Part shown: one piece after another, positions 1 to 17,470 of the stretch | How positions within the stretch are numbered: position 1 is the first letter of the stretch | Layout of the letters: the number at the start of each line of letters is the position of its first letter | DNA from: a virus | Virus genome (UHGV): UHGV-0068970 | Reading direction: 5' to 3' (one strand) | Length of the DNA stretch: 17,470 nucleotides | Program-made: the position numbers and the translations under genes | Notes under the pieces: model-generated | The model's input: the letters and a program-made list of their open reading frames with translations, nothing else | The model's database searches: none | What the model was told of the DNA's origin: nothing

Positions 1-159
1 CTGAGCCTCAAGACGATCCTGAATGTAATAAGCGTTCATGGCTGAACTCCTGAAATAGCTGTGAAAATATCGCCCGCGAAATGCCGGGCTGATTAGGAAA
101 ACAGGAAAGGAGGTTAGTGAATGCTTTTGCTTGATCTCAGTTTCAGTATTAATATCCAT
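1..159 (-). CDS. gam: Gam (RecBCD inhibitor), N-terminal part only; gene continues beyond window start
   Basis: Reverse-complement translation from the ATG at 157-159 reads [16 protein letters not shown]..., continuing ...[23 protein letters not shown], which I recognise as lambda Gam. The internal ATG at 37-39 corresponds to the short-form start. Overlaps kil by 46 nt as in lambda. Confidence 0.85.
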
Positions 160-257
160 TTTTTATAAGCGTCGACGGCCTCACGAAACATCTTTTCATC
201 GCCAATAAAAGTGGCGATAGTGAATTTAGTCTGGATAGCCATAAGTGTTTGATCCAT
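114..257 (-). CDS. kil: Kil (host cell-division inhibitor), 47 aa
   Basis: Internal Met of the 114..383 minus ORF gives [47 protein letters not shown], recognisably lambda Kil. Start ATG at 255-257 (reverse). Overlaps cIII as in lambda. Confidence 0.85.
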
Positions 258-390
258 TTTTTGGGACTCCTGGCTGATTAAGTATGTCGATAAGGCGTTT
301 CCATCCGTCACGTAATTTACGGGTGATTCGTTCAAGTAAAGATTCGGAAGGGCAGCCAGCAACAGGCCACCCTGCAATGGCATATTGCAT
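226..390 (-). CDS. cIII: cIII (FtsH protease inhibitor), 54 aa
   Basis: Reverse complement from 390 translates [54 protein letters not shown], recognisably lambda cIII. It is in a different frame from the 114..383 track ORF, so it is not listed there. Confidence 0.9.
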   Translation of the reverse strand: MQYAIAGWPVAGCPSESLLERITRKLRDGWKRLIDILNQPGVPKNGSNTYGYPD

Positions 391-462
391 GGTGTGCTCC
401 TTATTTATACATAACGAAAAACGCCTCGAGTGAAGCGTTATTGGTATGCGGTAACGCCGCGC

Positions 463-831
463 TCAGGCGGCTTTGATAGTCATATCATCTGAATCAAATA
501 TTCCTGATGTATCGATATCGGTAATTCTTATTCCTTCGCTACCATCCATTGGAGGCCATCCTTCCTGACCATTTCCATCATTCCAGTCGAACTCACACAC
601 AACACCATATGCATTTAAGTCGCTTGAAATTGCTATAAGCAGAGCATGTTGCGCCAGCATGATTAATACAGCATTTAATACAGAGCCGTGTTTATTGAGT
701 CGGTATTCAGAGTCTGACCAGAAATTATTAATCTGGTGAAGTTTTTCCTCTGTCATTACGTCATGGTCGATTTCAATTTCTATTGATGCTTTCCAGTCGT
801 AATCAATGATGTATTTTTTGATGTTTGACAT
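463..831 (-). CDS. ea10: Ea10 (lambda early protein, ssb-like), 122 aa
   Basis: Track ORF MSNIKKYIIDYDWKASIEIEIDHDVMTEEKLHQINNFWSD... recognised as lambda Ea10. GAGGA-type RBS upstream on the minus strand. Confidence 0.85.
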   Translation of the reverse strand: MSNIKKYIIDYDWKASIEIEIDHDVMTEEKLHQINNFWSDSEYRLNKHGSVLNAVLIMLAQHALLIAISSDLNAYGVVCEFDWNDGNGQEGWPPMDGSEGIRITDIDTSGIFDSDDMTIKAA

Positions 832-851
832 CTATTCATATCCTCACAGAT

Positions 852-878
852 AAAAAATCGCCCTCACATTGGAGGGCA
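852..878 (-). terminator. Putative rho-independent terminator (tL2-like) between sieB region and ea10
   Basis: Minus-strand hairpin GCCCTC-caatgt-GAGGGC (861-878) followed on the minus strand by a U-run (A-run at 852-857 on the plus strand). Confidence 0.4.
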
Positions 879-1091
879 AAGAAGATTTCCAATAATCAGA
901 ACAAGTCGGCTCCTGTTTAGTTACGAGCGACATTGCTCAGTGTATTCACTCGTTGGAATGAATACACAGTGCAGTGTTTATTAGTATGCCTGTCTTTTAA
1001 CCACATCAGGCTCGGTGGTTCTCGTGTACCCCTACAGCGAGAAATCGGATAAACTCTATTCACCCCTACAGAGAGCAAAAGAGAAACGCCG

Positions 1092-1673
1092 ATGAACAAC
1101 TCATGGTGGCAGGAACTAATGCATTTTTTCCTGCAAGGAATGACACTTAAACAGTTGATTCATATGCTAATCATCCTAATCATATTGATTATTGTTATGC
1201 CTGTAAGCGTAAAAGAATGGATAAACCTGCATAATCCAGAAATCCTTCCTCATTACTGGATGTATTACATCCTGTTGTTTTGCGTTAGCTATGTGCTTAA
1301 CGGCGTTGTTAATTCCGCTTATCACGCTGTGACTGAAAGAATTGAGATATTCGCTGCTCAGAAGCGCAAATCTAAAGAAGAGAAATACGTGCAAGATTTG
1401 TTTGATTCGTTAACTCTTGGAGAAAGAGCGTATTTGGCATTCGCTGTAGCCGCTAATAACCAGCTAAAGACAGAAAAGGGAAGCCCTGAAGCAATCTCAT
1501 TGCTCGAAAAAGGGCTTCTTATTCGGGTACCTTCTGCTACTGGATATCCTGAAATCGACCGTTTTGTTATCCCGGAACGCTATAGAAATGAGTGCTACAT
1601 TAGGTTTGCTGGGAAGAAAGACAGTCTTATGGATGAACTTATCGCTCAGGATAAGCATGGCAAAAACAAGTAA
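1092..1673 (+). CDS. sieB: SieB superinfection exclusion protein B (membrane protein), 193 aa
   Basis: Track ORF MNNSWWQELMHFFLQGMTLKQLIHMLIILIILIIVMPV... with a hydrophobic N-terminal segment. Rightward gene embedded in the leftward early operon, as for lambda sieB. Confidence 0.85.
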   Translation: MNNSWWQELMHFFLQGMTLKQLIHMLIILIILIIVMPVSVKEWINLHNPEILPHYWMYYILLFCVSYVLNGVVNSAYHAVTERIEIFAAQKRKSKEEKYVQDLFDSLTLGERAYLAFAVAANNQLKTEKGSPEAISLLEKGLLIRVPSATGYPEIDRFVIPERYRNECYIRFAGKKDSLMDELIAQDKHGKNK

Positions 1674-1689
1674 TTAGCAAATTAATTTA

Positions 1690-1962
1690 TCATCTCGCCG
1701 TCAGTTGTTTTGATTTCCGGTAGCCTGCCGCGTAAATGGCTACGTTTGGCAGGCAAATACTTCCACTGCATTCATCTGCCTTCTTGCAGCGAAGGCTTCC
1801 GAGTGATGCTGCTTTGTCTGCTCTGACGCAACCAGAGAGCTTTAGCGCAATTTTTCGCGCCAGTCGCTGTTCTTGCATTGCCTGCTCACGTTGAGCCTGT
1901 CTGCGTGCTCTGCGGCGATTTCTGGCGTTATCGTCAGCCAGATATGTAATGACTACTGCCAT
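1690..1962 (-). CDS. N: N-type transcription antiterminator (P22 gene 24-like), 90 aa
   Basis: N-terminal arginine-rich motif (NARNRRRARRQAQREQ) and C-terminus ...LPNVAIYAAGYRKSKQLTAR resembling P22 gp24. Position between nutL/pL and sieB. GGAGG RBS 5 nt upstream. Confidence 0.8.
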   Translation of the reverse strand: MAVVITYLADDNARNRRRARRQAQREQAMQEQRLARKIALKLSGCVRADKAASLGSLRCKKADECSGSICLPNVAIYAAGYRKSKQLTAR

Positions 1963-2070
1963 GTTGACCTCCGATGATTGACTTTGGCGGTGACGCGCCG
2001 GGTGCTTATCTTCCGGTTGCCGTCGTGCAGCTGCACTTCACGTCACCCCAAAGCCAACTACTCTTTGGTT

Positions 2071-2111
2071 CCCGCATTTCGGCGGGACAATCCCATCAAT
2101 GTTAAAGAGCC
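2071..2111 (-). promoter_or_regulatory. nutL site (boxA + boxB hairpin) on the leftward transcript
   Basis: Minus-strand reading GGCTCTTTAACA (boxA-like) followed 13 nt later by CCCGC-CGAAAT-GCGGG. The same boxA/boxB pair recurs on the plus strand downstream of cro at 3198-3240. Confidence 0.6.
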
Positions 2112-2156
2112 TGCCAATCTGTTCCGTTTGGCTACCAGCGTCCTGCCGATGACTTA

Positions 2157-2185
2157 AATTTAAGATTTCTTTAACTATTGGTCAA
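2157..2185 (-). promoter_or_regulatory. pL promoter with overlapping OL operator half-sites
   Basis: Minus strand: -35 TTGACC (2180-2185), 17-nt spacer, -10 TAAATT (2157-2162). Flanked by TTAAG/CTTAA operator-like repeats across 2150-2240. Confidence 0.5.
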
Positions 2186-2253
2186 GAGCGTTTTTGAAGA
2201 AAACTTAAATTTTGTTGCGAAGCTTAAGTTTTGCTTTGATTTTTAAAGGAAAG

Positions 2254-2274
2254 AAAAAAAGGGGCGAATGCCCC
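2254..2274 (-). terminator. Rho-independent terminator directly downstream of the repressor gene
   Basis: Hairpin GGGGC-gaat-GCCCC at 2261-2274 abutting the repressor stop (2275-2277), followed on the minus strand by a U-run (A-run 2254-2260 on plus). Confidence 0.5.
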
Positions 2275-2925
2275 TTATGGAAGGTTTGCTATTTTTGCAT
2301 CGACAACTACACCGATGATTTTGCAGTTCCCGTTGATCTCAATCATCGGATATTGTGGGTTAAGTGGTTTTAGAAACCTTCTGCCAGCATCAATAACTAA
2401 CTTCTTGAAAGTTGCCTCGTTTTCTCCTTCGAGCTTTGCCACTACCAGCTTCCCATTACGAGGTTCTACTTCAGGATCGACTAGTATTATCATCCCTTCC
2501 GGGATGCTAAGACCGGCTGGAGCCGTCATCGAATCACCCTTTACGTCCAGCCAAAACGAATCTTCTGAACAATCTACGGTTGTATCGTACCAGTTATCTA
2601 TTGCACGCTTATGATATGGCTCTACAGCTTCCATCCAACATCCTGCGCTTACCCAACTAATTAGAGGATACGAACCTCTTGGATCATGCCTGCTGTGATA
2701 GGCAATGTTTGAAAGACTATCTTCTCCTTTCAACAAGTAATCAGGGGAGCACTGTAAAGCCTTGGCTAAAGCCAATAGGTTTTCGCCATTGGGCTCAGTT
2801 TCAGAACGCTCCCATTGGGAAATAGCAACATTAGACACGCCAACCATCTTGCCAAGGGCAGCCTGCCTAATCTTAAGTTCTTTTCTGCGAGCGCGAATAC
2901 GCTCACCCATCAGTTGTGTATTCAT
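2275..2925 (-). CDS. c2: Prophage repressor, P22 c2-type (HTH + LexA-like S24 autopeptidase domain), 216 aa
   Basis: Track ORF MNTQLMGERIRARRKELKIRQAALGKMVGVSNVAISQWERSE...GDSMTAPAGLSIPEGMIILVD...KLANLP closely resembles P22 c2 as I recall it. Divergent from cro across an operator region. Confidence 0.9.
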   Translation of the reverse strand: MNTQLMGERIRARRKELKIRQAALGKMVGVSNVAISQWERSETEPNGENLLALAKALQCSPDYLLKGEDSLSNIAYHSRHDPRGSYPLISWVSAGCWMEAVEPYHKRAIDNWYDTTVDCSEDSFWLDVKGDSMTAPAGLSIPEGMIILVDPEVEPRNGKLVVAKLEGENEATFKKLVIDAGRRFLKPLNPQYPMIEINGNCKIIGVVVDAKIANLP

Positions 2926-2993
2926 AGTTAAGACATCTTAAATAAACTTGACTTAAGATTCCTTTGATAGATAATTTAAGTGTTCTTTAATTT
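2926..2993. promoter_or_regulatory. OR operator region with pR (rightward) and pRM (leftward)
   Basis: Three 18-bp TTAAG...CTTAA-type sites: perfect palindrome TTAAGACATCTTAA (about 2927-2944), ACTTAAGATTCCTTTGAT (about 2951-2968), ATTTAAGTGTTCTTTAAT (2974-2991). pR: -35 TTGACT 2948-2953, 17-nt spacer, -10 ATAATT 2971-2976. Confidence 0.6.
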
Positions 2994-3005
2994 CGGAGCG
3001 AGTCT

Positions 3006-3191
3006 ATGTACAAGAAAGATGTTATCGACCACTTCGGAACCCAGCGTGCGGTAGCTAAAGCGTTAGGCATTAGCGATGCAGCAGTCTCTCAGTGGAAGGA
3101 AGTCATCCCAGAGAAAGACGCCTATCGACTGGAAGTCGTTACAGCTGGCGCCCTGAAGTATCAAGAAAGTGCTTATCGCAAAGCGGCATAA
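3006..3191 (+). CDS. cro: Cro repressor, P22-type, 61 aa
   Basis: Track ORF MYKKDVIDHFGTQRAVAKALGISDAAVSQWKEVIPEKDAYRLEVVTAGALKYQESAYRKAA matches P22 Cro in my recollection. GGAG RBS at 2994-2997. Confidence 0.9.
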   Translation: MYKKDVIDHFGTQRAVAKALGISDAAVSQWKEVIPEKDAYRLEVVTAGALKYQESAYRKAA

Positions 3192-3197
3192 GCAAAT

Positions 3198-3240
3198 TGC
3201 TCTTTAACAGTCATGGTCCTTATTCCCGCCGAAATGCGGG
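3198..3240 (+). promoter_or_regulatory. nutR site (boxA + boxB hairpin)
   Basis: TGCTCTTTAACA (3198-3209) then CCCGC-CGAAAT-GCGGG (3225-3240): same boxA core and identical boxB hairpin as nutL. Confidence 0.6.
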
Positions 3241-3299
3241 AATACAACGCGCATCAGTTGGTGCGTATAACTTCTTATTTGTTAAGGAAATACTTACAT

Positions 3300-3578
3300 A
3301 TGCAACTTACAAGTACTCGCAAGAAAGCGAATGCAATCACAAGCAACATCCTGAATCGAATTGCTGTACGTGGTCAGCGAAAGGTTGCTGATGCATTAGG
3401 GATTAATGAATCGCAAATTTCGCGATGGAAAGACAGCTTTATCCCAAAGATGGCCATGCTTCTGGCTGTGCTGGAGTGGGGTGTTGAAGACGAGGAATTA
3501 GCAAAGCTAGCAAAGAAAGTAGCCATGGTGCTGACAAAAGAAAAGCCTCAAGACTGCTGCAACAGTTTTGAGGCCTGA
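3300..3578 (+). CDS. cII: cII-type lysogeny establishment activator (P22 c1-like), 92 aa
   Basis: From the internal ATG at 3300 (AAGGA RBS upstream): MQLTSTRKKANAITSNILNRIAVRGQRKVADALGINESQISRWKDSFIPKMAMLLAVLEWGVEDEELAKLAKKVA..., sharing the SQISRWK...IPK..MLLAVLEWGV core with lambda CII. The track ORF's 29 N-terminal residues cover nutR and are probably untranslated. Confidence 0.8.
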   Translation: MQLTSTRKKANAITSNILNRIAVRGQRKVADALGINESQISRWKDSFIPKMAMLLAVLEWGVEDEELAKLAKKVAMVLTKEKPQDCCNSFEA

Positions 3579-3605
3579 TGTAGAAAGACTGGATCAATCC
3601 ACAGG
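3536..3605 (-). ncRNA. oop: oop-like antisense RNA (pO promoter in O start region, terminator overlapping cII 3' end)
   Basis: Minus strand: -35 TTGAGT, 17-nt spacer, -10 CATAAT (plus 3610-3615). About 70 nt downstream, hairpin GCCTCAA...TTGAGGC followed by UUUUCUUUU (plus-strand A-run 3536-3545). Same architecture as lambda oop. Confidence 0.45.
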
Positions 3606-3612
3606 AGTCATT

Positions 3613-4512
3613 ATGACAAATACAGCAAAAATACTCAACTTCGGCAGAGGTAACTTTACCGGACAGGAGCGTAATGTGGCAGATCTCGATGATGGTTACG
3701 CCAGACTATCAAATATGCTGCTTGAGGCTTATTCAGGCGCAGATCTGACCAAGCGACAGTTTAAAGTGCTGCTTGCCATTCTGCGTAAAACCTATGGGTG
3801 GAATAAACCAATGGACAGAATCACCGATTCTCAACTTAGCGAGATTACAAAGTTACCTGTCAAACGGTGCAATGAAGCCAAGTTAGAACTCGTCAGAATG
3901 AATATTATCAAGCAGCAAGGCGGCATGTTTGGACCAAATAAAAACATCTCAGAATGGTGTATCCCTCAAAACGAGGGAAAATCCCCTAAAACGAGGGATA
4001 AAACATCCCTCAAATTGGGGGATTGCTATCCCTCAAAACAGGGGGACACAAAAGACACTATTACAAAAGAAAAAAGAAAAGATTATTCGTCCGAGAATTC
4101 TGGCGAATCCTCTGACCAGCCAGAAAACGATCTTTCTGTGGTTAAACCGGATGCTGCAATTCAGAGCGGCAGCAAGTGGGGGACAGCAGAAGACCTGACC
4201 GCCGCAGAGTGGATGTTTGACATGGTGAAGACCATCGCGCCATCAGCCAGAAAACCGAATTTTGCAGGGTGGGCTAACGATATCCGTCTGATGCGTGAAC
4301 GTGACGGCCGTAACCACCGCGACATGTGCGTGCTGTTCCGCTGGGCATGCCAGGACAACTTCTGGTCCGGTAACGTGCTAAGTCCGGCCAAACTCCGCGA
4401 CAAGTGGACCCAACTCGAAATCAACCGTAACAAGCAACAGGCTGGCGTGACAGCCGGAAAATCAAAACTCGACCTGACAAACACTGACTGGATTTACGGG
4501 GTGGATTTATGA
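3613..4512 (+). CDS. O: Replication initiator O (lambda-type), 299 aa
   Basis: From ATG 3613 (AGGAG RBS 3603-3607): MTNTAKILNFGRGNFTGQERNVADLDDGYARLSNMLLEAYSG..., recognisably lambda O. The track ORF starts upstream at 3568 (stop-to-stop extension). Confidence 0.9.
   Translation: MTNTAKILNFGRGNFTGQERNVADLDDGYARLSNMLLEAYSGADLTKRQFKVLLAILRKTYGWNKPMDRITDSQLSEITKLPVKRCNEAKLELVRMNIIKQQGGMFGPNKNISEWCIPQNEGKSPKTRDKTSLKLGDCYPSKQGDTKDTITKEKRKDYSSENSGESSDQPENDLSVVKPDAAIQSGSKWGTAEDLTAAEWMFDMVKTIAPSARKPNFAGWANDIRLMRERDGRNHRDMCVLFRWACQDNFWSGNVLSPAKLRDKWTQLEINRNKQQAGVTAGKSKLDLTNTDWIYGVDL
3961..4090. repeat. Phage origin of replication: four O-binding iterons plus adjacent A/T-rich unwinding region, inside the O gene
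   Basis: Iterons ATCCCTCAAAACGAGGGA (3961-3978), ATCCCCTAAAACGAGGGAT (3981-3999), CATCCCTCAAATTGGGGGAT (4003-4022), ATCCCTCAAAACAGGGGGAC (4028-4047), then an A-rich tract to about 4090. Confidence 0.8.
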
Positions 4513-5210
4513 AAAACATCGCCGCACAGATGATTAACTTTGACCGTGAGCAGATGCGTCGGATCGCTAACAACATGCCGGAACAGTACGACGAAAAGCC
4601 GCAGGTACAGCAGGTAGCGCAGATCATCAATGGTGTGTTCAGCCAGTTACTGGCAACTTTCCCGGCGAGCCTGGCTAACCGGGACCAGAACGAACTGAAC
4701 GAAATCCGCCGCCAGTGGGTTCTGGCTTTCCGGGAAAACGGGATCACCACAATGGAACAGGTTAACGCAGGAATGCGCGTAGCCCGTCGGCAGAATCGAC
4801 CATTCCTGCCATCACCCGGGCAGTTTGTCGCCTGGTGCCGGGAAGAAGCATCTGTTAACGCCGGGCTGCCAAACGTCAGCGAGCTGGTTGATATGGTTTA
4901 CGAGTATTGCCGGAAGCGTGGCCTGTATCCGGATGCAGAGTCTTATCCGTGGAAATCGAACGCGCATTACTGGTTGGTTACCAACTTGTACCAGAACATG
5001 CGGGCCAATGCGCTGACTGACGCGGAATTACGGCGCAAGGCTGCCGATGAACTGACCTGTATGACAGCGCGAATTAACCGTGGTGAGACGATACCTGAAC
5101 CAGTAAAACAACTTCCTGTTATGGGCGGTAGACCTCTAAATCGTGCACAGGCTCTGGCGAAGATCGCAGAAATTAAAGCTAAGTTCGGACTGAAAGGAGC
5201 AAGTGTATGA
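4509..5210 (+). CDS. P: Replication protein P (DnaB helicase loader), 233 aa
   Basis: Track ORF MKNIAAQMINFDREQMRRIANNMPEQYDEKPQVQQVAQIINGVFSQLL..., recognisably lambda P. ATGA overlap with the O stop. Confidence 0.9.
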   Translation: MKNIAAQMINFDREQMRRIANNMPEQYDEKPQVQQVAQIINGVFSQLLATFPASLANRDQNELNEIRRQWVLAFRENGITTMEQVNAGMRVARRQNRPFLPSPGQFVAWCREEASVNAGLPNVSELVDMVYEYCRKRGLYPDAESYPWKSNAHYWLVTNLYQNMRANALTDAELRRKAADELTCMTARINRGETIPEPVKQLPVMGGRPLNRAQALAKIAEIKAKFGLKGASV

Positions 5211-5509
5211 CGGGCAAAGAGGCAATTATTCATTACCTGGGGACGCATAAGAGCTTCTGTGCACAGGACGTTGCCGCGGTAACAGGCGCAACCGTAACCA
5301 GCATAAATCAGGCTGCGGCTAAAATGGCGCGGGCAGGAATCCTGGTCGTTGATGGTAAGGTCTGGCGAACGGTGTATTACCGGTTCGCTACCAGAGAAGA
5401 ACGGGAAGGAAAGGTGAGCACGAATCTGATTTTTAAGGAGTGTCGCCAGAGTGCCGCGATGAAACGGGTATTGAGGGTATATAAAAGAACATCAATGGGT
5501 ACACAATGA
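5207..5509 (+). CDS. ren: Ren (Rex exclusion resistance) protein, 100 aa
   Basis: Track ORF MTGKEAIIHYLGTHKSFCAQDVAAVTGATVTSINQAAAKMARAGILVVDGKVWRTVYYRFATREEREGK..., lambda Ren-like. ATGA overlap with the P stop. Confidence 0.85.
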   Translation: MTGKEAIIHYLGTHKSFCAQDVAAVTGATVTSINQAAAKMARAGILVVDGKVWRTVYYRFATREEREGKVSTNLIFKECRQSAAMKRVLRVYKRTSMGTQ

Positions 5510-5576
5510 TGAAACAGGTGAGTTGAGTTCAAACTGTAGTACAATTCTCTCCAGTTTGAACAGGAAAGAATATGTT

Positions 5577-5909
5577 ATGAACCCTTATATTTATCTTGGT
5601 GGTGCAATACTTGCAGAGGTCATTGGTACAACCTTAATGAAGTTTTCAGAAGGTTTTACACGGTTATGGCCATCTGTTGGTACAATTATTTGTTATTGTG
5701 CATCATTCTGGTTATTAGCTCAGACGCTGGCTTATATTCCTACAGGGATTGCTTATGCTATCTGGTCAGGAGTCGGTATTGTCCTGATTAGCTTACTATC
5801 ATGGGGGTTTTTCGGCCAACGGCTGGACCTGCCAGCCGTTATAGGCATGATGTTGATTTGTGCTGGTGTGTTGGTTATTAATTTATTGTCACGAAGCACA
5901 CCACATTAA
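5577..5909 (+). CDS. emrE: EmrE small multidrug resistance (SMR) efflux transporter, 110 aa
   Basis: From the internal ATG at 5577: MNPYIYLGGAILAEVIGTTLMKFSEGFTRLWPSVGTIICYCASFWLLAQTLAYIPTGIAYAIWSGVGIVLISLLSWGFFGQRLDLPA..., recognisably E. coli EmrE (four TM helices, conserved Glu at position 14). emrE is a known DLP12 cargo gene. Confidence 0.9.
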   Translation: MNPYIYLGGAILAEVIGTTLMKFSEGFTRLWPSVGTIICYCASFWLLAQTLAYIPTGIAYAIWSGVGIVLISLLSWGFFGQRLDLPAVIGMMLICAGVLVINLLSRSTPH

Positions 5910-6153
5910 AAATAATTTCTTTTAAAAGACTGAAATATGGCGGTTCATATCTTTACATGGGCCGCTTTTGTTAATGTTTTTAGTTTTTGTGTATTCTTTT
6001 GTGCCTTCAAGATTATTGCGTAAGCAAATTGCAATACGATTATTGTTGTATATTCAAAAGAATGTGATCGTAATTGTCTTTTTAAATAAAAATTAAACAA
6101 AAATTATATCTCACCACTAAGGTTTATAAAAGCATACGTTAGCAGGTGTCACC

Positions 6154-7680
6154 ATGAAAAAAGCCATAGCATATATGCGATTTTCATCACCAGGTCAGAT
6201 GTCTGGCGACTCATTAAACCGACAGAGAAGACTTATTGCTGAATGGTTAAAGGTAAATAGTGATTATTATCTTGATACCATAACATATGAAGATTTAGGA
6301 TTAAGTGCATTCAAAGGAAAGCATGCACAATCAGGAGCTTTTTCGGAATTTTTAGATGCTATAGAGCATGGTTATATATTGCCAGGAACTACATTGCTAG
6401 TTGAAAGTCTGGACAGACTTTCAAGAGAAAAAGTCGGTGAAGCGATTGAGCGTCTGAAATTGATTTTGAATCACGGTATTGATGTTATAACTCTTTGCGA
6501 TAATACAGTCTATAATATTGACTCTTTGAATGATCCATATTCATTAATAAAAGCCATACTTATAGCACAAAGGGCAAATGAAGAAAGCGAGATAAAGTCA
6601 AGTCGGGTTAAATTATCATGGAAGAAAAAACGGCAGGATGCACTGGAGTCAGGCACGATTATGACGGCGTCTTGTCCGAGATGGCTCTCATTGGATGACA
6701 AAAGAACAGCTTTTATTCCAGACCCCGACAGGGTGAAAACGATTGAGCTAATTTTTAAACTCAGGATGGAAAGGCGATCATTGAATGCAATAGCCAAGTA
6801 TTTAAATGATCATGCTGTAAAAAATTTCTCAGGAAAAGAAAGTGCATGGGGGCCTTCTGTAATTGAAAAATTATTAGCGAATAAAGCTCTGATAGGTATA
6901 TGCGTACCTTCATATCGTGCAAGAGGTAAAGGAATAAGTGAAATCGCTGGCTATTATCCCAGAGTCATATCAGATGATTTGTTTTACGCTGTGCAGGAAA
7001 TTCGGTTGGCACCTTTTGGTATTAGCAATAGTAGCAAAAATCCTATGTTGATAAATCTACTTCGAACAGTTATGAAGTGCGAGGCTTGTGGTAATACCAT
7101 GATTGTTCAGGCGGTATCTGGAAGTTTGCATGGCTATTATGTTTGTCCGATGAGAAGACTGCATCGATGTGGCAGGCCATCAATAAAGAGAAATTTGGTT
7201 GATTATAATATCATTAATGAGTTGCTTTTTAATTGTAGTAAAATCCAACCAGTTGAAAACAAGAAAGATGCTAATGAAACTTTAGAGTTAAAAATTATTG
7301 AGCTCCATATGAAAATTAATAATTTAATTGCTGCATTATCTGTTGCGCCTGAAGTTACCGCTATAGCAGAAAAAATCAGAGTATTAGATAAGGAATTACG
7401 AAGGGCTTCTGTATCATTAAAAACTTTGAAGAGTAAAGCGGTGAGCTCACTTGGTGATTTTCATGCTATTGACTTAACCAGTAAAAATGGGCGAGAGCTA
7501 TGTCGTACACTTGCCTATAAAACATTCGAAAAAATCATAATCAATACAGATAATAAAACCTGTGATATCTATTTTATGAATGGCATTGTTTTTAAACACT
7601 ATCCTTTAATGAAAACAATATCCGCCCAGCAGGCGATAAGTACTCTCAAATATATGGTTGATGGTGAGGTTTATTTTTGA
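6154..7680 (+). CDS. ybcK: Large serine recombinase (resolvase catalytic domain + recombinase domain + zinc ribbon), YbcK-like, 508 aa
   Basis: N-terminal AIAYMRFSSPGQ...SLNRQ resolvase-type motif, central recombinase region, Cys cluster CEACGNTM...YYVCPMRRLHRCG, coiled-coil tail. Matches my recollection of DLP12 YbcK. AT-rich relative to the flanking phage genes. Confidence 0.85.
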   Translation: MKKAIAYMRFSSPGQMSGDSLNRQRRLIAEWLKVNSDYYLDTITYEDLGLSAFKGKHAQSGAFSEFLDAIEHGYILPGTTLLVESLDRLSREKVGEAIERLKLILNHGIDVITLCDNTVYNIDSLNDPYSLIKAILIAQRANEESEIKSSRVKLSWKKKRQDALESGTIMTASCPRWLSLDDKRTAFIPDPDRVKTIELIFKLRMERRSLNAIAKYLNDHAVKNFSGKESAWGPSVIEKLLANKALIGICVPSYRARGKGISEIAGYYPRVISDDLFYAVQEIRLAPFGISNSSKNPMLINLLRTVMKCEACGNTMIVQAVSGSLHGYYVCPMRRLHRCGRPSIKRNLVDYNIINELLFNCSKIQPVENKKDANETLELKIIELHMKINNLIAALSVAPEVTAIAEKIRVLDKELRRASVSLKTLKSKAVSSLGDFHAIDLTSKNGRELCRTLAYKTFEKIIINTDNKTCDIYFMNGIVFKHYPLMKTISAQQAISTLKYMVDGEVYF

Positions 7681-7791
7681 GTAATAATCACTTTTTCAAC
7701 CGTGCTATAGTAAGAAAGTTAGGTAAGTACAATAAAATTATCTATCCTGAACGAAGCGTCCTGAGCTATGATTTTACTATAGGGACTGCCA

Positions 7792-8115
7792 ATGGATGCT
7801 GGCGTTCTCGTTCTAGCAGTTCAACAATCCCCAATCACAAAACAATTCACTGATAACGAACTTTGCACACTCGCCTGGTTATGGCGAGCAGGGAATGTGA
7901 TGTTAATTGCCTACCAGAACGTTACTCATCTTCTTCAGGATGCGGAGCATGGTGAAGCTGGTCACTTCACTTCCATCGAGCAAGAATATCCCCAGATACT
8001 CAACAGAGCGCGAGCAATCCTCGTCCGAGAAACGGCACATGTAAAACTTCAGCCGTGGCAGGATGATAAGTGGAGTCGAGTATTGCCGCATTTACCTCAG
8101 AATCTGTTTCAATAA
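7792..8115 (+). CDS. Hypothetical protein, 107 aa (orphan ORF; possibly a gene remnant)
   Basis: Only long ORF between ybcK and the HNH-domain gene. GC-richer than both neighbours. Weak RBS. No motif recognised. Followed by a 10-bp perfect hairpin (8143-8168). Confidence 0.4.
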   Translation: MDAGVLVLAVQQSPITKQFTDNELCTLAWLWRAGNVMLIAYQNVTHLLQDAEHGEAGHFTSIEQEYPQILNRARAILVRETAHVKLQPWQDDKWSRVLPHLPQNLFQ

Positions 8116-8289
8116 AGGCGCTAGTTAGTAAGGCTTCCGTCATTCTGCGATGACGGAAGTGCGGGCTGCGTACGGGAGAGCAATTGCATGAATAATATAA
8201 ATATTCCGCTCACTCCATATAGCGATTTCTGATACAAACTTATCTATTGTGGTAAAATTATAGAAACAAACTTATAGCGTACTAACCAT

Positions 8290-9072
8290 ATGGACAATAT
8301 TAATAAACACGGGCTCTCAAGAAGAATACCTGAGACAATAAAACGTCAGATAAGGCAAAGGTGCGGCTTTGGCTGTGTAATTTGTGGATTTGGATTTTAT
8401 GATTATGAGCATTTTAAACCTGACTTCGTTGATGCCAAAGTACATGATCCGAATGGAATGACACTTCTTTGCTCCCAATGCAATCAAAAAAGAGCTCGTG
8501 GTAGACTTTCAGCACAGACAGTGGAAATAGCTGACAGAAATCCCAAGTGCTTACAGGCTGGTTTTGCAAATGAAATGTTTGATTTTCATAATGAGCCTAT
8601 AACAGTAAAATTTGCAGGAGTGACGTTTCATAACTGTCAAAATTTGATTGTAGTCAATGAACAACCCATTCTTTCTGTGAAACCTTCACCCATACCACAT
8701 GGACCGATGCTTTTATCAGGAATTTTCTGTAATTCTATTGGTAAGGAGACTTTACTGATAGATGAAAATGAATGGAAAGCTAAATCAGACAATTGGGATG
8801 TGGAGTGTACCGGCCCGCGTATAACAATACGACGTGGGCCAGGAGAGTTTGCCCTCGTTCTAAAAATGGAACCTCCAACAGGATTGATTGTTGAGCGTCT
8901 TGATATGTTGTATGAAGGGGTCAGGATGAAAGGAGATAAAGATCTGCTGGAAGTTTCGATTAATGGAGGTCCCTTGCACAGATGGCAATCATGCTCAATG
9001 TCAAATTGCCATACAGGGCTTGCGATTCAGGGCGGTATTAGAGCTGCTAATGATCCTTTGTATTGCGCCTAA
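8290..9072 (+). CDS. HNH-nuclease-domain protein with uncharacterised ~190-aa C-terminal domain, 260 aa
   Basis: N-terminus RCGFGCVICG...YDYEHFKPDF...HDPNGMTLLCSQCNQKRARG fits the HNH/beta-beta-alpha-Me signature; compare the canonical HNH at 17017-17367. AT-rich ORF with a TGn extended -10 (TGGTAAAAT, about 8250-8262). C-terminal domain not recognised. Confidence 0.7.
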   Translation: MDNINKHGLSRRIPETIKRQIRQRCGFGCVICGFGFYDYEHFKPDFVDAKVHDPNGMTLLCSQCNQKRARGRLSAQTVEIADRNPKCLQAGFANEMFDFHNEPITVKFAGVTFHNCQNLIVVNEQPILSVKPSPIPHGPMLLSGIFCNSIGKETLLIDENEWKAKSDNWDVECTGPRITIRRGPGEFALVLKMEPPTGLIVERLDMLYEGVRMKGDKDLLEVSINGGPLHRWQSCSMSNCHTGLAIQGGIRAANDPLYCA

Positions 9073-9264
9073 ATCCACTAAATTGATTTTCAACAATCAA
9101 CTTGCCATAATTAAGTCACCGGAGTTTGAACTCCTCCGGTGACTTCTGCGCTAAACGGGGACGTTTATGCGCACATACAATCCAACCTCTCTTCTCCATT
9201 CACAGATGCAGAAATGCACCTGCGATATTTTGCATCCAGCGTTTGATCTCTGCGGAGGTGAAGC

Positions 9265-9720
9265 GTGAACCTCCCACAAGATGGTATCAAATTGCATCGC
9301 GGTAACTTCACCGCTATCGGTCGGCAGATCCAGCCTTATCTGGAGGACGGCAAATGCTTTCGCATGGTGCTTAAACCGTGGCGCGAGAGACGCAGTCTTT
9401 CCCAGAATGCACTCAGCCACATGTGGTACAGCGAAATCAGTGAATACCTCATCAGCAAGGGTAAAACGTTCGCCACTCCAGCTTGGGTAAAAGATGCTCT
9501 CAAACACACATATCTCGGTTATGAAACCAAAGACCTGGTTGATGTCGTAACCGGTGATATCACCACTATCCAGTCGTTACGCCATACCTCCGATCTTGAT
9601 ACCGGAGAGATGTATGTCTTCCTGTGTAAGGTTGAAGCCTGGGCGATGAATATTGGCTGCCACCTGACTATTCCGCAGAGCTGCGAGTTCCAGCAGCTCC
9701 GCGACAAACAGGAGGAGTAA
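9265..9720 (+). CDS. ybcN: YbcN / NinB-family protein, 151 aa
   Basis: GTG start at 9265 with [69 protein letters not shown]... recognised as DLP12 YbcN; the SLSQN...W motif resembles lambda NinB. Confidence 0.85.
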
Positions 9721-9890
9721 TGGCTACACCGCTTATTCGTGTCATGAACGGACACATCTACAGAGTACCAAATCGTCGTAAGCGTAAACCGGAGCTGAAG
9801 CCTTCCGAAATACCAACACTGCTCGGATATACCGCCAGCCTGGTTGATAAAAAATGGTTGCGACTGGCAGCAAGGAGGAATCATGGCTGA
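9720..9890 (+). CDS. ninE: NinE, 56 aa
   Basis: Not in the supplied track (under 60 aa). Manual translation from ATG 9720 gives [56 protein letters not shown]. Overlaps ybcN (TAATG) and ybcO (ATGGCTGA). Confidence 0.8.
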   Translation: MATPLIRVMNGHIYRVPNRRKRKPELKPSEIPTLLGYTASLVDKKWLRLAARRNHG

Positions 9891-10173
9891 TTTGAGAAAA
9901 GCAGCGCGTAGTCGGGAATGCCAGGTAAGAATCCCTGGCGTATGTAATGGCAACCCTGAAACGTCTGTACTGGCACATATCCGGCTGACTGGATTGTGCG
10001 GCACCGGTACCAAACCGCCAGACCTGATTGCCACCATTGCATGTTCTGCCTGCCACGACGAAATCGACCGCCGCACACATTTTGTCGATGCTGCATATGC
10101 AAAAGAATGCGCGCTGGAAGGTATGGCGAGAACACAGGTTATCTGGCTGAAAGAGGGGGTTATTAAGGCGTGA
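9883..10173 (+). CDS. ybcO: YbcO (DUF1364 putative nuclease), 96 aa
   Basis: From the internal ATG at 9883 (GGAGG RBS): [64 protein letters not shown]..., recognised as DLP12 YbcO. Confidence 0.85.
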
Positions 10174-10532
10174 ATACCTACAGCATCACATTACCCTGGC
10201 CTCCGAGCAATAATCGCTATTACCGCCATAATCGCGGGCGCACGCACGTCAGCGCAGAGGGGCAGGCATACCGCGATAACGTCGCCCGAATCATTAAAAA
10301 CGCAATGCTGGATATCGGCCTGGCTATGCCTGTGAAAATCCGCATTGAGTGCCACATGCCGGATCGCCGTCGCCGTGACCTGGATAATCTGCAAAAAGCC
10401 GCTTTTGACGCACTCACTAAAGCAGGTTTCTGGCTGGATGATGCTCAGGTCGTTGATTACCGCGTTGTGAAGATGCCTGTTACCAAAGGTGGGAGGCTGG
10501 AACTGACCATCACCGAAATGGGGAATGAATGA
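10170..10532 (+). CDS. rusA: RusA Holliday-junction resolvase, 120 aa
   Basis: GTG start at 10170. [48 protein letters not shown]..., recognised as RusA. Confidence 0.9.
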
Positions 10533-10669
10533 TGTTTGAGTTTAATATGGCAGAACTTCTTCGCCACCGCTGGGGGCGTCTGCGCTTATATCGTTTCCCC
10601 GGTTCTGTTTTGACCGATTACCGAATACTGAAGAATTACGCCAAAACACTGACAGGAGCAGGAGTATGA
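10529..10669 (+). CDS. ylcG: YlcG small protein, 46 aa
   Basis: Not in the track (under 60 aa). Manual translation [50 protein letters not shown] overlap with the rusA stop. Confidence 0.7.
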
Positions 10670-10754
10670 AGTCAGAGATAACAATCAACTAATACTGTTT
10701 TGTTGATTTTTGCTTGTAATTGGCGTTCTGGTCTGAGTTTTGTGGAGTAAGTTG

Positions 10755-11132
10755 ATGCGTGATATTCAGATGGTTCTTGAGCGTTGGGGAGCGTGGGCGG
10801 CTAATAATCATGAAGATGTGACCTGGTCGTCCATTGCCGCCGGTTTTAAGGGATTAATTCCTTCAAAAGTAAAATCTCGCCCACAATGTTGTGACGATGA
10901 CGCGATGATCATTTGCGGGTGCATGGCCCGTCTGAAAAAGAACAACAGCGATTTGCATGATTTATTGGTGGACTATTATGTCGGCGGCATGACTTTTATG
11001 GCGCTTGCACGTAAGCATGGGCGATCTGATTGTTGGGTTGGCAGGATGCTTCAGAAAGCTGAGGGCGTAGTGGAGGGTATGCTGATGGTGTTGGATCTCC
11101 GATTGGAGATGGATGCTGATTGTTCGAAATAA
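10755..11132 (+). CDS. quuD: Late-gene antiterminator Q (QuuD-type), about 125 aa
   Basis: [33 protein letters not shown]...[18 protein letters not shown]... recognised as DLP12 QuuD. ATG at 10755 preceded by GGAG. The track ORF begins at an upstream TTG (10740). Confidence 0.85.
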
Positions 11133-11230
11133 TTAAAGGAAAAGTTGCTGTCTGATTGTCATTAGTCTAACATTTTAAATGTTGGAATCGCAACGTAGTT
11201 ATTATCATATAACAGCTTGTTTCCTGATTT

Positions 11231-11259
11231 AGCCAGCCTCCCCAAAGGCTGGTTTTTTT
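11231..11259 (+). terminator. tR'-like rho-independent terminator downstream of Q (target of Q antitermination)
   Basis: Hairpin CCAGCC-tccccaaa-GGCTGG followed by TTTTTTT (11253-11259), about 100 nt after the quuD stop. Confidence 0.6.
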
Positions 11260-11287
11260 CTAATAAGTATTATTTCGGGTAGGGATT

Positions 11288-11812
11288 TTATTGTTTAACC
11301 CATAATAATTCATTGACATTGAATCCCAACTTTTGAGCGGTTCGCACATAGTCTGCTTTTACTTTATCTGGAATAGTTGGGGTCCTTGCCAGAATCCATA
11401 GGTATTCTCTGTTCGGACCACTGACAAGAGCATACTTATACTCATCATCCAGTTTGATTACATTATAGCCACCATAGAAGGGGCCAAAAAACGAAACCTT
11501 CAATGCTGCAGTTTTAGTATCTCCAGTAAAGTATGCTTTACCTTCGCTCTCGCTCCATTTATTTTTCGTTGGATCGTATCCACGGTTAAGTACACGAATC
11601 CCTCCGTCGTTCCGTTTTCCATAAGTAGCGCTGACCTGTTCCAGACCACGTTCGAACCGGTTCTCGAGGCGAGCTATTTCATACCATTTTCCGAGGTAGC
11701 GGTTGGCGTCAAAATTTGTAATCGGCTGCACACCTTTAGGTGGTGTCGGGGCCTTACATGCTATAAGAGTGAAAGAGAGTGCAATGCCAGTCAACACAGG
11801 CCATAACTTCAT
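11288..11812 (-). CDS. blc: Blc-like outer-membrane lipocalin lipoprotein, 174 aa
   Basis: Signal peptide with lipobox (LIAC). NFDANRYLGKWYEIARLENRFERGLEQVSATY...KVSFFGPFYGGYNVIKLD...YLWILARTP closely parallels E. coli Blc. Encoded antisense to the late transcript. Confidence 0.8.
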   Translation of the reverse strand: MKLWPVLTGIALSFTLIACKAPTPPKGVQPITNFDANRYLGKWYEIARLENRFERGLEQVSATYGKRNDGGIRVLNRGYDPTKNKWSESEGKAYFTGDTKTAALKVSFFGPFYGGYNVIKLDDEYKYALVSGPNREYLWILARTPTIPDKVKADYVRTAQKLGFNVNELLWVKQ

Positions 11813-12004
11813 AATAAATCCTGTACTTTTGATAGTTGAGAGTAAGTATGAAAGATAGATGATTACGACCGATCACTTAAAGAACTTTCATACTATATTA
11901 GGAATAGTCCATAACAGAAAAATTGTCAGTGATGACGCCAGAAAGGCAATTTATTCCGTGCACTACACAGTTTATGTGTTAATGAATTAGTCAAGGGGGA
12001 GAAT

Positions 12005-12964
12005 ATGATAAAAAAACCTGTGATTGGAATCAGCGGTTGTTTGGCCGGTTCTGCTGTTCGTTTTGATGGTGGTCACAAAAGAGCTGACTTTTTAATGGAC
12101 AAATTAGTGGAATGGGTAACATTCAGACCAGTATGTCCGGAAATGGCTATAGGGCTGCCAGTTCCGCGTCCTGCTCTACGTCTTGTGCGCTCGATGCAAG
12201 GAAATATACGGATGTGTTTCAGCCACGACCAGAATGAGGATGTGACAGAGAGAATGACAGAGTTTAGTCGTTCTTATATGGACAAATTAAAGGATGTATC
12301 GGGGTTTGTGGTTTGTGCTAAATCTCCCAGCTGTGGCATGGAGCGCGTGCGTGTCTATGATGAAAATGGTAATCGAGGTCGTAAAGATGGAGTGGGACTA
12401 TTTACGAGCACTTTGATGGAAAAGTTTTCCTGGCTACCGGTTGAAGAGGATGGGCGATTACATGATCCAGTGCTTCGTGAGAATTTTGTTGAAAGAGTTT
12501 TTGCTTTGCATGAGCTCAATCACCTTTACAAGGAGAAATTATCAAGAAGAGAGTTATTAGCTTTTCATAGTCGTTATAAGCTTCAGTTGTTGGCGCATAG
12601 TCAGGCAGGCTATAAAGATATGGGACCATTTGTGGCTGCAATACACGAGTGGGCGGACCTTGAATCATACTTTGAGGTGTATCGTGATAAGCTGATGGCG
12701 ATTCTCAGAAAACCTGCATCACGTAAAAATCACACGAATGTGCTGATGCATATACAGGGGTATTTTAGTAACTACTTAAGTACACGCCAGCGTAAAGAGT
12801 TGAGCGAGGTTATACTTAACTATCGTTCTGGCACATTACCTCTTCTTGCGCCGTTGACTCTGCTGAAGCATTATCTGGGTGAGTATCCTAATGATTACTT
12901 GCTTACACAGAATTACTTCGATCCCTATCCGGACGAACTGGCTCTAAGACTGATGGTAAATTAA
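12005..12964 (+). CDS. DUF523 (TudS-like putative [4Fe-4S] thiouracil desulfidase) / DUF1722 (YbgA-like) fusion protein, 319 aa
   Basis: N-terminal half carries the DUF523 pattern GISGCLAGSAVRFDG ... PVCPEMAIGLPVPRP ... CAKSPSCGM with three conserved Cys. C-terminal about 170 aa is consistent with a YbgA-like DUF1722 domain. AGGGGGA RBS. Domain assignment from memory, not a search. Confidence 0.7.
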   Translation: MIKKPVIGISGCLAGSAVRFDGGHKRADFLMDKLVEWVTFRPVCPEMAIGLPVPRPALRLVRSMQGNIRMCFSHDQNEDVTERMTEFSRSYMDKLKDVSGFVVCAKSPSCGMERVRVYDENGNRGRKDGVGLFTSTLMEKFSWLPVEEDGRLHDPVLRENFVERVFALHELNHLYKEKLSRRELLAFHSRYKLQLLAHSQAGYKDMGPFVAAIHEWADLESYFEVYRDKLMAILRKPASRKNHTNVLMHIQGYFSNYLSTRQRKELSEVILNYRSGTLPLLAPLTLLKHYLGEYPNDYLLTQNYFDPYPDELALRLMVN

Positions 12965-13315
12965 TTGTATGCGATATCATCCAAAAGGATGAGTTCCTGC
13001 ATGCAGGATATTTACAATCGTAAAAACTACACTATGATACCCAGAGTGTCAGTTTGTATAAAAACTCTGTTTACGCTGAAGAAACAATTGAGATGCAACT
13101 TAAAGTTGGTAAACATGCCAGTCAAAATATATAATATTATGATTCCACGCAGCTATATATAATATAACAGATTGGTTTAATAATTTGTCTTTGTGAGTTA
13201 AATACATAATTTTATACTTGTGATGCAATGAAATTTTCCTTATTGTTGAACTGGCGAATATTGATTTTCCACCTATACTTACCTGGTGTAACCCCAATGA
13301 TATCAGGTGGATAAT

Positions 13316-14047
13316 ATGCCATACATATGTTCTATCATTTTGGTGTTGAACTCGTTTGATGTCCGAATTGGTAAAGAAGATATTTTGTTTAAAAAAGGAA
13401 GTGCTGTTCTCATTGATTACAATTTAAAAGATTTTTTTTCATCAAATATAGATCATGTAATGATCGTAGATGTTGAAGAGAAAACAGTTAATGATTTCTT
13501 TAAAAGCAACACACTCTCACCTTTTTCTGTAAGAAGGTTTTATCCGGCATACTTGATGGTGGAATGTGAAGATTTTTCATTGTTAAAGAACTTGATTGCA
13601 TGCTTGAATTGTGATGGCAGAACTGTGGATTTTGTTAGAAATCAAATATCACTTGCATGTCTTGCTATCTTATCTTCAGAGAAAATAGTGCAAAGTTTTT
13701 TATTTGGATGTCTTAATAGTTTAGGAAGTAAAGTTAAGGCTATTATTCACACGGATATATCTGCAGCATGGAGACTTTGTGATATATCTTCAAGACTGTA
13801 TCTGAGTGAAAGTCTGTTAAAAAGAAAATTAAAGCACGAAGGCTTATCATTTAGTAAGTTAATTCTTGAAGAGCGAATGGTGATGGCGGAAAGGTTATTA
13901 AGCTACAATTTATATTCTGTTGGAAAAGTTGCTGAGATATGCGGTTATGAAAACACGTCATATTTTGTAAGTGTTTTCAGAAGGTATTTTGGTGTTCCTC
14001 CCCATCAATATTCATCAAGATTTTTTTTAGAAAAAGACATGATGTAA
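13316..14047 (+). CDS. AraC/XylS-family transcriptional regulator, about 243 aa
   Basis: C-terminal AraC-type HTH signature (...ERMVMAERLLSYNLYSVGKVAEICGYENTSYFVSVFRRYFGVPPHQY). Very AT-rich gene and upstream region. ATG 13316 has an AGGTGG RBS; the track's 13307 start is an upstream GTG. Confidence 0.8.
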   Translation: MPYICSIILVLNSFDVRIGKEDILFKKGSAVLIDYNLKDFFSSNIDHVMIVDVEEKTVNDFFKSNTLSPFSVRRFYPAYLMVECEDFSLLKNLIACLNCDGRTVDFVRNQISLACLAILSSEKIVQSFLFGCLNSLGSKVKAIIHTDISAAWRLCDISSRLYLSESLLKRKLKHEGLSFSKLILEERMVMAERLLSYNLYSVGKVAEICGYENTSYFVSVFRRYFGVPPHQYSSRFFLEKDMM

Positions 14048-14234
14048 CGTGATGCGTTTTAATGATTTTGTAATTTTCGTATTTGATAATTGTATGATGC
14101 TTTCAGCTACGCCAGAATAATCGCGGCGTTTTTCTTTTTGAATAGATGTTCAAGCCTTACGCTAATGTAACTTCTATACCTTTCCTCTTCGTTCCGAACC
14201 GTGTACACCATCCGTTATTTGCGGAGGTGAGGCT

Positions 14235-14450
14235 ATGAAATCCATGGATAAGTTAACAACGGGTGTCGCCTATGGCACCTCAGCAGGTAGTGCCGGTTAC
14301 TGGTTTTTACAGCTGCTCGATAAAGTCACGCCCTCACAGTGGGCAGCAATAGGTGTGCTGGGTAGCCTGGTATTTGGCCTGCTGACGTACCTGACAAACC
14401 TTTATTTCAAGATTAAAGAAGATAAGCGCAAGGCTGCGAGAGGTGAATAA
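14235..14450 (+). CDS. essD: Class II holin (phage 21 S-type pinholin), dual-start motif, 71 aa
   Basis: [71 protein letters not shown], recognisably S21/EssD. Two TM segments. Met1 and Met4 dual start. Confidence 0.9.
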
Positions 14451-14947
14451 TGCCTCCATCATTACGAAAAGCCGTTGCTGCTGCTATTGGTGGCGGAGCA
14501 ATTGCTATAGCATCAGTGTTAATCACTGGCCCAAGTGGTAACGATGGTCTGGAAGGTGTCAGCTACATACCATACAAAGATATTGTTGGTGTATGGACTG
14601 TATGTCACGGGCATACAGGAAAAGACATCATGCTCGGTAAAACGTATACCAAAGCAGAATGCAAAACACTCTTGAATAAAGACCTTGCCACGGTCGCCAG
14701 ACAAATTAACCCGTACATCAAAGTCGATATACCGGAAACAACGCGCGGCGCTCTTTACTCGTTCGTCTACAACGTGGGTGCTGGCAATTTCAGAACATCG
14801 ACGCTTCTTCGCAAAATAAACCACGGTGATATCAAAGGCGCATGTGATCAGCTACGGCGCTGGACATACGCTGGCGGTAATCAATGGAAAGGACTGATGA
14901 CTCGCCGTGAGATTGAGCGTGAAGTCTGTTTGTGGGGGAAACAATGA
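14450..14947 (+). CDS. rrrD: SAR endolysin (T4-lysozyme-fold muramidase with N-terminal signal-anchor-release domain), 165 aa
   Basis: Gly/Ala-rich hydrophobic N-terminus ([20 protein letters not shown]) then a lysozyme catalytic region (E...D...T spacing), R21/RrrD-like. TAATG overlap with the holin stop. Confidence 0.9.
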
Positions 14948-15381
14948 GCAGAGTAACCGCGATTATCTCCGCTCTGGTTATCTGCATCATCGTCTGCCTG
15001 TCATGGGCGGTTAATCATTACCGTGATAACGCCATCGCCTACAAAGAACAGCGCGATAAAGCCACATCCACAATCGCTGACATGCAGAAGCGTCAACGTG
15101 ACGTAGCAGAACTCGATGCCAGATACACAAAGGAGCTTGCTGATGCTAACGCGACTATCGAAAGCCTCCGTGCTGATGTTTCTGCTGGTCGTAAGCGCCT
15201 GCAAGTCGCCGCCACCTGTGCAAAGTCAACGACCGGAGCCAGCGGCATGGGCGATGGAGAAAGCCCAGGACTTACAGCAGATGCTGAACTCAATTATTAC
15301 CGTCTCCGAAGTGGAATCGACAGGATAACCGCGCAGGTTAACTACCTGCAGGAGTACATCAGGACTCAGTGCCTGAAATAA
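14944..15381 (+). CDS. rzpD: Rz-type inner-membrane spanin (i-spanin), 145 aa
   Basis: From ATG 14944 (ATGA overlap with the endolysin stop): [26 protein letters not shown]... N-terminal TM segment followed by coiled-coil-like periplasmic region. Contains rzoD in the +1 frame. Confidence 0.85.
15143..15328 (+). CDS. rzoD: Rz1-type outer-membrane lipoprotein spanin (o-spanin), embedded in +1 frame of Rz, 61 aa
   Basis: AAGGAG RBS (15130-15135) then ATG 15143: [36 protein letters not shown]... Lipobox VSAC and Pro-rich mature region. Entirely inside rzpD. Confidence 0.7.
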
Positions 15382-15412
15382 TTTTTTTGCAAATCACAAA
15401 GTCCATTTAATG

Positions 15413-15437
15413 AGCCTCGCGATGCGGGGCTTTTTTA
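15413..15437 (+). terminator. Rho-independent terminator after the lysis cassette
   Basis: Hairpin AGCCTCGC-gat-GCGGGGCT (one G-U pair) followed by TTTTTTAT (15431-15438), about 30 nt after the Rz stop. Confidence 0.55.
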
Positions 15438-15586
15438 TGTCCGCAGTAAACGCGCATTCTCGTGCGCATATCAACCAAGAGCTTTTCGGGATATGAGACA
15501 GAGACAGGACGGTGGCTTACATCGTGCCGCTCTTGGGCTGTCCATGTCTGCGAGAACTGGCTCATATCACCAAAAAGGTAAATACG

Positions 15587-16315
15587 ATGTCCAATATCAT
15601 CCCGATTGATTTCGAAGGCCATCCCATGCGTTTTTCTGACGATGGCTGGTTTGACGCGACTGCGGCAGCTGACAAGTTCAACAAGGAGCCGGCTCAGTGG
15701 CTTAGGCTTCCTGAGACTGTCCGTTACATCGAGGCGTTAAAGAGTAGATATGGGAATATCACATATGTAAAAACCAGCCGCGCTCGCAAAGATCGTGGTG
15801 GCGGAACATGGCTTCACCCAAAACTGGCGGTCAGATTTGCTCGATGGCTTTCTGTAGATTTTGAGATCTGGTGTGATGAGCAAATTGACGCAATCATTCA
15901 GGGTTCCGTTCATCATATCGACGATGAAAGAATAAAGGCTATTTTCCTTCTGGATAAATCTCAGCCATGGGAAAAGAGGTTTAGCGATCCGTTTTATTCT
16001 GCGATGTTCAAAATGTCAGGGCTGCCCCGTCATCGACCAGGTCGTCGCCCCGCACTATTTGGGATGATCAGTGCCAAGTGGGTATATGGCCCGGTATTAC
16101 CACCAGAAGTATATGCAGAGGTTAAAAGACGGCTGGCTACGGGAGACAAAATCCATCAGCACCTTAAACCTGACGCGCTGACATTGGTTGAGCGACAGAT
16201 CATTGCCGTTACCAGCATTGCCAATGGGTGCTCTGATTATCGTGATTTCGAAGCGCGTTGCATGTCGGCATTCCAGGTGAAAGGGCAGATGAAATTGCTC
16301 TATGCGGCGGCCTGA
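15587..16315 (+). CDS. KilA-N/Bro-N-like DNA-binding domain protein (antirepressor-like), about 242 aa
   Basis: From ATG 15587: MSNIIPIDFEGHPMRFSDDGWFDATAAADKFNKEPAQWLRLPETVRYIEAL... resembles KilA-N/Bro-N phage domains. C-terminal half unassigned. Start uncertain; the track ORF begins at 15512. Confidence 0.6.
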   Translation: MSNIIPIDFEGHPMRFSDDGWFDATAAADKFNKEPAQWLRLPETVRYIEALKSRYGNITYVKTSRARKDRGGGTWLHPKLAVRFARWLSVDFEIWCDEQIDAIIQGSVHHIDDERIKAIFLLDKSQPWEKRFSDPFYSAMFKMSGLPRHRPGRRPALFGMISAKWVYGPVLPPEVYAEVKRRLATGDKIHQHLKPDALTLVERQIIAVTSIANGCSDYRDFEARCMSAFQVKGQMKLLYAAA

Positions 16316-16317
16316 TC

Positions 16318-16575
16318 ATGAGCACCCGAATAATAGAATGCGCCTCCAGAGCGGGGCGCGACTTCTCAGAGTTCATGAAAGGCGAGAAGGGCATGATGGA
16401 AGCATTGGCCTCGGTGGATGAGTTTGGCGAGCAGCTGCGCCTCAACGGCTGTGTCAATCATCACTTTGTTAGCTACATGATGCGGAACTCGATCATGCAG
16501 GCATTCATGGACATGGCAAAAGCCGAGAGGAAAGAAGAGCGCCGGCGTAAGCGAGCGGAAGCAAAAGCGAAGTAG
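16318..16575 (+). CDS. Hypothetical protein with Lys/Arg/Glu-rich tail, about 85 aa
   Basis: ATG 16318 lies 2 nt after the stop of the upstream gene (coupling-type arrangement). MSTRIIECASRAGRDFSEFMKGEKG...AKAERKEERRRKRAEAKAK. No recognised domain. Confidence 0.5.
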   Translation: MSTRIIECASRAGRDFSEFMKGEKGMMEALASVDEFGEQLRLNGCVNHHFVSYMMRNSIMQAFMDMAKAERKEERRRKRAEAKAK

Positions 16576-16666
16576 CCATTACAAAGCTCATCTGCTGGTG
16601 GGCTTGATAATGGTGATGAACATCTCAATTTTTATTGTGGTTGACATAAAATCCTTTATTTTCATT

Positions 16667-16676
16667 GTGATATAAT
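16667..16676 (+). promoter_or_regulatory. Extended -10 promoter element (TGnTATAAT) for the 16706 ORF
   Basis: TGATATAAT at 16668-16676, about 30 nt upstream of the ATG, in an AT-rich stretch. A TTGACA hexamer at 16641-16646 is too far upstream (24-nt spacer) to be the matching -35. Confidence 0.4.
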
Positions 16677-16705
16677 TATCAGGCATCAATGGAAAGGAGG
16701 TGCAT

Positions 16706-16984
16706 ATGTTCGACGTAGTTGTGTTCGGCGCTGGGCGTTTTGGTTCGGTTTGCCACGTTGAAAGGCATGAGTTGACGATCAAGGTTCCGGACTGTCAAGT
16801 GAAGGCTCGGGAAATGGTTGGTGGCGTGGCGGTCATCCCCGATGTGGAGTATCAGATCTTTGAATTCCAGGTGGATGACGAGATTTATCTGATCGGAGTT
16901 AACGGACGCAGGCCAAGCGACGATGTGATTAAGTCGCACATCAGGCATGGCAACCCAAAGCCAAAGCCATACAAAAAACTATAA
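16706..16984 (+). CDS. Hypothetical small prophage protein, 92 aa
   Basis: Strong RBS AAGGAGG (16694-16700) then ATG 16706: MFDVVVFGAGRFGSVCHVERHELTIKVPDCQVKAREMVGGVAVIPDVEYQIFEFQVDDEIYLIGVNGRR... The track's 16700 start is an upstream GTG. Own promoter and terminator. Confidence 0.65.
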   Translation: MFDVVVFGAGRFGSVCHVERHELTIKVPDCQVKAREMVGGVAVIPDVEYQIFEFQVDDEIYLIGVNGRRPSDDVIKSHIRHGNPKPKPYKKL

Positions 16985-17005
16985 CCGCCTCCGGGCGGTT
17001 TTTTA
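16984..17005 (+). terminator. Rho-independent terminator
   Basis: Hairpin CCGCC-tcc-GGGCGG followed by TTTTTTAT, immediately after the stop at 16982-16984. Confidence 0.6.
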
Positions 17006-17016
17006 TTGGAGTTAAA

Positions 17017-17367
17017 ATGCCACCTCGAACACCAAAAGCTTGCCGTGTTCGCGGCTGCCGTTCCACGACAACAGACCCATCAGGTTACTGTGAGTCGCAC
17101 AAAGGCGAAGGCTGGAAATCCTACAAATCAGGACAATCAAGGCATCAGCGCGGTTATGGTTCGAAGTGGGATGTTATCCGCGCACGTGTCCTGAAACGTG
17201 ACAAAGGCCTGTGTCAGTTATGTCTGCGTGCCGGTGTGGTGCGTGAAGCTAAAACCGTTGACCACATCATCCCTAAAGCGCATGGCGGCACCGATGCCGA
17301 CAGTAATCTGCAGAGTCTGTGCTGGCCCTGCCATAAGGCGAAGACGGCCCGTGAACGGTTAAAGTGA
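17017..17367 (+). CDS. HNH endonuclease (packaging-associated type), 116 aa
   Basis: Canonical HNH signature CQLC...VDHIIPKAHGG...NLQSLCWPCHKAKT. GGAG RBS. Sits just upstream of the expected terminase small-subunit gene. Confidence 0.85.
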   Translation: MPPRTPKACRVRGCRSTTTDPSGYCESHKGEGWKSYKSGQSRHQRGYGSKWDVIRARVLKRDKGLCQLCLRAGVVREAKTVDHIIPKAHGGTDADSNLQSLCWPCHKAKTARERLK

Positions 17368-17470
17368 TAATAATTCTCAACTGTCTGAGGGGAGGGGCGG
17401 GTCAAATCCCTGTGACCTGACGTCTTCCGGACTGCCCGCCCCATCGTTTTTTTATACCCGCGAAAAATGA

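Follow-up and report, generated by a model that had tools for sequence, protein, structure and literature searches.

The window analysed here (the whole 17,470-nt stretch of the viral genome UHGV-0068970) carries a segment of cargo genes between ren and ybcN. The first-pass annotation had placed emrE, ybcK, a further ORF and an HNH-domain gene at 5510–9264, and both this gene content and the coordinates were borne out. The features of the locus are as follows, the four cargo modules being numbered from left to right:

5207–5509, + strand: ren, conserved left flank (PHROG Ren)
5528–5562, + strand: 10-bp inverted repeat GTTCAAACTG / CAGTTTGAAC, directly upstream of emrE
5577–5909, + strand: emrE, SMR multidrug / quaternary-cation efflux transporter, module 1 (NCBIfam EmrE, Pfam Multi_Drug_Res)
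5939–5966, + strand: intrinsic-terminator-like hairpin and T-run 3' of emrE (consensus match only)
5967–6153, + strand: AT-rich ybcK leader, the ylcJ region of K-12 (annotation of relatives)
6154–7680, + strand: ybcK, 508-aa large serine recombinase, module 2 (three Pfam domains)
7705–7782, no strand: 9-bp inverted repeat CTATAGTAA / TTACTATAG (arms 7705–7713 and 7774–7782) with a 60-bp spacer
7792–8115, + strand: 107-aa ORF, 3' remnant of a rha/antirepressor-like gene, P22AR_C only, module 3
8134–8159, + strand: hairpin with a 10-bp stem, after the rha remnant
8229–8258, + strand: promoter-like site with a TG-extended -10, upstream of the HNH gene (consensus match only)
8290–9072, + strand: HNH gene, 260-aa protein with an N-terminal Cys4 HNH nuclease domain, module 4
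9083–9100, no strand: palindrome TTGATT-N6-AATCAA, sharp right boundary of the variable region
9113–9146, + strand: conserved hairpin with a 10-bp G+C-rich stem and a conserved TGAAC core in its loop
9167–9268, + strand: orf33, small conserved ORF, conserved right flank (annotation in relatives and phage 82)
9265–9720, + strand: ybcN, NinB/Orf-like, conserved right flank (PHROG NinB/Orf 3e-52; NCBIfam PRK09741)

The segment is AT-richer than the phage genes around it, as had been noticed earlier: the GC content of 5510–9264 is 38.6%, compared with about 50% on both sides (50.2% for O-P-ren and 50.9% for orf33-rusA). Cargo DNA at 35–40% GC, as against 50%, is compositionally distinct, and the modules also differ among themselves, from 35% in the ybcK module to 48% in the rha remnant, which is the exception. 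Relative to lambda, the cargo is indeed inserted at the ren/nin junction. Lambda has the same gene order, with O-P-ren followed by a NinB/Orf-type gene, but its ren-ninB interval is 73 bp long and contains a hairpin followed by a T-run, and ninB and ybcN differ in sequence type. Homology to lambda ends at 5482, inside the end of ren; taking lambda and the cargo-variant phages together, the left breakpoint falls in the last 9–12 codons of ren (5473–5482), and the C-terminus of Ren is different for each cargo type. On the right, 9083–9264, with the promoter-like palindrome, the hairpin and orf33 (whose 3' end overlaps the start of ybcN), is part of the conserved flank, and by homology the variable segment extends from about 5474 to 9082. 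Alignment against lambda, K-12 DLP12 and related phages, as the first-pass annotation had proposed, defined the insertion boundaries but no target-site duplication: no such duplication, terminal repeats or att-like repeats were found at the island ends or around ybcK.

The DLP12 prophage of E. coli K-12 (ren-emrE-ylcJ-ybcK-ybcL-ybcM-ybcN) shares its flanks and its emrE-ybcK block with the window, being 95% identical over 5296–7719 with homology resuming from 9083, but it has ybcL and ybcM where the window has the rha stump and the HNH gene, and an IS3 inserted in ren. The layout of the window itself was found in about 80–109 of 5,426 complete E. coli genomes.

For emrE we used the start at 5577, the start at 5523 being that of the longest ORF only. 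The encoded protein matches the NCBIfam model NF042984 with 240 bits (cut-off 226) over residues 1–110 of 110, and in a K-12 lysogen EmrE exports cationic drugs. The inverted repeat directly upstream of the gene is nearly kept in a 91%-identical copy in the fliE island, with one change in the right arm. Altogether 3,698 of the 5,426 E. coli genomes carry emrE.

The 107-aa ORF, previously called an orphan, in fact carries a P22AR_C domain (Pfam, 1e-13) and corresponds to the 3' part of a rha/antirepressor-like gene. Its DNA is 83–85% identical to the 3' end of the full-length Rha genes in the relatives L006 and L007; full-length Rha proteins consist of Bro-N and P22AR_C, and the ORF in the window lacks Bro-N. 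The N-terminal part of the HNH protein has an HNH fold with the catalytic His/Asn and the zinc-binding Cys residues in place; the C-terminal domain is all-beta, with no informative fold match. The curated HNH models of Pfam and NCBIfam did not match this 260-aa protein, which gave marginal matches to a PHROG HNH family (5e-4) and to PADLOC PtuB (0.03). Homologues occupy the same post-replication slot in Enterobacter prophages and in one Klebsiella phage. This position, together with the fold, makes the protein a candidate prophage-encoded defence nuclease. It differs from the HNH effector nucleases that carry a sensor domain (CBASS Cap5, the type IV restriction enzymes of the McrA/TagI kind, Septu PtuB) in its all-beta C-terminal domain, for which neither SAVED nor SRA nor any other reader domain gave a match; the sequence similarity is marginal (E 0.03 for PtuB), and a partner gene is absent.

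YbcK contains the Pfam domains Resolvase (PF00239, 5e-19), Recombinase (PF07508, 2e-14) and Zn_ribbon_recom (PF13408, 2e-6), and a profile search gave a distant match to structures of the SPbeta integrase SprA over residues 142–432. The catalytic residues R9, S11, D87, R88 and R91 do not vary within the family, nor do the wider motifs Y7-x-R9-x-S11...Q15 and D87-R88-L-S-R91 across 15 family members, and dN/dS among six alleles with intact ORFs is 0.06–0.16, indicating purifying selection. By these features of the sequence YbcK is clearly a maintained enzyme, and it is probably active as a recombinase. A Rho-dependent terminator upstream of ybcK has been reported to silence the K-12 allele (PMC4150792). 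In its three-domain architecture and intact catalytic residues YbcK resembles the serine phage integrases (SPbeta SprA, phiC31, Bxb1); unlike them, it is encoded in the interior of a phage that has its own tyrosine integrase. The gene lies between ren and ybcN rather than at an element/host junction, and the phages and prophages with ybcK, functional phages included, also encode Int and Xis of their own; prophage termini do harbour some orthologues from other genera. Genes of the family turn up singly among unrelated neighbours, be it in a nin region, at the terminus of a prophage, on a plasmid or in a relaxase element. The combination of strong purifying selection with solitary relatives in many cargo regions would fit an active mobility role.

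The first-pass annotation had suggested that YbcK might act as an invertase or resolvase on the island, and had pointed out the repeat downstream of its gene. The repeat is present exactly as first described, but an island of equal size and composition would contain about 2.3 such 9-bp pairs by chance, and its left arm is mutated without compensation in the K-12, O157 and N3-type relatives, so that it is neither above chance level nor conserved. That YbcK switches the expression of downstream cargo by recombining this or another local repeat is exceedingly improbable, even though variable cargo does start about 40–110 bp from the ybcK stop in the K-12 and O157 types: the breakpoints at 7719, 7746, 7965 and 8095 do not coincide, a single orientation and no inverted arrangement was seen among the E. 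coli matches listed, and the architecture of YbcK (508 aa, with Resolvase, Recombinase and zinc ribbon) is of the integrase type. Invertases of the Gin/Hin type, by contrast, belong to the small serine recombinases and are about 190 aa long.

When the interval was compared across 65 viral contigs and the window, we distinguished 31 cargo layouts, 7 of them with ybcK and 20 with rha/P22AR sequence. In every relative examined the position is fixed by P/ren on the left and by the palindrome, orf33 and ybcN on the right, and the same outer junctions (5473–5482 or the end of P; 9083) surround unrelated cargo; annotated relatives show the same pattern of alternative cargo at a fixed position. Cargo proteins match PD-Lambda-1 (2e-198), AbiLi/AbiLii, SIR2, AriA, HEC-01A and several PDC candidates, as well as NACHT, HEPN, AAA_21+RloB, DUF4145 and T5orf172, and PD-lambda-1 is annotated in phage PhiR26_1. 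Judging from this comparative sequence evidence, the interval from P/ren to orf33-ybcN is an accessory and anti-phage-defence hotspot in lambdoid phages of the DLP12/82 type.

The segment in the window is itself a mosaic. Comparison with relatives places internal breakpoints at about 5916, 7719–7790, 7965 and 8095–8166; in the relative L004 a 3' remnant of emrE is repeated after ybcK, and partial copies of the boundary-orf33 sequence occur within cargo arrays. We therefore favour, with good though not full confidence, a reading in which the island would be one composite occupant of the slot, assembled from four separately acquired modules rather than delivered as a single unit, and in which YbcK would be a passenger, at most a sub-element, and not the delivery vehicle. 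A local recombination role for YbcK may still apply.

It had been suggested that the serine recombinase delivered the island. In its strongest form, the whole 3.7-kb segment would be one integrative element, inserted between ren and ybcN and excisable by YbcK. In its favour, the AT-rich segment contains a large serine recombinase that is intact and under purifying selection, and the site is empty in lambda, but the suggestion did not hold up. The same outer junctions bound at least 24 cargo sets that are unrelated and lack ybcK (24 of the 31 layouts), so the boundaries are not specific to the recombinase, and the segment was not inherited as one unit, its four modules having independent distributions: about 2,300 genomes have emrE but no ybcK, and in other genera the HNH gene is found without ybcK. 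No repeats or att-like symmetry were found at the ends, in a search that weakly symmetric sites could escape, and we regard this form of the proposal as highly improbable.

More limited mobility, in which the ybcK unit alone (about 5917–7790) inserted itself downstream of emrE as a recombinase-only element and the remainder is ordinary hotspot cargo, is better matched by some of the observations. In K-12, emrE is separated from ybcL-ybcM by 2,088 bp containing ybcK, and the fliE-adjacent island emrE-ybcL-ybcM has 11 bp instead; AATAAT is found at both K-12 junctions of the 2,088-bp segment, the unit has the lowest GC in the island (35%), and family genes stand singly amid unrelated neighbours. 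On the other hand, a 6-bp AATAAT is weak evidence in AT-rich DNA, and the right end is inconsistent, lying at 7719–7790 or, in K-12, 268 bp further. Around 23 YbcK-family genes we found no inverted or direct repeats within 450 bp, apart from the emrE remnant in L004, a search that weakly symmetric sites could escape. Finally, emrE and ybcK are always together in E. coli prophages (1,399 genomes), with no presence/absence polymorphism seen. On balance we consider self-insertion of the ybcK unit unlikely.

The right boundary differs in character from the left. Nineteen of 24 distinct cargo right ends abut TTGATT, a sharper junction than would be expected from sloppy recombination combined with selection, and this precision hints at a site-specific or strongly constrained process. 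In phage 82 a promoter is annotated whose putative -35 overlaps the palindrome. The two arms are conserved, and the spacer between them differs from one cargo type to another. The hairpin that follows at 9113–9146, which the annotation of phage 82 gives as a possible site for regulator binding, shows G.U-tolerant changes and one compensatory stem change. Cassettes might have been inserted at TTGATT-N6-AATCAA in an integron-like manner by a dedicated recombinase, not necessarily YbcK. The joining of 19 of the 24 right ends at the same nucleotide, the conserved arms with a spacer co-varying with cargo, the occurrence of the palindrome once per phage and the decayed boundary copies between cassettes in L006, L007 and L009 would all be in keeping with this. 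At the same time, selection for a promoter or operator explains retention of a palindrome that is a putative -35, and on the left, where no matching site lies, the junctions lack this sharpness (end of P, 5452, 5473–5482). Considering also that at least three cargo types break inside or beyond the palindrome and that there is no candidate recombinase present in every cargo type, we find dedicated cassette insertion quite unlikely. Its extension, in which the palindrome is a cassette-exchange site for integron-like capture of defence genes and morons, with solitary YbcK-family recombinases as enzymes or mobile seeds, is very unlikely.

Turnover of the slot by recombination in the conserved flanks is, from what the aligned relatives suggest, the most likely mechanism for the composite occupant that we favour. 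Relaxed homologous recombination through flanking homologies lets lambdoid phages acquire DNA from DLP12, Rac and Qin (PMC3945230), and whole cargo sets would be swapped between co-resident phages and prophages in the same way, with illegitimate joins now and then producing internal junctions and remnants. In the window, emrE with its own terminator and the AT-rich ybcK recombinase unit would be modules of separate histories, and their block would have replaced the left part of an older cargo of rha plus another gene, leaving the rha 3' stump. The block arose once, because all ybcK layouts share one ren 3' variant and, except for the K-12 type, the rha stump. The HNH gene would be a stand-alone addition with its own promoter-like site, in the variable position directly upstream of the right boundary. 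The cargo thus brings signals of its own, namely the terminator after emrE and the promoter-like site before the HNH gene, both consensus matches only.

TnpX and Ccr are large serine recombinases that mobilise the cargo elements Tn4451 and SCCmec, and the adjacency of a resistance-type gene, emrE, to ybcK recalls them; unlike in Tn4451 and SCCmec, the island boundaries are not recombinase-specific, and element ends or att sites were not found. The slot also resembles the hotspots described in PMC9122126 and by Vassallo et al. 2022 (PMC9519451): its place between conserved phage genes is fixed, closely related phages carry many alternative cargos there, and known defence systems are among them. 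It differs from them in phage family and position, lying in the early-right operon after replication, and in holding non-defence morons (emrE, ybcLM, esterase, lipoproteins) and a recombinase as well. We found no description of the slot between P/ren and ybcN in the literature searched.

As an island it is nothing unusual: temperate phages are known to have mosaic cargo slots, and the annotation of DLP12 has included emrE and ybcK for decades. The efflux gene emrE, which is medically relevant, travels on inducible phages in one block with ybcK. Beyond this, the P/ren-ybcN interval is a hotspot that is both rich and easy to locate. Several validated defence systems are already among its occupants, so that those not yet characterised, the 260-aa HNH protein for one, are good candidates for new anti-phage genes.

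The window is the half of a DLP12/82-type lambdoid prophage that carries the early and lysis genes, in the order cIII leader, sieB, N, cI, cro, cII, O, P, ren and the island, followed by orf33, ybcN, ninE, ybcO, rusA, ylcG, Q, a second cargo cluster and the lysis genes. The closest complete genomes are those of E. coli LD91-1, the nearest at 99.7% identity and with an IS3 where ren meets emrE, and of strain 1517k, which is 100% identical over window 7700-9100; out of 5,426 complete E. coli genomes, roughly 80-109 share the exact layout of the window. Independent insertions of IS3-family elements are found at the ren/emrE junction, or close to it, in LD91-1 (locus L001, 3489-4666) and in K-12/C600 (locus L002, 1866-3028), where the element splits ren, and one further cargo layout (L147) also contains an IS. 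The second cargo cluster lies at 11288-14047, between Q and the lysis genes, and its last part is strongly AT-rich (GC 31-34% over 12800-14200). Features outside the island are as follows:

345-403, minus strand: Lambda cIII thermoregulator (Rfam Lambda_thermo), a full-length match of 88.5 bits (gathering score 50)
11288-11812, minus strand: lipocalin, second cargo cluster
12005-12964: YbgA-like 2-thiouracil desulfurase/DUF1722 protein, second cargo cluster
13307-14047: AraC-family regulator, second cargo cluster
15512-16315: KilA-N and P63C domain protein, just 3' of the lysis cassette

Within the island, genes lie where the first-pass annotation had placed them, and its description of the segment as AT-rich also holds: GC content is 38.6% in 5510-9264, compared with 50.2% in O-P-ren and 50.9% in orf33-rusA, and by module it is lowest in ybcK (35%) and 48% in the rha remnant. 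EmrE is full-length, scores over the curated NCBIfam cut-off and has its real start at 5577, while YbcK (6154-7680) carries Resolvase, Recombinase and zinc-ribbon domains. The ORF at 7792-8115, earlier called an orphan, is in fact a P22AR_C domain. The segment is, as proposed, inserted relative to lambda, where the gap between ren and ninB is 73 bp. An Rfam search of the island gave no match, and PADLOC gave none for YbcK, EmrE or the rha stump.

Pairwise BLAST of the window against nine annotated relatives placed internal breakpoints at about 5916 (the emrE end) against the copy of emrE in an island next to fliE, at 7719-7790 against the K-12 and O157 types, at 7965 against the esterase type, and at 8095-8166 against phage Turner and full-length Rha genes. 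Some phages with neither emrE nor ybcK have full-length rha-like genes (Bro-N plus P22AR_C), and the 3' end of these is 83-85% identical to window 7793-8166. Because of these breakpoints and the rha 3'-end homology, the island is, as read from sequence comparison, a composite of four parts: emrE, a ybcK unit, a rha 3' stump and the HNH gene. Every ybcK-bearing layout has one common ren 3' variant, and all but the K-12 type have some rha stump; together these point to a single origin of the ybcK-bearing layouts. A ren'-emrE-ybcK block would have replaced the left part of an older cargo of rha plus a further element X, after which the X position alone would have kept changing, being taken by ybcL/ybcM, an esterase, small ORFs or the HNH gene. 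In E. coli N3 (locus L004), whose layout is that of phages 4A7 and Perceval, a direct repeat of ~45 bp (2402-2439 and 4475-4512) flanks ybcK and part of the rha stump; its second copy is a degenerate emrE 3' end with downstream remnant, which suggests either that an emrE-terminator-esterase arrangement is older than the ybcK insertion or that an unequal crossover took place.

emrE and ybcK occur together in 1,399 E. coli genomes, and in a further ~2,300 of the 5,426 an emrE of 91% identity lies beside fliE, in an emrE-ybcL-ybcM island that has no ybcK. Compared with that island, K-12 has an extra 2,088-bp segment containing ybcK, with AATAAT at both junctions, which is loosely compatible with insertion of a ybcK unit. 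The fliE island itself (locus L009 of E. coli ECO20, 4001-6144) has at its end a decayed version of the right boundary found in the phages; it adjoins IS elements and a SRAP pseudogene, and looks like an old prophage remnant.

At the outer edges, homology returns at window 9083 in every one of the nine relatives, regardless of the left-hand sequence. The left boundary is looser than the right (end of P, 5452, or 5473-5482), lying at 5473 with other cargo, at 5482 in lambda and at the end of P in phages without ren. Two features mark the right boundary:

9083-9100: palindrome TTGATT-N6-AATCAA, overlapping the -35 of a promoter that the phage 82 record proposes
within 9083-9146: boundary hairpin, with a G+C-rich 10-bp stem and a loop with a conserved TGAAC core

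The palindrome is followed by a CATAAT -10 and then by the hairpin, a 'possible regulator-binding site' in the phage 82 record; across phages the stem shows G.U-tolerant changes and one compensatory stem replacement. Upstream of the boundary next to ybcN there are 24 distinct sequences; 19 of them join it at TTGATT, and 16 palindromes are perfect. The palindrome is present in one copy per phage, and at least three cargo types break within or beyond it. The palindrome arms are conserved, and the 6-nt spacer varies by cargo type, moving with the cargo. The 9-mer AGTTTGAAC occurs both at 5553-5561, in the right arm of an inverted repeat upstream of emrE, and at 9123-9131, in the loop region of the boundary hairpin; with a chance expectation of roughly 0.08 for a 9-mer common to these two structures, the sharing may be coincidence.

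On the best-supported reading, cargos are exchanged through homologous recombination between the conserved flanks. Whole cargos would be swapped in this manner, and rarer illegitimate joins would leave remnants such as the rha stump, the piece of the emrE 3' end that follows ybcK in N3-type phages, and incomplete copies of orf33. De Paepe et al. demonstrated experimentally that lambda and phi80 acquire sequence by this route from DLP12, Rac and Qin, and that they do so within the DLP12 nin region too (PMC3945230). Decayed boundary sequences and partial orf33 copies lie between cassettes in two relatives with full-length Rha genes (L006, L007) and in the fliE island. Homologous exchange does not, however, fully account for the sharpness of the right junction, for which the simplest account is selection for keeping the promoter/operator. 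That a site-specific process produced the sharp junction seems to us improbable.

The first-pass annotation had proposed that YbcK may have delivered the island, or may invert or resolve it. The island is indeed cargo; we found no evidence for any of these three roles. The 9-bp inverted repeat cited downstream of ybcK (7705-7713/7774-7782) exists, but chance alone predicts about 2.3 such pairs for an island of equal composition, and its left arm is altered without compensation in K-12, O157 and N3-type alleles. Neither the island ends nor the surroundings of ybcK showed target-site duplications, terminal inverted repeats or att-like repeats above chance; the best pairs were 14-28 nt long with 75-93% identity, and none of them lay at a junction. 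Inverted and direct repeats up to 450 bp away from 23 YbcK-family genes all gave z-scores below 2, except for the L004 repeat, which is the emrE 3' remnant. A 20-nt near-repeat around ybcK (6060/7893) was set aside, as it lies within what remains of the rha coding sequence and L004 does not conserve it, as was an integron-like attI downstream of ybcK, which needs coinciding breakpoints (those found are at 7719, 7746, 7965 and 8095).

The six E. coli ybcK alleles compared are all intact at 508 codons with dN/dS of 0.06-0.16, and the catalytic residues are invariant in orthologues of 41-61% identity from Atlantibacter, Yersinia, Pantoea, Erwinia, Ewingella and Citrobacter; by these measures YbcK is a maintained enzyme and not a relic. 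It is not the integrase of the phage, since prophage 1517k and the inducible phage 4A7 both have a tyrosine integrase (4A7 also an excisionase). In K-12 a Rho-dependent terminator in the leader holds ybcK transcription low (PMC4150792), and literature searches with ybcK and RefSeq protein ids found no functional study of YbcK. Its orthologues stand alone among unrelated neighbours, in four kinds of setting: as the last prophage gene, after tail-fibre assembly genes and adjoining host genes, often next to morons (umuDC, lom, autotransporter, SRAP); in the post-replication slot in Atlantibacter RC6 and Pantoea, inverted once; on plasmids; and on a relaxase-bearing element. At eight loci (L010, L012, L017, L018, L019, L025, L026, L032), orthologues 43-60% identical are the last prophage gene, directly after a tail-fibre assembly gene or morons (umuDC, lom, autotransporter) in prophages of three different tail types, and border on host genes, ssrA, lepA and nrfA among them. 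These terminal orthologues may be the integrases of their prophages. For the Atlantibacter one, 10 kb were searched for a repeated ssrA 3' end separating the tail genes from the recombinase, which would tell whether the latter sits outside the prophage; none was found. Alpha/beta hydrolases beside ybcK in E. coli phages and beside a 42%-identical orthologue on an Enterobacter plasmid were considered as a conserved pair and rejected, with 30% identity over 86 aa only.

We surveyed the interval from P to the right boundary using 120 IMG/VR contigs retrieved via a conserved right-flank 34-mer, and counted layouts in the window and in the 65 contigs where the end of P is present as well. The interval shows 31 layouts, seven with emrE-ybcK and 20 with rha/P22AR sequence. 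Representative cargo proteins matched PADLOC models for PD-Lambda-1 (2e-198), AbiLi/AbiLii, AriA, HEC-01A, mad3, several PDC candidates and, for SIR2, Aga_SIR2-PNTD1-PNTD2 and pAgo; Pfam matches were NACHT, SIR2_2, AAA_21 with RloB, HEPN, DUF4145, T5orf172/MUG113, Arc, Ead/Ea22, esterase and VasI. Annotated records agree: PhiR26_1 has PD-lambda-1, strain SJ3 has HEPN, and others have TagO and an acyltransferase. Homologues of the HNH protein, which gave no match in a PDB sequence search, are 50-79% identical and span gamma- and beta-proteobacteria, with a matching post-replication position in Enterobacter prophages (directly after O-P) and one Klebsiella phage. In the Enterobacter cloacae complex prophages (L101-L103, 7806-9185), the homologue lies directly 3' of O-P, and after it come two small ORFs and the gene for a 459-aa RES-domain protein, a candidate for another toxin or defence cargo in the slot. 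Literature searches for a ren/ninB hotspot found no description of this slot. The slot between P/ren and ybcN is a hotspot for phage accessory and defence genes, and the island is one of its occupants, made up of long-annotated DLP12 genes and an uncharacterised HNH protein.

Follow-up and report, generated by a model that had tools for sequence, protein, structure and literature searches.

Genes and features at the locus

The window analyzed here (the whole 17,470-nucleotide stretch of UHGV virus genome UHGV-0068970) is a DLP12-like lambdoid prophage of E. coli. Positions 7650 to 8300 were 100% identical to several complete genomes, such as that of E. coli SCU-102, in which the gene order is P, a ren-like gene, emrE, ylcJ, ybcK, a 324-nt coding sequence (CDS), a 783-nt hypothetical CDS, a 102-nt CDS, ybcN, ninE, ybcO, rusA, ylcG, and Q. 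An earlier reading made from the letters alone (the sequence-only reading) had singled out the 324-nt CDS and a hairpin behind it. The extent that it gave for this open reading frame (ORF), 107 amino acids (aa) from the ATG at 7792 to the stop codon at 8113 to 8115, was confirmed. Coordinates of the features are collected in Table 1.

Table 1. Features around the 107-aa ORF, in window coordinates
Feature	Position	Strand	Description
emrE-ylcJ-ybcK cassette, AT-rich	5523–7680	+	From the RefSeq annotation of the 100%-identical SCU-102 locus; GC 30 to 40%; abuts the 5' side of the truncated gene
ybcK, large serine recombinase	6154–7680	+	Pfam Resolvase, Recombinase, and Zn_ribbon_recom
Spacer between ybcK and the ORF	7681–7791	+	Truncation junction at its 3' end; weak Shine-Dalgarno (SD)-like AGGGA at 7781 to 7785
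107-aa ORF	7792–8115	+	3' half (residues ~100 to 202) of a Bro-N + P22_AR_C antirepressor-like gene
P22_AR_C domain, complete	7834–8046	+	ORF aa 15 to 85; Pfam PF10548
Perfect 10-bp inverted repeat, 6-nt spacer	8134–8159	+	CTTCCGTCAT-TCTGCG-ATGACGGAAG; proposed remodeled terminator remnant lacking a U-tract
Mosaic breakpoint	8166–8167		Homology with every other antirepressor-like locus carrying a type-A terminator ends here, 7 nt past the hairpin
Variable cargo slot	8167–9082	+	916-bp low-diversity cassette with a 260-aa HNH-like gene (8290 to 9072)
Second perfect hairpin, no U-tract	9113–9145	+	12-bp arms, 9-nt loop; in the conserved block to the right of the cargo slot

The sequence-only reading had called the ORF an orphan, which was incorrect, as its product is already annotated in RefSeq as "P22AR C-terminal domain-containing protein" (WP_000338660.1; 100% match, SCU-102) and carries a Pfam domain. 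The match to PF10548 (E = 1.1e-13) spanned profile positions 3 to 73 of 73 and scored 51.5 bits against a gathering cut-off of 22.4, which places the ORF within the curated P22_AR_C family. The PHROG family phrog_7640 is made up of exactly the 107-aa form (E = 1e-70), and weaker PHROG matches were to the C termini of "anti-repressor Ant" families; the putative antirepressor label of the ORF family is taken from these Pfam and PHROG names. The short form was widespread, in clusters of tens to hundreds of member sequences.

Searches of PADLOC and NCBIfam returned no match for the ORF, and a PDB sequence search with the 202-aa parent protein described below returned nothing significant and thus no solved structure related by sequence. 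An AlphaFold model of the 107-aa product, built on a shallow 15-sequence alignment, had a pLDDT of 52 and no confident fold. The large protein search recovered close E. coli relatives and fragments only, and not a length spectrum of distant stand-alone homologues.

The GC content was 46.9% in the ORF, 36.0% in ybcK, 40.7% in the HNH-like gene, 44.1% in the whole window, and 47 to 54% in the downstream backbone genes. The earlier description of the ORF as GC-rich and unlike its AT-rich neighbors held relative to both neighbors but not in absolute terms, as 46.9% is backbone-like. The composition outliers are the two AT-rich neighbors, not the ORF. The ORF is a small piece of backbone flanked on both sides by imported, AT-rich cassettes, which explains its backbone-like GC content.

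Origin of the ORF

The parent gene of the ORF was found by searching phage genomes with tblastn and 5,426 E. coli genomes with megablast. Full-length 202-aa homologues occupy the same nin-region slot in phage PhiR26_1, where the gene is annotated as "Rha protein," and in strains 2013C-3277 and LR1. The parent gene is 609 nt long, and the ORF sequence corresponds to its 3' half, so that the longer protein whose C terminus the sequence-only reading had proposed to look for was present in all three of these genomes. The full-length proteins (202 to 249 aa) combine Bro-N (PF02498) with P22_AR_C and match many PHROG antirepressor families. The slot that they occupy in related phages and prophages, between ren/P and ybcN, holds an antirepressor-like gene, an intrinsic terminator, and then a variable cargo gene.

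When the 202-aa parent was compared to the window by tblastn, residues 100 to 202 aligned to positions 7804 to 8112 at 80% identity, and residues 1 to 99, the Bro-N half, had no match anywhere in the window. The ORF begins at parent residue ~100 and does not have the two-domain architecture. Site-specific insertion of the ybcK element into the antirepressor-like gene was considered and rejected, because no Bro-N half was found by tblastn elsewhere in the window. Relative to Bro-N + P22_AR_C proteins in general (PF02498 plus PF10548; phrog_245 and phrog_5060), the ORF was 78 to 86% identical to the C-terminal ~103 residues and has the same strand and the same place in the nin region, between ren/P and ybcN, but it lacks the Bro-N half, uses a new start codon, and no longer shows purifying selection.

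At the junction itself, homology to the parent began at 7793 to 7805 by blastn, and in alignments, the first ~12 codons of the ORF formed a decayed stretch with ~69% identity to the parent. The ATG is out of the ancestral frame, which is restored by a 1-nt deletion. Local alignment of positions 7681 to 7812 with the Bro-N-coding half was no better than alignment with shuffled sequences, and a MAFFT alignment containing a 16-nt gap was not relied on upstream of ~7790. Homology to the ybcK flank in other prophages stopped at 7719, 7746, or 7898. The 20-mer upstream of the ORF was kept in 46 of 47 truncated loci, and a simple promoter scan found promoter-like sites no more commonly than in shuffled sequences.

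The gene was compared across 88 loci, of which 80 came from IMG/VR and six were annotated comparison loci, with the window making up the set; another comparison locus did not contain the anchor. The gene was full length in 39 loci and truncated in the other 49, nearly all of the latter lying directly behind ybcK and sharing an MDAGV start.

Constraint on the truncated reading frame

Selection was compared over the 88 codons shared by the two forms. Full-length copies had a pN/pS of 0.106. With the small counts (23 and 41 variants) and mosaic, recombining sequences of this sample, variants found only in full-length copies comprised 11 nonsynonymous and 30 synonymous changes (P = 3e-12 versus neutral), whereas those found only in truncated copies comprised 17 and 6, respectively, with no difference from the neutral ratio of 3.6:1 (P = 0.61); the two classes differed significantly from each other (Fisher test, P = 5e-4). 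Because the truncated-only variants fit neutrality while the full-length-only variants do not, the truncated copy appears to be a drifting relic. Derived amino acid changes in the window, which include D→N, T→I, C→Y, P→H, V→D, R→G, R→H, and A→V, sit at positions that are invariant in full-length copies.

The ORF was incomplete or missing in several related lineages. In ST131 prophages, the start codon reads CTG rather than ATG, and the ORF is reduced to its 5' part, after which comes an alpha/beta-hydrolase gene; the match ended at 7898 by megablast and at 7965 by blastn. In K-12-like prophages, ybcK is present and ybcL-ybcM stand in place of the ORF, and in O157 strain Xuzhou21, ybcK is followed directly by ybcN, with no ORF. 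Other frameshifted derivatives of the full-length gene were common in E. coli.

Among truncated loci, the frame was open from the same ATG in 48 of 49, and the 88 shared codons were free of indels, a state somewhat less eroded than expected of a long-dead pseudogene; the P22_AR_C domain is also retained in full. Residual function could explain this, as could gene conversion in which full-length copies carried by co-resident prophages served as donors. The constraint that is evident in full-length copies is relaxed in the truncated ones, and from these sequence comparisons, the ORF, now without detectable purifying selection, is most likely a nonfunctional relic or at best weakly constrained. 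The earlier suggestion that it is a gene remnant left by an insertion is supported: the ORF corresponds to the 3' half of a Bro-N + P22_AR_C gene and evolves with no detectable constraint.

Geometry and expected frequency of the hairpin

The sequence-only reading had reported a perfect 10-bp hairpin at 8143 to 8168. The sequence was exact and the pairing perfect, but the coordinates were 9 nt off, the true position being 8134 to 8159. As RNA, the stem extends to 12 bp through two G·U pairs (8133 to 8144 with 8149 to 8160), and outer helices span 8118 to 8171 (−26.6 kcal/mol, z = −2.6). The hairpin core (−17.5 kcal/mol, z = −3.8) forms a stable, G+C-containing stem-loop like that of an intrinsic terminator, and no T-run is present at the hairpin on either strand, so that the U-tract of such a terminator is missing. 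A simple terminator scan made no call at the hairpin; the same scanner also missed the type-A terminator described below, the stem of which is bulged and long. A search of Rfam at permissive thresholds gave no match with an E value of ≤1 in positions 7500 to 9300, and no second copy of the palindrome was found in the window, even when 3 mismatches were allowed.

First-order Markov simulation gave an expectation of 0.145 perfect hairpins (at least 10 bp, with loops of 3 to 10 nt) per window-sized sequence, and 24 of 200 simulated windows contained at least one. The window holds three (at 6401, 8134, and 9115), a number reached in 1 of the 200 simulations. A single hairpin of this kind is by itself unremarkable; it is the comparative data that give the hairpin at 8134 a history. 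In the hairpin at 9113 to 9145, the left arm varies without compensating change in the right arm. Similarity between the two hairpin regions, as might be expected of direct repeats flanking the slot, was marginal (P of ~0.03 in the window and 0.15 in PhiR26_1) and was not relied on.

Two alleles of the hairpin

The sequences 3' of the stop codon fell into several unrelated types, only two of which share the hairpin loop and right arm. Type A reads CTGCCAGCAT-TCTGCG-ATGACGGAAG-TGCTGGCA-T6-8, and type B, found in the window, reads CTTCCGTCAT TCTGCG ATGACGGAAG TGCGGGCT GCGTACGG. The fold of type A is a 13-bp stem with a bulge, and the outer 8 bp of this stem are formed by TGCCAGCA and TGCTGGCA, with U6-8 directly after it (−18.6 kcal/mol, z = −4.1). 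From this fold and the U8 run, type A is predicted to have the architecture of an intrinsic terminator, and variation among type-A alleles was located in the apical part and not in the outer stem.

The window allele shares with the type-A terminator of PhiR26_1, LR1, and ML35 an identical 19 nt (TCTGCG-ATGACGGAAG-TGC), a position 18 nt past the stop codon, and a similar hairpin stability, but it has no U-tract, other pairing partners, and an outer 3' arm truncated at 8166/8167. The statement in the sequence-only reading that the hairpin is not an intrinsic terminator therefore applies to the window allele, which lacks a T-run, but misses that the hairpin appears to be derived from one. Among the 5,426 E. 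coli genomes, type B was present in 81 (at least 99% identity) and type A in 177 (82 to 84% identity), and type B was always attached to the HNH-like cassette. No alleles intermediate between the two were found in IMG/VR or in the 5,426 genomes.

The left arms of types A and B differ at three positions. A distant third allele, that of 2013C-3277, carries the type-A base at all three, and type B is for this reason taken as the derived state. The three substitutions (G→T, A→G, and G→T) fall on the three mismatched positions of the repeat, each to the complementary base, and turn an imperfect repeat (7 of 10) into a perfect one. Random substitutions would match in this way with a chance of ~1/3240, a figure that is post hoc, as the hairpin had been flagged for being perfect. 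The loop and right arm were identical in types A and B (0 of 19 positions different), and the adjacent 28 nt differed at 8 positions; this hints at constraint or recent exchange, neither of which is required by the explanation of the locus as a relic. A hypothetical intermediate with the type-A left arm and the type-B right flank folded no better than shuffled sequences (−12.7 kcal/mol, z = −0.25), compared with −19.1 kcal/mol for the real type B. The type-B lineage was too uniform for an analysis of covariation.

The three substitutions point to compensatory selection or to one quasipalindrome template switch as the putative cause, and either would produce the same end state. Template switching at quasipalindromes is an established source of mutation in E. 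coli (PMC7202029). The type-A-to-type-B change resembles the published events (PMC7202029) in that an imperfect repeat became perfect, the changes are clustered and match the complement of the opposite arm, and no intermediates were sampled. It differs in that the present evidence is natural variation only and in that nearby unpaired positions also differ, so that stepwise substitution under selection is possible. This clean three-base perfection of a quasipalindrome without intermediates is the only mildly unusual element of the locus.

Breakpoint, cargo slot, and HNH-like cassette

The breakpoint at 8166/8167 is 51 nt past the ORF stop codon and falls where the 3' stem end and U-tract of the terminator used to be. 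A coincidence of the hairpin with the boundary of an inserted segment, raised in the sequence-only reading, was thus found, with the boundary 7 nt downstream of the hairpin. The breakpoint is most simply read as a recombination event that cut a terminator, and the hairpin would then not be a recombination signal.

On the other side of the slot, homology resumed at exactly 9083 in all six comparison loci. The HNH-like cassette was present in 80 to 82 of the 5,426 genomes, with at least 99.6% identity. One strain that carries the exact locus is ETEC E24377A (NC_009801.1), with 99.8% identity over positions 8116 to 9120. Its protein matched the Pfam HNH family only at an E value of 0.041 and phrog_6544 (unknown function), and it had no PADLOC or NCBIfam match.

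Lambdoid nin regions have mosaic module boundaries and moron or cargo slots, and truncated genes and broken terminators at the junctions are standard. The window is typical of these slots, with sharp breakpoints at gene ends and terminators and AT-rich, interchangeable cargo between conserved blocks.

Proposed history of the locus

The comparisons show the homology, the truncation, the breakpoints, the relaxed constraint, and the two hairpin alleles with their polarity; the following order of events is proposed. The AT-rich emrE-ylcJ-ybcK cassette would have replaced everything up to the middle of an antirepressor-like gene, leaving the half that codes for P22_AR_C; an ATG recruited at the junction, together with the 1-nt deletion, would have kept the 107-aa frame open. 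A second recombination would have joined the HNH-like cassette at 8166/8167, with loss of the U-tract and of the last part of the 3' stem. The left arm may then have been re-paired, through three clustered substitutions, with the former apical region of the terminator, giving a perfect stem without a U-tract and with the same stability as the original.

The step in GC content, the supposed orphan ORF, and the odd hairpin require no new gene or RNA element under this history, because the two recombination junctions explain all of them. The explanation as a whole, with the ORF as the back half of an antirepressor-like gene without its front half, ordinary debris of phage mosaicism, and the hairpin as a terminator remnant, is considered probable.

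Alternative explanations

The 107-aa product may instead be a functional stand-alone P22_AR_C protein, for example, one that acts by titration or dominant interference on the full-length Bro-N/P22_AR_C antirepressor-like proteins of lambdoid phages that are co-resident or superinfecting, or on the targets of those proteins, in which case the amino acid changes would represent neofunctionalization and not decay. The P22_AR_C domain is complete, both the ATG and the AGGGA/AGAGA ahead of it are conserved, nearly all truncated loci have an open frame without indels, and the form is widespread with a PHROG family of its own. The nonsynonymous-to-synonymous counts of 17:6 would also fit a burst of adaptive change, but they are indistinguishable from neutral, and the radical changes among them (V→D, C→Y, P→H, and R→G) are at positions invariant in full-length copies. 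In some lineages, the start codon or the entire ORF has been lost and not replaced, no SD sequence stronger than AGGGA is present, the upstream promoter-like sites do not exceed chance, and the AlphaFold confidence is low, albeit with a shallow alignment. This possibility is regarded as rather unlikely. A role as a small partner, antitoxin, or immunity protein of the HNH-like protein, which the sequence-only reading had also offered, is extremely improbable. The two genes are adjacent and on the same strand, and all 80 to 82 genomes with the cassette also carry the ORF, but the association is one-way only, the cassette being a single recent lineage and the ORF or its parent being far more widespread. 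At least five other downstream cargoes were found: elsewhere, the ORF or its parent precedes a 169-aa hypothetical gene, HEPN and hypothetical genes, small phage ORFs, or other 3' ends. A 62%-identical homologue of the HNH-like protein in Klebsiella phage ST846-OXA48phi9.2 has an unrelated upstream neighbor, and no PADLOC model matched either protein. The co-conservation across contexts that marks a two-gene toxin/immunity module was not observed. As for a chance open frame in noncoding DNA, for which only the small size of the ORF speaks, its probability is close to nil; it was refuted by the 80% identity over 103 residues to full-length C termini, the Pfam match above threshold, and a synonymous divergence in the parent family far exceeding the nonsynonymous divergence.

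For the hairpin, the more probable alternative is compatible with the ORF being a relic and holds that the U-less stem is a selected RNA element, its substitutions being compensatory changes fixed by selection. Such an element might be a stem that protects the 3' ends of pR-derived transcripts after processing or Rho-dependent termination, or it might act as a transcription pause or insulator separating the cargo gene from the relic. The predicted stability was regained, from −12.7 kcal/mol in the hypothetical intermediate to −19.1 kcal/mol, similar to the ancestral −18.6 kcal/mol; the two alleles are 100% identical in the loop and right arm; a second perfect U-less hairpin lies on the other side of the slot; and three perfect hairpins occur in the window, where 0.145 would be expected. 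Against this, one templated mutation would account for the changes with no need of selection (PMC7202029), type B consists of a single lineage (at least 99% identity) too uniform for a covariation analysis, Rfam finds nothing, and the left-arm variation of the second hairpin is uncompensated. Selection on the RNA is therefore judged unlikely, although with a real chance of being correct. The palindrome might also be a DNA site of YbcK or another recombinase marking an att-type boundary of an inserted element, as its 10-6-10 symmetry is perfect and it lies no more than 7 nt from the breakpoint and ~450 bp from ybcK. The earlier suggestion of a recombinase or processing site was not supported as stated: phages and prophages that have no ybcK carry the loop and right arm within a terminator, the perfect palindrome is absent from most ybcK-bearing prophages (those of the K-12, O157, ST131, Turner, and ML35 types), no second copy is present in the window, and the perfect form occurs only with the HNH-like cassette. 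The consistent co-occurrence with the recombinase, at the boundary of its element, that an attachment site of YbcK would show was not observed, and this origin is very improbable. A broader combination, in which an expressed P22_AR_C module modulates the antirepressor-like proteins of competing phages and the hairpins at 8134 to 8159 and 9113 to 9145 act as functional boundary elements organizing the exchange of nin cargo, is considered quite doubtful. If such boundary elements (RNA 3'-end or insulator stems or recombination linkers) were real, the hairpin at 8134 would be a natural record of templated (template-switch) repair.

Significance of the locus

Under the preferred explanation, a truncated gene and a cut terminator, the value of the locus is mostly that of a clean negative. 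It illustrates that truncation can leave a gene with an open frame that is annotated as a normal CDS in hundreds of genomes even though it apparently evolves neutrally. The type-A and type-B pair is a tidy natural candidate for a quasipalindrome template switch or for the restoration of a stem by compensatory changes once its terminator had been cut. The uncharacterized HNH-like occupant of the slot at 8167 to 9082 may be of more interest than the feature that was originally flagged. The unrelated gene upstream of its homologue in Klebsiella phage ST846-OXA48phi9.2 happens also to encode 107 aa.

A cargo slot downstream of the ant-like gene

The prophage segment that follows the antirepressor-like (ant-like) gene contains a variable cargo slot, a candidate hot spot for accessory or defence genes. 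In other prophages this slot is occupied by a 169-aa hypothetical gene, HEPN and hypothetical genes, an alpha/beta hydrolase gene, or ybcL-ybcM, or is empty. The occupant found here encodes a 260-aa protein with a CxxC...H...N...CxxC HNH-like motif at its N terminus and a 190-aa C-terminal part. This protein gave a weak match to the Pfam HNH model (E = 0.041), was assigned to phrog_6544 (a family listed as being of unknown function), and had no match in PADLOC or NCBIfam. The gene was found in only 80 to 82 of 5,426 E. coli genomes, with identities of at least 99.6%. PD-lambda-1 lies directly upstream of the slot in PhiR26_1, a phage with a full-length ant-like gene.

A homologue of the HNH-like gene is carried by Klebsiella phage ST846-OXA48phi9.2, where the gene on its 5' side also encodes exactly 107 aa, as does the truncated ant-like ORF of the window. 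BLASTP of these two 107-aa products returned no alignment, so the shared length was regarded as a coincidence, one that could mislead a synteny comparison based on size. A consensus scan reported TGCCA...TGGCG, with TTCTCGTTCT after it, as a weak stem resembling a terminator. This stem spans the ATG of the window ORF and would occlude this start codon if formed in RNA; 0.6 matches of this kind are expected by chance in the region.

Direct repeats and inverted repeats

Prophages with a full-length ant-like gene have two copies (87 to 91% identity) of a block that includes hairpin 2 and the first part of a ylcH-like ORF. Because one copy lies 5' of the ant-like gene and the other 3' of the cargo, gene and cargo form a unit bracketed by direct repeats, and the block may act as a recombination linker. 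The upstream copy in L004, one of the compared prophage loci, is annotated as a partial hypothetical coding sequence.

Hairpin 2 begins 30 nt into the conserved block that starts at 9083 and lies approximately 20 nt 5' of the 102-nt ylcH-like ORF. Among approximately 95 copies compared, the right arm was nearly invariant, and the left arm and loop varied without compensating change; several of these variants were C>T substitutions that kept G.U pairing. Copies with the perfect form belong to the lineage that carries the HNH-like cassette. Perfect hairpins with stems of 10 bp or more occur three times in the window (at 6401, 8134, and 9113), compared to 0.145 expected.

Coordinates of features in the window and in comparison loci
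Feature	Position	Description
emrE-ylcJ-ybcK cassette	5523-7680	strongly AT-rich (GC 30-40%) versus prophage backbone
Perfect 11-bp inverted repeat	6401-6424	within ybcK coding sequence; TTGAAAGTCTG/CAGACTTTCAA; 2-nt spacer
Terminator-like stem	7787-7804	
Variable cargo slot	8167-9082	HNH-like gene at 8290-9072
Repeated block with hairpin 2	9107-9244	L002, 2200-2297; L004, 2159-2296
Hairpin 2	9113-9145	perfect, no U-tract; arms AAGTCACCGGAG/CTCCGGTGACTT; 9-nt loop
Klebsiella phage 107-aa gene	L146, 2506-2829	

The emrE-ylcJ-ybcK cassette

YbcK contains a complete large-serine-recombinase domain set, and its resemblance to XisF is far below threshold (44.6 bits versus a cutoff of 375). Many E. 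coli prophages have the three genes conserved together, as does the free phage Turner.

Follow-up and report, generated by a model that had tools for sequence, protein, structure and literature searches.

Boundaries and gene content of the interval

In lambdoid phages, the interval between the late antiterminator gene Q and the holin gene S carries cargo, which is stx in Stx phages and nmpC in DLP12. The corresponding interval of virus genome UHGV-0068970 (positions 11133–14234 of the window, the whole 17,470-nucleotide stretch analyzed here) holds three genes, for a lipocalin, a DUF523/DUF1722 fusion and an AT-rich AraC-family regulator. This raises the question of whether these genes form one system or are cargo of mixed origin. 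Probably, though by no means certainly, they are a composite moron (lysogenic-conversion) cassette, in which two modules of separate origin occupy the replaceable Q–S interval of lambdoid phages with a Q21/QuuD-type antiterminator. The genes concerned are as follows.

10755–11132, plus strand: Q, late antiterminator of the Q21/QuuD type (PF06530, 173 bits)
11288–11812, minus strand: blc, Blc-type outer-membrane lipocalin lipoprotein, 174 aa, antisense to the late transcript (Lipocalin_2 and NCBIfam Blc profiles)
12005–12964, plus strand: rudS, RudS, a TudS desulfidase fused to DUF1722, of the tRNA 4-thiouridine (s4U8) 'eraser' type, 319 aa (PF04463 and PF08349)
13316–14047 (alternative GTG start 13307), plus strand: araC, AraC/XylS-family regulator of the PatE/Psr/GadW/AppY/YdeO group, 243–246 aa (HTH_18 and HTH_AraC)
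14235–14450, plus strand: S21-type holin, the first of the lysis genes, marking where the cargo interval ends downstream (PF04971, 121 bits)

The interval is bounded by the Q21-family antiterminator, with a tR'-like terminator, on one side and by the S21-type holin on the other. Window Q is related to the solved Q21 structure (6P18, E=1.9e-8) and is 87.5% identical to K-12 QuuD and 98% identical to Q of phage 1H12. The holin is 100% identical to K-12 EssD, and a Pfam domain search places lysozyme and Rz genes after it. Homology to DLP12 of K-12 ends at window position 11114 and picks up again at 14224, the gap being filled by nmpC in DLP12; the cassette takes the place of nmpC precisely, from the 3' end of Q to the ribosome-binding site of the holin gene. 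In prophage Sp4 of O157 Sakai, the PsrA gene occupies the equivalent interval. An earlier note on this DNA had described a classical lambdoid cargo site with the lipocalin gene on the minus strand and two plus-strand genes downstream of tR', and its coordinates, gene calls and reading of the site all hold.

The GC content is 0.32 in araC (0.30–0.36 along the gene), 0.43–0.44 in blc and rudS (0.41–0.45 along the two genes), and 0.48–0.54 in the flanking nin and lysis genes. The cassette thus has two of the marks of a moron, being extra DNA in an interval that is filled differently in DLP12 and having a base composition unlike that of the flanking phage genes. As with stx and nmpC, it lies between Q/PR'/tR' and the holin, and its co-oriented genes would be expected on the late transcript; one cargo gene on the opposite strand is a feature shared with DLP12 nmpC. 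In contrast to these precedents, the cassette encodes neither a toxin nor a porin, and the PR'–tR' segment is itself part of the exchangeable module and not the one present in DLP12.

RudS

The fusion protein matches PF04463 (2-thiouracil desulfurase, formerly DUF523) over residues 7–149 (137 bits) and PF08349 (DUF1722) over residues 192–309 (140 bits). The [4Fe-4S] cluster ligands Cys12, Cys44, and Cys110 are all kept, in the contexts ISGC, RPVC, and SPSC (compared with RudS_vir in Table 1 of PMC11417400), and the catalytic Glu46, Arg55, Ser107, and Ser109 lie at offsets matching Glu51, Arg60, Ser111, and Ser113 of RudS_KT. All seven cluster and catalytic residues are therefore conserved.

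RudS is a characterized tRNA s4U desulfidase, and RudS_vir of Escherichia phage 1H12 (H3V29_gp66), which shares 93% amino acid identity with the window protein, has itself been assayed (Jamontas et al. 2024, PMC11417400). Overexpression of RudS_vir in E. coli lowered tRNA s4U, although the effect was smaller than with other RudS enzymes despite good expression, so tRNA is perhaps not its best substrate; RudS overexpression also weakens the growth delay triggered by UVA (PMC11417400). The window protein would likewise remove s4U from tRNA, an activity known only by proxy of its 93%-identical relative. Both proteins have the two-domain architecture, Cys ligands at identical positions, and the Glu, Arg, and Ser-x-Ser residues, and both genes stand in the order Q, blc (minus strand), rudS, araC, holin. 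They differ in that the window allele is ~89% identical in DNA and belongs to another phage mosaic, with a DLP12-like nin region. The published work handled RudS_vir in isolation, and its neighbors, prevalence in E. coli and function for the phage are not discussed there (PMC11417400).

The lipocalin Blc

The lipocalin matches PF08212 (Lipocalin_2, 149.7 bits) and the NCBIfam model NF007786 'outer membrane lipoprotein Blc' (316.1 bits, cutoff 267). Its signal sequence reads MKLWPVLTGIALSFTLIAC19-K, with the lipobox LIAC containing Cys19 and with Lys, not Asp, at position +2, from which sorting to the outer membrane is predicted. The protein is 97% identical to the phage 1H12 copy and 60% identical, over its full length, to K-12 Blc (b4149), with which it shares the lipobox, the Lipocalin_2 fold, and the NCBIfam Blc subfamily. 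However, the phage lipocalin forms a paralogue-like lineage that is phage-carried and associated with rudS, whereas b4149 is associated with ampC/gdx. Among the three cassette genes, expression evidence exists only for Blc: the identical protein WP_000780581.1 has been found by proteomics in a lysogen, where it rises 2–3x with meropenem. In infant-gut lambda phages, blc is a moron in >50% (PMC6969025).

The AraC-family regulator

The C-terminal double helix-turn-helix of the regulator matches HTH_18 (54.9 bits) and HTH_AraC (44.1 bits). Its DNA-binding domain aligns with GadX (3MKL; Foldseek TM 0.86–0.90, profile match E=2.7e-32), and the whole chain has structural matches to CsvR, Rns, and ToxT. 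Identities over the full length (~233–243 aa) are 54% to Sakai ECs_0287 (PatE-like), 39% to PsrA, 34% to GadW, and 32% to both AppY and YdeO. The similarity to ECs_0287 is concentrated in the DNA-binding domain (72%, vs. 40% in the N-terminal domain), and N-terminal identities to members of the subgroup are 40%, 26%, and 24%. Assignment as an orthologue of YdeO or GadX is rejected by the NCBIfam equivalog scores (127 against a cutoff of 348, and 85 against 500, respectively).

Like PatE (Z0321, CP-933H/Sp1), PsrA/PsrB (Sp4, OI-50/57), and AppY (DLP12), the regulator is ~240–250 aa long, AT-rich, located at a prophage cargo site, and begins with the conserved pattern M-x-x-x-C-S-[VI]-I; PsrA is also encoded in a Q–S interval. 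Unlike an orthologue, it shares just 24–40% of its N-terminal domain with these proteins and corresponds to no characterized member. PatE, PsrB, and AppY activate the acid-resistance genes gadE/hdeA. The likely targets of the window regulator are extrapolated from its 54%-identical relative ECs_0287, which is presumed to be PatE from its place in Sp1/CP-933H. Relatives also occur without blc–rudS: a 64% homologue sits directly after a lambda-type Q, and PatE-like genes lie between the tail-fiber genes and int in mEp332, ev099, and Sp1.

The earlier note had not recognized the combination as a described system. Its parts are nevertheless familiar, since the fusion is RudS (PMC11417400), blc is a known moron (PMC6969025), and the regulator falls in the PatE/PsrA/PsrB/AppY group. 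Each part of the cassette is a member of a known family, and the whole is a fairly ordinary cargo cassette; no evidence was found that the three genes act as one system.

Candidate transcription signals

Signals that may govern transcription of the cassette are listed below.

11145–11205, plus strand: candidate PR' region (−35 TTGCTG at 11145–11150, −10 TAACAT at 11168–11173; read from the sequence)
11231–11259, plus strand: tR'-like intrinsic terminator directly after Q, 9-bp G+C-rich stem and seven T (terminator scan)
11813–12004, no strand assigned: 192-bp spacer between the divergent genes blc and rudS, where the promoters of both presumably lie (only weak promoter-like matches)
12966–13005, plus strand: hairpin right after the rudS stop codon, lacking a U-tract, possibly a transcript end or stabilizer (−20.4 kcal/mol, z=−4.21)
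13011–13038, plus strand: candidate araC promoter, TTTACA, 16 nt, TATGAT (10/12 consensus match, joint best in a 4-kb scan)
14109–14138, plus strand: weak hairpin, then UUUUUCUUUU, perhaps terminating araC ahead of the holin gene (read from the sequence)

The tR'-like hairpin folds at −14.9 kcal/mol (z=−4.29; none of 200 shuffles is as stable), and the terminator is invariant across four aligned cassette alleles. An Rfam match at this site is weak, below threshold, and merely terminator-like. The candidate PR' stretch is conserved across cassette alleles and does not align with DLP12; it is missing from the list produced by the promoter scan, and its hexamers match the consensus weakly. A −10-like TATTAT at 11200–11205 within it could be a sigma-dependent pause element. 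Both hexamers of the candidate araC promoter are invariant in three diverged alleles of the spacer, the rest of which is 79% conserved with indels. The blc/rudS spacer is >90% conserved among phage alleles and cannot be aligned with its C. sedlakii counterpart of 188 bp. The hairpin at 14109–14138 is no better than shuffles (−8.1 kcal/mol, z=−0.54), and shuffled sequence gives about as many promoter-like matches as the region does (13 found vs. 10.9 expected).

Because rudS and araC run in the direction of the late operon and follow the tR'-like terminator, their Q-dependent read-through may soundly be inferred. We also infer the promoters of the cassette, the targets of its regulator, and its physiological benefit.

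Prevalence and selection

At 80–100% identity, the 3.1-kb block recurs in 12 deposited phage genomes and in 1156 of the 5426 complete genomes of E. coli, so the arrangement is not a chance one. Counts for the cassette range from 992 to 1151 of these E. coli genomes (about a fifth; the counts include clonal inheritance and are not numbers of independent acquisitions). The order Q>blc<rudS>araC>S is complete in 71 of 80 IMG/VR contigs and is the same in gut metagenome contigs, and araC accompanies the blc–rudS pair in 992 of the 1045 E. coli genomes that bear it. The possibility raised in the earlier note, that the cluster lacks conservation among phages, is thus not borne out.

The cassette is found in DLP12-like, Qin-like, lambda-like, and remnant prophages, and functional, plaque-forming phages retain rudS. 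A Q21/QuuD-type Q always precedes it, the same Q being present whether the background is Qin-like, lambda-like, or DLP12-like. Purifying selection acts on all three genes (dN/dS 0.06–0.26, between alleles with synonymous divergence up to 0.2–0.57), with values of 0.06–0.19 for blc, 0.11–0.24 for rudS, and 0.21–0.26 for araC, and most of ~1000 genomes have kept the frames intact. IS elements strike the cassette repeatedly, and IS1 has deleted or interrupted araC while leaving blc–rudS intact.

Chromosomal source and modular assembly

A divergent lipocalin gene lies upstream of rudS, within ~1.5 kb, at 41 of 62 chromosomal rudS loci. The encoded lipocalins are 77–82% identical to phage Blc, with two exceptions (69% and 72%), while canonical E. 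coli Blc is 60% identical. At 36 chromosomal loci the arrangement is blc< merR> TTR> rudS>, and in two Citrobacter species the two genes are directly adjacent in the phage-like arrangement blc< rudS>. The chromosomal loci (in Enterobacter, Leclercia, Lelliottia, Phytobacter, and Citrobacter sedlakii) thus resemble the cassette in their divergent lipocalin–rudS pair, and the spacers are of similar length (188 bp in C. sedlakii, 192 bp in the phage). They differ in usually containing an MlrA-like MerR regulator and a transthyretin-like gene, in GC content (0.47–0.62 vs. 0.43 in the phage), and in intergenic DNA that cannot be aligned; an AraC gene is present at none of them. No donor closer than 76% was found in genomes or metagenomes, and phage RudS forms a separate long branch.

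Phage blc and rudS were acquired jointly, as one block, from the chromosome of an enterobacterium. The MerR-type regulator of Enterobacter lies between the two genes, and the pair may be co-regulated rather than independent. By comparison, araC is a separately added, reassorting module, as judged from its absence from every chromosomal locus, its different GC content, and its own recombination. Between the window and a Qin-type allele, dS is 0.04–0.05 for blc and rudS but 0.31 for araC, a contrast that places a recombination breakpoint inside the spacer. Between the window and the 1H12 allele, dS is 0.14–0.36 for Q, blc, rudS, and araC but 0.91 for S, from which it follows that these four genes travelled as one block.

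Alternative explanations

This block transfer, with the near-constant company of the three genes in E. coli genomes and viral contigs, is what would be expected if the trio were a single integrated stress module, in which the AraC protein replaces the chromosomal MerR-type regulator, absent from the phage, and adjusts the expression of blc and rudS to a light, envelope, or acid signal. The regulator that usually separates blc from rudS in chromosomes (36 loci) fits the same idea. We nevertheless consider it decidedly unlikely: araC is missing from every chromosomal blc–rudS locus, has a very different GC content, recombines apart from the pair, and is removed or broken by IS1 where the pair stays intact. 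Relatives of the regulator are also found by themselves at phage cargo sites, with host genes as their targets, and genes within 3 kb of each other, enclosed by two essential phage genes, would stay linked without any functional cause. The orientation of rudS with the late operon, downstream of tR', permits a different reading, in which RudS is mainly an auxiliary of the lytic cycle, with blc and araC as passengers. Late, Q-dependent expression following UV/SOS induction would erase s4U from host tRNA, and either keep translation running (no near-UV cross-linking or stringent response) or remodel tRNA stability. The retention of rudS by plaque-forming phages and the milder UVA growth delay on RudS overexpression (PMC11417400) are in its favor. 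However, late expression leaves mere minutes before lysis, the activity of RudS_vir is modest, and rudS is intact and under purifying selection in decayed, virion-less prophages (the AR_0085 attB-lambda remnant and Qin-like elements), which points to a benefit for the host. This reading is unlikely as the main explanation, although it is compatible with the composite moron cassette and does not exclude it.

Neutrality fares worse. The demonstrable derivation of blc–rudS from a chromosomal neighborhood and the repeated IS hits would suit a functionally neutral chromosomal fragment hitch-hiking with the Q/lysis module, but such a fragment is very hard to reconcile with low dN/dS at appreciable synonymous divergence, frames that stay intact in most genomes, the retention of all catalytic residues, and a Blc protein that is demonstrably made. 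An anti-phage defense or superinfection-exclusion locus is suggested only by the position in a phage cargo hotspot and by the surface-exposed or outer-membrane nature of Blc, which recalls some exclusion lipoproteins. It is an extremely improbable interpretation, given that the three proteins have zero PADLOC-DB matches at E<=0.01, that all have clear non-defense homologues, and that Enterobacter and Citrobacter carry blc–rudS in the chromosome as a pair of housekeeping type.

Proposed mode of action and implications

For the composite moron cassette, the following course of events can be proposed. Each gene presumably has a promoter of its own that is active in the lysogen. Blc would be exported as an outer-membrane lipoprotein and, by analogy with host Blc, may bind lysophospholipids or fatty acids and support the envelope under stress. 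RudS, through its [4Fe-4S] cluster, would turn the photosensitive s4U8 of tRNA back into U; in E. coli of the K-12 type, which is without it, this would be a new activity, and tRNA cross-linking and growth delay under near-UV should be blunted. The AT-rich AraC-type activator, kin to PatE, PsrB, and AppY, is probably silenced by H-NS; by way of its PatE-like DNA-binding domain, it most likely feeds into the acid-resistance regulon of gadE/hdeA. On induction, RNA polymerase modified by Q would pass from PR' through tR' and the whole 3 kb, co-transcribing rudS and araC, running antisense over blc, and continuing toward the lysis genes.

Near-UV light reduces s4U in Enterobacter cloacae, a relative of E. 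coli. It is interesting to speculate, although the idea is rather doubtful, that blc and rudS are a conserved light or photo-oxidative-stress pair captured by lambdoid phages. The pair would supply an s4U 'eraser' and an envelope-lipid protector to E. coli lacking RudS, switched on at induction via Q read-through and in the lysogen via the PatE-like regulator. If true, this would amount to a phage-delivered epitranscriptome and stress-tolerance module, through which about one E. coli strain in five would respond differently to sunlight, UVA, and acid.

Gene content of the window

The window comes from a lambdoid phage of DLP12-like make-up. Its genes run kil, cIII, a DUF2528 gene, sieB, N and cI, then O, P and ren, followed by an EmrE-like pump, a YbcK-like serine recombinase, NinB, NinE, YbcO, RusA and Q, a member of the Q21 family. 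Beyond the interval 11133–14234 lie an S21-type holin, lysozyme, Rz, a KilA-N protein and an HNH endonuclease. No complete genome matched the whole window at a coverage of at least 80%, and it is a novel mosaic of common modules. Three genes occupy the interval, encoding a lipocalin (blc), a DUF523/DUF1722 fusion (rudS) and an AraC-family regulator (araC). Their positions, as called in the earlier note, are borne out by ORF coordinates and domain profiles:

11145: candidate PR′ (late promoter) −35 element, TTGCTG
11168: candidate PR′ −10 element, TAACAT
11200: −10-like TATTAT, a possible sigma-dependent pause
11231–11259, plus strand: strong terminator (tR′) directly 3′ of Q; −14.9 kcal/mol, z = −4.3, seven T
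11288–11812, minus strand: Blc-type lipocalin; Lipocalin_2 149.7 bits, NCBIfam Blc subfamily 316 bits (cutoff 267), lipobox LIAC19
12005–12964, plus strand: PF04463 + PF08349 fusion
13011–13038: best promoter candidate, TTTACA-16-TATGAT, approximately 280 nt upstream of araC
13268–13284, plus strand: 17-nt block TTTCCACCTATACTTAC, approximately 35 nt upstream of the araC start
13316–14047, plus strand: AraC-family protein; GC 0.32

Hairpins lie behind both plus-strand genes, a stable one after rudS and a weak one with a U-run after araC. Further features lie outside the interval; among them, the nin region holds a second stretch of cargo with the same layout as in DLP12:

345–403, minus strand: lambda cIII thermoregulator element RF01804 (Rfam 88.5 bits against a gathering score of 50), at the beginning of the cIII-like gene adjoining kil
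5523–9072, plus strand: second cargo stretch, comprising the next four features
5523–5909, plus strand: EmrE-like SMR pump
6154–7680, plus strand: YbcK-like large serine recombinase; GC 0.32–0.38
7792–8115, plus strand: truncated Ant-like fragment
8290–9072, plus strand: 260-aa protein of unknown function (phrog_6544, no Pfam match)
15512–16315, plus strand: KilA-N/P63C protein directly 3′ of Rz; marginal PADLOC match to PDC-S22 (E = 1e-4)
17017–17367, plus strand: HNH endonuclease, farther 3′ and close to the window end

Identity of the three cargo proteins

The DUF523/DUF1722 fusion is RudS, described in 2024 as a tRNA 4-thiouridine (s4U) desulfidase (PMC11417400); the Pfam name of PF04463 is now ‘2-thiouracil desulfurase’. 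In that study ‘RudS_vir’ (phage 1H12 gp66) was synthesised and tested, and in E. coli it lowered tRNA s4U, but less than other RudS enzymes did (PMC11417400). The window protein is 93% identical to RudS_vir and retains the cluster cysteines (C12, C44, C110) and the catalytic residues E46, R55, S107 and S109; it would be expected to share this activity. The K-12 counterpart, YbgA, consists of the DUF1722 half only (49% identity over that half). A 2026 review describes E. coli as being without RudS (PMC13602947). This does not hold for about one in five complete genomes: approximately 21% carry an apparently intact phage-borne rudS. Prophage content could therefore underlie differences between strains in tRNA s4U, in UVA growth delay and in s4U-based labelling.

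The lipocalin is 60% identical to host Blc, and blc had already been listed as a moron that over half of the lambda phages of the infant gut carry (PMC6969025). Quantitative data from a clinical E. coli proteome cover the identical protein (WP_000780581.1), which rose 2–3-fold with meropenem; Blc is thus expressed from a resident prophage.

The regulator is one of the small-N-domain AraC proteins. It shares 54% identity with ECs_0287 of E. coli Sakai, an AraC-type gene product of prophage Sp1/CP-933H that we take, from this position, to be PatE (Z0321). Identities to PsrA (39%), GadW (34%), and AppY and YdeO (both 32%) are lower. Similarity to the PatE-like protein is concentrated in the DNA-binding domain (72%), with the N-terminal domain only 40% identical. 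An AlphaFold model (pLDDT 75) matches CsvR/Rns/ToxT overall, and its DNA-binding domain superposes on GadX (PDB entry 3MKL) with TM scores of 0.86–0.90. PatE, PsrB and AppY activate the gadE/hdeA acid-resistance genes; the PatE/Psr/AppY group rewires acid resistance and, in EHEC, also type III secretion. The window protein is an uncharacterised, very common member of this group. Fatty-acid sensing was considered but is not claimed: an offset of approximately 29 residues in the profile alignment puts the invariant K20 and R74 out of register with H20 and R75 of the Rns pocket. The RefSeq CDS of psrA (Sakai ECs_1087, 588 nt; record L077, 28678–29391) apparently starts too far downstream, as an in-frame ATG 126 nt upstream yields a 237-aa product whose alignment with the whole family begins at residue 1 (MVVVCSVI...).

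Distribution and extent of the exchangeable unit

Comparative genomics of the Q–S interval, proposed in the earlier note, showed the block to be a phage module that is both common and conserved. The 3.1-kb interval is matched in 1156 of 5426 complete E. coli genomes (coverage at least 80% in 992), blc-rudS alone in 1151 and araC alone in 1033, counts that take in clonal inheritance and are not numbers of independent acquisitions. Twelve deposited phage genomes carry the cassette: IdasGreatGrand (99.3%), and phage 1H12 with ten related ‘Lambda_’ isolates (approximately 89.5%). Among the 80 IMG/VR contigs selected for RudS (98% or higher), 71 have the complete order Q> blc< rudS> araC> S>, which recurs in gut metagenome contigs. 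Backgrounds include DLP12-like (the window), Qin-like, lambda-like and heavily decayed attB-lambda prophages; in all of them, the same QuuD/Q21-type Q precedes the cassette and an S21-type holin follows it.

Homology to the K-12 prophage DLP12, which has nmpC in place of the cassette, breaks off within the 3′ end of Q (11114) and picks up again 11 bp ahead of the holin ATG (14224). The whole interval, including the PR′–tR′ segment, is thus the exchangeable unit, and reading it as a lambdoid cargo site, as the earlier note did, is reasonable.

Two contigs of a ‘Candidatus Nanosynbacter sp.’ MAG (JARKOR010000151.1 and JARKOR010000135.1; L061, L066) encode Q, blc, rudS, araC and holin at 94–100% amino acid identity, and are almost certainly mis-binned E. 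coli phage DNA. IS1 and IS3 repeatedly insert in, or delete pieces of, the cassette (genome matches H1, H14, H52, H80 and H105; record L081; record L148, 5960–6890). In L148, IS1 stands in place of araC, and rudS of strain E4 is cut short by IS3; the AT-rich spacer plus araC looks like an IS target.

Origin and modularity

A scan for rudS using one genome per species returned only Enterobacterales, with 62 chromosomal loci at 66–76% identity. A lipocalin gene lies divergently upstream in 41 of these; its products are 77–82% identical to phage Blc (two exceptions, 69% and 72%) and closer to it than canonical E. coli Blc is. In two Citrobacter species blc< and rudS> are directly adjacent. The C. 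sedlakii pair, with a spacer of 188 bp (192 bp in the phage), sits among core genes (BCCT transporter, rluF-like, lysC). The phage blc and rudS were thus taken up jointly from a chromosome, and their donor is unsampled: in genome and metagenome scans, the range from 76% (chromosomes) to 93% (phage alleles) was empty. Phage RudS stands alone on a long branch, and the GC content of its gene is 0.43 versus 0.47–0.62 for chromosomal copies.

Thirty-six loci have the order blc< merR (MlrA-like)> transthyretin-like> rudS>, conserved in Enterobacter, Leclercia and related genera (L019–L072; e.g., L031, 3021–5960). Near-UV is reported to reduce tRNA s4U in Enterobacter cloacae, and the MlrA-like MerR could be a light- or stress-responsive regulator of the Enterobacter-type locus. 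Citrobacter braakii ATCC 51113 (L009, L010) has two rudS loci in one genome. The second type, shared with C. portucalensis and C. murliniae, is lower in GC (0.47–0.51) and forms its own clade, suggesting another horizontally moving lineage, with no phage genes nearby.

The phage genes might instead be an integrated three-gene module in which AraC takes the place of the chromosomal MerR. Their tight linkage favours this, but araC differs in origin, composition and recombination. None of these chromosomal loci has the AraC gene; between the window and the Qin-type allele, dS is 0.31 for araC and 0.04–0.05 for blc and rudS; and IS1 now and then deletes or interrupts araC, leaving blc-rudS intact. 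Relatives of the regulator gene occupy cargo sites by themselves: a 64% homolog lies directly behind a lambda-type Q, PsrA in the Sp4 Q–S interval, and PatE-like genes between tail-fibre genes and int. The regulator gene is a separate module.

All three genes are under purifying selection (dN/dS: blc 0.06–0.19, rudS 0.11–0.24, araC 0.21–0.26), which contradicts neutral hitch-hiking of the cluster. Although many host prophages carrying the cassette are defective, this selection persists, which argues for a benefit to the lysogen. A purely lytic role for RudS fits the gene orientation, but leaves retention in dead prophages unexplained. A defence function has no support, PADLOC giving no matches for the cluster.

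Expression signals and proposed function

The DLP12 region is not homologous and provides no comparison for PR′. The 13011–13038 promoter candidate is invariant across three diverged alleles in an otherwise variable spacer; promoter-like matches as a whole are not enriched over shuffles. Also invariant in the three spacer alleles is TTTCCACCTATACTTAC, possibly an element in the regulation or translation of araC. SOS control was considered and rejected, as cargo promoter regions contain no LexA box; the only near-match (12018–12033, one mismatch) is inside rudS. As for structured RNA, Rfam gave only a sub-threshold ‘toxic sRNA’ match on the tR′ hairpin (28.6 bits versus 50), which we take to be terminator resemblance.

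In a lysogen, polymerase from PR′, just 3′ of Q, would halt at tR′, and the cargo genes would be driven by their own promoters. Upon induction, Q-modified polymerase would read through the interval, co-expressing rudS and araC with the lysis genes, as the earlier note reasonably argued, and producing a transcript antisense to blc. RudS would be expected to lower photosensitive s4U8 and so shorten the near-UV growth delay, and Blc to lend the outer membrane support during stress. The probable role of the regulator is to activate GAD/hdeA-type targets, extrapolated from its relatives, and to counter H-NS silencing.

The cluster is a widespread composite moron cassette made of known families, one gene of which has been assayed from the sister phage 1H12; the view that the combination is not a described system is not borne out. 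New here are the joint capture of blc and rudS, the recognition of the regulator as PatE-like and the prevalence figures. The value of the finding lies in annotation and as a pointer to simple experiments, rather than in a new kind of system. The cassette offers a clear example of a chromosomal gene pair taken into the Q–S cargo site and later joined to a separate regulator module.

Follow-up and report, generated by a model that had tools for sequence, protein, structure and literature searches.

The question raised by this locus is a simple one: what is a gene for a lipocalin lipoprotein of the Blc type doing between the antiterminator and the lysis genes of a prophage, and does it serve the phage, its lysogenic host or neither of them? 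The DNA that we analysed, hereafter the window, is a stretch of 17,470 nt from UHGV-0068970, and it corresponds to the early-right and lysis region of a lambda/DLP12-like prophage of E. coli. We hold it for probable, with a confidence somewhat better than even, that the gene is a cargo gene (a moron), namely a Blc paralogue carried by lambda/DLP12-like prophages in the variable slot that separates Q from the lysis genes, where it would serve the envelope of the lysogen.

The order of the genes in the window is sieB, a cI-type repressor gene, O, P, emrE, a serine recombinase gene, rusA and Q. The nin region carries, as does that of DLP12, an emrE-type small multidrug-resistance pump gene (5577-5909, plus strand) and a ybcK-like serine recombinase gene of 508 aa (6154-7680, plus strand). 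The antiterminator Q (10755-11132, plus strand; PF06530) is of the QuuD/DLP12 type and a distant relative of Q21. Downstream of Q come three genes that do not look like phage genes, and then a phage-21-type holin, a lysozyme and Rz (the lysis cassette, 14235-15381, plus strand), followed by a KilA-N protein and an HNH protein. An Rfam scan of positions 10500-14400 gave no meaningful match.

The first of these three genes is the lipocalin gene, on the minus strand, and it is divergent from the second, a YbgA-like gene of 319 aa (12005-12964, plus strand) that is sense to late transcription. The product of the latter joins a DUF523 domain (2-thiouracil desulfurase family) to a DUF1722 domain, with a weak match of PDB 6z92 to the TudS-like part. 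The model of E. coli's own ybgA covers only residues 160-315 of this protein, which thus appears to be a longer form, found in the searched data beside lipocalins of the same clade in other genera. That the lipocalin gene diverges from a DUF523 gene over some 190 bp had already been read from the letters, and the gap indeed measures 192 bp (11813-12004). The third gene (13316-14047, plus strand) encodes an AraC-family regulator of 243 aa, YdeO/GadX-like in that YdeO and GadX are its best matches, both of them far under their cutoffs; with a GC content of 31.8%, it is the only one of the cargo genes that stands out in composition. It can be likened to PatE, PsrA and PsrB, the regulators of O157 prophages, as a protein of the same broad kind, by kind alone. 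The AraC-like gene is absent or cut in about 10 of the 80 viral contigs.

The lipocalin gene itself (11288-11812, minus strand) starts with ATG, encodes 174 aa plus a stop and belongs to the Blc subfamily, in what we will describe as its second enterobacterial clade. Its signal peptide (11756-11812, minus strand), as read from the translation, begins with MKLWPVLTGIALSFTLIAC and carries the lipobox L-I-A-C at residues 16-19. This signal peptide is the same in all phage alleles and is conserved in chromosomal relatives, and the lipobox cysteine, Cys19, is invariant across 26 relatives; the residue at position +2 after it is Lys, not Asp. According to the established Lgt/LspA/Lnt and Lol rules, from which processing and sorting are deduced here, Cys19 is the predicted lipidation site and the +2 Lys predicts sorting to the outer membrane. 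The mature part leaves little ambiguity as to the family. Pfam Lipocalin_2 (PF08212) matches residues 35-174 (E 7e-44, 149.7 bits against a cutoff of 24), the NCBIfam model NF007786 ('outer membrane lipoprotein Blc') is matched over 1-174 of its 176 positions (316.1 bits against a cutoff of 267), and the E. coli Blc structures 3mbt, 1qwd and 2aco align ungapped over their entire length, 155-159 residues (E 4e-69 to 8e-68). The core motifs GxWYEIAR, FFGPFYGGYNV and YLWILxRTP are all present. The description of the product as a Blc-type lipocalin lipoprotein with an LIAC lipobox is thus fully borne out, and homology to the solved Blc establishes the predicted fold, that is an eight-stranded barrel with a C-terminal helix. 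An AlphaFold model built on the 26-sequence alignment was discarded (pLDDT 60.7; Foldseek lipocalin matches at a TM of about 0.4). By analogy with Blc, the phage lipocalin may bind fatty acids or lysophospholipids.

Is this gene then simply the host's own blc? The sequence-only reading had allowed that an alignment with the chromosomal gene might reveal nothing more than the host blc locus captured as flanking DNA. There are reasons to ask, since the E. coli protein (b4149; 1qwd, 2aco, 3mbt) shares the NCBIfam subfamily, the length and the lipobox of the phage protein, and some genome annotations do call the phage gene blc. However, the two are only 59% identical in amino acids and 61% in nucleotides, with a GC content of 43.8% for the phage gene vs 53.4% for that of K-12; the DNA upstream of the phage gene is unrelated to that upstream of K-12 blc, and no ampC or gdx flanks it. 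A scan at one genome per species split the lipocalins into two groups. For those linked to ampC and/or gdx, identity amounts to 57-61% with the phage protein and 76-87% with K-12 Blc; for those of the second group, found in Enterobacter, Leclercia, Huaxiibacter, Buttiauxella, Raoultella and Kosakonia, the respective values are 74-81% and 65-67%. A protein search added further relatives of this second clade in Klebsiella, Cedecea and Scandinavium, which brings the range of identity to the phage lipocalin, over all searches, to 74-82% in amino acids. In a neighbour-joining tree, the phage lipocalins fall inside the second group, apart from all the Blc proteins linked to ampC/gdx, and Buttiauxella izardii carries one lipocalin of each clade (L019, L024). 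An orthologue of blc would share both its clade and its ampC/gdx neighbourhood, and the phage gene shares neither, its clade being that of the locus with the MlrA-like and YbgA-like genes described below. These comparisons indicate that the phage lipocalin is related to E. coli blc as a paralogue and not as an orthologue. As the gene moreover has phage DNA on either side and is also carried by free, plaque-forming phages, a capture of host blc as flanking DNA is ruled out for all practical purposes, with hardly any probability left to it.

If not from blc, where does the gene come from? In its closest relatives (82% identical in amino acids, in metagenomic contigs), the lipocalin gene is divergent from a three-gene unit that encodes an MlrA-like regulator of the MerR family, a transthyretin-like protein (hydroxyisourate hydrolase family) and a 319-aa DUF523 + DUF1722 protein. 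The MlrA-like regulator and the YbgA-like gene also adjoin the lipocalin gene in the loci of Enterobacter, Leclercia, Buttiauxella and Raoultella, the order of the three genes having been verified gene by gene in Enterobacter bugandensis; the lipocalin locus of Huaxiibacter is without the regulator. The YbgA-like protein of the phage is 72-73% identical to its chromosomal counterpart. Because the neighbour of the phage lipocalin is thus the same partner as in clade-2 chromosomes, the pair was apparently captured together, without the regulator, and it is most simply read as a fragment of such a locus from which the two middle genes were lost. This capture does not appear to be recent: synonymous sites between phage and chromosomal lipocalins are saturated (pS about 0.9), the chromosomal clade-2 genes have a GC content of 57-60% vs 43-44% in the phage, and the intergenic region shows no detectable homology.

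In Klebsiella, Cedecea and Scandinavium (loci L006, L005 and L008, positions about 100-5900), the clade-2 lipocalin gene is divergent from an MlrA-like regulator followed by a cluster of SnoaL, SDR, amine-oxidase-like, DUF1365, CFA-synthase-like and DUF2878 genes. By order and size alone, the cluster from SnoaL to DUF2878 is collinear with RSP1091-1087 of Rhodobacter (ufaD/ufaO), which is a furan-fatty-acid operon (PMC7380195). The literature searched held nothing direct on a link between lipocalins and either light or furan fatty acids. One may nevertheless imagine that the lipocalin and the YbgA-like protein are a working pair, issued from an MlrA-like-regulated stress locus that E. coli lacks, and that they give lysogens a capacity for lipid handling or oxidised-lipid repair distinct from that of Blc. 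We regard this as a rather unlikely extension of the main proposal. If it were true, lambdoid phages would have carried the pair, released from its regulator, into a fifth of E. coli strains.

The position of the gene is best understood from what surrounds it. A tR'-like intrinsic terminator follows Q (11231-11260, plus strand; 9-bp stem, -14.9 kcal/mol, z -4.0, seven-U run) and sits 28 nt from the stop codon of the lipocalin gene. Between the end of Q (11132) and this terminator there is no ORF, an arrangement typical of a late promoter followed by tR'. No second terminator-like site was found by a terminator scan from there up to 14300, and in IdasGreatGrand, Lambda_2E9 and their relatives, which are isolated, plaque-forming phages with this cassette, the genes for lysis, terminase and head come next, on the plus strand. 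Transcription modified by Q must thus pass over the lipocalin gene, which lies antisense to the only path between Q and the lysis and structural genes. The earlier claim that the gene is antisense to Q-dependent late transcription holds, with Q on one side and the lysis genes on the other, both on the plus strand, and the lipocalin gene between them on the minus strand. Short blocks common to DLP12 and mEp332 follow Q within 11133-11230, for instance ATATAACAG at 11208-11216, and could represent the late promoter or the Q-utilisation site. The comparison with DLP12 and mEp332 did not place the late promoter itself, the spacing of ATATAACAG-type blocks to -35-like hexamers being inconsistent.

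The comparison with mEp332 is particularly telling with regard to the slot. The Q gene of this phage is 95% identical and its lysis genes 98% identical to those of the window, but the interval between Q and S holds nmpC instead: homology stops at position 11114 of the window and resumes from 14224. This nmpC (L173, 2876-4745) is on the minus strand, like the lipocalin gene, and DLP12 (in 434B) likewise carries nmpC. These alignments indicate that the Q-to-S interval is an exchange cassette, held by the lipocalin module in some phages and by nmpC in others. In the window, the exchangeable cargo cassette spans 11115-14223 and comprises, on both strands, the tail of Q, the terminator, the lipocalin gene, the YbgA-like gene and the AraC-like gene. 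That nmpC occupies this place in the same direction agrees with a slot tolerant of leftward genes whose products are outer-membrane proteins, and the presence of other cargo in an otherwise near-identical phage is what one expects at the site of a moron. Lc, the porin of the same kind in PA-2, is reportedly produced in PA-2 lysogens. The NmpC/Lc porin genes of DLP12, PA-2 and mEp332 thus resemble the lipocalin gene in encoding an outer-membrane protein, in their slot and in their direction opposite to late transcription; they differ from it in that they encode a porin, not a lipoprotein, of unrelated sequence. A similar parallel can be drawn with lambda Bor, also a small outer-membrane lipoprotein encoded beside the lysis genes and opposite to late transcription, which is grouped together with blc as a membrane moron, but with another fold, a position after Rz and a serum-resistance phenotype.

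Such a convergent geometry could also mean that what counts is the transcription unit and less so the protein, with leftward transcription from the lipocalin promoter colliding with rightward transcripts of the late promoter and so acting as a brake on leaky late expression. Indeed, the lipocalin's own strand has no intrinsic terminator that we could find 3' of the gene, and the hairpin at 11231-11260 has no U run behind it in the minus direction, so the lipocalin transcript meets no terminator before it reaches the Q region; in the sister phages, nmpC likewise fills this slot and points leftward. We find such a brake very improbable, since unmodified late transcripts are stopped beforehand by the terminator that follows Q, the promoter scan described below gave no evidence for a strong promoter, and strong purifying selection acts on the amino-acid sequence.

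A moron serving the lysogen has to be expressed from the lysogen, and we will now consider what the promoter region and the published data say on this point. In the 192-bp intergenic region, the half nearer to the lipocalin gene is the better conserved among phage alleles. It contains a candidate -10 hexamer, CATACT followed by TA (11845-11850, minus strand), which lies 32 nt upstream of the ATG and is a consensus match only. This element (CATACTTA) bears a likeness to the CTACACTT element that is found upstream of K-12 blc and of chromosomal relatives, and every phage allele reads either CATACT or AATACT there (AATACT in Lambda_2E9). A sigma-70 promoter scan gave nothing convincing upstream of the lipocalin gene, and the CATACT element was not among its predictions. 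Promoter homology with nine chromosomal relatives and K-12 blc was also considered, on account of the short collinear blocks AATATAGTATGAA and CATACTTA, and rejected as evidence; the intergenic region aligned to the chromosomal upstream DNA with a local score of 16 vs 15.2 +/- 2.1 for shuffles. A perfect 10-bp inverted repeat (AGTATGAAAG at 11847-11856 and CTTTCATACT at 11896-11905) overlaps the candidate -10, and it is probably due to chance because the alleles of Lambda_2E9 and E. coli B have it broken. The motif GCACTACAC, which precedes the YbgA-like gene, matches the upstream motif of chromosomal lipocalins, in this phage allele only.

More direct information comes from a proteome. In a TMT study of the clinical strain E. 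coli CCUG 70745 (2026), the protein WP_000780581.1 was quantified with and without meropenem, and it rose 2.0-fold and 3.0-fold with the antibiotic, through peptides that are possibly shared with the chromosomal Blc (PMC13459554). A rise of 2-3-fold after 15 min of meropenem was common to many membrane proteins in that study (PMC13459554). We checked the sequence of WP_000780581.1, and it is identical to that of the lipocalin of the window. Going by this single proteome study, the lipocalin is likely made in lysogens. The sequence-only reading had reached the same expectation from the antisense orientation; orientation alone proves nothing of the kind and the -10 is a consensus-level one, so that the part of the argument that stands is the quantification of the identical protein (PMC13459554). 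The further step, a role of the lipocalin in lysogenic conversion, is put forward here as a hypothesis, the literature searched having yielded no conversion phenotype for it. Serum resistance has been assigned to orf10 of prophage phiv142-3 (PMC7724020); the arms of the primers used for its knockout have no match in the window.

The most serious doubt is perhaps whether the gene does anything at all. It could be a passive hitch-hiker, a neutral cargo of the Q-to-S cassette that benefits neither the lysogen nor the phage. Several facts agree with this: the GC content of the gene (43.8%) is that of the window on average (44.1%), so that base composition does not single it out as a moron; E. coli already has blc; and the sister phages without the lipocalin are viable. 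The pattern of substitution and retention, however, speaks against it. Of the changes that separate two phage alleles, 20 are synonymous and 5 non-synonymous, a dN/dS of 0.065, which means that purifying selection acts on the gene among phages and that the reading frame cannot be a chance ORF. Every position that is invariant in the clade is kept in the phage lipocalin, and the differences are conservative. The full-length gene is found in all of the 80 viral contigs examined, with Q alongside in 79 of them, and it also stays intact in decayed prophages whose neighbouring genes have been cut by IS elements or deleted. This is the case of a degraded prophage found between ybhC and bioA, at the site where lambda attaches, and of the Qin prophage of the E. 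coli B derivative T7Express (L171, 9156-11212), which holds Q and an intact lipocalin gene beside a YbgA-like gene cut by IS3, the lysis and late genes being gone. Widely used laboratory strains of the B lineage thus possess this additional lipocalin. Together with the detection of the protein (PMC13459554), this makes the hitch-hiker unlikely, and a moron that serves the lysogen is the reading that we retain.

The distribution of the module is wide. Of 5426 complete E. coli genomes, 1153 contain the 3-kb stretch formed by Q and the lipocalin, YbgA-like and AraC-like genes. So do 12 deposited phages, and in 11 of them the lipocalin gene is annotated as 'Lipocalin Blc'. In 11 isolated phages, the module is found at about 90% nucleotide identity over 94-95% of the 3 kb, and in IdasGreatGrand at 99.3% over its full length. 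The allele of the window is the commonest one, with an identical stretch from Q to ybgA in 10 of 84 loci. The Q and lipocalin proteins encoded on a 2113-bp contig of a 'Candidatus Nanosynbacter' MAG (L010) are 99-100% identical in amino acids to those of the window, and this contig is almost certainly mis-binned DNA of an E. coli prophage. In E. coli plasmids, 364 places match part of the lipocalin gene. Plasmid-borne lipocalins resemble the phage gene in being carried by a mobile element, but with 67-74% nucleotide identity over only part of the gene, they represent a different mobilised lipocalin, presumably one linked to the Citrobacter ampC (CMY-2).

Much of this was already known. The gene, its position and its moron status are in the literature and the databases, where the lipocalin gene is an ordinary moron: 'blc' was described as a moron of more than 50% of the gut Lambda-like coliphages (Mathieu et al. 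2020, PMC6969025), and PHROGs has families for all three cargo genes, the lipocalin being phrog_2809. The moron of Mathieu et al. (in Lambda_ev*, Lambda_2E9 and 1H12, and also in IdasGreatGrand) is the same gene, in the same place, as that of the window. These authors treat it as plain blc, whereas we find it in another clade than E. coli blc and paired with its chromosomal partner. Lipocalin genes have been noted in prophages of Sinorhizobium too (PMC12429752). The view taken in the sequence-only reading, that lipocalins are not typical genes of phages, is therefore wrong for this group of phages, given their frequency in coliphages (PMC6969025), the existence of phrog_2809 and the 1153 of 5426 genomes.

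A conserved and probably expressed gene could still work for the phage and not for the lysogen. Lambdoid phages are known to use small outer-membrane lipoproteins for exclusion, and T5 Llp and Cor exclude superinfecting phages by masking or altering the receptor. The lipocalin could mask a receptor in the same way, or it could condition the outer membrane for lysis or virion release. The same prophage carries sieB, and the alternative cargo of the slot, a porin, also changes the cell surface. Against such a function, the invariant positions of the clade are all kept and the differences conservative, with no sign of a new function; the partner gene in the cassette is the same as in chromosomes; and the antisense position implies that the gene would be turned down, not up, in lytic growth. 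A phage-directed role thus strikes us as improbable, a little more so than neutrality, and we come back to the moron that serves the envelope of the lysogen.

The way in which such a moron might function can be proposed as follows. The lipocalin and YbgA-like genes would have been captured together from a chromosomal locus, with the loss of the two middle genes. In the lysogen, the lipocalin gene would be transcribed from its own weak promoter, possibly of the sigma-S type; K-12 blc is RpoS-dependent (PMC4512719). The terminator just after Q would halt the transcripts that start at the late promoter, and therefore nothing would run against the lipocalin gene until Q is made. The precursor would be exported by Sec, lipidated on Cys19 and delivered by Lol to the outer membrane; in the inner leaflet of this membrane, its beta-barrel cup may bind fatty acids or lysophospholipids as that of Blc does, and so help the envelope under stress, the physiological role of Blc being itself uncertain. 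After induction, the Q-modified polymerase would cross the gene antisense and probably shut the lipocalin off. The benefit would go to the lysogen and hence, indirectly, to the prophage.

What this adds to the published picture is modest: the paralogy to blc, the pairing with a chromosomal YbgA-like partner and the exchange with nmpC at the slot. It nevertheless means that the 'blc' label given to the phage gene in annotations merges two paralogues. As about one in five complete E. coli genomes carries the cassette, the laboratory B lineage included, an extra outer-membrane lipocalin could be an unnoticed variable in experiments on envelope stress, antibiotic tolerance and gut fitness.

Follow-up and report, generated by a model that had tools for sequence, protein, structure and literature searches.

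Proteins in which an N-terminal TudS domain is fused to a C-terminal DUF1722 domain were named RudS in 2024 and described as tRNA 4-thiouridine (s4U) desulfidases (Jamontas et al., Nucleic Acids Res, PMC11417400). Overexpression of each of the six RudS orthologues tested, among them the phage-encoded RudS_vir, lowered tRNA s4U in E. coli, and tRNA desulfidation in vivo required an active [4Fe-4S] cluster (PMC11417400). For RudS_KT of Pseudomonas putida (PP_0741), a bound [4Fe-4S] cluster and conversion of s4U to U in tRNA were documented in vitro, activity was lost when E51, R60, S111 or S113 was mutated, and overexpression diminished the growth delay triggered by UVA; for RudS_vir, the evidence comes from overexpression in vivo (PMC11417400). 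The DUF1722 domain serves as the module that binds the anticodon arm of the tRNA, and RudS genes are reported to be often housed in light-responsive operons (PMC11417400).

Each half of the fusion also exists as a protein of its own. TudS (PDB 6Z92-6Z96, 6ZW9) is a stand-alone DUF523 enzyme of the PF04463 family, a [4Fe-4S] thiouracil and s4UMP desulfidase without DUF1722 that acts on free bases and nucleotides, and it is reported to recycle s4UMP (PMC10611767). YbgA of E. coli (b0707) is a stand-alone DUF1722 protein of 169 aa without a TudS domain, which behaved like the empty-vector control in a thiouracil growth assay (PMC11417400). In molecular terms, the gene described below, rudS, is already known: its family has been named, the mechanism described, and a phage representative tested.

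A TudS-DUF1722 fusion in an E. coli prophage

The DNA analysed here is a stretch of 17,470 nucleotides from the virus genome UHGV-0068970 (the window), in which rudS occupies positions 12005..12964 of the + strand. The reading frame starts with ATG, encodes 319 aa, and is preceded by the Shine-Dalgarno-like sequence GGGGGAG, 5 nt 5' of the start codon (about 11994-12000). The identical stretch is also present in an E. coli chromosome (L001), where PGAP gives the gene the same boundaries (15306-16265) and the name 'YbgA family protein'. The initial annotation had read the product as a DUF523 (TudS-like) and DUF1722 (YbgA-like) fusion, which was borne out by Pfam: PF04463 (2-thiour_desulf, DUF523) matches residues 7-149 (12023..12451, + strand; profile positions 1-141 of 141, 137.4 bits, E = 4.5e-40), and PF08349 (DUF1722) matches residues 192-309 (12578..12931, + strand; profile positions 1-117 of 117, 139.9 bits, E = 5.8e-41). 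Both matches cover the full profile with scores far above the curated cut-offs, and the two domains lie in one polypeptide in the order that defines RudS. PHROG 3275 matches the product over its full length (E = 8.9e-228). The NCBIfam YbgA model (PRK10167) likewise matches residues 160-315 (E = 1.4e-56), at 190.8 bits against an equivalog cut-off of 237 bits, so the protein is not a YbgA equivalog; given this score and the additional catalytic domain, the name used by RefSeq understates what the gene encodes.

The three cysteine motifs that had been pointed out at the outset (SGC, PVCPE, and SPSCG) are all present in the translation, as S10-G11-C12, P42-V43-C44-P45-E46, and S107-P108-S109-C110-G111, and the predicted cluster ligands C12, C44, and C110 occupy the same positions as the cysteines of RudS_vir (Table 1, PMC11417400). 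The catalytic residues E46, R55, S107, and S109 are present as well, as counterparts of E51, R60, S111, and S113 in RudS_KT, an equivalence based on a constant offset from the cluster cysteines (-5, then -4) rather than on direct alignment. Across 26 homologues, C12, C44, E46, R55, K106, S107, S109, C110, E148, R151, H153, S239, and R240 are invariant. When PDB sequences were searched with the single sequence and with a profile, TudS (6Z92_A) was the sole match (E = 2.3e-4 with phmmer); the alignment takes in cysteines C12 and C44 of the cluster and the CPE motif (C44-P-E46), at low overall sequence similarity. As this alignment spans only residues 6-67 (phmmer) or 6-58, the third cysteine, C110, lies outside it and was placed by the Pfam match and its motif. 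AlphaFold2, given a shallow alignment of 25 sequences with 70% identity or more, produced a low-confidence model (mean pLDDT 58, pTM 0.50), in which residues 1-42 and 103-108 scored less than 50.

RudS_vir is gp66 of Escherichia phage 1H12 (NC_049947, H3V29_gp66), and it is 93% identical to the window protein in a gap-free alignment (298/319); both comprise 319 aa with the same Cys12/Cys44/Cys110 and they differ at 21 amino acids. The copy of rudS in phage IdasGreatGrand is 99.4% identical. Identity to the window protein amounts to 70-76% for the chromosomal RudS of Citrobacter, Enterobacter, Klebsiella, and Serratia and to 74% for the copy in a prophage remnant of Salmonella serovar Derby (P0030). 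Chromosomal RudS proteins of Enterobacterales (e.g. Enterobacter cloacae, or Salmonella STM1389/ORF319, that is, RudS_ST) share the two domains, the catalytic residues and the length of 319 aa, and RudS_KT has the same two-domain architecture and catalytic residues.

An enzyme of this kind had initially been regarded as unexpected in a phage; phage RudS genes had, however, already been listed and one of them tested (PMC11417400). It had also been suggested that thiolated tRNA nucleosides are its target, which fits the lowering of tRNA s4U by RudS_vir. Thiouracil had likewise been named for testing; in its free form it is not what RudS enzymes mainly act on (PMC11417400). RudS_vir nevertheless differs from the other orthologues in that it removed less s4U despite high soluble protein, apparently also less than RudS_ST at comparable protein levels, and in that it gave the shortest lag among the tested RudS proteins when a uracil auxotroph was grown on 4-thiouracil (PMC11417400). 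Its substrate preference may thus be shifted. With a bona fide TudS domain as its catalytic part, and s4UMP being a documented TudS substrate, the prophage enzyme could work mainly in the manner of TudS, on free 4-thiouracil, 4-thiouridine or s4UMP, and feed the uracil pool, for example during tRNA turnover in infected cells, instead of removing the modification from intact tRNA. We consider this very unlikely, given that no RudS variant, the viral one included, supported growth as TudS did, that tRNA s4U did fall upon expression of RudS_vir (PMC11417400), and that the tRNA-binding DUF1722 domain of the window protein is intact and under purifying selection.

General desulfidase chemistry would also be compatible with other sulfur-containing targets, such as phosphorothioate DNA or s2U and s2C in tRNA, which could be attacked as an anti-defence measure during infection. 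No computed result favours this extremely improbable reading, and nothing points to sulfur-modified DNA; sulfur-modified nucleic acids had been named at the outset as a possible target. The TudS active site seen in structures 6Z92-6Z96 binds a pyrimidine thiocarbonyl and not a backbone phosphorothioate, which counts against such targets, and PADLOC defence models yielded no match among the cassette proteins. In addition, the abstract of the RudS article describes a specific de-modification activity on s4U in tRNA, and 2-thiouracil growth was supported by no RudS variant (PMC11417400).

The slot between Q and the lysis genes

The prophage that carries the window copy of rudS is DLP12-like and contains emrE and ybcK, whereas gp66 belongs to the 1H12 genome (Jouyvirus). 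As first described, the window copy lies in a lambdoid prophage amid late genes of the + strand, which the flanking genes confirm: Q, holin, lysozyme, and Rz are all encoded on that strand. The late-gene antiterminator Q (10755..11132; PF06530, Phage_antitermQ, E = 2.5e-51) is called 'antiterminator Q family protein' in the identical chromosome segment and is given here with the PGAP start, the listed reading frame beginning at TTG 10740. Just 3' of Q, a scan located an intrinsic terminator on the + strand (11231..11262) with a 9-bp stem, 5 GC pairs and a T-run; its fold (-14.9 kcal/mol, z = -3.6) was matched in stability by none of 200 shuffled sequences, and the element is kept in phage 1H12. 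By its position, this strong terminator corresponds to tR' of lambda, which Q-modified RNA polymerase must read through. Between the Q stop codon and the terminator there was no convincing sigma-70 match that could represent pR'; a candidate picked by eye, TTGCTG-17-TAACAT (11145-11173), is weak, and candidates chosen in this way are not preserved in 1H12.

The slot is closed by the lysis cassette (14235..15381, + strand), comprising a P21-type holin (14235..14450; PF04971, E = 2e-35), a lysozyme (14450..14947; PF00959, E = 1e-44), and an Rz spanin (14932..15381; PF03245, E = 1.4e-35). Apart from the element just 3' of Q, the scan detected no terminator before the holin gene. A candidate noted by eye after the AraC-like gene (about 14110-14140) folds no better than shuffled sequence (z = -0.11), and a hairpin after the rudS stop codon lacks a U-run. 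In the window, no tRNA genes were found, and the only Rfam match is the cIII thermoregulator.

Three genes fill the slot: a lipocalin gene on the - strand, rudS on the + strand, and a gene for an AraC-like regulator on the + strand. The same module, from Q to holin, is found in phage 1H12, and overall in at least four prophage backgrounds as well as in propagated phages. In lambdoid relatives with the same Q and holin flanks, an nmpC/ompD-like porin gene takes the place of the cassette, and in Stx phages stx occupies the same Q-to-lysis slot. The cassette is dispensable, for in some genomes it is interrupted by IS elements or represented by gene fragments. Judged by its position and its dispensable, replaceable nature, rudS is a moron, an accessory gene that a lambdoid prophage of E. 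coli carries in its Q-S slot.

The lipocalin gene (11288..11812, - strand) is divergent from rudS and encodes a Blc-like outer-membrane lipocalin (Lipocalin_2, E = 7.2e-44) that scores above the cut-off for the NCBIfam Blc subfamily (316 versus 267 bits) and is 60% identical to Blc of K-12. It is also ~80% identical to the chromosomal lipocalin that adjoins rudS in 42 of 64 loci from a collection with one genome per species. The window and phage 1H12 share a highly conserved intergenic region between the two genes (11813..12004), which contains the rudS Shine-Dalgarno sequence and may hold candidate promoters of the cassette. Its sole promoter-like match is weak (+ strand, 11836-11863; TTGAGA-16-GATGAT, 9/12). 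The best sigma-70-type match of the region lies ahead of the AraC-like gene, a putative site with the sequence TTTACA-16-TATGAT (13011..13038, + strand; 10/12). Indels separate the spacer between rudS and the AraC-like gene in the window from that in 1H12, and among four alleles the putative site forms a conserved block amid this indel-rich spacer. The regulator itself (13316..14047, + strand; HTH_18, E = 1.1e-14; HTH_AraC, E = 2.1e-11) is of the AraC/XylS family and YdeO/GadX-like: its best NCBIfam match is YdeO, below the cut-off, and it is 54% identical to ECs_0287 of the O157 Sakai prophage Sp1.

The pairing of lipocalin and rudS mirrors the chromosomal arrangement of Enterobacter and its relatives, except that the chromosomal pair encloses a MerR/MlrA-type regulator, which is missing in the phage. 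Chromosomal rudS genes occur in two settings, either after a MerR/MlrA-type regulator and a transthyretin-like gene (40/64 and 37/64 loci, respectively) or as the last gene of a SnoaL/SDR/amine-oxidase/DUF1365/CFA-synthase/DUF2878/DUF3833 operon. The phage gene shares neither, being flanked by Q/tR' and lysis genes, with an AraC-like neighbour. We rejected an equivalence of the phage lipocalin with the 175-aa gene or the DUF3833 gene upstream of rudS in Citrobacter braakii, to which it has no similarity; the 175-aa protein is weakly chalcone-isomerase-like. The lipocalin-rudS intergenic regions of Citrobacter sedlakii and Citrobacter sp. JGM124, considered as direct chromosomal donors, gave no meaningful alignment with that of the phage. 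In the literature, we found no paper joining YbgA, lipocalin, and prophage.

Base composition sets the cassette apart from its surroundings, with 32-44% GC compared to 47-48% in the adjacent Q, holin and lysozyme genes. The AraC-like gene has 32% and rudS 43%, the latter being AT-shifted relative to chromosomal rudS (54.5%). In E. coli, AT-rich DNA is often silenced by H-NS. This composition, together with the swappable slot, the missing MerR-type regulator, and the occurrence of IS insertions, a split gene, and truncated remnants (including a 147-nt fragment in BL21), could suggest that the pair was taken up from an enterobacterial chromosome as mere cargo, silent or decaying and of no benefit to phage or host. 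Against this very unlikely scenario stand the retention of all catalytic residues and the presence of at least 80% of the gene in 1064 of 5426 complete E. coli genomes. Moreover, comparison of the window with the 1H12 alleles gave dN/dS values of 0.11 for rudS and 0.06 for the lipocalin gene (dS between alleles, 0.2-0.3), and rudS thus evolves under purifying selection. The adjacent lipocalin was also detected as protein in the proteome of a clinical strain (PMC13459554).

Predicted activity and its reach among E. coli strains

Taken together, we regard it as highly probable that rudS encodes a tRNA s4U8 desulfidase of the RudS family, carried as an accessory gene of lambdoid prophages. The mechanism that we propose is borrowed from TudS and RudS_KT, not derived from the window allele. 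C12, C44, and C110 would hold a [4Fe-4S] cluster, whose free fourth iron would bind the thiocarbonyl sulfur of s4U; E46, placed by R55, S107, and S109, would activate a water molecule to yield uridine, and the sulfur would exit via the cluster. The C-terminal DUF1722 domain would dock onto the anticodon arm, making tRNA, not the free base, the preferred substrate. From its position alone, we infer that rudS is co-transcribed with the late genes: following induction, Q-antiterminated transcription would read through the gene, as the gene order suggests, and a promoter of its own may exist in addition and act in the lysogen. The likely outcome would be a fall in the s4U content of host tRNA, and with less s4U there should be less near-UV (UVA) crosslinking of tRNA, less growth delay and a weaker stringent response. 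RudS would in this way supply an activity that is missing from the E. coli core genome.

More tentatively, and with a rather low probability in our estimation, the phage might itself make use of RudS by stripping s4U during late protein synthesis. UV and the SOS response trigger induction, and rudS would be part of the Q-dependent late transcript; in sunlit or UVA-exposed cells, the enzyme could sustain translation and hold down the stringent response, resulting in a larger burst. Lysogens, which would account for about a fifth of sequenced complete E. coli genomes, could gain UVA tolerance, a trait absent from the species according to the literature. If the MerR-type regulator was dropped when the lipocalin-rudS pair was captured, control may have passed to late transcription and/or to the AraC-like regulator.

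By position, rudS places an 'eraser' of a tRNA modification on a phage late operon, parted from the MerR-type regulator found with most chromosomal rudS genes. It thus provides a concrete case in which to ask whether temperate phages edit the tRNA modification state of their hosts, in lytic growth or in lysogeny. According to both the 2024 RudS paper (PMC11417400) and a review from 2026, RudS is absent from E. coli; yet of 5426 complete genomes of the species, 1136 gave a match to rudS, as a prophage copy. Given this prevalence, differences among strains in tRNA s4U, UVA-induced growth delay, and stringent response may depend on the prophages they carry.

RudS as an allele of a tested phage enzyme

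The rudS ORF (12005-12964, + strand) begins with an ATG, 5 nt downstream of a GGGGGAG Shine-Dalgarno sequence, and encodes 319 aa. All cysteine motifs quoted in the initial annotation are found in its translation (S10-G11-C12; P42-V43-C44-P45-E46; S107-P108-S109-C110-G111), and the DUF523/DUF1722 architecture proposed there is recovered in Pfam far beyond chance: residues 7-149 match PF04463 (E 4.5e-40), now named '2-thiouracil desulfurase' and earlier DUF523, and residues 192-309 match PF08349 (DUF1722; E 5.8e-41), with the whole profile covered in each case. The N-terminus can also be aligned with chain 6Z92_A of the TudS crystal structure over the first two cluster cysteines. Against the NCBIfam model of E. 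coli YbgA, the C-terminal half scores 190.8 bits, which is under the 237-bit equivalog cut-off.

TudS-DUF1722 fusions were characterised and named RudS in 2024 (Jamontas et al., Nucleic Acids Res 52:10543; PMC11417400). These enzymes remove the sulfur of 4-thiouridine (s4U) in tRNA, and their DUF1722 domain binds the anticodon region (PMC11417400). In vivo activity is described as dependent on an active [4Fe-4S] cluster, which is predicted to form on three conserved cysteines (PMC11417400, Table 1). E51, R60, S111, and S113 (numbering of RudS_KT, Pseudomonas putida PP_0741) are required for activity, and overexpression of RudS_KT reduces the UVA-induced growth delay of E. coli (PMC11417400). 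In our alignment of 26 sequences, C12, C44, E46, R55, K106, S107, S109, C110, E148, R151, H153, S239, and R240 of the ORF are invariant and match sites at which mutation lowers or abolishes RudS_KT activity, a positional correspondence obtained by constant offset rather than by alignment of the KT sequence.

Ten viral RudS sequences, siphoviruses without exception, have been reported, and the one tested, RudS_vir (gp66 of Escherichia phage 1H12, NC_049947; Cys12/Cys44/Cys110), decreased tRNA s4U (PMC11417400). Gap-free alignment of the ORF protein with gp66 gives 93% identity (298/319), and its identity to a phage IdasGreatGrand protein is 99.4%. Phage 1H12 is also among the DNA matches to the window, and both carry the same five-gene module, Q-lipocalin-rudS-AraC-like-holin. 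Judged by its sequence, the ORF is one allele of a phage gene that already has a name and has been studied experimentally. The earlier speculation that the product acts on thiolated tRNA agrees with the published work, including that on the 93%-identical RudS_vir, while the enzyme called unexpected at the time is not new, phage RudS having already been named and tested (PMC11417400). By analogy with these orthologues, the protein would be expected to rely on the same Fe-S chemistry, to be specific for s4U in tRNA, and to relieve the UVA-induced growth delay. The PHROGs entry of the family (phrog_3275, 'unknown function') and the RefSeq name of the protein ('YbgA family protein') both understate existing knowledge.

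A minor alternative is that phage RudS may have shifted towards free thiolated bases and serve thiouracil/s4UMP salvage. RudS_vir gave a uracil auxotroph the shortest lag on 4-thiouracil, and its effect on tRNA s4U was seemingly below that of the Salmonella orthologue RudS_ST at comparable protein levels; however, the authors concluded that thiouracils are the primary substrates of no RudS (PMC11417400). Salvage, as well as action on other sulfur-modified nucleic acids, is weaker than the reading as a tRNA s4U desulfidase.

Prophage setting and transcription

The window lies within a lambdoid prophage of E. coli. Its left half contains the cIII thermoregulator RNA (345-403, - strand; full-length match to Rfam Lambda_thermo at 88.5 bits), a DUF2528 gene, sieB, N, a cI-type repressor gene, cro, cII, O, and P, and to the right of the replication genes follow an emrE-like pump, a ybcK-like serine recombinase, ninB, ybcO, and rusA. 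The emrE/QacE-like small multidrug-resistance pump (5523-5909, +) and the large serine recombinase (6154-7680, +; 508 aa, Resolvase, Recombinase, and zinc ribbon) separate the replication genes from the nin region, as in the DLP12 prophage of K-12, and form a further accessory-gene insertion (5523-7680). The 260-aa product of 8290-9072 (+) is a member of PHROG 6544 (unknown function). Its N-terminus gives a marginal HNH-like match, while Pfam and NCBIfam searches returned no match.

Right after the antiterminator gene Q (10755-11132) lies a strong intrinsic terminator (11231-11262; fold -14.9 kcal/mol, z -3.6) at the position of tR' in lambda, and the terminator scan found no other up to the holin gene. 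The lipocalin gene (11288-11812, -), rudS, and the AraC-family regulator gene (13316-14047, +) therefore fill an accessory-gene slot between Q/tR' and holin S, which is taken up by a porin gene in related phages whose Q and holin flanks are the same. The lysis genes (14235-15381; P21-type holin, lysozyme, Rz) are followed by a KilA-N/P63C-domain gene (15512-16315, +), at whose position a bor-like gene is found in phage 1H12. At the right end of the window lies an HNH endonuclease gene (17017-17367, +), the usual place of such genes being just before the terminase genes.

Neither a late promoter nor an ORF-specific promoter could be placed with confidence in the window. Gene anatomy and the lambda paradigm suggest that after induction rudS would be read by Q-modified polymerase as part of antiterminated late transcription, and it may be expressed in the lysogen, too. 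The benefit would be a lowered tRNA s4U content and, as a consequence, less UVA crosslinking and a reduced stringent response. Interest now centres on expression timing, on tRNA s4U in natural lysogens and lytic growth, and on the reason for the company of the lipocalin and AraC-like genes. Directly 3' of the rudS stop, a stable hairpin (12965-13006, +; segment fold -21.4 kcal/mol, z -3.9) lacks a U-run, differs in sequence in the 1H12 allele, and could be a transcript stabiliser or chance.

Distribution and selection

RudS has been described as absent from E. coli (PMC11417400; a 2026 MMBR review), which holds for K-12 but not for about one fifth of sequenced complete genomes. Matches to rudS (960 nt) occur in 1136 of 5426 complete E. 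coli genomes, covering at least 80% of the gene in 1064, and form three identity bands (at least 99%, 95-99%, and 90-95%). In 979 genomes, coverage of the entire module from Q to holin reaches 80% or more. Prophages of several kinds carry the module, among them DLP12-like, Qin-like, and att-lambda-remnant ones. Full RudS is found in 12 of 50,697 phage records, each an E. coli lambdoid phage. Comparison of the window alleles with those of 1H12 gives a dN/dS of 0.11 for rudS (dS 0.29) and 0.06 for the lipocalin gene, and hence selection keeps both genes. IS-disrupted and truncated copies of rudS do occur, and BL21 keeps only the first 147 nt; carriage as passive cargo is nevertheless a weaker explanation than tRNA s4U desulfidation.

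In Salmonella serovar Derby (P0030), a prophage-remnant RudS is 74% identical to the ORF protein. In Salmonella enterica, rudS (74%) adjoins ttcA and has fragments of an integrase and a DUF1367 phage gene as neighbours, so that RudS is found in a second prophage-remnant context, independent of the first. The proximity to ttcA (tRNA 2-thiocytidine synthase) is probably due to a prophage attachment site and not to function. Pieces of the module (Q, lipocalin, rudS, AraC-like, holin) also occur, at 94-100% identity, on two short contigs assigned to a 'Candidatus Nanosynbacter' (Saccharibacteria) MAG, almost certainly through binning contamination.

Chromosomal relatives and cassette neighbours

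Chromosomal homologues share 70-76% identity with the ORF protein and come from Citrobacter, Enterobacter, Klebsiella, Serratia, and Pectobacterium, among others. A scan of a one-genome-per-bacterial-species collection recovered 64 loci encoding a RudS relative, 42 of which have an opposite-strand lipocalin gene upstream of rudS, its product being ~80% identical to the phage lipocalin; E. coli K-12 Blc is only 60% identical to the latter. The usual chromosomal order, seen in Enterobacter, Leclercia, Lelliottia, and relatives, is lipocalin (-), MerR/MlrA-type regulator (+; 40 of the 64 loci), transthyretin-like (+; 37 loci), and rudS (+). The phage cassette, in contrast, lacks both middle genes, and Citrobacter sedlakii and one other Citrobacter likewise have lipocalin and rudS directly divergent. 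RudS genes are frequently located in light-responsive operons, and light-inducible expression of E. cloacae RudS has been proposed on account of the adjoining MerR-family regulator (PMC11417400). At 15 loci, including Citrobacter braakii, rudS ends an SDR/amine-oxidase/DUF1365/cyclopropane-fatty-acid synthase/DUF2878/DUF3833 operon; C. braakii ATCC 51113 has two rudS genes on separate contigs, one in this operon and the other elsewhere.

Gene order makes the phage cassette look like a captured lipocalin-rudS pair without the MerR-type regulator. No direct donor was identified, because the Citrobacter lipocalin-rudS intergenic regions do not align with that of the phage. The AraC-like gene is far more AT-rich (32% GC, versus 43-44% for rudS and lipocalin) and may have been acquired by the pair or merely lie beside it. 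For the lipocalin, a proteomics study reports a 2-3-fold increase of the same protein (WP_000780581) under meropenem (PMC13459554).

The best NCBIfam match of the AraC-like regulator is YdeO, under the cut-off. The regulator shares 54% identity with ECs_0287 of the O157 Sakai prophage Sp1, which we take by its location to be the PatE counterpart. Like PatE/PsrB, the regulator may control host acid-resistance genes, or it may control the cassette. In the spacer preceding its gene, a promoter-like TTTACA-16-TATGAT (13011-13038) is kept in four alleles amid otherwise large indels.

What the first reader, a model, noticed from the sequence alone, without database searches (positions are those of the whole stretch)
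12965..14047. AT-rich AraC-family regulator with long AT-rich leader
The gene and its ~350-bp upstream region are strikingly AT-rich, typical of horizontally acquired, H-NS-silenced regulators. Prophage-borne AraC-like regulators in enterobacteria are known to cross-regulate host virulence and acid-resistance regulons. The leader starts with a perfect 14-bp palindrome TCCTGCATGCAGGA (12993-13006).
Basis: partly seen in the sequence, partly recalled or inferred. Interest (0 to 1): 0.45.

Follow-up and report, generated by a model that had tools for sequence, protein, structure and literature searches.

The report
Prophage AraC-type regulator, PatE/PsrB relative
This is an intact but uncharacterised AraC-family regulator gene carried as cargo just upstream of the lysis genes of a lambda-like E. 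coli prophage, and it is a relative of known prophage regulators of acid resistance, so it is an ordinary new member of a known kind.

Summary
The gene is real and intact. It runs from ATG 13316 to 14047 on the + strand and encodes 243 aa with a complete two-HTH AraC/XylS DNA-binding domain. The gene and the 351 bp upstream of it are 32% G+C, against 44% for the whole window.

It is 54% identical to the O157 OI-8 regulator (presumed PatE), 40% to PsrB (Z2104), and 32-34% to GadW, AppY and YdeO, in each case over the full length. It lies between the Q antiterminator with its tR'-like terminator and the holin, after two other cargo genes (Blc-like, YbgA-like). Relatives of 56-64% identity occupy the same slot directly upstream of the holin. 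The cassette has its own conserved proximal promoter-like block (CTATACTTA, sigma-S-like) and a conserved terminator. That is the classic moron layout.

The 14-bp palindrome exists, but at 12995-13008, not 12993-13006. One such palindrome per window is expected by chance. It is not conserved in the 87% allele. It is one arm of a larger stem-loop that closes the upstream ybgA-like gene. An operator role is unlikely, and most of the "leader" is probably untranscribed spacer.

H-NS silencing and the target genes remain inferences.

Unplanned finding: a T8 run (13432-13439) is T7, a frameshift, in 232 of 534 complete genomes that carry this segment, on several haplotypes.

The parts
13316..14047 (+). 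CDS of the AraC/XylS-family regulator (243 aa; an in-frame GTG at 13307 would add 3 codons). The N-terminal beta-rich domain plus helices is about residues 1-134. The DNA-binding domain is about residues 135-235.
   Evidence: ORF list and translation. PGAP start in an identical locus. Pfam HTH_18 and HTH_AraC above cut-off. AlphaFold2 model pLDDT 86.8. Foldseek full-length matches to Rns, CsvR and ToxT, and DNA-binding-domain match to GadX 3mkl at rmsd 1.4-2.1 A. dN/dS 0.15-0.26 between alleles.
13718..14020 (+). DNA-binding domain with two helix-turn-helix motifs. The predicted recognition helices are ESLLKRKLKH (residues 165-174) and TSYFVSVFRRYF (residues 214-225).
   Evidence: phmmer match to the GadX DNA-binding domain, E 2.5e-20, residues 136-235. 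Secondary structure of the model. Helix 3 differs from the presumed PatE at one residue. S164-K169 are invariant in 26 family members.
13432..13439 (+). T8 homopolymer in codons 39-42. It is a hot spot for -1/+1 frameshifts in this allele. T7 gives a stop after about 45 codons.
   Evidence: Cluster P0011 (195 aa, starting at M49) has 623 member sequences, against 1131 for the full-length cluster.
13305..13310 (+). Shine-Dalgarno sequence AGGTGG, 5 nt before the ATG.
   Evidence: Sequence. GGTGG is invariant in six alleles and relatives.
13251..13281 (+). Proximal promoter-like element. The -35-like hexamer is CTGGCG (TTGGCA in the presumed-PatE leader and its 85%-type relative L104), followed by a 17-nt spacer and the -10 hexamer TATACT at 13274-13279. 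C at -13 and TA downstream give CTATACTTA. This is the only upstream block conserved across the whole family. The predicted transcription start is near 13286.
   Evidence: Alignment A3 and sequences. The resemblance to the sigma-S -10 consensus is from my own knowledge. Z0321 is reported as RpoS-dependent (PMC2907692). Transcription itself was not tested.
13039..13250 (+). AT-rich variable spacer. One allele has a 54-bp insertion here and another has a deletion. No conserved ORF and no Rfam match.
   Evidence: Alignment A1, ORF comparison, Rfam.
13011..13038 (+). Distal sigma-70 promoter-like site TTTACA-16-TATGAT (10 of 12 matches). It is conserved in all three ybgA-linked alleles. Its function is unknown. 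It could produce a long-leader transcript.
   Evidence: Consensus scan and alignment A1. The scan as a whole found no more sites than shuffles (13 against 11 +/- 3.1).
12965..13008 (+). Stem-loop immediately after the ybgA-like stop codon. The outer stem pairs 12965-12974 with 12995-13006, and the inner hairpin pairs 12977-12982 with 12987-12992. Most likely a 3'-end or weak terminator structure of the upstream gene.
   Evidence: Folds: dG -20.8 kcal/mol, z -4.5 in the window; -18.7, z -3.1 in the 89% allele, with only wobble-compatible changes. The 87% allele keeps only a different 5-bp hairpin, TTCTC-CTTA-GAGAA. The terminator scan did not call it because the T tract is poor.
14109..14139 (+). 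Intrinsic-terminator-like hairpin ACGCC...GGCGT followed by TTTTTCTTTTT, downstream of the regulator gene. The stem is 7 bp in other alleles. The window has a 1-nt deletion that shortens it to 5 bp.
   Evidence: Sequence, fold, alignment A5 showing a conserved hairpin plus T run in L003, L004 and L104.
10740..11132 (+). Late antiterminator Q (context).
   Evidence: Pfam Phage_antitermQ, 173 bits.
11231..11264 (+). tR'-like intrinsic terminator downstream of Q (context). Everything from here to the holin gene is late-operon cargo.
   Evidence: Terminator scan: 9-bp stem, 5 G-C pairs, T run.
11288..11812 (-). Blc-type lipocalin lipoprotein gene (neighbouring cargo).
   Evidence: Pfam Lipocalin_2. 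NCBIfam Blc, 316 bits, above cut-off.
12005..12964 (+). YbgA-like gene (2-thiouracil desulfurase domain plus DUF1722), neighbouring cargo. The stem-loop and palindrome follow its stop codon.
   Evidence: Pfam. PGAP names it 'YbgA family protein'.
14235..14947 (+). Holin (P21 S type) and lysozyme, the start of the lysis cassette directly downstream.
   Evidence: Pfam Phage_holin_2_1 and Phage_lysozyme.

Best explanation
Window 13316-14047 encodes a functional AraC/XylS-type transcription activator of the GadW/YdeO/AppY/PatE/Psr clade, carried as a moron of a lambdoid prophage.

Shown here:
- The protein has a ToxT/Rns-like two-domain architecture and an intact double-HTH domain.
- It evolves under purifying selection.
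- The cassette of promoter-like block, SD, ORF and terminator hairpin is conserved.
- The cassette always sits in the late operon between Q/tR' and the holin gene, with or without the blc and ybgA cargo.

Inferred:
- In the lysogen the gene is transcribed from its own weak proximal promoter. Its -10 region, CTATACTTA, looks sigma-S-type, so expression would rise in stationary phase or stress.
- Expression is probably damped by H-NS on the 32% G+C island.
- On induction it is also read through from pR' by Q-modified polymerase.
- The protein binds AT-rich sites upstream of host promoters. Because its recognition helices are nearly those of PatE, the likely targets are the acid-fitness-island promoters gadE and hdeAB. 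That would raise acid resistance and, in LEE-positive hosts, indirectly lower type III secretion.

The 14-bp palindrome is not part of this regulator's control region. It is the 3' arm of a stem-loop that ends the upstream ybgA-like transcription unit.
For: Family and intactness:
- Pfam HTH_18 and HTH_AraC score above their cut-offs.
- PDB sequence matches are GadX DNA-binding domain E 2.5e-20, CsvR and Rns about 1e-17, and ToxT 1e-9 to 1e-10 over residues 22/35-233.
- The AlphaFold2 model has pLDDT 86.8. Foldseek gives full-length matches to Rns, CsvR and ToxT, and the GadX domain superposes at rmsd 1.4-2.1 A.

Clade:
- BLASTP identities are 54% to the O157 OI-8 regulator and 40% to Z2104/PsrB. 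The PsrB locus was confirmed with the published Z2104 primers.
- Identities to GadW, AppY and YdeO are 34%, 32% and 32%, all full length.
- The best full-length NCBIfam model is YdeO, E 7e-37, but below its cut-off.

Function of relatives:
- PatE and PsrB activate gadE/hdeAB and repress LEE (PMC10877973).
- AppY is another prophage AraC member feeding into acid resistance (PMC10057817).

Selection:
- dN/dS is 0.15-0.26 overall and 0.08-0.16 in the DNA-binding half.

Moron layout:
- Q, tR', blc, ybgA, regulator, holin order.
- Same slot in phages 1H12 and IdasGreatGrand.
- Same slot in two other alleles.
- Same slot in relatives of 64% and 56% identity with different Q families and no blc or ybgA.
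- Conserved proximal promoter-like block and downstream terminator hairpin.

Other:
- Z0321 is reported RpoS-dependent (PMC2907692).
- Composition.
- Palindrome and stem-loop.
Against: - No expression, binding or phenotype data exist for this protein. All database names are generic, and no paper cites its accessions.
- The target assignment is extrapolated from relatives of 40-54% identity. Helix 6 differs from PatE at three positions.
- The window's -35-like hexamer is poor (CTGGCG, 3 of 6), and the proximal promoter did not pass the consensus scan.
- No match to the recalled H-NS TCGATAAATT motif (up to 2 mismatches) falls in 12965-14234.
- Nearly half of the complete genomes with this allele carry a frameshift. 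The gene is therefore dispensable, and perhaps counter-selected, in many lineages.
Confidence: 0.6

Rival explanations
1. The regulator serves the phage rather than the host. It would control neighbouring cargo (blc, ybgA) or the timing of late or lysis gene expression, which would explain why it is always placed directly upstream of the holin.
For: The gene is directly upstream of the holin in every full-context locus examined, across different Q families. Relative L103 is at the same place at a contig end.
Against: The Q-S interval is a general insertion hot spot for cargo. DLP12 has nmpC there, and Stx phages carry stx there (my own knowledge). Relatives L103 and L104 lack blc and ybgA. The presumed PatE lies outside any late operon, yet PatE is reported to regulate host genes, as is PsrB. 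The frameshifted allele persists in many genomes. I did not check whether the rest of those prophages is intact.
Confidence: 0.1
2. The gene is decaying cargo with no current role. AT-rich DNA with an ORF that is being lost by homopolymer slippage.
For: T7 frameshift in 232 of 534 complete genomes against 242 with T8. PGAP annotates such a copy as a frameshifted pseudogene. Independent T7 or T9 events occur on haplotypes whose nearest neighbours are T8. The window copy also has a weakened terminator.
Against: The window copy is intact. dN/dS of 0.15-0.26 across alleles, and 0.08-0.16 in the DNA-binding half, shows long-term purifying selection. Three diverged alleles and more distant relatives all keep full-length ORFs and the same promoter block. 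Intact copies are carried by isolated phages.
Confidence: 0.15
3. The 14-bp palindrome is an operator for a dimeric regulator (the AraC-like protein itself or a host factor) that controls the distal promoter-like site just downstream.
For: The palindrome ends 2 nt before the -35-like hexamer of the TTTACA-16-TATGAT site. Its centre is about 44 nt upstream of the start that site would give, which is a typical activator or repressor position (inference).
Against: A palindrome of this size is expected by chance. It carries a mismatch in the 89% allele and is replaced by unrelated sequence in the 87% allele, while the neighbouring promoter-like block is invariant. From my own knowledge, AraC-family proteins bind asymmetric sites of about 17-20 bp, not short perfect palindromes. 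It pairs with sequence at the ybgA stop in a much more stable structure. It is absent from relatives that lack ybgA.
Confidence: 0.08
4. The upstream region is a long structured 5' UTR. Its CCACCT (13269-13274) pairs with the Shine-Dalgarno AGGTGG (13305-13310), so translation would be gated, for example by temperature as for ToxT and LcrF.
For: An 11-nt inverted repeat, 91% complementary, links 13264-13274 to 13305-13315. Both arms are invariant in three alleles while the loop varies. The minimum-free-energy folds contain the hairpin. The presumed-PatE leader can also pair its Shine-Dalgarno sequence with a different upstream sequence.
Against: Fold energies are no better than shuffles (z -0.3 to -1.3). 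There is no covariation. The 'anti-SD' lies immediately upstream of, and abuts, the family-wide -10 block, so it would be absent from a transcript started at the proximal promoter. In the 64% and 56% relatives that position is not complementary to the Shine-Dalgarno sequence. No Rfam match.
Confidence: 0.07

Closest known systems
PatE (Z0321, O-island 8 / CP-933H of E. coli O157:H7 EDL933)
   Same: Full-length homologue with 54% identity over 235 residues. Same length class and the same N-terminal MxxxCS motif. Recognition helix 3 is identical except for its last residue. The upstream promoter-like block (TATACTT) and the GGTGGAT Shine-Dalgarno region are shared. A PatE-type gene (dN 0.08 against the O157 copy, about 85% identical, my estimate) sits in the same Q-holin slot in another prophage. 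PatE is reported to activate gadE, gadBC and hdeAB and to lower LEE genes (PMC10877973). It is RpoS-dependent (PMC2907692).
   Different: Only 54% identical, with the N-terminal domain much more diverged (dN about 0.6). In O157 the gene lies next to tail-fibre genes and IS remnants, not in a late operon. I equate WP_000246059.1 with Z0321 from its position and family, not from a sequence given in a paper. This protein's function is untested.
PsrB (Z2104, OI-57) and PsrA, 'prophage-encoded secretion regulators' of EHEC
   Same: Full-length homologue with 40% identity. The locus was confirmed as Z2104 with published primers. It also lies downstream of a prophage antiterminator-like gene and upstream of the lysis genes. 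PsrB is reported to bind the hdeA and gadE promoters and to raise acid resistance.
   Different: More distant than PatE, with a short, unrelated upstream region followed by tRNA genes. I found no PsrA-like ORF in the CP-933N region of the re-sequenced EDL933, so PsrA could not be compared.
GadW, YdeO and AppY of E. coli K-12 (AraC/XylS regulators of acid resistance and stationary-phase genes; AppY is on prophage DLP12)
   Same: 32-34% identity over the full length. YdeO is the best full-length NCBIfam model. The GadX DNA-binding domain is 41% identical and superposes at 1.4-2.1 A. AppY is likewise prophage-borne, and its expression is reported to depend on H-NS and RpoS (PMC10057817).
   Different: Scores are far below every equivalog cut-off (YdeO 127 bits against 348; GadX 85.5 against 500). 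It is therefore a paralogue, not an orthologue. The genomic location also differs.
Rns/CsvR (ETEC) and ToxT (Vibrio cholerae), structurally solved virulence AraC-family activators
   Same: Best full-length structural matches to the model (Foldseek E 1e-11 to 1e-8, TM about 0.5). Same two-domain plan: N-terminal beta-rich domain, helical linker, double HTH.
   Different: 17-20% identity. Whether the fatty-acid pocket residues of Rns (H20, R75) or ToxT are present was not examined, so ligand control is unknown.

Membership tests
AraC/XylS family of transcription regulators | C-terminal domain of about 100 aa with two helix-turn-helix motifs that matches the family profiles above the curated threshold | tested here: met
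   Pfam HTH_18 54.9 bits (cut-off 33.6) and HTH_AraC 44.1 bits (cut-off 26.6). No stop or frameshift in the window copy.
AraC/XylS family of transcription regulators | Seven-helix DNA-binding fold as in MarA and GadX | tested here: met
   AlphaFold2 model with block pLDDT 83-96 over residues 131-230. Foldseek: GadX 3mkl rmsd 1.4-2.1 A with TM(target) 0.87-0.92, and MarA 1bl0 rmsd 2.6 A. This is a model, not an experimental structure.
AraC/XylS family of transcription regulators | Sequence-specific DNA binding and transcription activation | not testable with these tools
   Needs EMSA, ChIP or reporter assays.
GadW/YdeO/AppY/PatE/Psr clade (acid-resistance-linked AraC regulators of E. coli) | Homology over the whole length, including the N-terminal domain, not only the double HTH | tested here: met
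   BLASTP alignments span residues 1 to about 235. Presumed PatE 54%, PsrB 40%, GadW 34%, AppY 32%, YdeO 32%.
GadW/YdeO/AppY/PatE/Psr clade (acid-resistance-linked AraC regulators of E. coli) | Regulates gadE, hdeAB or AR2 genes | not testable with these tools
   Inferred only from relatives (PMC10877973) and near-identity of recognition helix 3.
YdeO / GadX orthologue (NCBIfam equivalogs) | Score at or above the curated equivalog cut-off | tested here: not met
   YdeO 127.3 bits against 348. GadX 85.5 against 500.
Phage moron (autonomous cargo unit in the late operon) | Located between essential phage genes, with composition different from its neighbours | tested here: met
   Lies between Q/tR' and the holin. 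32% G+C against 43-48% for the neighbours. Present or absent independently of blc and ybgA.
Phage moron (autonomous cargo unit in the late operon) | Own promoter upstream and terminator downstream | tested here: inconclusive
   Promoter-like block conserved family-wide. Hairpin plus T run conserved in four of the five loci aligned. Both are sequence predictions only. The window's -35 is weak and its terminator stem is shortened.
H-NS-silenced xenogeneic gene | AT content well above the host average | tested here: met
   31.8-31.9% G+C. The E. coli average of about 51% is from my own knowledge.
H-NS-silenced xenogeneic gene | H-NS occupancy and derepression in an hns mutant | not testable with these tools
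   No ChIP or expression data are available. The motif scan was uninformative: 27 sites against 26.6 expected in the window, none in the locus.
Palindromic operator | Sequence conservation of both half-sites among alleles that keep the regulated promoter | tested here: not met
   One mismatch in the 89% allele. Replaced by TTCTCCTTAGAGAA in the 87% allele, while the adjacent TTTACA...TATGAT block is invariant.
Phase-variable (contingency) locus | Homopolymer in the 5' coding region with recurrent, independent length changes | tested here: met
   T8 at codons 39-42. 232 exact T7 against 242 exact T8 among 534 genomes. T7 or T9 occurs on at least 5 haplotypes whose nearest neighbours are T8.
Phase-variable (contingency) locus | High-frequency reversible switching within a clone, with an adaptive ON/OFF phenotype | not testable with these tools
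   Needs fluctuation assays. An 8-nt run is short for classical contingency loci (my own knowledge).

The most novel reading that the evidence does not exclude
The T8 run at codons 39-42 works as a reversible ON/OFF switch for a prophage regulator that rewires the host acid-resistance (and, in LEE-positive strains, virulence) regulon. E. coli populations carrying this prophage would then be mixtures of regulator-ON and regulator-OFF cells. The near 1:1 split of T8 and T7 among sequenced genomes would reflect switching under fluctuating selection rather than simple decay.
Probability: 0.12. Interest if true: 0.6.

Novelty: new member of a known kind. Interest (0 to 1): 0.3.

Why it matters
About one in five complete E. 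coli genomes (1085 of 5426 by DNA match) carries this gene or a close allele. Yet it has only generic names in the databases searched, and no paper in the library cites its accessions.

If it behaves like PatE and PsrB, it is a widespread, horizontally mobile input into the gadE/hdeAB acid-resistance circuit. It occurs in commensal, ETEC and multidrug-resistant lineages, and it would explain some strain-to-strain differences in acid tolerance.

The common frameshift variant gives a natural ON/OFF comparison.

None of this changes current concepts. It extends a known class of prophage AraC-like regulators.

Tried and rejected
1. **Palindrome as a significant signal.** Rejected. Simulations expect about 1.3 per window, and it is not conserved.

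2. **SD-sequestering hairpin or RNA thermometer in the leader.** Fold energies are not better than shuffles. The anti-SD arm lies upstream of the conserved -10 block and is not conserved in more distant relatives. No Rfam family matches.

3. **Small ORFs in the leader.** These are + 12965-13162, - 13100-13297, and a 28-codon upstream ORF at 13228-13314. Their reading frames are not kept in the 87% allele. One phage record annotates a 57-aa CDS there, which I regard as an over-call.

4. **Second promoter-like site, 13106-13135.** Its spacing is destroyed by a 54-bp insertion in one allele and the site is deleted in another.

5. **Repeats in the leader as AraC-type sites.** Only an 11-nt two-copy repeat was found, and it is not conserved.

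6. **H-NS motif scan.** No enrichment. Uninformative.

7. **Defence-system role.** No PADLOC hit for the regulator or its neighbours.

8. **Primary papers.** I tried to read the PatE, PsrB and Psr papers (PMC3416394, PMC4288888, PMC7099609). They are not held. Statements on these proteins therefore come from two reviews and the AppY paper.

9. **PsrA.** I looked for it in EDL933 CP-933N and found no AraC-like ORF.

10. **Species-representative genome search.** It returned only one near-identical hit, in a MAG labelled Nanosynbacter, which is probably E. coli contamination (my inference), plus unrelated AraC domains.
Full report
**Observation**

The window is a lambdoid prophage. Pfam identifies the following, in order:
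- sieB
- a cI-like repressor
- O and P
- an emrE-like SMR gene
- a YbcK-type serine recombinase
- a nin region
- Q (10740-11132)
- a Blc-like lipocalin on the minus strand (11288-11812)
- a YbgA-like gene (12005-12964)
- the ORF of interest
- a P21-type holin (14235-14450) and a lysozyme

Sliding-window G+C falls to 0.30-0.34 between about 12900 and 14100. Exact counts give 31.9% for 12965-13315 and 31.8% for the CDS. The window as a whole is 44.1% and the flanking genes are 43-48%.

The ORF is intact. PGAP, on an identical chromosomal copy, starts it at the ATG that corresponds to window 13316. AGGTGG lies 5 nt upstream of that ATG.

The palindrome TCCTGCATGCAGGA is perfect but lies at 12995-13008, 2 nt from the stated position. 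It is the only 14-bp perfect palindrome in the window. First-order Markov simulations give 1.3 +/- 1.1, and 73% contain at least one.

**What the protein is**

Pfam HTH_18 and HTH_AraC both score above their gathering thresholds. No NCBIfam equivalog cut-off is reached. The best full-length model is YdeO, at 127 bits against a cut-off of 348. PHROGs places the protein in phrog_1450, of unknown function.

By sequence, the nearest solved structures are:
- the GadX DNA-binding domain (E 2.5e-20)
- CsvR and Rns (about 1e-17)
- ToxT (1e-9 to 1e-10, over residues 22/35-233)

An AlphaFold2 model built on 26 family members has mean pLDDT 86.8. Foldseek matches Rns, CsvR and ToxT over the full length. 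The GadX domain superposes at 1.4-2.1 A.

Pairwise BLASTP identities are as follows:

| Protein | Identity | Extent |
|---|---|---|
| O157 O-island-8 AraC protein | 54% | full length |
| OI-57 protein (PsrB) | 40% | full length |
| GadW | 34% | full length |
| AppY | 32% | full length |
| YdeO | 32% | full length |
| GadX | 41% | DNA-binding domain only |

I take the O-island-8 protein to be PatE/Z0321 from its position and family. I confirmed the OI-57 gene as Z2104/PsrB because both published Z2104 primers lie inside it.

Recognition helix 3 (ESLLKRKLKH) differs from the presumed PatE only at its last residue.

Reviews report that PatE and PsrB activate gadE, gadBC and hdeAB, bind the hdeA promoter, and lower LEE expression (PMC10877973; PMC8565820). 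The AppY paper makes the same general point for prophage AraC regulators (PMC10057817).

**Distribution and context**

The 1.27-kb locus matches 1085 of 5426 complete E. coli genomes. Of these, 591 match at 99% identity or more.

Three alleles (100%, about 89% and about 87% DNA identity) all lie in the order Q, lipocalin (minus strand), YbgA, regulator, holin. The same order is found in the isolated phages 1H12 and IdasGreatGrand.

The large protein database shows a narrow family, named only from E. coli and Shigella, with only generic names.

Relatives of 64% and 56% identity sit directly between a Q gene of another family, followed in L104 by a tR'-type terminator, and the holin. They have no lipocalin or YbgA gene. 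The regulator cassette is therefore an independent unit whose constant neighbour is the holin gene.

A good intrinsic terminator follows Q in the window at 11231-11254. All three cargo genes therefore lie downstream of tR' in the late operon.

**Anatomy of the upstream region**

Aligning the three ybgA-linked alleles shows four zones.

1. *12965-13008.* This folds into a long stem-loop that starts at the first base after the ybgA stop codon. The window gives dG -20.8 kcal/mol, z -4.5, with 0 of 200 shuffles as stable. The 89% allele gives -18.7 kcal/mol, z -3.1, and its two substitutions in the outer stem are wobble-compatible. In the 87% allele the sequence is different, and only a 5-bp hairpin (TTCTC/GAGAA) remains.

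2. *13011-13038.* This is a 10-of-12 sigma-70-like site, TTTACA-16-TATGAT. It is invariant in all three alleles.

3. *About 13039-13250.* This is a variable AT-rich stretch, with a 54-bp insertion in one allele and a deletion in another.

4. *The last 90 nt or so.* This stretch is conserved.

When the 64%, 56% and presumed-PatE upstream regions are added, the only invariant block left is TATACTT, plus GGTGG and the ATG.
- In the presumed-PatE leader and its close relative L104, TATACT is preceded at 18 nt by TTGGCA.
- In the window, CTGGCG (13251-13256) is followed by 17 nt and then TATACT (13274-13279).
- In the window-type alleles, C at -13 and TA downstream give CTATACTTA.

From my own knowledge this resembles the sigma-S-preferred -10 element. 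That fits the reported RpoS dependence of Z0321.

I therefore read the proximal block as the cassette's own promoter, with a predicted start near 13286. On this reading most of the "leader" is spacer. This is a sequence inference, not a measurement.

Downstream of the gene, a hairpin followed by a T run is conserved in the other two window-type alleles and in the PatE-type relative L104. The window copy has a 1-nt deletion that shortens the stem from 7 to 5 bp.

**Mechanism proposed**

Shown:
- an intact AraC-family activator-type protein under purifying selection (dN/dS 0.15-0.26 overall, 0.08-0.16 in the DNA-binding half)
- a promoter, gene and terminator layout in the late operon

Inferred:
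- low-level, stationary-phase-biased transcription in the lysogen
- probable damping by H-NS because of the composition
- Q-dependent read-through on induction
- activation of the acid-fitness-island promoters by analogy with PatE and PsrB

**Ideas tested and set aside**

*SD-sequestering hairpin.* CCACCT at 13269-13274 can pair with AGGTGG at 13305-13310. However:
- the energies are no better than shuffles (z -0.3 to -1.3)
- the upstream arm lies 5' of the conserved -10 block
- the pairing is absent in more distant relatives

*Other negative results.*
- No Rfam family matches the leader.
- Leader ORFs are not conserved.
- The scan for the motif I recall as the high-affinity H-NS site was uninformative.
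- PADLOC gave nothing.

**Unplanned finding**

The window allele has a T8 run at 13432-13439, in codons 39-42. Among 534 complete genomes with the surrounding 78 bp, 242 match the T8 form exactly and 232 match a T7 form exactly.

T7 gives a stop after about 45 codons, and PGAP marks such a copy "frameshifted".

Among the viral-contig loci aligned, T7 occurs seven times and T9 once, on at least five distinct haplotypes. For five of the eight, the nearest neighbour is a T8 sequence, at 1-7 SNPs over 2.4 kb. T7 sequences lie 11-23 SNPs from one another. The change has therefore arisen repeatedly.

Other alleles have interrupted or shorter runs at this position. A 195-aa form starting at M49 is a large cluster in the protein database, with 623 member sequences against 1131 for the full-length cluster.

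Two readings remain open: recurrent loss of a dispensable or costly gene, or a reversible switch. The large T7 count may be inflated by oversampled clinical clones.

**Verdict**

The palindrome and the "long leader" are over-read.

The gene is an uncharacterised but unsurprising new member of the PatE/Psr/GadW-type clade. Interest is modest.

Noticed in passing
window 13432-13439: T8 homopolymer inside the regulator gene. A T7 frameshift variant is about as common as the intact form among complete E. coli genomes (232 against 242 of 534). It has arisen on several haplotypes, and PGAP annotates such a copy as a frameshifted pseudogene.
   Followed up: partly
window 14109-14139: The terminator hairpin after the regulator gene has a 1-nt deletion relative to other alleles (CGC-GGCGT against CGCTGGCGT). 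This shortens the stem from 7 to 5 bp, so read-through into the holin gene may be higher in this copy.
   Followed up: no
window 345-403 (- strand): Rfam Lambda_thermo (lambda cIII thermoregulator RNA) scores 88.5 bits against a gathering score of 50. It confirms the lambda-like early-left region.
   Followed up: no
window 5523-7680: DLP12-like cargo between ren and the nin region: an emrE-type small multidrug resistance gene (5523-5909) and a 508-aa serine recombinase 97% identical to K-12 YbcK (6154-7680). This stretch is another AT-rich island of 30-40% G+C.
   Followed up: partly
window 8290-9072: A 260-aa ORF with no Pfam or PADLOC match. It matches only phrog_6544 (unknown function), plus a faint HNH-like hit. 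It sits after a truncated antirepressor-like ORF (7792-8115).
   Followed up: partly
window 11288-12964: Two metabolic or envelope cargo genes in the late operon: a Blc-type outer-membrane lipocalin (minus strand) and a YbgA-like protein with a 2-thiouracil-desulfurase domain plus DUF1722. They travel with the regulator in about 970 complete genomes and in isolated phages. Their role for phage or host is unknown.
   Followed up: partly
L005/L006 (EDL933 NZ_CP008957.1, 1.61-1.70 Mb): Reviews place psrA (Z1789) in O-island 50 / CP-933N. tblastn with the window protein found no AraC-like ORF anywhere in that prophage in the re-sequenced EDL933 genome.
   Followed up: partly
proteins P0046-P0055: The PsrB-like branch also contains large clusters of N-terminally shortened forms of about 195 aa (one has 955 member sequences). 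N-terminal truncation may be common across this regulator family.
   Followed up: no
L010 (JARKOR010000151.1): A 3.2-kb contig binned as a 'Candidatus Nanosynbacter' MAG carries a copy whose protein is 99% identical to the window regulator. This is almost certainly a mis-binned E. coli prophage contig.
   Followed up: no
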